Positions 1 to 20,000 of a DNA stretch of 20,000 bases are shown one piece after another. Source of the DNA: Eremomyces bilateralis CBS 781.70 (Eukaryota); the NCBI GenBank assembly GCA_010015585.1, contig ML975157.1; one strand, written 5' to 3'. A model generated the notes under the pieces. It was not told the origin of the DNA. It did not search any database and worked only from the letters and a program-made list of their open reading frames with translations. How positions within the stretch are numbered: position 1 is the stretch's first letter; the number at the start of each line of letters is the position of its first letter. The position numbers and the translations under genes were made by a program.

Positions 1-2718
1 CACCTCGAAGCACTTGTTCGCAATGCCGACGAATACGATCTCGACCTCCGGTCTGAGAGCCACAACGTCCAGAACCTGCATTGCTAGCTCACGTCCATCG
101 ATTCCGGGCCCGGCCGGATGGTCAGCAATATGCGGTACGTACAGGCTACGTAGGCCTTTGAGACCAGGTAAGCGCTGAAGGAAAAGGTGCCAATCGCCAT
201 AATCTATGCAACCGCCAAACTCGCGGAGGTTGGACATCGCGCCGGAAGTCATGTAGGACAGGAATCGACGAGGCAGCAACCAACGACGGAACTGTTGGTT
301 CCCAGGATGTGGAATGGCTGCTTGAGGCGGAATCGCAGGCGGCGCGTTTACGGCAACATGCTGGTTTGCGGGGACATTGATTTGGACGACCACGCCAGGG
401 CCATGCTGATGAACGGGAGGGCCGACCGCTGGTGGAGGGATCGCTGGAGGTGGCGGGTTTGGCACATTGTGCTGCATGGGAATGTGTCCATCGTCCGAGG
501 ATTGGTCGGAAGAGTCAATGAGAAGCTTACGAAGGGAGCGAGCGTGTCGGCGGATGGCGGTGAAGATGGGGATGAAGGGAACGGAGGAGTTATAGTGGCG
601 AGAGTCTTGTAGGAAGAGAACTTCGAGGGAGTTGGGGGCCAGGGTATCGCGGATGAAAGAGAGAAGCGCGGCGGTTACGGTGTTGCAGTGGATGCGTTTG
701 ATGTTTAGGGGGTAGTCAGATGGCGATGAATCACCATCAGCGCGGAACGAGAATGCGTTCGAAGAAGCGGAACTTCGCTGATAGGGACCACTTCTTGTAG
801 TACCATTTCCTCCACCAGTTCCAGTGAATGGGTCGGGTGACGACAGCCTTGATCGGGTTGGTGTGAAATGACGTCTTAAAGCTTTAAACAGATTTTCATG
901 GCCCTGGCAATTGAGGAGCGTCAGACTTGTCAAGGTACTCCAGTCAATCGCCTTCTGTACGACCGTTAAGCTGATCGAAACCCTTTCCAGCTCAAGTATT
1001 TCAAGCTTGAGGGAGTTGTTCAAACAAGGACCGGAGATTCTCGATAGCAAACTTCTTTCCAGAGCGACTTGATCCGCAACTCCAGCATTTGTTGCGGCGC
1101 GGTAGAATTCCCGCAGCGCATCCAGAGTTGCGCTTGCGTCGCTTGAGCCGTCTTCGGTACTCTGCTTGATGAACTTGGATATTGATTGCAAGAAGGTGTT
1201 GCTCGAAGACGAGGAGCCTGTGGAGCTGGCCGCGCTATGCATGCTGGCCTCTGGAACCTTGGTCGTCTTCTGGATGCTTTCCTCGAAGCCCAGCTTCTTG
1301 GCTAAGGACTTGAATTTCGCTAGGGCTGCCATCTCATTTGGAAATTCCTCCCGTTTCGCTTGGGCGTACAATGCATCGTTGTTTCTTAGGTTGAATACGC
1401 GTCCCACCAACACTCCGAGAACCCCACCGAGTCGCTTTTCGGGGATCCCGACTCCCTTGCCAATTGAACCCAATGAAGGCTCGCATTGCCAAGTCGTGCT
1501 ATGGTCAACTTGATGTATGCCGTCACCTTCCCACACGCTTGCCCAGTGTCGCGAGACGGCATGCTTCGCGACACCGACCCGAAGCTCCTTGAGTTGATTC
1601 TGGCTTCGGCCGATGAGAATAGACATCTCGTCGAGATACGACAGTTCGTCGATATCCAAGACCGTGAGGGATTTTAACGGCGGCAGGATCGAGAACGTCG
1701 GGTGTTCGACCAAGTCATCTAAGTATCCGTAGTTGTGCGACGCCTGCGCCAATGGCACAGGAGTCTGCTGCACTGGAAGTGCATTCTGCGTGGGGCCTGT
1801 GCCAACCGGGACGCTGGAGTTTTGCGGTGGTGGAAGATTCATGACTTGCGGTGGCGGAGGTAGGCCAGTCGCAGGAAAGTTGTTGTGCCAGCGGATCCAC
1901 ACCCGCTCAAGCCGACAATCCTTCCCGTCGTTTCGATCGGCCAGGCTCGACAGGGCGAGCCAGATATCCCGAAGCACCCCGGTGGGCATGTCCCAGATGA
2001 ACGCCTCCAGGTTCCGCATCCGAGCCACGGCGAGCGCGACGAGGGTCCCCAGCATTTTCCCGCATTCCTTGGTGATGAGATACTCCGACGTCCAATCTTC
2101 TGGGCCGTCGCCCAGGCTAAACTTCTTCGTGTATTGCGCATAGTTGTTCCCTCGCCGTCGCTTGGGGGGGGCCGGGATTTCCACGAGGTTGCCATATGGG
2201 TCGCGGACCATCCGGGTGGGTTGCGTCGATTGGGTTTGGTGTGGCGCTTCGCCGAATGCATCGTCCGCCATGACCAGAGTTGCCAGTCCGTACGTCAGCG
2301 CATCGACGCCGCTTCTGGGCTCGATGTTGGGCTGGCTGTCCGGCCAGACGATATCGAAGCGGGAGTAGATTTGCGGTATGCATAACGAATGGAGGACGGA
2401 ATGGCAGAGTGCGAGTGCGGTCAGGTCGTTGGTATGGGGAAGCTGAACGGCTTAGTTGGTTCCTAGCCAGCGGAGAACTGCTCTTACATTCTCAATGATT
2501 TCCTGGAGGATGTCGACCGGCAGATCCAACAGCCGAAGCGGTCGCTTTCTTTCATCGACGACCGTCCATTCCTTCTCTTTCCCCTTGGACAACTTCGTTG
2601 GTAGGGTCGCAGCGCTGACCTCTACATGGTGAAAGTCTTCTGGCGGTGCTGCAACACTGATAGCGACGGGTGGTATCAACCCGTTCGTGTTACTTTGCTC
2701 CGTACCAGATACGCTCAT
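1..2718 (-). CDS. Fungal F-box domain protein (3' end outside window)
   Basis: Exon 1 2718-2488 ends in an F-box start (LRLLDLPVDILQEIIEN). Intron 2487-2443 (GTAAGA...CTAAG...CAG, 45 nt). Exon 2 from 2442 reads LPHTNDLTALALCHSVLHSLCIPQIYSRFDIVWPD...GVDALTYGLATL...FIWDMPTGVLRDIW and the same frame reads RELAMQVLDVVALRPEVEIVFVGIANKCFEV at position 1. It is absent from the ORF track, consistent with no stop in the window. Confidence 0.85.
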
Positions 2719-3433
2719 CGTTCTATCGTGAGTTACATCCAGATATAGGATATCCGACGTCGGGTAGTCGTACTATTCTAGCCAGAGTGGTGCAGAAGGG
2801 ACGGGAGAGCAGATGTCCAGCTCTCTCGAAACAGCTCAAAACGCACGGCACGGTGGCTCGTTCAACAATCGGGGTGGCATCGAACTTCCAGAAAGACGTA
2901 TAGAGGTACTCTGTACTGATTAATATAATTTCTGGGATGTGGCGGTCGTTCTTGTAATCAAAATCGGGGGGGCTGGAGGTGGTATGAGAGGTGAACTGGT
3001 GGTGGAGGGGAGACGGACTGCGGAGGTGATGAAATGGGTGATGCGTTGATGTGGTTGGCGGGTTGAATGAGGCGGATACTTCATGCTCTTGGGAAATCCA
3101 CCCCCGGACATCTCAAGAAATACAAAAATTACGTCTTATTACAGTTGGAGTCCGGCCCCGTACAACACGAAGGTTTGGGATCACATTGTCAAGCTCCGGT
3201 GGCACAATTCTTTCTTGGATGTCCAACCCCAGAGTCAAACAACCTTGAAAGTGGAAATGCGATGCGACGGCCCCTTGCTGATCGCTCGTCACTAGTCTCA
3301 ATATTACTAGTCTCAATATATGCGGTCCCGCTGTACCTCGCCTTAACGCCACTGATGATAATAAATCCGCTAGTCCCATCGACGCAATTCACTCCACAGC
3401 CAAACCACTTAATACGGAGTCCTTTGCAAAGGT

Positions 3434-5402
3434 TCACCTCCTCCCACTGACGCTTCCACTCCTTGATAGATCCCCTATGTGGCCCACTGATGATGCGATG
3501 CTATCACTCCTACTACTGTCCACACTCCTCCTCCCAACGAGGCTTGCACTTGAGCTTCTCCTTCTCCACCTCCTCGTCTCGTTTGGATCGGCGGGAGACA
3601 GACCAGATGCTCGTGCGAAGAGGTTCAGGATATCGGTAAGGGAGATGACGCCGCATAGATGGCCAGACAACGTTGCTCCAGGAAGCGCCGAAAGTTGTGC
3701 TGAGGTAAGCGTGGAAGGTGTCTGGTTGGTGACAGGTGTGACGGGTGGGTTAGGAGCGGTGTGCGAAAGGGAGCCAGACGAACTGAAAGCGGTCGAGTGT
3801 GGGGCATTCGGCGGCGGAGAGCCGGCATGGAGTGGTGGTGGAATAACAGGCGGCCCGCTCGGAGGAGGTGCCAATACGGAGGGAGTTAGAGCCGGCGTGG
3901 AAGGGCCAGAGGAAGCTGGAGAGGGTGCATCGACAACCCACATTCTGTAGAAGTTAGCGAAATCCTCCCAAACCGCAGGCGGGCGCAGATTTACCTATGC
4001 GAACGTGTTGCGACCAGCTTTGCGACGGAGTGTGCGAGGGTTGAGTATGGATTGACATGAAAGACGGGATAGGAGTCTTTGCCATCGTTGACCCCACGCT
4101 CTGAGAGGATGACGGAGATAAAATGGATACAAGAGGATCGCAGGAGCGGAAGGGAGGTCGACTTCGTTAAGAGCTGAGGTTCAATTAGCAAGCGAAGGAC
4201 TCGTAAGCGGAACTATTTGCCTTACCCGAACATCGACGTGTGAAATATTGCCAATCACATTATGCTGGTCGTCAAGGACCGGGAGAGAAGTGATGCCAGC
4301 ATTGTGCATAAGTTCCAGAGCATCGGTGAGTGGTTTATCGCCGCTGCGATATGTATTAGCATTGATCAAAGCACACTTTCGTATATCACCTACTTGATAG
4401 CAACGACCTCCTTGCTGCCCACATTCAGTTCTCTCAAGGTCAAGGAATATAACCCCGCCACCATCGGGAAGTGCTTTCCATTCTCCCAAAAGAACCTCAC
4501 CAGTCGCAGCTGGGTCAAAATGCCTACAACCTCTTTGTTCTGCTCTCCATTTTTGACCACGATGATGCGATGAACCCCACTCCCAAACAGCTCAACGGCA
4601 TTCGCGAGCGGAGCGCTCTCCGATAGCGTCACCAGCGGGTCGGCGCGTCCAAGGTCTTTGACATCCTTTAAAGGAATAGGCTTGCCTTCGCGACCGCGTC
4701 GAGCAAGTTCGCGGAATGAGGAGATGTGTGCCTCGTCCGGTTTTGCCAATCCGACGACAAGGAGGAGATAGGCGTTCAGGTCCGAGTAGTCGAAGGTCCC
4801 CACGGCAGTTCTGCTGTTCGGATTCTCCCGCAGGAGGACAACATTTGGGGCTCCGGAATTGATTAGTAGCTGGAAACCCCGTTAGACGCGCGTGAACAGT
4901 TAAGCACCTATCTCCGGATGCTTACCTCCGTCGCTGCTTCCACGGTCATATCCATATCCACAAACCGGACCTCCGCTTGATCCACGACCTCCCCAACCGT
5001 CACCGTCTTCCAATCCCTCCCCTGCCCCATTTGCAGCCCCGTGTCATCTCCCGGTACCCTTCCGACAGGGGGGTTGTTCAGTAGGTCCTGCAGTGCTTGC
5101 TGCGTCAAACTGGGTGTTCGGTGCGGGCGAGGACTTATCGGGCCGCGTAGATTATCCGCCAGCGCTGTGCGGTGCGAGTTATGTGGGGAAGGGTGTTGTG
5201 ACATTGACGGGCTGGACGGAGTGCGTAGGTAGACGTCGCGCGAAGGTGGAGAGCGGATGGTGGTCGAGGTGTTGGAGGAGAGGAGCTGAAGGGGTCGAAC
5301 CGGGGGAGACTGGCTTGATGCAGGAGGTTCGGAAGGTGTTCTACTTGCAGGCTTGCTTGGCAACGGTGGGGAGGCGAGTTTCTTTGTCGGATCGTCTGCC
5401 AT
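3434..5402 (-). CDS. SDS23: Sds23/Sds24-family CBS-domain protein
   Basis: Five exons: 5402-4926, 4869-4394, 4343-4226, 4173-3995, 3944-3434, with GT-AG introns of 56, 50, 52 and 50 nt that keep the frame. Motifs [67 protein letters not shown] and [18 protein letters not shown] match fungal Sds23 with tandem CBS repeats. Confidence 0.9.
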
Positions 5403-5789
5403 TGTTTCTTAAGTTGTTTCTTAAGTTCTGTGACACGGTATGGAGCGGCTATCAGATGAGTGGTTGTATCGTCGACACTGGGGTCCGGGAGGCGAAAGTG
5501 ACGTGATGGTGTATTCTCCGATAATGAATTGATCAGGCTGGATAAGGGAGAGGCAATTGATTTCGGCTTGTATGAACCCCGGTAATATTAACTAACTAAG
5601 TTGTCCCAGTTGCGTGTCTGCGGAATATTGGGCGGTAAATGGTAAGAGCGGTGACAGCGAGTACTTACAGCCTGAGATACGGTGTCCCTCATTCACGTGG
5701 TGTTGTGATGCTGCTGTTGCGACCCTGGTGTTATCTATGTACTGTCAGGTACCATAAATAGTAATGATGTCCCATAATACACTGGAATA

Positions 5790-5903
5790 TCCGCGCCCCT
5801 GGTTCGTCAGCTGAAGCTTACCTCATCCACACTGTGGACGCTAGACCCTTAATCTAGCGCCTACACTCTAAACGATAATGTCGTCTAAACGATAACTTAA
5901 TAC
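5790..5903 (+). repeat. Left terminal inverted repeat of the pogo element (114 bp)
   Basis: Reverse complement of 7390-7493 with 4 substitutions and one indel of about 10 nt. Contains TAAACGATAA twice (5869-5878, 5886-5895). Confidence 0.93.
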
Positions 5904-5954
5904 ATACTCCGCGCTATGAAGTTTATAGATACCAAAATTCCATCACCAACACTA

Positions 5955-7340
5955 CTATTCATCTCCAAATCGACATCGCCAGATAGGATCAAGCCTCATG
6001 CTTCCGATTAAGCGCGAAATCTCTACATGTATGTCCTTGAACGCCTTCCGGTGGTTGATTTGGCGTGTCTTCCAGCCCCTAACCCATTTGTCCAATTCGG
6101 CCTGTTTCTCGCGCGCCGTGCGCTCCTTTATCATAGATCTAGCTTGTTGTGAAGTAATATATCCCATTTCGGACCGGAGAACACGTTTGTTGCCTCGTTG
6201 TCGTGCCGCACGTGCTTGGGATTCCGCCATGTTGGCCTGTATCGTGTGTGACAATTGCTCGGCTTGGAGGGCGAATTGGAGGCTACCGTTGAGGCTGCTA
6301 TCGAAGTTTTGCACAAGAAGTGGTGGTAAATTTAGTTTCTCAATGTTGGCTAAGCACCATCGTACATGGTTGCGTGGCGTGGCATAGTCTTTCGTTGGGG
6401 AAAGTAGCCGCTGAATATCGGTGTCTGGAGGTGGCGTTTGATCTCGAATTCTAGCACTATGATCGTATGCTGTAAACGCGGCATCGATTGCCATCTTATC
6501 CTCACGGAGTTGGCGTAAAATCCGCTCAGGATTGTGAGGAATAAGGCCTGTTTCTTTCCATCCCTTTATAGTTGTTCGCGTCTTGAAAGTGTTCGTACGG
6601 ATCGACTCGAGTGCGGCCAGAAATTCCACTCGATTAAATTGCGTGCAGCCAGTGCGAGTGGCTGCATCGACGGCCTCTGCATGCCAGTGTTTGTAAGGCT
6701 GAAATGGGCCGACATCAAGCGGCTGGAGGATGTGGCTTGTATGAGGCGGAAGACGAAATGGTATAACGTGGTGGGCTTCGAGTATCTCGAGGAACTCCTT
6801 CGTGCAGTGGCTATCGAAACCATCGAAGAGTAAGAGTCGGTATTTACCGCGTTGATGCTTAGACGAATGCTTAATAAAATGCCTTGCGTAGATTAAGCTA
6901 ATTTCGTCGTTGTTAAAGCCTATTTCAGAAAGGCAGACCGCATAGTCATCGGGTAAGTTTTGGAAGTGTTTCTCGAGAAATGCAGATCCAGGTAGAATAA
7001 TGAGAGGCGGTATAACTGTACCATTACCACTTACCGCTTCAACAGCGGTAAGTGAATCTCGACATTCTGGAGATGGAATATACTGCTTTTTACTCGGGTA
7101 GAATGAAATAATCTATTGGTGTTTGCCTACACCGACGCGGAAGCCAGTCTCGTCGAAATTCCACATGTCCTCGGTCGCGATTCCGTGTCGGATCTTAATA
7201 TGGTATAGCTGCTCAAACCATCTCTCGAGAGCCTGGATATCATGAGCAGCTTTACGATTAGATCAAGTACACGTGCTTTCCGTGCATAGACCTCTGGCTC
7301 TCTAGATTCTAGATTCAATAGCATCATTATTTTTCGGCAT
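5955..7340 (-). pseudogene. pogo/Fot1 DDE_1 transposase pseudogene
   Basis: ATG at 7340 (MPKNNDAIESRI*). Catalytic motifs WNFDETGF, LLLFDGFDSH and LPPHTSHILQPLDVGPF with 35 residues between the second and third Asp. Premature TAG at 7304-7302 and 7115-7113, frame breaks near 7298 and 7260, N-terminal HTH region missing. The C-terminus is ORF 6629-5955. Confidence 0.92.
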
Positions 7341-7389
7341 AATGGCGGAGGATAAATAGGCTTAACTCCGCTTAAGGAGACTCGAAGCT

Positions 7390-7493
7390 GTATCAAGTTA
7401 TCGTTTAGACGACATTATCGTTTAACTAGATTAAGGACCTAGCGTCCACAGTCTGGATGAGGTAAGCTTCAGCTGACGAACCAGGGGCGCGGA
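7390..7493 (-). repeat. Right terminal inverted repeat of the pogo element (104 bp)
   Basis: Inverted match to 5790-5903, followed by TA. Confidence 0.93.
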
Positions 7494-7603
7494 TATATCC
7501 GCACCTCTGGTCGTGCCGTCGTGGCCGTGATATAGCGATCATGACTAAGCAACATGTCGTGGGCCAAGAACGGACCCCTGCCAAGAACCCCTGCACATCC
7601 CAT

Positions 7604-7623
7604 CCAATCGCGTCGCACGCGTC
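7604..7623 (+). promoter_or_regulatory. CCAAT box plus tandem MCB-like (TCGCGT, ACGCGT) elements upstream of APC2
   Basis: CCAAT 7604-7608, TCGCGT 7608-7613 and a perfect ACGCGT 7617-7622, about 220 bp upstream of the APC2 ATG. Short motifs, so function is only inferred. Confidence 0.35.
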
Positions 7624-7841
7624 TCCTGCCTCACAACGACTTCCACAACTTCCACAACTTCCAGCACCTTAACTTGCCATGTCGGAAACTGTAACTATCG
7701 TTTGATCGATGCACAGTACATCCCGGTACTGTCGTGACTGTGTATACCGACACTGTGCTACTGCATTACTCATGGCTTGCCATCTAACTATCTGTACCCA
7801 TCGTTTGGTTTCTCATTCAAGACCGCTGGTCCGCTTTGACA

Positions 7842-10626
7842 ATGGCTGCTCTTCATGAGTCGCCCTTGTCGCGGGAATCGCTCATCTTCTCCTCGGTTTT
7901 CTCCTTGTCGGCTGCAACACATACCACTCCGACGCCGCTGTCAACCCCCGACCTTGGGAGCATCGAACCCGGCCAGTCATTTGGCGGCGTGTTTGGGTCC
8001 AACCAACCCTCCCAACAACAATCGGCCGCGCAGCGACAAGTGCGCCGGAATTTGGCATGGAGCTCGGCTACGAGGTTTTTGGGGCAATTTGCCTTGGAGG
8101 ATGCCATGAAAGGCCGGCCGACGGAGTTGCGGGGCATGCCGTCGGATGTACGAGATGCTATGGAATTTCTCCTTATGGGGGGAGGATGTCCACTGCCGGA
8201 GAGCAACGAGGAGAGTCTGGTATGGCGAATGGATTAGATTGGATGGAAGTCAAACTGACGTGGTCAAGGTGGACTGGTACACCAATGAAGCGCTGCGGAG
8301 ATTCGTCGTCGACATTAGCCCCGAGTTGACGACGAAATGGCGAGCTGTAAGACCAGTCGGATCGTCCAGAATTCCCATACTAAAGCGAGTCTTATTGTAG
8401 GACTTTGACGAGCACTCTACCTGGCATATCTTGATATACACCACAAGCAAACTTGTTCAAGCCCATCGACACTTAGCTCAGCCATTAAAGGACATCCTCC
8501 TCCCAATCATCTCTCGTCCATCGAGAAGAGCAGACGACGCCATCGAAGCCCTCACGACCCTCCCGATTATCTCGAGGTTCAACCGAGAACTCCGCGCCGC
8601 CTTCGTTCAGGCAGTCGATGCGGGACGTTTTGCCGAGTATCTAGAACACCTACTGGTCGACACCGGTCGGAAGCTATTCTCGATCGAAGGACGTGGCAAC
8701 GAGAATGGGGAAGGCCCAGAATTGAGCCGCGAAGAGAAGCAAAAGATTCGCGAACGGCTTACGACTCTCTTACGAGGCATCGGCTCTATAGGGCTTGGGG
8801 GGGACAAGTCTACGTGGGTAGTTGGTGCTGCAATGGCGAAATTGCTCGACAATTTCGTAGACAGCCGCCACATGAAAGTTGATTGGTACACGCGGAACTC
8901 TGTGGTGCGCACCTTGAAGCACTGGGTCAAGGAAGGTTACATGAGATATTTCCAAGAAATTATGGCGTGTCTTGAAGTGGAGTCGGAAAGTGGTCCTCAA
9001 CCATCTTCAATCCCACCCGCATCGTTGCAGCGGTGCCAAGAGATTGCCATCAACCGTCTGGGAAGAGCACGAGTGGCGGATCTGTTCGATTTCATTGTGA
9101 GGTGGGATGGGTCACTTGGCGCCATCCGGGATCTGAAGGAGTACATCACTCTCCCTGGTGCTCGTGTTCATCTTACCCACAGCTTCTCCCGCCAGTTGTC
9201 AAGGCGGTTGCTACATGCCGGAGCGACAACAAGTGACATTCTCGACGTGTACGTCTATATCATCAAAGCATTCAACGAGCTTGACCCGAAAGGCGTTTTG
9301 TTGGATCGGGTCGCTCGGCCAATCCGTCGTTACCTGAAAGATCGGGACGACACCGCTCGTATCATCGTAGTCAGTCTGTTAAAGGATGTCGACGAGATCA
9401 TCGCGGATGAGAAGACAGGAAGACTCGATATAGGAGGAAATGTGTCCAAGCAGATTGCGCTGGAAATGAAATATCCCTCGGCACACGCCTTGCAAGAGCA
9501 GGACTATGACCTGGATTGGGGGAATATGGATTGGACTCCGGACCCCATCGATGCGGAACCGGAATACAAGCGATCCAAGTCGTCCGATGTCATCGCCTCC
9601 CTCCTGACGCTCTACGACCGGGAAGATTTCATCACCGAGCTCAAGGACATCCTGGGCGAATATCTTCTCAAGTACGAAGATTCCGACTTCGAGAAGGAGC
9701 AACGTCTCGTCGAGCTCTTCAAAGTCCGCCTAGGCGAAGACAAGATGCAAGCATGCGAGGTGATGCTTCACGATGTGCTTGAATCCAAGCGGATAAACCG
9801 AGACATCAACGCATCTATCAACCGCGAGAATGTTAGGCTCGGTTCGGAGCTCAATGCCCAAATCCTCTCGAGCTACTTCTGGCCCCCGCTCCGAGAGGAT
9901 GCGTTCCGTGTCCCGCAACCTGTCCACGCCCTTCAGCAACGATATGCAGCTGGTTTCGAGGGGATTAAGGATATGCGTCGGCTTCAATGGTATCCAGCAC
10001 TGGGCCAGGTGGAAGTGGAGTTGCAGCTCCAGGACCGCGAATGGCGTGGAGATTGCCATCCATGGCAAGCCAGTGTTGTCTACGCATTCGACGAGTCAAT
10101 CTCAAGCATTTCAGGTCTTGAAAACGACCCGGGCCGTAGCACCACTCCAAGTAGGACGGTTGAGGAACTTAAAATCATGCTTCAAATGGACGAGCAGCTG
10201 GTCTGCAATGCTCTTCAATTCTGGACCGCCCACCGTGTTCTTGTCGAAGTCTCACCAGGGATTTATGAGGTTCAAGAGACTCTCCCTGCGGACGGTGGAT
10301 CATCAGGAGACAAGGCAGGTGGAAGCGGGAAGTCGGCCAGCCGCACCGCTCCACCACTACACACGGAAACAGGGGCGCATGTGTCGGCCGTGAAGAGCCA
10401 GGAGGATCGGTTGATGGAGAACGTGGACATTTACCGGCACTTCATCGTGGGCATGCTGACGAACCAGGGAGCCATGCCCGTGGCGAAAATCCTCATGATG
10501 TTGAAGATGACCATGCCCGGTGGTTTTCCTTTCGGCATGGAGGAGGTGCGGACGTTGCTAGGACGATTAGTGGAGGAGAGAAAGGTGGTGGGACAGGGCG
10601 ATATATATTCGGTGTCTAAGGGATGA
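7842..10626 (+). CDS. APC2: Anaphase-promoting complex subunit 2 (cullin-like), about 893 aa
   Basis: Exons 7842-8219, 8269-8346, 8401-10626 (introns 49 and 54 nt). Diagnostic RLLHAGATTSDILDVY...LDPKGVLLDRVARPIRRYLKDRDDT, WTPDPIDA, CEVMLHDV, ILSSYFWP cullin-homology motifs and a C-terminal winged helix (FIVGMLTNQGAM). Confidence 0.95.
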
Positions 10627-13398
10627 CCTGCTAACATGGCCATGATTACGAGACATGGGAGAACGGGTTATGAATATACACGTATCGAGTACTGCATCAT
10701 TCCGGTCAGATGTCTTTCACTGAGCTCGGTTATTGGCCGCTATTGAGAGTCAATCCATGAATGGTGTAACATGAAGGTAGTGAATCTCATGGAATAGGAT
10801 TGTCAAGTATGTTGGCTCCGAATAATTTCTGGTGCAGACCTTTAACGGCCAACAGTGCACGAAAGAGCCAAGCCGCGACATATCTCATAGAAATGAAGAC
10901 ATGCTCGAAGCTGACCCGGGTTCAACCATTTGCATCGAGTCTTGATATGCCGAGTCTTGGCCTATTGCAAAGCATGAGGGTGCACGCGGATATTGACTTA
11001 GCGCCAATTCAAATTACAAATCGGTATGAATACATCTTTACATCATCGATCACCATCAAGGTATCTTAAGCTTTCAGCCCCCATGCATTGGCCGGCTGTG
11101 CTAAAATCCCCTGAGATTCGACGTCTCGCGGACATGGGCAGTTGGGCAGTCTGTTCCTCTGCCAAGTCCAGTTCGTCCCTCTTACCGTAGTACACAGCCC
11201 ACAGGACCCTAATGCAGTTTAGGAAGATCGACTGCAAGTAACTAGTACTTTGGTCTGACTAGTTAGATAGCTGTAGCCTGTTGTGGGTGTCGTCAGTCCT
11301 TCCCACGTCGGTCACTAAACCAGTGAACCTCGAGGGAGGAACACAGTCAAGGGATGGCATAACAAGACTCCGTATGACATGTACATGTACGTACGTACCT
11401 TCTTGGCGAAACCAACGGGTGACTTTCAGGGGCGTTATCTCAGTCCTCGGTCATGAGCCATTGACGTATTACTCGTGTGGCCTCAAATCCAGGCTCTGGC
11501 AGTCTTCGAGGGCGACATAAATACGTTATCAGTACTCAAAGACGCGACAAGTCAGAAGGGGCTTACTGAATTCTTACCTTCTGTCTCTTAATGGTACCTG
11601 TACTCTCTAATCACACTTCTACGCGGTCGAAAGCCTGCGATTTCTGTCACTAACACGGCATTCTGACGGCTGACAATATTAATGTGACATTTACAGTGAC
11701 TGGCATTCGAAAACGACTGATTCGCGAACAGTACCTATTTGAGTGCTTTATTATCGTTGGTGAGCTAACTTAGGAGCTTGTTAGCGTGTCCCAAGGCGTA
11801 CTTCCCTTGACCCATGTCCACATCTCCAGAAAGGGGACACCTCAAATAGCCAAATCATCAAAATCAAGTCCCATTCCTCAACGAATAATGATTGACATTG
11901 GGTCATTAGCATTTCGTGGGATCTGCATTTTGCAACCAAAAGATCTAGAGGCGTTTCTGTTCCACCAAGCATTGGCTAGCAGCACTGATTCTCTCGTGTC
12001 CACAATCCGCTCGTCTGCCAGCGCCCAGCCACCTCCAGCTTCCCATCCCCCGCTTTCTTTCTCCGTACACCAGTATCGTCATCACCTAGCATTCTCGCAA
12101 TGTGTTTGCAGATGCAGTGAGGGCGTGAGGCGGTCGGTTCGAAGTTCCAGCAATCGTTAACGTCGGTTATCTATAGATACTAACCACTACCCTTGACCTA
12201 GATGCCGATCTTTGAGATCTGCGTTAGCCAACCCAGTGCGGCAGTGCCCAGTTCTGCTGTCCCCACGGACCACAGTAATGGGTATGTCTTATTGTTTATT
12301 GAAAATCAACATTAGTATTTAGCATATCTTTGGCTCTACCCGCGTCCTCCCCTCCTGCTGCGCCCCATTAGTCCTCAACTTTACTTTTGTTGGAGAGCTC
12401 AGAGGTTGCGACCTGGGAGGGTCCCTTGGATATTGAAGAACAACAACAGTTCAGCAGCGAAAGGTTCAAAGCATCAGAATTCAAGAGATTGGCCATTCAA
12501 CGGGCATTCTGTATGGGCTGCGCCATGTGGAGCTTGAAGTCTACTACCGTAAGTCCACAATCCACACAGGCATCAGGCAAGAGTTCTGAGCTTCGGCCTC
12601 ATCGCGGCTCCATCATCAGAATTTCAACGGTTCAACCTTTTCCCTCCGACTATGAGTCGTGTGCCATCGATCTATCTTGATTCAGGGGCTTGGCTAGATG
12701 CCCGAAACAGGAGTCTCAAAGTTGCTGCGTCAACAATGGCTCCTTAGTCCTTGGTTATTTGCATGCCGGCCGTCAGACTTCTAGTATCGTGGGGAGATCC
12801 CATTGATGATTCAGATGTCCAATGCCGCTATTGGCCTTACCGGTCCCTTAGTTTCATGTCGATCATCGGTCTTGTACCTGGCTCCTATGTGATATGTCCT
12901 TATGTTTGGCTGAGGCCGAGGATCCCTTGGCTTTGGGTATGGGCCCCAACGTCGTGTCATTGTGACAGTGCTCCAGAACACCAAGACAGCGCATCACAGC
13001 CTCGACCCTTTATCTCTTGGTATATATTCTCCATTAAACTCTTTACTCATGTCTTTTTCGTTGCCGATGCGTAGATGGTGGGCACTTTGCGATGGTCATT
13101 TTTACCCCCACACTCTTCGTAGGCGATATAGTATGTATGAATACTTGAACTCTCGCACTTCTCCGAGGGCCCTGATCTAGATGTGAGAGGGACGCGAGCT
13201 TTATGGGCATAAAAAAGTCTGTTAGCAGTATACTAGCCGGATACCAGTGATATGAAGAGCAACTTCGCTTGAACTCAGCAATTGAGCCATTCTTTCAGTT
13301 CGCAAGCATATTCCGTTCAGCTGTGCCACTGTGCATATACATATTTTTTCTTTCTCCTCGGCCCTATTCTCTCCTTTCCCTCACTGGGTCTTATCATC

Positions 13399-15275
13399 AT
13401 GGGCAGCGCCGATGGGGTGTGCAAATCCACTGCTAATGCAGGAAGTCCTAAAGGAGCAGCTCAAGGTTTGTCCCAACGAGACATTCAATCTTGTTCTATT
13501 TTTACTGACCCATTTCCTAGTCTCTTTCAATGCCAACTGTCCAGAGGACGAACTATTTGATCTGGAGCGCAATGTAGAAGTTGCGCGGCACGAAGAGGAG
13601 CTTCAGAAGTTCCTCTCATCCACGGAATGGCCGAAACAATGGAAAGCCTGGGGTTCCTTGTTTGGCTGCTTCTTCCTCATGTTCAACTCTTGGGGCCTTG
13701 TGAATGCCTACGGCACATTTTCATCTCATTATATGCAACACCTAATGCCAAATCGGAACTTACTCCAGCTAAGCACGATTGGAAGTACCGAGAGCTTCTT
13801 GATTTTGATCTTCTCCGGCATCGTTGGTCGCGTGGTCGACGCTGGGATGGCAAGACAGCTGACTATCATTGGAAGCATATTTGTCACTATGGGTATGCTG
13901 TCACTGGCCTTCTGCGCTGGTGACGGCAAATTCGGACAAGGGAACTTCACCTCGATTTGGGTTTGCCAGGGTTTGCTTCAAGGGTTAGGAATGTCTTGCT
14001 TCTTTGTGAGCAGCTCGCAAAGTATGTTCCGAAGCATCATAATTTATCGTCTCGTTGTCTTGTTGCCTCCCGTCCACACGCTTACGGTATCTTTGGAATA
14101 GTCGGATCCTCTTGGTTCCCTTCCGTACGGAAGTCTTTCGTGGTTGGAGTAGTCGCTTCAGGGGCCTCCATTGCTGGGTTCGTGTATCCGATTCTTACCA
14201 AGTTTCTTCTCGGTCCCCTTGGTTGGCGAAACACTATCCTGTGTGTTTGGGCTGTCGTCTTGGTTACTTGTATCGTATCATGCATCTTCTGTGTCCCTAA
14301 CCCACTTCACATGAAGCGTCGGCCGGAGAAATGGCAGACATGGCGTGCGTTCGTTGATTTGGACGCTTTCCATCATCGAGGATTCAACTGTCTTACAGCT
14401 GCGACTTGCTTCATGTTCTTCGGATTCTATGTTGTGTTCTTCAATCTTGAGGAGGTATGCCATTCGCCTTCTTCTCTGCGGGGGTTTTGAACTAACTCTC
14501 CGCAGTGGGCCGCACTCCACGGTTTCGGCTACAAAGACCATGTCATTGGTCTTGACGGCCAGGATGAGCCCGTTCGACACCCAAAGGCTCTCCGCACTTT
14601 CTACCTTCTAAGCATTATGAACGGTAGCAGTGCCGTTGGTCGTATTGGTTCTGCTTACCTTGGCGACAAGTCTGTCTTTCTATTGGTAGTAATAGCGGAT
14701 CTGAGCTGACACCTGACAGGATTCCCACTCCACTTATTCATATGACAGCCACCGGTATCTGCTCTCTCCTGTGTCTCGTCGGCTGGATCCAGGTCGACAG
14801 CGTAGAAAGCACGATTGCCTTTGTCGTGTTATTTGGTGTATTCTCCGGTTCCGTCATTGGCCTCCCTCCAGCCAGTATGGGTTGGATCCTCGGAAAGCAC
14901 GCCGAGGGCCAGCGTCGACTAGGACATTGGGTTGGTTTGATGTACACGTGCTCCGCAATCCCCGCATTTGTTGGACCGATGATTGCTGGTGTCCTTGTGT
15001 CCTACTTGAGAATCTTTCTGCCTATACAGCTATGGGCCGGCATTTGTCTTGGAGTGAGCACAGTGTTCATGTTAGCGGCATGGCATTACGGGAGGCAGCA
15101 TCATGAAACGTATCCCGATACTCCAGTTGTACCAAAGGGCACGACATCCACATCCACTTCTGCTACTGCTTCATGCGCTCCAAGCGTGTGGGCCGACGAT
15201 GAGGAGAAAGAGCAGAAGCCGAGTGATGGAACTGGTGCATCCCAGGTGAGAACCAACACAGGGAGGCTCCGATGA
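13399..15275 (+). CDS. MFS transporter, monocarboxylate porter (Mch5-like) family
   Basis: Exons 13399-13465, 13545-14021, 14102-14454, 14506-14669, 14720-15275, with frame kept across four GT-AG introns. Motifs AWGSLFGCFFLMFNSWGLVNAYGTF, GRVVDAG, QGLLQGLG, GVVASGASIAG, IMNGSSAVGRI, FGVFSG and many hydrophobic segments. Substrate unknown. Confidence 0.88.
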
Positions 15276-15370
15276 TCCGCCTAATGGGTAATCTGATTCC
15301 TATTCAACGCAACAAGGAAAAATAGTAACTAATAAAATAGTAACTAATAAAATCAGACAAAAACAAAAAA

Positions 15371-15489
15371 ACATACAGCAATGGGAGTTCCCACGTGGTC
15401 ACCCACCGTAGTACTATTCCATCTCTAACCTGCTTGAGTACGGCAGAGCGGACGGGATGCCCTATATTCAGGTTGATATGGCCGTATGT
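15371..15489 (-). rRNA. 5S rRNA gene, complete (119 nt)
   Basis: Minus strand ACATACGGCCATATCAACCTGAATATAGGGCATCCCGTCCGCTCTGCC...AGTACTACGGTGGGTGACCACGTGGGAACTCCCATTGCTGTATGT. 5' ACATACGGC pairs with 3' GCTGTATGT, followed by a T-run Pol III terminator. Confidence 0.96.
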
Positions 15490-15557
15490 AGCAGTAAGTG
15501 AAACTTTTCACAATATCAACCTAGCAATCTGCAAAATTCAACAAAACAAAAACAAAA

Positions 15558-15592
15558 ACATACAGCAATGGGAGTTCCCCTATGGTCTCCCA
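15558..15592 (-). pseudogene. 5S rRNA fragment (3' 35 nt plus terminator), truncated at putative Starship insertion site
   Basis: Plus strand ACATACAGCAATGGGAGTTCCC is identical to 15371-15392, then CTATGGTCTCCCA versus ACGTGGTCACCCA in the full copy. Similarity stops abruptly after 15592. Preceded by a similar CAAAA-rich terminator. Confidence 0.88.
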
Positions 15593-15705
15593 GCGGTATA
15601 AACGAGGTCGAAAACAGAGGGCCAATACCGCCGAAAGACGAGGGCCCGTCGAAAATACATTCTGGTAAGGATCGTAAAGATGCCCATTCTCCCTAGTTTT
15701 CCAAT

Positions 15706-15784
15706 CTCGCTCTCAGTCAGGAGTCCTGTTCGCAGTTTCTACAGTCTCGCCCTCAGTCCGGAGCTCCGTTCGCAGTTCTACAGT
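15706..15784 (+). repeat. Imperfect tandem duplication (40 + 39 bp) upstream of the recombinase
   Basis: CTCGCTCTCAGTCAGGAGTCCTGTTCGCAGTTTCTACAGT followed by CTCGCCCTCAGTCCGGAGCTCCGTTCGCAGTTCTACAGT. Confidence 0.85.
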
Positions 15785-15888
15785 ACCCTTCTTCAGTTCC
15801 AGTTCCATCAGGTTCGGAGGTAGTCGACGCTATCAACGCTCCACGCAGCCAAAATCCTCGACGCCTATTCCAAGATACGTCTTTGACT

Positions 15889-18372
15889 ATGGCGCCACGA
15901 CGCACTATTAAAAAGGGCGAAGCCGGAGAACAAGAGGCAAAGGAGCGTCTAGCTGGCTTCCAGAGCAAGCCCCTCGACGATACGGTCCCAGTGTCGGACA
16001 GAACTACCTACAAGCGCGGCTACGCCATGTGGCTCTTCAAGGAGTACGAAACACCTGGACTTATCATGCCTATGACCTACACTCACATCCTCTAGATACG
16101 TTCGCGACGTCCTACACCGCGAGCCGGACGATACCTGGTTATCCCTTTGCAGCTCTTCACCAGTGGAGGTAGCCTTGGCTCAGGATACATGTCGTGCCTT
16201 TCTCCAGACCTATGTCTCCGACTCTTCGGTCTCCCGGGTTGCGTTGGGAGACCAAGAATCCGAGGAGGTCCGACAGGTTAATCGAGTATCAAGCGTCCTG
16301 ACAGTCTGGAGAGCTCTTGTGCAGGAAGGAGACGAAGCAGTCCTTGCCCCCAAAAGAAGAGAGAACAGGCACGCCGCGAGGCAATGGAGGCTCGTCAATC
16401 CAAGTGGAAAACTGATTTCAGGCCCCGTATGGGAGGTTTCCAATGTGAGGTCTGCCCTCTATTTGTGCGGGGAAGGATACTAACGTCCCCGTAGTGGATT
16501 GTCCACGACCTTCCTTTGCTTACCGGTATCTCTAACGAACTCAAGCGCCAAAAGCGGGCTGCGACTGCTCAGGATATAGTAGTCATTATGCAGGCTCTCC
16601 TAAATCGACATCGCGATATCCTCCACTCTACGGCACAACTTAGCGACTTCGCTATGATCGTGCTCTGTATGGCTATTGGCGGATTCCGGACTAACTGTCC
16701 TAGAAACCTGAAGTATGCAGACGTCAGGATAGGACTCGCCAACGTTGGCGGGAAAACGAACGCGTTCGTACGAATCCGAATGCCAGAAAACAAACTGCGA
16801 GTGGCTTCCCTAAAGCCTGCGAGCCCGGGGCGCGAGTTTGCCGTGGCCATTTTACCATGCCGACTGGTATGCCTTGCGAGTCACGTCATTGGCCGCGCTC
16901 TAGCACGGCGTGCTTTCAGGGCCGGATATACGTCCTTTGATCAAGTTTTGACCTGGCCCAACCTTCGAGGTTGCAAAGTCCTTTTCCTTCCTTGGGCACA
17001 AGGCCTGGGCGATCTCCCATTCGTCGATATCAGCGGGTCGCAGTTCTACAGGATATGGTATCGCTGCTGCGAAGTCGCCGGCATGGAGGATCCTCCGATC
17101 CCCTACTCTATGCGTGTCGGTTCCGGGGGCAAAATTATTGGAATTCTCGGCGAGTTGCTTGGGAATTGGATGCTTATGCACAAATCGAATACTCACCAGG
17201 AGTATTATTTCCCGGATTACGTGTCTCAGAATCTAGCGCGTGTCACGCTGGGCGTGCTCGCGCCTCCTGAAGATGCCCTTTTCTCCCTTCTGTCGGACTT
17301 ATCATCCACGGCGGATCCCTTTGCCCCATGCCACCTGAGTGAAGAAGAGTTTAAAAAGCTTCTTGAGAGACGAGATGTCCAAGCTCTTCAGGACCATAAG
17401 ACAGGACAGCGCAACCTATTGGACCAGTTATCCTACTTAGCTATTCGAGAGAAGCGGGAGAAATACTTTCGCAATATGGAAGATGCACGGGCGCTGGGTG
17501 GCAATATCACCATTACCGAGTCGCAGATTTCGAACAGCGACGTCATCGTTGATGCAACCCCCGTTGATGAAGAAGGCCGGGCTTCATTTATTGAGTTACT
17601 GGCTAGCTACTCCCGCCTTTTGAAGAGAAGCAAGAAGAATGACCCTAACCGAAACGTTCCAGATCTATGTCCTCGGTCTATCTGCGTTCTTTGCGATCCG
17701 ACTGGGAAGGCTTTATCTTTCTCACAACATTCGTCTCTCACCAGGCACTATCGGATCATACATTTACGGCATGGTCACCTAGACGAAATGCGCGAATGCC
17801 CAGTTCCTGGCTGCGGCTTGGCTATTGACGCGGGCGTATCTCCGTTTTACTGTCACTTAGAACGCCAGCACGGCAAATACTATACGCCCGCTGCTCATCG
17901 ACACATCGAACGTTCAATCTGCGTCCTTTGCGATCCGACTGGGCGTCGGTTGTCCTTTTCCCAGCGCCAGAATTTGACAGCACACTTTAAGGCTGATCAT
18001 CTACCCTTGGGACATCTCGATCAAGCTCGTCAATGCCCAGTTCCTGCCTGCGGGTCAAAGATTCAAGCTGGAATACAACCATTTTGCGATCACTTGCAGC
18101 GCACGCATGGGAAGCATTACACGCCTCATCTATGCAACAATGGGTTAAAGCAGCGTGAACATCATCGATCGTATAGGCGAGTTCAACCAACATCCGAATT
18201 TCAGAAAAAGAGCGCAGTTGCAATTAGAGCAAAACGGAAAGCAGTTGATGATATTGGGAGGCCCGACTTTGATCTGCTCGAGCAAACGCTCCAGGACGAA
18301 ATCTTTGCTGTAGATTCGGATGAAGACCCGGTTGCGAAGAAACGAAAGCAAAACGTAGTTGCAGATTATTAA
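15889..18372 (+). CDS. Tyrosine recombinase, DUF3435 Starship captain-like, with duplicated C-terminal C2H2-type zinc-finger module, about 793 aa
   Basis: Exons 15889-16043, 16096-16444, 16495-18372 (introns 52 and 50 nt, CTCAC/CTAAC branch sites, frame kept). Recombinase motifs in order: GGFR (R), ENK (K), PYSMRVG (YxxR), LMH (H), EYY (Y), plus LVCLASHVIGRALARRAF and DPFAPCHLS, which resemble DUF3435 proteins. Confidence 0.82.
17674..18126 (+). repeat. Intragenic tandem duplication (237 nt / 79 aa period) of a double zinc-finger module
   Basis: RSICVLCDPTG...LTRHYRIIHL...CPVPGC...HLERQHGKYYTP from 17674 and RSICVLCDPTG...LTAHFKADHL...CPVPAC...HLQRTHGKHYTP from 17911. Confidence 0.92.
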
Positions 18373-18779
18373 AGAGTTCTAAGTTGGGCAACAGTTGATA
18401 TGTTTGACAGCATCAGAATCATTCGGCTCGTTAATGAATTTGGATATAACCTAGGAGGAAATTGCAGCGTAACTCATTCCCTTCCGACCTTCGATGCTAT
18501 GATATTTATAAATCATCATCGGAGAGTCGCTGAAACGCCTTCATCTGCAAATACATGGCGTCACGATATTGTTCATGAGAAGAACCCGTCTCCCGCGACG
18601 AGATCGATGATGTACAAGCTGACTTAGCCTCCCCTCCATTTAACGGGAGGACACTCGGTTCTATTGGGGAACTTGCCAAAAATCCAATGCCATGGCTTGC
18701 CTTCTCTTTCTTCAAGCGCTATTCATACACCGGCTCTCACCGCAAATATCTCCGAGTATCGATACCTCATGATAGTCAT

Positions 18780-19351
18780 CTACATTAATAGTCGCATAGC
18801 CCAGGTCACAGTGTTCGCCTCACACTTCGTACCATCCGCCATCGTCATCGGCGTCGCGCATCCCCAGACGCATTGCCCAAACGTCGTCCCATCGATGCAG
18901 TAAAATCCGGTCTCCGAGCATGGGACCTGGCCGGCTGCGCATGAACCTTGCGGATTAGCGACAGGGGCGGCAGGAACAGGCTTGGCCGGAGCAAGTGGCG
19001 GTTGGGCTGCCGCGAGCGAAGGTTTTGAAGAGACCGGCGCAGTAGTGGGGACTGCGAGTTGCTGCTCAGGAGCAGCGTTAGAGGGAGAGGCCGAGGGTGC
19101 GGCGGAAGAGGCACCGGGAGCGAAGACTCCACCGGGGGGATTGTTGCCAGCGGGAGCCTTAGCAGCGCCGCAGTTCGATGGGACCGCGATTGGGAACTGA
19201 GATTGAGCGGGACCAGCTGGCTTCTTTGTAGTGACGTACTTCCCTGGGTTGGGGAAGTCGACGTTCACGGATTGAGTGGTCCCGCAAGATCCGGAAATCT
19301 CGCCGATGTTCGCGACGAACAGAGGCGGAAGCTCATTGAGCTTGTCTTGAC
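18780..19351 (-). pseudogene. 3' part of an AA11-like lytic polysaccharide monooxygenase (end of catalytic domain, P/A/S-rich linker, Cys-rich X278-like module), interrupted by a hAT insertion
   Basis: Frame extends upstream of ORF 19268: QDKLNELPPLFVANIGEISGSCGTTQSVNVDFPNPGKYV, matching the AA11 LPxxFVANI...C.T....FPNPG pattern. Ends with CSETGFYCIDGTTFGQCVWG...MADGTKC. The frame is cut at the hAT terminus at 19352. Confidence 0.75.
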
Positions 19352-19365
19352 TAGAGGTCCGAAAC

Positions 19366-19497
19366 GAATATGAATAATATGAATAATATGAATAATTTGC
19401 GAATATGAATAAAGTCTTGGCGAATAATGTGAATATGAATACGCCTTATATTCATATTCGCGATATTCATGAATATTCATATTATTCATGAATATTT
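19366..19497. repeat. Subterminal direct and inverted GAATA(T) repeat array of the hAT element
   Basis: Multiple GAATATGAATA/ATGAATAAT units, then inverted ATTCATATTC units and palindromic ATTCATGAAT. Confidence 0.85.
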
Positions 19498-19770
19498 CAC
19501 ATAGATCTAGGCAAATAAAATTATAACATCTAAAGCCTCATTACTATAACATGTCAAGGAGTGCTTGGGACTGTTAATATAATAATCAAGGCGTAGATAT
19601 ACTGTCGATGTTCATTTGGTCAAAAACTAATAGTCTGAATACATTAGATATATGACAAGTCGCCAAAGAAAGAAAGGAAAAATAAAAGAAAAGTAGATAT
19701 CGTAGTATATCACTATCCCCGTAGTTCTCTATGCATTCCTAACGGCCATGAAGAGTCCTAAAATAGACTA

Positions 19771-20000
19771 TCAATTAGGAAAGGATTCGTTATCATAGTG
19801 TCCCTTCAGGAGTACAAGCCATCTCATCGTCTCTGCATTCAGAGAGTGTCTCCTAAGACCTAGCACGTCTCGCGCACCACTAAAAAGACGTTCTACGCCT
19901 ACTTCAGCAGAGGGAACCGGGAGATAGTCGCGTGCCGCTTGAGCCATGCAAGGAAAGTCAGGTGCATTTGCTTTCCACCATTTCAATACCCAGTCAGGGT
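19771..20000 (-). CDS. hAT transposase C-terminal dimerisation domain (partial)
   Basis: WVLKWWKANAPDFPCMAQAARDYLPVPSAEVGVERLFSGARDVLGLRRHSLNAETMR matches the hATC consensus (WW...FP.....A..YL..P......ER.FS......R..L). Confidence 0.93.
   Translation of the reverse strand, partial: PDWVLKWWKANAPDFPCMAQAARDYLPVPSAEVGVERLFSGARDVLGLRRHSLNAETMRWLVLLKGHYDNESFPN

Follow-up and report, generated by a model that had tools for sequence, protein, structure and literature searches.

A family 9 DUF3435 captain gene beside a truncated 5S rRNA gene in Eremomyces bilateralis, a probable captain-side end of an Arwing Starship

In a 20,000-nt stretch of contig ML975157.1 from Eremomyces bilateralis CBS 781.70 (hereafter the window), a 5S rRNA gene stops short and a tyrosine recombinase gene starts close by. 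Does this arrangement mark the edge of a Starship, and how much of such an element can be recognised here? Starships carry entire sets of genes around fungal genomes and from one fungus to another, with 5S genes among their known landing sites. The present locus lies in a Dothideomycete outside the well-studied genera and combines an intact family 9 captain in a 5S pair with several decayed sister copies. An earlier note had proposed that it is the 5' end of a giant, cargo-carrying Starship that may still be mobile. The analysis below leaves the current picture of Starships unchanged, as the locus fits it.

A truncated 5S rRNA gene and the recombinase gene beside it

The first tandem unit, on the host side, is an intact 5S rRNA gene at 15370..15489 on the minus strand (Rfam RF00001, model positions 1-120), which scored 88.2 bits versus a gathering threshold of 38. 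The pair lies just downstream of an MFS transporter gene. A second 5S copy lies 187 nt further on, with a 67-nt gap between the units; this spacer (15490..15556; repeat family D12) includes, on its right side, the A-rich sequence that flanks the broken unit at its 3' end, about 24 nt of which is also duplicated (15346-15369 versus 15535-15558, 79%). Of the second gene, the 3'-terminal 23 nt are present at 15557..15579 on the minus strand (repeat family D2) and match the intact copy at 23/23 positions (blastn-short E = 2.9e-08 within the window). They are followed by a 16-nt junction zone (15580..15595) that is 5S-like at 10/16 positions, and beyond 15595 similarity to 5S is absent. Mismatches are unevenly distributed between tip and junction zone (0/23 versus 6/16; Fisher p = 0.0025). 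The boundary between host and element would fall somewhere inside 15580-15596. The 5S remnant is 23 nt long by exact identity, or 36-39 nt with the weakly similar positions included. The junction zone terminates in CCCA-GCGG, and in another copy in CCCG-GCGG. The earlier note had placed the break at 15592; the second copy is truncated as claimed, but exact identity already ends at 15579, and 15592 is a point within the weakly 5S-like zone rather than the end of a perfect match. The note had also expected the missing part of the 5S gene downstream. No further 5S piece was found by Rfam in 15200-20000 (E <= 10), nor by blastn-short beyond the 23-nt tip (7-nt words, whole window), so that this expectation failed up to 20000 and the far end of the element would lie beyond the window.

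Inside the junction, a sub-terminal leader (15596..15888, plus strand) contains a 40-nt tandem repeat (15697-15776, 80% alike) and two occurrences of GTCGAAAA, at 15607 and 15648. It leads into the captain gene at 15889..18372 on the plus strand, which has three exons (15889-16043, 16096-16444 and 16495-18372) separated by GT..AG introns of 52 and 50 nt. The frame is intact, and translation of the spliced coding sequence equals the database protein P0001 exactly (793 aa), bearing out the uninterrupted, inward-pointing recombinase gene that had been placed about 300 bp into the element. Its ATG lies 297 nt past 15592, and transcription runs away from the 5S genes. The profile search that had been proposed for the spliced protein returned DUF3435 (PF11917) at 58.9 bits versus a cut-off of 25.8 (E = 5.7e-16). 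Viewed against the captain criterion of Gluck-Thaler et al. 2022, this gene carries PF11917, is the first inside the truncated-5S junction at a distance of 294-310 nt, and reads inward. The same definition further asks for target-site duplications or direct repeats at both ends, for large size with accessory cargo, and for presence/absence polymorphism with an empty site. Removal of the captain introns had no match among the 15 contig joints listed (of 26) in the read contigs. Intron 2 was unspliced in one contig of run X3, which comes from a diverged copy; that this run is RNA is only a guess, no RNA run being listed for the genome. A metagenome scan with P0001 gave 56 pattern matches, 0 of which were confirmed by tblastn.

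Fold, catalytic residues and family of the recombinase

Since phmmer found no match for the recombinase part among PDB sequences at E <= 10, a comparison of folds was needed. Using an AlphaFold model of the captain (pLDDT 77.4), we found that the top Foldseek matches were Cre, XerH and lambda Int, with Cre (1crx_A) at E = 1.7e-4, probability 1.0 and TMt 0.58. Alignment of model residues 30-424 with Cre 28-341 by VIA-align gave Z 13.1 and rmsd 4.4 over 278 aligned residues. The predicted structure of the captain is thus a Cre-like two-domain fold, core-binding plus catalytic, as in tyrosine recombinases. R233, K268, Y372 and R375 were invariant in 8/8 sequences, and Y372, R375 and Y406 were conserved in at least 90% of 37 sequences. 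The catalytic pentad R-K-H/YxxR-Y is likely formed by R233, K268, Y372-x-x-R375 and Y406, an assignment that follows from motif order and from where the Cre alignment ends rather than from residue-level superposition. YxxR replaces HxxR in captain clades 1 and 3 (PMC11162782).

The starfish catalogue lists this captain as erebil1_347678 (tag 'tyr', scaffold9 802643-804690, plus, fam09), and family number 9 is Arwing, in clade 3; we took the placement from Table S4 and the main-text family table of PMC11162782. As insertions of Enterprise, Arwing and Voyager are reported there to be mostly in 5S rDNA, the earlier proposal of a Starship-type DUF3435 captain from a family with a 5S target agrees with the catalogue. 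The question of previous description, which the note had left aside, has a divided answer: the recombinase gene is catalogued, but the element is absent from the catalogue in the available portion of PMC11162782, whose automated scan called 0 elements in the E. bilateralis genome. That genome is the one listed for the species in Table S8, and the authors allow that some captains may be 'solo' (PMC11162782). A literature search joining Eremomyces with Starship found no paper. Cryptons are tyrosine-recombinase transposons of conventional size, a few kb, and are without cargo. DUF3435 was the sole Pfam family above cut-off in the captain, which argues against a Crypton-type recombinase. CryptonF serves as the outgroup that roots the Starship captains, among which this gene is filed (PMC11162782).

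C-terminal to the recombinase part, a motif scan found four C2H2 zinc fingers arranged in two pairs (aa 565-713; 17683..18129, plus strand). Among captains, the available portion of PMC11162782 credits only that of Enterprise with a zinc finger. The DNA encoding the fingers forms repeat D4 with a 237-nt spacing, the family profile matched the CTCF zinc fingers in the PDB (E = 8.4e-08), and the fingers number two, four or six in 23/36 aligned relatives. TFIIIA is a zinc-finger factor that reads 5S rDNA directly, and rDNA-specific R2 retrotransposons are guided by zinc fingers. It is conceivable, if rather improbable in our estimation, that the paired C2H2 array directs the recombinase to its 5S target by reading 5S rDNA directly. 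Were this so, the choice of target would be a modular, testable property of a giant eukaryotic transposon. The combination of a defined four-zinc-finger recombinase with a defined DNA target offers a way to test the finding of 5S genes.

Other copies, the region after the captain and competing explanations

The same 5S junction is found in at least two further genomic copies. A paralogue, P0151 (P152DRAFT_510855), is identical to the window captain at 733/793 residues. As annotated, it has an extended N-terminus in which the 5S tip and the first ~80 nt of the element are read as protein, exactly as they stand in the window. The extension also takes in 5'-terminal sequence of the upstream 5S gene and the spacer, in the same order, and this shared left side would fit duplication of a block equally as well as a second insertion. 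Among the read contigs, the 5S tip (up to 15392) is joined to element sequence in one contig each from runs X1, X2 and X3; in the X3 contig, the tip is followed by 13 nt that differ from the window and then by a stretch agreeing with the start of the window element at 16/17 positions. Further contigs, 8 in X1 and 3 in X2, begin to fit at 15547/15548 and carry unlike, A-rich sequence before that point, which suggests insertions in other 5S genes. Matches to run X4, filed under another organism code, are confined to the 5S gene and to brief, weak stretches of the captain, and leave the flank uncovered. Summed contig depth, which does not equal true copy number, was 14-25 times that of the single-copy flank over 15608-16210 (the highest of the element), 3-12 times over the captain coding region, about 3 times up to 18823, and only 1.3-1.5 times at 19025-19225.

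Decay marks most of the other copies, in which C>T/G>A changes are over-represented; in X1 the differences comprised 284 C>T plus G>A versus 131 A>G plus T>C. Many copies have internal deletions (joints 16028>16387, 17060>17568 and others), the number of leader repeats differs between copies (joints 15719>15777 and 15737>15804), and in one diverged copy (88% alike) similarity stops at 18500. Three annotated fragments, P0002, P0016 and P0152, are degenerate, and among the annotated copies that of the window is best preserved. By arithmetic, the three copies that have published coordinates lie 8-22 kb from scaffold ends.

The sequence visible past the captain amounts to 1.6 kb and consists of a broken AA9-type gene and the end of a hAT element; none of the Starship companion genes DUF3723, FRE, PLP and NLR was found in this 1.6 kb. 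The accessory-type gene and the nested transposon of the earlier note can both be given identities. The former is what is left of an AA9 (LPMO)-type gene (P0153, 225 aa; 18783..19351, minus strand), which keeps only a linker and a Cys-rich C-terminal domain; the catalytic N-terminal half is cut off, and relatives are 397-449 aa long, two with PF03443. The latter is the end of a multi-copy hAT-type transposon (19352..20000, minus strand; repeats D3, I9, I12 and I15-I17), recognised by the C-terminal transposase domain Dimer_Tnp_hAT (PF05699; 19774-19998, minus, E = 7.9e-11), AT-rich subterminal repeats at 19365-19495, loose contig ends at 19351/19352 and a summed depth 14-38 times that of the flank. 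This hAT end at 19351/19352 cuts the AA9-type gene, into which the transposon is inserted. A paralogous contig of the AA9-type region continues beyond 19351, and a second copy of the region is ~97% identical (11 differences in 404 nt). No uncut AA9-type paralogue was found among the annotated proteins, the best match other than the window gene being 49% identical. Arithmetic from published coordinates indicates that the scaffold ends ~6-6.5 kb past the window, and therefore an element ending on the same scaffold could be at most ~11 kb long. The smallest element among the rows of Table S1 listed is 14.6 kb (PMC11162782).

Taken together, we consider it likely that the locus is the captain-side (5') end of an Arwing (family 9) Starship in the second unit of the tandem 5S pair. 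By analogy with characterised Starships, the recombinase would recognise a short motif within the 5S gene, and site-specific recombination with a crossover within 15580-15596 would integrate the element. Integration would leave the 3' tip of the 5S gene beside the captain, and the other 84-97 nt would bound the element at its far end. The family would have multiplied in this genome, after which most copies would have decayed through deletions and C>T/G>A changes such as repeat-induced point mutation makes. The captain, the 5S junction and the inward orientation put forward in the earlier note are retained in this explanation, but size, cargo and mobility are not, one end being visible. On a further, weaker and likewise improbable reading, the element may carry the intact 5S gene and spacer along as a spare copy, given that both are present in the scaffold-1 copy too.

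An unlikely but still appreciable alternative is that the repeated unit is only ~3 kb (15580 to about 18500-18800) and comprises the leader and recombinase gene without cargo, either as a solo or compact captain-only element or as the stump of a derelict Starship, with the AA9-type gene and hAT transposon as ordinary neighbours. The drop in summed depth between the leader and 19025-19225 fits such a unit, as do the diverged copy that lacks similarity after 18500, the many internally deleted copies, and a catalogue that called no elements here while admitting 'solo' captains (PMC11162782). A complete 3-kb insertion in a 5S gene, however, requires the remainder of that gene, and none follows the captain up to 20000. 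Moreover, the ~97% identity of the second AA9-type copy is close to the captains' own likeness, and the duplicated block may therefore extend past the captain; the two contigs concerned are unlinked.

Another possibility, which seems to us quite improbable, is that a block already holding the 5S pair and captain was duplicated as a segment, perhaps close to chromosome ends, with no recent site-specific integration. The N-terminus of P0151, which takes in 5'-terminal sequence of the upstream 5S gene, spacer, tip and element start in window order, speaks for it, and so do the positions of the three copies near scaffold ends. It does not sit well with the third junction, where the same 5S tip is followed by a different 13-nt stretch, or with the eleven contigs that diverge before 15547/15548 and would point to other flanks. 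We give very little credence to the idea that a 5S pseudogene and a DUF3435 gene, resident or domesticated and outside any mobile element, lie side by side by chance. 5S pseudogenes are reportedly common in filamentous fungi, as Rooney and Ward are said to have described in 2005; PMC9156397 refers to that work for 5S evolution only. Against this stand the recurrence of the junction in at least three copies and an orientation and ~300-nt distance that fit the captain rule. The family is, in addition, reported to target 5S rDNA (PMC11162782).

Comparison with known systems

The proposed Arwing end shares with the Arwing Starships of Gluck-Thaler and Vogan 2024 (PMC11162782) a fam09 captain, the YxxR motif and the 5S niche, and the nearest captains outside this genome are 28-34% identical and come from Sordariomycetes. 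The core motif given for Arwing is CCCG/GGGC (PMC11162782), versus CCCA here and CCCG in another copy, a 4-mer to which we attach little weight. Five target sites have been published for 5S insertions (PMC11162782). Two elements marked 'targets 5S' in Table S1 of that paper, Anig_Starship1 of Aspergillus niger and Awel_Starship1 of A. welwitschiae, have a 15-nt direct repeat that starts with ACATAC, which on our own reading is the reverse complement of the 5S 3' end; the same end of the gene would therefore stand in their repeat and beside the captain here. They differ in that both of their ends are known, at 75-81 kb, and in a repeat of 15 nt as against 23 exact 5S nt.

Voyager of Macrophomina phaseolina (Gluck-Thaler et al. 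2022, PMC9156397) likewise has a DUF3435 captain at its 5' end and all copies in 5S genes. Its insertion point is 20 bp from the 5S 5' start, with the repeat GCCCTGTATTCT (PMC9156397), whereas here it would be 23-39 nt from the 3' end, and Voyager is family 10 (PMC11162782), unlike the family 9 captain of the window. Osiris, an Enterprise-family element of Aspergillus fumigatus (PMC12153272), resembles the locus in its 5S rDNA-specific, gene-fragmenting insertion, and 5S clusters are its insertion hotspots (PMC12153272), the target here likewise being a 5S pair. The Osiris captain belongs to clade 2 and has HxxR in contrast to the YxxR found here, and Osiris insertions segregate, with empty sites (PMC12153272). 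With Cre, XerH and lambda Int the captain has the predicted two-domain fold in common at 12-14% sequence identity, and it differs from them in its eukaryotic host and its long C-terminal zinc-finger extension. The bacterial integrative elements that target tRNA genes, a parallel drawn in PMC9156397, follow the same logic, with a conserved small-RNA gene as the target.

The recombinase gene and its zinc fingers

The captain, the DUF3435 tyrosine recombinase gene at the 5' end of a Starship, is represented here by three exons on the + strand (15889–16043, 16096–16444 and 16495–18372). Its introns of 52 and 50 nt are both GT..AG, and the exons translate exactly to P0001 (793 aa), which is hypothetical protein P152DRAFT_347678 of E. 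bilateralis CBS 781.70 on an 812,791-bp contig. The DUF3435 profile search suggested in the earlier note gave a match at residues 195–492 (Pfam, 58.9 bits versus a cut-off of 25.8). An AlphaFold model of P0001, generated from 37 sequences (mean pLDDT 77.4, pTM 0.65), had Cre, XerH and lambda integrase as its top PDB matches (Foldseek, E 1.7e-4, probability 1.0). Since residues 30–424 of the model superpose on residues 28–341 of Cre (VIA-align; Z 13.1, rmsd 4.4, 278 positions aligned), the model comprises a core-binding as well as a catalytic domain. R233, K268, Y372 and R375 were unchanged in 8/8 sequences, and Y372, R375 and Y406 were present in at least 90% of the 37 sequences. The central motif is YxxR, which is known from captain clades 1 and 3 (PMC11162782). 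The predicted fold and the conserved residues provide evidence for P0001 being a tyrosine recombinase.

C-terminal of the recombinase core, a motif scan found four C2H2-type zinc fingers (aa 565–591, 603–627, 644–670 and 682–713) that are grouped as two pairs, a pairing mirrored by a 237-nt repeat in the DNA. The family profile matched the zinc fingers of CTCF when searched against the PDB (E 8.4e-08). Among 36 aligned relatives, picked from 149 listed non-query matches out of 328 at E ≤ 0.001, at least two C2H2 motifs were present in 23, one in 2 and none in 11. The conserved paired fingers may, with low probability, be the device by which the captain finds the 5S gene.

The junction with the 5S rRNA gene

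An MFS-type transporter gene stops at 15275, and 95 nt beyond its stop lies an intact 5S rRNA gene (15370–15489, −; Rfam, 88.2 bits, complete). A second 5S unit begins 187 nt beyond the first, and the A-rich 3' flanks of the two are 79% alike (15346–15369 versus 15535–15558). The 3'-terminal 23 nt of this second gene, the 5S tip (15557–15579, −), agree with the intact gene's 3' end at every position (23/23), whereas only 10 of the 16 positions at 15580–15595 match 5S and no likeness was found beyond 15595. With 0/23 mismatches in the tip versus 6/16 in the next 16 nt, an even spread is unlikely (Fisher p = 0.0025). Together, Rfam, the 23/23 tip and the intact gene model confirmed the earlier description of a broken 5S copy followed by a recombinase gene. 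The complementary 5S part, which would be 84–97 nt long, did not appear within the window, as neither Rfam nor blastn-short found further 5S pieces in 15200–20000; the far end of the element would thus lie outside the window.

Two readings of the junction may be drawn from its sequence. The crossover may lie at 15579/15580, in which case the 16 5S-like nucleotides would be the element's own, an attachment-site arm resembling the target. Alternatively, the broken gene may be a variant 5S copy with the boundary at 15592–15596. Here the window reads CCCA-GCGG and a copy in X3, a public sequencing run that is possibly RNA, reads CCCG-GCGG; both are close to CCCG/GGGC, the core motif at which Arwing elements insert (PMC11162782), although a likeness over four bases carries little weight.

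To the left of the 5S genes, an APC2/cullin-type gene (8401–10626, +; TPR_ANAPC2, ANAPC2, Cullin) identifies this side of the window as belonging to the ordinary core genome. This core flank, outside the Starship-like part, also houses a short transposon (5787–7496). Its terminal inverted repeats are long (71 nt, 96% complementary, and 36 nt, 97% complementary), and the 385-aa open frame between them codes for an endonuclease domain of the DDE_1 (pogo/Tc1) type (E 2.3e-11). An 817-aa open frame without a Pfam match runs off the window start (1–2451, −).

Other copies of the captain and the DNA behind it

Contigs from four public sequencing runs were compared with the window over 14000–20000, X1 and X2 being DNA from one sample, X3 possibly RNA and X4 filed under a different organism code. 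Depth was 240 in X1 and 168 in X2 over the left flank, which is single copy. Relative to this flank, the summed depth of all contigs with a likeness of 80% or more, which by the tool's own warning is not a copy number, was 14–25x over the leader, the element DNA between the junction and the captain ATG, and the gene start (15608–16210). It was 6–12x at 16211–17014, 3–7x at 17015–18220, ~3x up to 18823 and 1.3–1.5x at 19025–19225. The leader and captain gene are thus repeated in the genome, and many of the copies are partial. The X1 contigs differed from the window by 145 C>T and 139 G>A changes versus 69 A>G and 62 T>C, a base-change excess in the other copies that looks like repeat-induced point mutation. 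Contig joints revealed several internal deletions and a varying unit number of a 40-nt repeat. In the window, this tandem repeat lies in the leader ahead of the captain start codon (15697–15776; 2 units, 80% alike), and it may serve as a binding array or a promoter element.

The 5S tip, aligned on 15370–15392, was joined to element sequence in one contig each of X1, X2 and X3; past the tip, the X3 contig has 13 nt with 8 differences from the window, followed by 17 nt of which 16 equal the element start. In eight X1 and three X2 contigs similarity begins at 15547/15548, with unlike, A-rich sequence before it. This pattern suggests that different 5S genes were hit by several insertions, all at one position.

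The closest annotated copy, P0151 (P152DRAFT_510855, 874 aa, on a 2,395,525-bp contig), is identical to P0001 at 733/793 positions. A single 32-residue gap deletes portions of fingers 3 and 4, and in our own reading of the alignment its substitutions are mostly of the C>T/G>A type (e.g. H>Y, A>V, E>K, G>D). The P0151 model begins too far upstream, so that DNA lying ahead of the captain is translated. One after another, its N-terminal extension covers a 5S gene's 5' end, the spacer's right-hand part, the tip of the broken 5S gene and the element's first ~80 nt, the last two identical to the window at the protein level. From this order it follows that not only the junction of the window is present there but its left neighbourhood too. 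The model seems over-extended, beginning within a 5S rRNA gene and crossing spacer and leader, and this copy, on another scaffold, has an intact 5S gene and spacer on its left as does the window at 15370–15600. Either elements commonly land in 5S pairs with such a spacer, or the moved or duplicated unit extends leftward past the broken 5S gene. Also annotated are a frame-broken copy of 379 aa (P0002; 86% identity over matched stretches) and captain fragments of 110 aa (P0152) and 216 aa (P0016).

The captain is followed by an AA9-type remnant (18783–19351, −), possibly cargo and annotated as P0153 (225 aa), that matches the linker and Cys-rich C-terminal domain of 397–449-aa proteins; the AA9 domain PF03443 stands at the front in 2/9 relatives. 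No start codon fits the frame 18783–19351. At 19351/19352 paralogue contigs continue into coding sequence, and the window turns into a repeat with 14–38x flank depth. Given this switch and the C-terminus of a hAT transposase further right (19774–19998, −; Pfam), a hAT element has cut the AA9-type gene. The P0153 model seems over-extended, as it begins within AT-rich repeats of the hAT end. These repeats of a GAATATGAATAAT-like unit (19365–19495), some direct and some palindromic, lie just within that end and are probably subterminal transposase-binding repeats; their weak Rfam matches to a plant miRNA family are at chance level (E 0.52). In the run contigs the AA9-type region occurs a second time with ~97% identity, 11 of 404 nt being different, and no annotated protein matching this copy was found. 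Summed depth in X3 reached 855–1866 at 18623–19024 versus 55–130 elsewhere, which stems from the AA9-type paralogue, seemingly highly represented in that run.

Interpretation and comparison with known Starships

We consider that at this locus a Starship-family element probably has its captain end inside a 5S gene, with the tip joined to element sequence and an intact captain pointing inward. That the element is also giant, bears cargo and is perhaps active is a putative extension of this reading. The main rival, a captain unit that stands solo or is derelict, is considerably less likely. Duplication of a block that took in the 5S neighbourhood is improbable, and a chance neighbourhood of a 5S pseudogene and a DUF3435 gene is very improbable indeed. 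From catalogue coordinates and scaffold size, the scaffold ends ~6–6.5 kb past the window, probably breaking within repeated DNA. Published coordinates exist for three copies of this captain lineage, on scaffolds 1 (captain at 2,372,446–2,374,238), 6 and 9. All three lie 8–22 kb from a scaffold end, which fits either repeat-induced assembly breaks or near-chromosome-end regions.

Whether the element had already been described, which the earlier note did not judge, has a divided answer: the recombinase gene is catalogued, and the element is absent from the catalogue in the tables of PMC11162782 that we consulted. In Table S3, erebil1_347678 (scaffold9, 802643–804690, +) figures among the predicted tyrosine recombinases of Starships, Table S4 assigns it to fam09 and groups it with erebil1_510855 at 90% identity, and Table S8 gives 15 recombinases and 0 elements for the one genome of the species. 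Family number 9 is Arwing, of clade 3. After size filtering, 15 captains are listed for this genome, three of them in fam09 (347678, 510855 and 455447) and the others in fam01, fam02, fam03 or fam05 or in no family; the published reference tree comprises 1222 captains (PMC11162782). HhpA, the recombinase of Hephaestus, is named as the sole Starship recombinase with functional validation (PMC11162782). This was reportedly achieved by a transposition assay in a heterologous fungus. A full-text literature search found no paper treating Eremomyces together with Starship.

The background in the earlier note, that a DUF3435 captain comes first and that families target 5S rDNA, agrees with both sources consulted (PMC11162782, PMC9156397). 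Starships were defined in 2022 by target-site duplications at their bounds and a DUF3435 gene at the 5' end (PMC9156397), and of the 222 insertion sites curated by Gluck-Thaler and Vogan (2024; PMC11162782), 23% are in 5S rDNA, where no fewer than five different target sites are reported. Enterprise, Arwing and Voyager are the families said there to insert mostly into 5S rDNA. Unlike the junction described here, Voyager insertions are always 20 bp from the 5' start of the 5S gene (PMC9156397), whereas for the 'targets 5S' elements of A. niger and A. welwitschiae the curated repeat is likewise at the 3' end of the 5S gene (Table S1, PMC11162782).

Follow-up and report, generated by a model that had tools for sequence, protein, structure and literature searches.

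How a Starship chooses its landing site is an open question, and the parts of the starfish survey used here (PMC11162782) propose examining captain domains besides DUF3435 to explain target choice. The DNA that we analyzed, a stretch of 20,000 nucleotides from Eremomyces bilateralis CBS 781.70 (contig ML975157.1 of assembly GCA_010015585.1; hereafter the window), gives this question a concrete object, a captain that carries an array of paired zinc fingers near its C-terminus and lies beside a broken 5S rRNA gene. Two things are asked of this locus: whether the array reads DNA, and whether it aims the element at 5S.

The captain gene and its parts outside the finger array are as follows.

15889-18372, plus strand: Starship captain gene, a tyrosine recombinase of 793 aa in three exons (model read from the sequence)
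15889-16043, 16096-16444 and 16495-18372, plus strand: captain exons
16044-16095 and 16445-16494, plus strand: captain introns, short, both with GT..AG ends
16573-17466, plus strand: DUF3435 region, the tyrosine recombinase core (Pfam PF11917, residues 195-492 of P0002)
18148-18372, plus strand: C-terminal tail, basic then acidic, with 15 K+R and 14 D+E in 73 residues of the translation

The spliced exon model exactly reproduces P0002, a hypothetical protein of 793 residues from Eremomyces bilateralis CBS 781.70, and a tblastn search of P0002 against the window gave 100% identity over exons 1 and 2. The open frame at 16516-18372 lies within the last exon, and one of the two introns has a CTAAC branch site. 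Against PF11917 the protein scored 58.9 bits (E 5.7e-16; cut-off 25.8), which places it among the DUF3435 proteins; it is without a chromodomain. The gene is catalogued as erebil1_347678, 'tyr', fam09 in tables S3 and S4 of PMC11162782, where family 9 is named Arwing in Table 1; the assignment of the window captain to Arwing is taken from table S4 and Table 1, not from a recombinase tree. The supplement of the same survey gives the Eremomyces genome a tyrCount of 15 and an elementCount of 0. The window protein is a DUF3435 Starship captain of the Arwing family, and the initial annotation, which had called the gene a recombinase of the captain type, was right on this point.

The 5S sequences and the captain-side end of the element lie immediately to the left of the captain.

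15370-15489, minus strand: intact 5S rRNA gene (Rfam RF00001, 88.2 bits, E 4.7e-18, full length 1-120)
15557-15595, minus strand: 3' fragment of a 5S gene beside the captain end of the element, with an exact match to nt 98-120 (15557-15579) and a 5S-like extension to about nt 82 (15580-15595)
15580-15888, plus strand: captain-proximal end region of the element (from a repeat search and motif positions)
15585-15599 and 15625-15639: inverted repeat in the element end
15609-15623 and 15632-15646: 15-nt repeats in the element end
15697-15736 and 15737-15776: 40-bp tandem repeat in the element end
about 15641-15651, plus strand: GGGCCCGTC motif in the element end, about 65 bp inside it

An Rfam scan of 1401 bases found the intact 5S gene as its sole hit, and a scan of the partial 5S alone returned chance rows only. 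The intact gene stands 67 bp from the broken copy and is read as host flank: contigs of the single-copy flank enter it and stop at 15387. Over 15557-15579 the broken copy is identical to the 5S gene at 23/23 positions (blastn-short), and the 5S-like extension to 15595 belongs to repeat family D1 (41/48 identical over 48 nt, 85%); in local alignment the fragment scored 53, and the best of 100 shuffles reached 28. Beyond 15595 the 5S likeness is gone, and the captain ATG lies 290 bp further on. Since the match is exact to nt 98 and 5S-like to nt 82, the break that had been placed near nt 84 falls inside an ambiguous zone, nt 82-97. This zone overlaps box C (+80 to +97) of the Xenopus 5S gene. 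The captain reads away from the 5S break, and the repeated sequence begins at the 5S fragment. Only the captain end lies within the window, and the scaffold stops about 8 kb past the point at which the starfish tables end the gene. PMC11162782 places Arwing elements mostly in 5S rDNA and gives their sites a long direct repeat and a core of CCCG/GGGC; the window element, as seen from its captain end, is inserted in a 5S gene. Its GGGCCCGTC motif is reminiscent of the CCCG/GGGC core and could be there by chance. When the end region was compared with the DNA upstream of related captains, the shared matches were only 9-14 nt long (E of at least 1), and CCCGTC, which occurs upstream of the captain in the window and in the metagenome loci L009 and L002, does so at a frequency compatible with chance.

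Contigs from two runs (X1 and X2) of the apparent source organism were compared with window positions 14600-17000; another run (X6) contributed the 5S part alone. Up to the intact 5S gene, the sequence on the left is single copy, at a depth of about 240 and about 168 in the two runs. In the element end the depth rises to many times this level, and over 15653-17000 the contigs add up to about 3-26 times single copy. In one contig the 105 nt that precede 15548 are unrelated to the window, so that at least one other copy has a differing flank beyond the 5S terminator. In some genomic copies one repeat unit is missing, with joints at 15737>15804 and 15719>15777, and C>T plus G>A account for 69/156 (X1) and 77/161 (X2) of the differences listed, a share consistent with RIP-type decay. 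Decay is seen in the paralogous proteins encoded on other scaffolds: P0014 shows H>Y in finger 1, C>Y changes and loss of part of module 2, and P0003 is frameshifted. Multi-copy depth, a differing flank and paralogues on other scaffolds mark the element as mobile; it is a multi-copy, 5S-associated Starship, and its captain in the window is intact.

The P0014 gene model has an N-terminus that runs through window-like DNA (15457-15477 and 15525-15660), which suggested that a 5S gene broken by the element is also restored by it. As a general rule this is ruled out by the unique-flank contigs, which stop at 15387, and by the other copy, which diverges left of 15548.

Between the recombinase core and the tail lie the two finger modules.

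17674-17910, plus strand: zinc-finger module 1, 79 codons, with finger F1 at 17683-17763 (CxxC-x17-HxxxxH) and finger F2 at 17797-17871 (CPVPGC-x13-HxxxxH)
17911-18147, plus strand: zinc-finger module 2, 79 codons, copied in tandem from module 1 and since diverged, with finger F3 at 17920-18000 and finger F4 at 18034-18108

Each module holds one finger of an 'a' type, C-x2-C-x17-H-x4-H with the classical F-x5-L-x2-H helix, and one of a 'b' type, C-x4-C (CPVPxC)-x13-H-x4-H; the fingers alternate and are joined by a linker of 11 residues that is not TGEKP. A BLASTP comparison of the two modules gave 46 identities in 72 gap-free positions (64%, E 7e-35), and the alignable part of module 2 stops at 18126, where the initial annotation had ended the feature. 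At the DNA level 134/216 nt are identical, with third codon positions at 32/72. The 8 ligand positions of a module are identical in the other, so that 16/16 ligands are kept, and the earlier description of two 79-aa repeats with four putative zinc fingers and no ligand lost is borne out. Pfam calls none of the four above its cut-off: zf-C2H2 matches finger 1 weakly (15.8 bits, E 0.019, cut-off 25.2), and the spacers, x17 and x13, are long. The domain is mildly basic, with 19 K+R against 12 D+E in 166 residues.

Word-based protein searches with the module or with the whole protein returned nothing beyond the protein itself. With the two-module stretch as query, HMMER found 10 proteins at E<=1e-3, namely the query, one unrelated Ig-repeat protein of an animal and 8 fungal sequences; the latter are the frameshifted P0003 and seven proteins or fragments that share the a-b pairs; five of these seven have four fingers and the other two have two. 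A profile built from 15 sequences retrieved 40 proteins of 663-2000 residues: 26 fungal captain-like proteins, the query and 13 generic zinc-finger proteins of animals. Among the 26, PF11917 is present in 19 and a C-terminal chromodomain in 4, and by pattern count they have 3-12 fingers each (four in 10 proteins, six in 7, ten to twelve in 6), four being the commonest number. A scan of metagenome contigs with a 3-row alignment gave 18 loci, five of which (L014-L018) were set aside as ordinary many-finger genes. Among the remainder, 8 showed the captain core, the fingers or both by tblastn; the tblastn match of L012 covers the N-terminal part only, and its fingers rest on the metagenome scan. 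Fingers could be read in ten loci, in numbers from 2 to 7 or more. All 8 of the finger-bearing captains that were cross-referenced to the starfish tables belong to family 9 (Arwing), a link that consists of these 8 identifiers; of five further identifiers, four are absent from the tables and one occurs there as a coordinate only, and both decayed paralogues of Eremomyces are absent as well. Judged by these matches, the a-b finger pair is a family-wide architecture, not private to the window protein; the comparison of finger number across homologues that had been suggested for this gene yields a range of 2 to 12 per protein.

The history of the duplication was read from a tree of 49 modules over 71 columns (quick IQ-TREE, SH-aLRT support), of which, given the few columns and many unresolved forks, only the well-supported starred branches were used. 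The distal modules of the other proteins form one clade (21 rows, SH-aLRT 97), which indicates that the m1-m2 pair of the family is ancestral. The two Eremomyces modules are sisters (SH-aLRT 97) that fall outside the distal clade, among the proximal modules, and both bear the proximal 'HG-x-x-H/Y-x-P' ending. According to this tree, both are of the proximal (m1) type and stem from an old lineage-specific tandem duplication, separate from that of m1-m2; similar private module duplications are found in P0022 (SH-aLRT 95) and P0024 (100). Between modules 1 and 2, dN/dS ranges from 0.09 (NG86) to 0.22 (LWL85), with synonymous sites saturated. Taken with the low identity at third positions, these values show that the duplication is old and that both modules have been kept by selection; by this measure the finger domain is under purifying selection.

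On 15 aligned relatives, AlphaFold2 modeled the finger array with a mean pLDDT of 85.2 and four beta-beta-alpha units, those of module 1 at model residues 9-38 and 47-73. Run on the single sequence it gave a useless model (pLDDT 35.5), so that the good one depends on the shallow 15-row alignment. The top Foldseek PDB rows for the model are all DNA-bound C2H2 arrays (CTCF, TFIIIA, GLI, WT1 and KLF4); the matches are weak, with a best E of 5.8e-3 for CTCF, TM between 0.15 and 0.25, and no row at E<=0.001. TFIIIA ranks fifth (E 9e-3), no better than CTCF. By sequence, the best PDB match to the array is the two-finger chain 2dlk_A (E 0.06). In the helix of the a-finger, position +1 is R in 18/24 and position +6 is R or K in 20/24, while -1, +2 and +3 are variable; thus, of the four positions that canonically contact bases, three vary within the finger-bearing family. 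Conservation at +1 and +6 with variation at -1, +2 and +3 is the pattern expected if finger specificity diversifies.

Taking into consideration the motifs, the modeled fold and its neighbors, we favor, with a probability of roughly 0.6, the reading that the array is a C-terminal accessory domain serving as a sequence-specific DNA-binding module of the Arwing captain. Four C2H2-type fingers, arranged as two a-b pairs and followed by a basic NLS-like tract, would hold the recombinase on particular DNA, which may be the integration site, the first 300 bp of the element with their many repeats, or the two together; gain or loss of a finger pair would then shift the binding specificity. The atypical b-finger and the weakness of the structural matches count against a DNA-binding array.

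A narrower proposal, made in the initial annotation, is that the duplicated fingers may bind the internal control region of 5S at box C, in the manner of TFIIIA, and would in this way steer the element into 5S. In its favor, the window element sits in a 5S gene with a break zone that overlaps box C; the element is present in several copies, of which at least one differs from the window in its flank past the 5S terminator; a module duplication confined to one lineage could mark retargeting; and all 8 cross-referenced finger captains are Arwing, whose insertion sites are mostly 5S rDNA in the published account (PMC11162782). That family-level link is real but confounded by descent. Arwing is one of three families tied to 5S rDNA in PMC11162782, and the 5 or more different 5S sites reported there across the three count against the proposal. 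Also against it, a 5S gene or fragment was found upstream of the captain in 0/5 related metagenome loci: their upstream DNA contained no 5S gene, no short 5S match near the captain, no weak Rfam match and, over the 151 to 2401 bp aligned locally, no alignment above shuffles, whereas the window control, at 53, stood clear of its own shuffles (at most 28). Since 5S of Eremomyces served as the probe and the element ends are not located in the five loci, the 0/5 is moderate evidence. In addition, kredeu2_504220, an Arwing captain with both fingers and a chromodomain, heads an automatically annotated starfish element with the non-5S direct repeats attttc/tttttc, and the Enterprise captain Kirc, considered by its published description, is reported with a zinc-finger domain and an RGGTAG target (bioRxiv 10.1101/2020.03.25.007153). 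The model has no special likeness to TFIIIA, which came no closer than CTCF, and the variable contact positions also speak against the proposal. The link to TFIIIA and box C is an analogy, not a relationship. What stands of the earlier proposal is that Arwing is 5S-associated in print and that this element lies in 5S; the internal-promoter reading we consider improbable, and the array more plausibly contributes to the choice of site than acts as a reader dedicated to 5S in the way of TFIIIA.

Pairs of C2H2 fingers may equally serve in contacts with other proteins or with RNA, and the array might accordingly be a module for synapsis or multimerization, for RNA binding or for chromatin tethering, not a reader of DNA. 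Its C-terminal place, where tyrosine recombinases often make subunit contacts, would suit such a role, as would the chromodomain that follows the fingers in 4/26 relatives, the non-canonical b-finger and the only mildly basic charge. We hold this to be quite unlikely in view of the a-finger, which retains the classical helix with +1 R and +6 R/K, of the structural neighbors, all of them DNA-bound arrays, and of the module number, which is variable as in DNA-reading finger arrays. Far less probable still is that the duplication is a neutral, decaying relic with no function: same-genome paralogues do decay (P0014 with its lost part of module 2 and its H>Y, P0003 with its frameshift), but the window copy has an open frame, all its ligands and a low inter-module dN/dS despite saturated synonymous sites, and this reading is already disfavored. 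The DNA-binding reading could also be carried further, to an a-b array that sets the Arwing integration site, with gain, loss or re-duplication of pairs retargeting elements between 5S positions and non-5S sites and the Eremomyces m1-m1' pair accounting for placement at box C. We regard this extension as speculative and rather unlikely; if it were true, the finger sequence would tell where a Starship lands and might allow this choice to be reprogrammed.

Compared with known arrays, that of the window resembles TFIIIA, CTCF, GLI and WT1 in its tandem beta-beta-alpha fingers and in the classical F-x5-L-x2-H-x4-H spacing of the a-finger; it differs from them in its alternating a and b fingers, its 11-residue non-TGEKP linker and the long knuckle-to-helix loop of the b-finger, and from TFIIIA in having four fingers against nine. 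The sequence likeness to arrays of the TFIIIA/CTCF type is limited to the generic motif (the zf-C2H2 match at E 0.019). The arm-binding domain of lambda Int and the tRNA-gene-targeting elements are examples of site-specific integrases with a separate DNA-binding domain. The window element may be likened to these, by an analogy that is also drawn in the 2021 preprint, in that a tyrosine recombinase with an extra domain is combined with a repeat-rich end and an RNA-gene target. It differs from them in that the extra domain is C-terminal and a zinc-finger array, that the element end has repeats but no demonstrated arm-type sites, and that the 5S gene is not restored, since the unique flank and the other copies diverge at the 5S terminator.

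Among Starships, the window gene shares with the Arwing captains of PMC11162782 its DUF3435 and its place as the first gene beside the broken 5S; the survey resolved no element in this genome, and the window shows the element by its captain end alone. The published order of domains in Kirc is recombinase, zinc-finger domain, chromodomain (bioRxiv 10.1101/2020.03.25.007153; Genome Res 2021). The window captain likewise has a recombinase followed by a zinc-finger domain, to which 4 relatives add a C-terminal chromodomain; Kirc, compared here by its description only, differs in belonging to the Enterprise family (family 6) and in targeting RGGTAG, not 5S. In the sources as drawn on here, the cataloguing of the captain, the zinc fingers of Kirc and the targeting of 5S by Arwing are already known. 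The passages of PMC11162782 that we compared do not describe the finger array of Arwing, and Enterprise is the one family for which they mention a zinc finger. In the passages and tables covered, we did not find in print the a-b pairing, its Arwing-wide spread, its copy-number range or the lineage-specific re-duplications. Titles and abstract openings of the literature on Starship captains, zinc fingers and target sites contained no test of captain fingers. We regard the array as a well-characterized case of a known class, its function predicted from sequence. It is apparently typical of the 5S-associated Arwing family, in one to about six pairs that have been re-duplicated in single lineages; if it reads DNA, setting finger number and contact residues against curated insertion sites could explain the repeated evolution of 5S targeting.

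The C-terminal tail of the captain contains KKSAVAIRAKRKA and KKRKQ, both resembling nuclear localization signals, and relatives carry a GRKRKR tract at the position that matches this basic stretch. The tail is a putative NLS and probably serves nuclear import. The captain has ordinary host genes on its left, namely an APC2/cullin homologue and a fragment of an MFS transporter; on its right are a frame rich in Cys and in Pro/Ala and the terminal part of a hAT transposase.

At the boundary of the broken 5S gene (15557-15595, -), which lies next to the captain end of the element, 5S likeness persists in the first bases beyond the exact 5S match (15580-15595), with 14 of 21 positions over nt 77-97 agreeing by manual count. 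This leaves two readings: the element went into a variant 5S gene, or its own end has a 5S-like arm. The start-to-start distance between this unit and the intact 5S (15370-15489, -), read as host flank, is 187 bp, and the spacers of the two units are unlike each other. The gene model of P0014, a decayed captain paralogue on another scaffold of the same genome, appears to run through the window's 5S spacer and part of the intact 5S, which suggests that the P0014 locus may have its flank in common with the 5S pair of the window. The remaining features of the region are as follows.

8431-10626, +, APC2/cullin homologue, host gene of the left flank (TPR_ANAPC2, E 2.1e-32)
14628-15275, +, MFS transporter fragment, host gene of the left flank, stopping approximately 100 bp from the intact 5S
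15319-15348, two identical 15-nt copies of AAAATAGTAACTAAT in tandem, just past the intact 5S gene's terminator
15697-15776, 40-bp tandem repeat, 80% identity, upstream of the captain
18780-19445, -, 221-codon open frame for a protein rich in Pro and Ala, with one end Cys-rich
19771-19998, -, hAT transposase end running off the window (Dimer_Tnp_hAT, E 7.9e-11)

Upstream of the captain, the tyrosine recombinase gene, the GGGCCCGTC motif (approximately 15641-15651) includes a CCCG/GGGC core and CCCGTC. In the 2024 starfish survey (PMC11162782), this core is reported for the Arwing family, and two Fusarium elements have CCCGTC as their curated direct repeat (table S1); CCCGTC is also present within the 5S gene itself. 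The 40-bp tandem repeat provides candidate binding sites for the recombinase or its fingers, and one of its units is missing from some genomic copies, with joints at 15737>15804 and 15719>15777.

Among the fungal captain-like relatives, some (proteins P0016-P0021; metagenome locus L003) have 10-12 fingers, that is, five or six a-b pairs of the finger module, and two of these also have a chromodomain. Because their gene models begin close to the catalytic tyrosine region, these relatives are probably truncated captains.

Beyond the captain, the 221-codon frame gave no match in Pfam and may be a cargo gene. The hAT transposase end belongs to a second transposon, within or beside the Starship.
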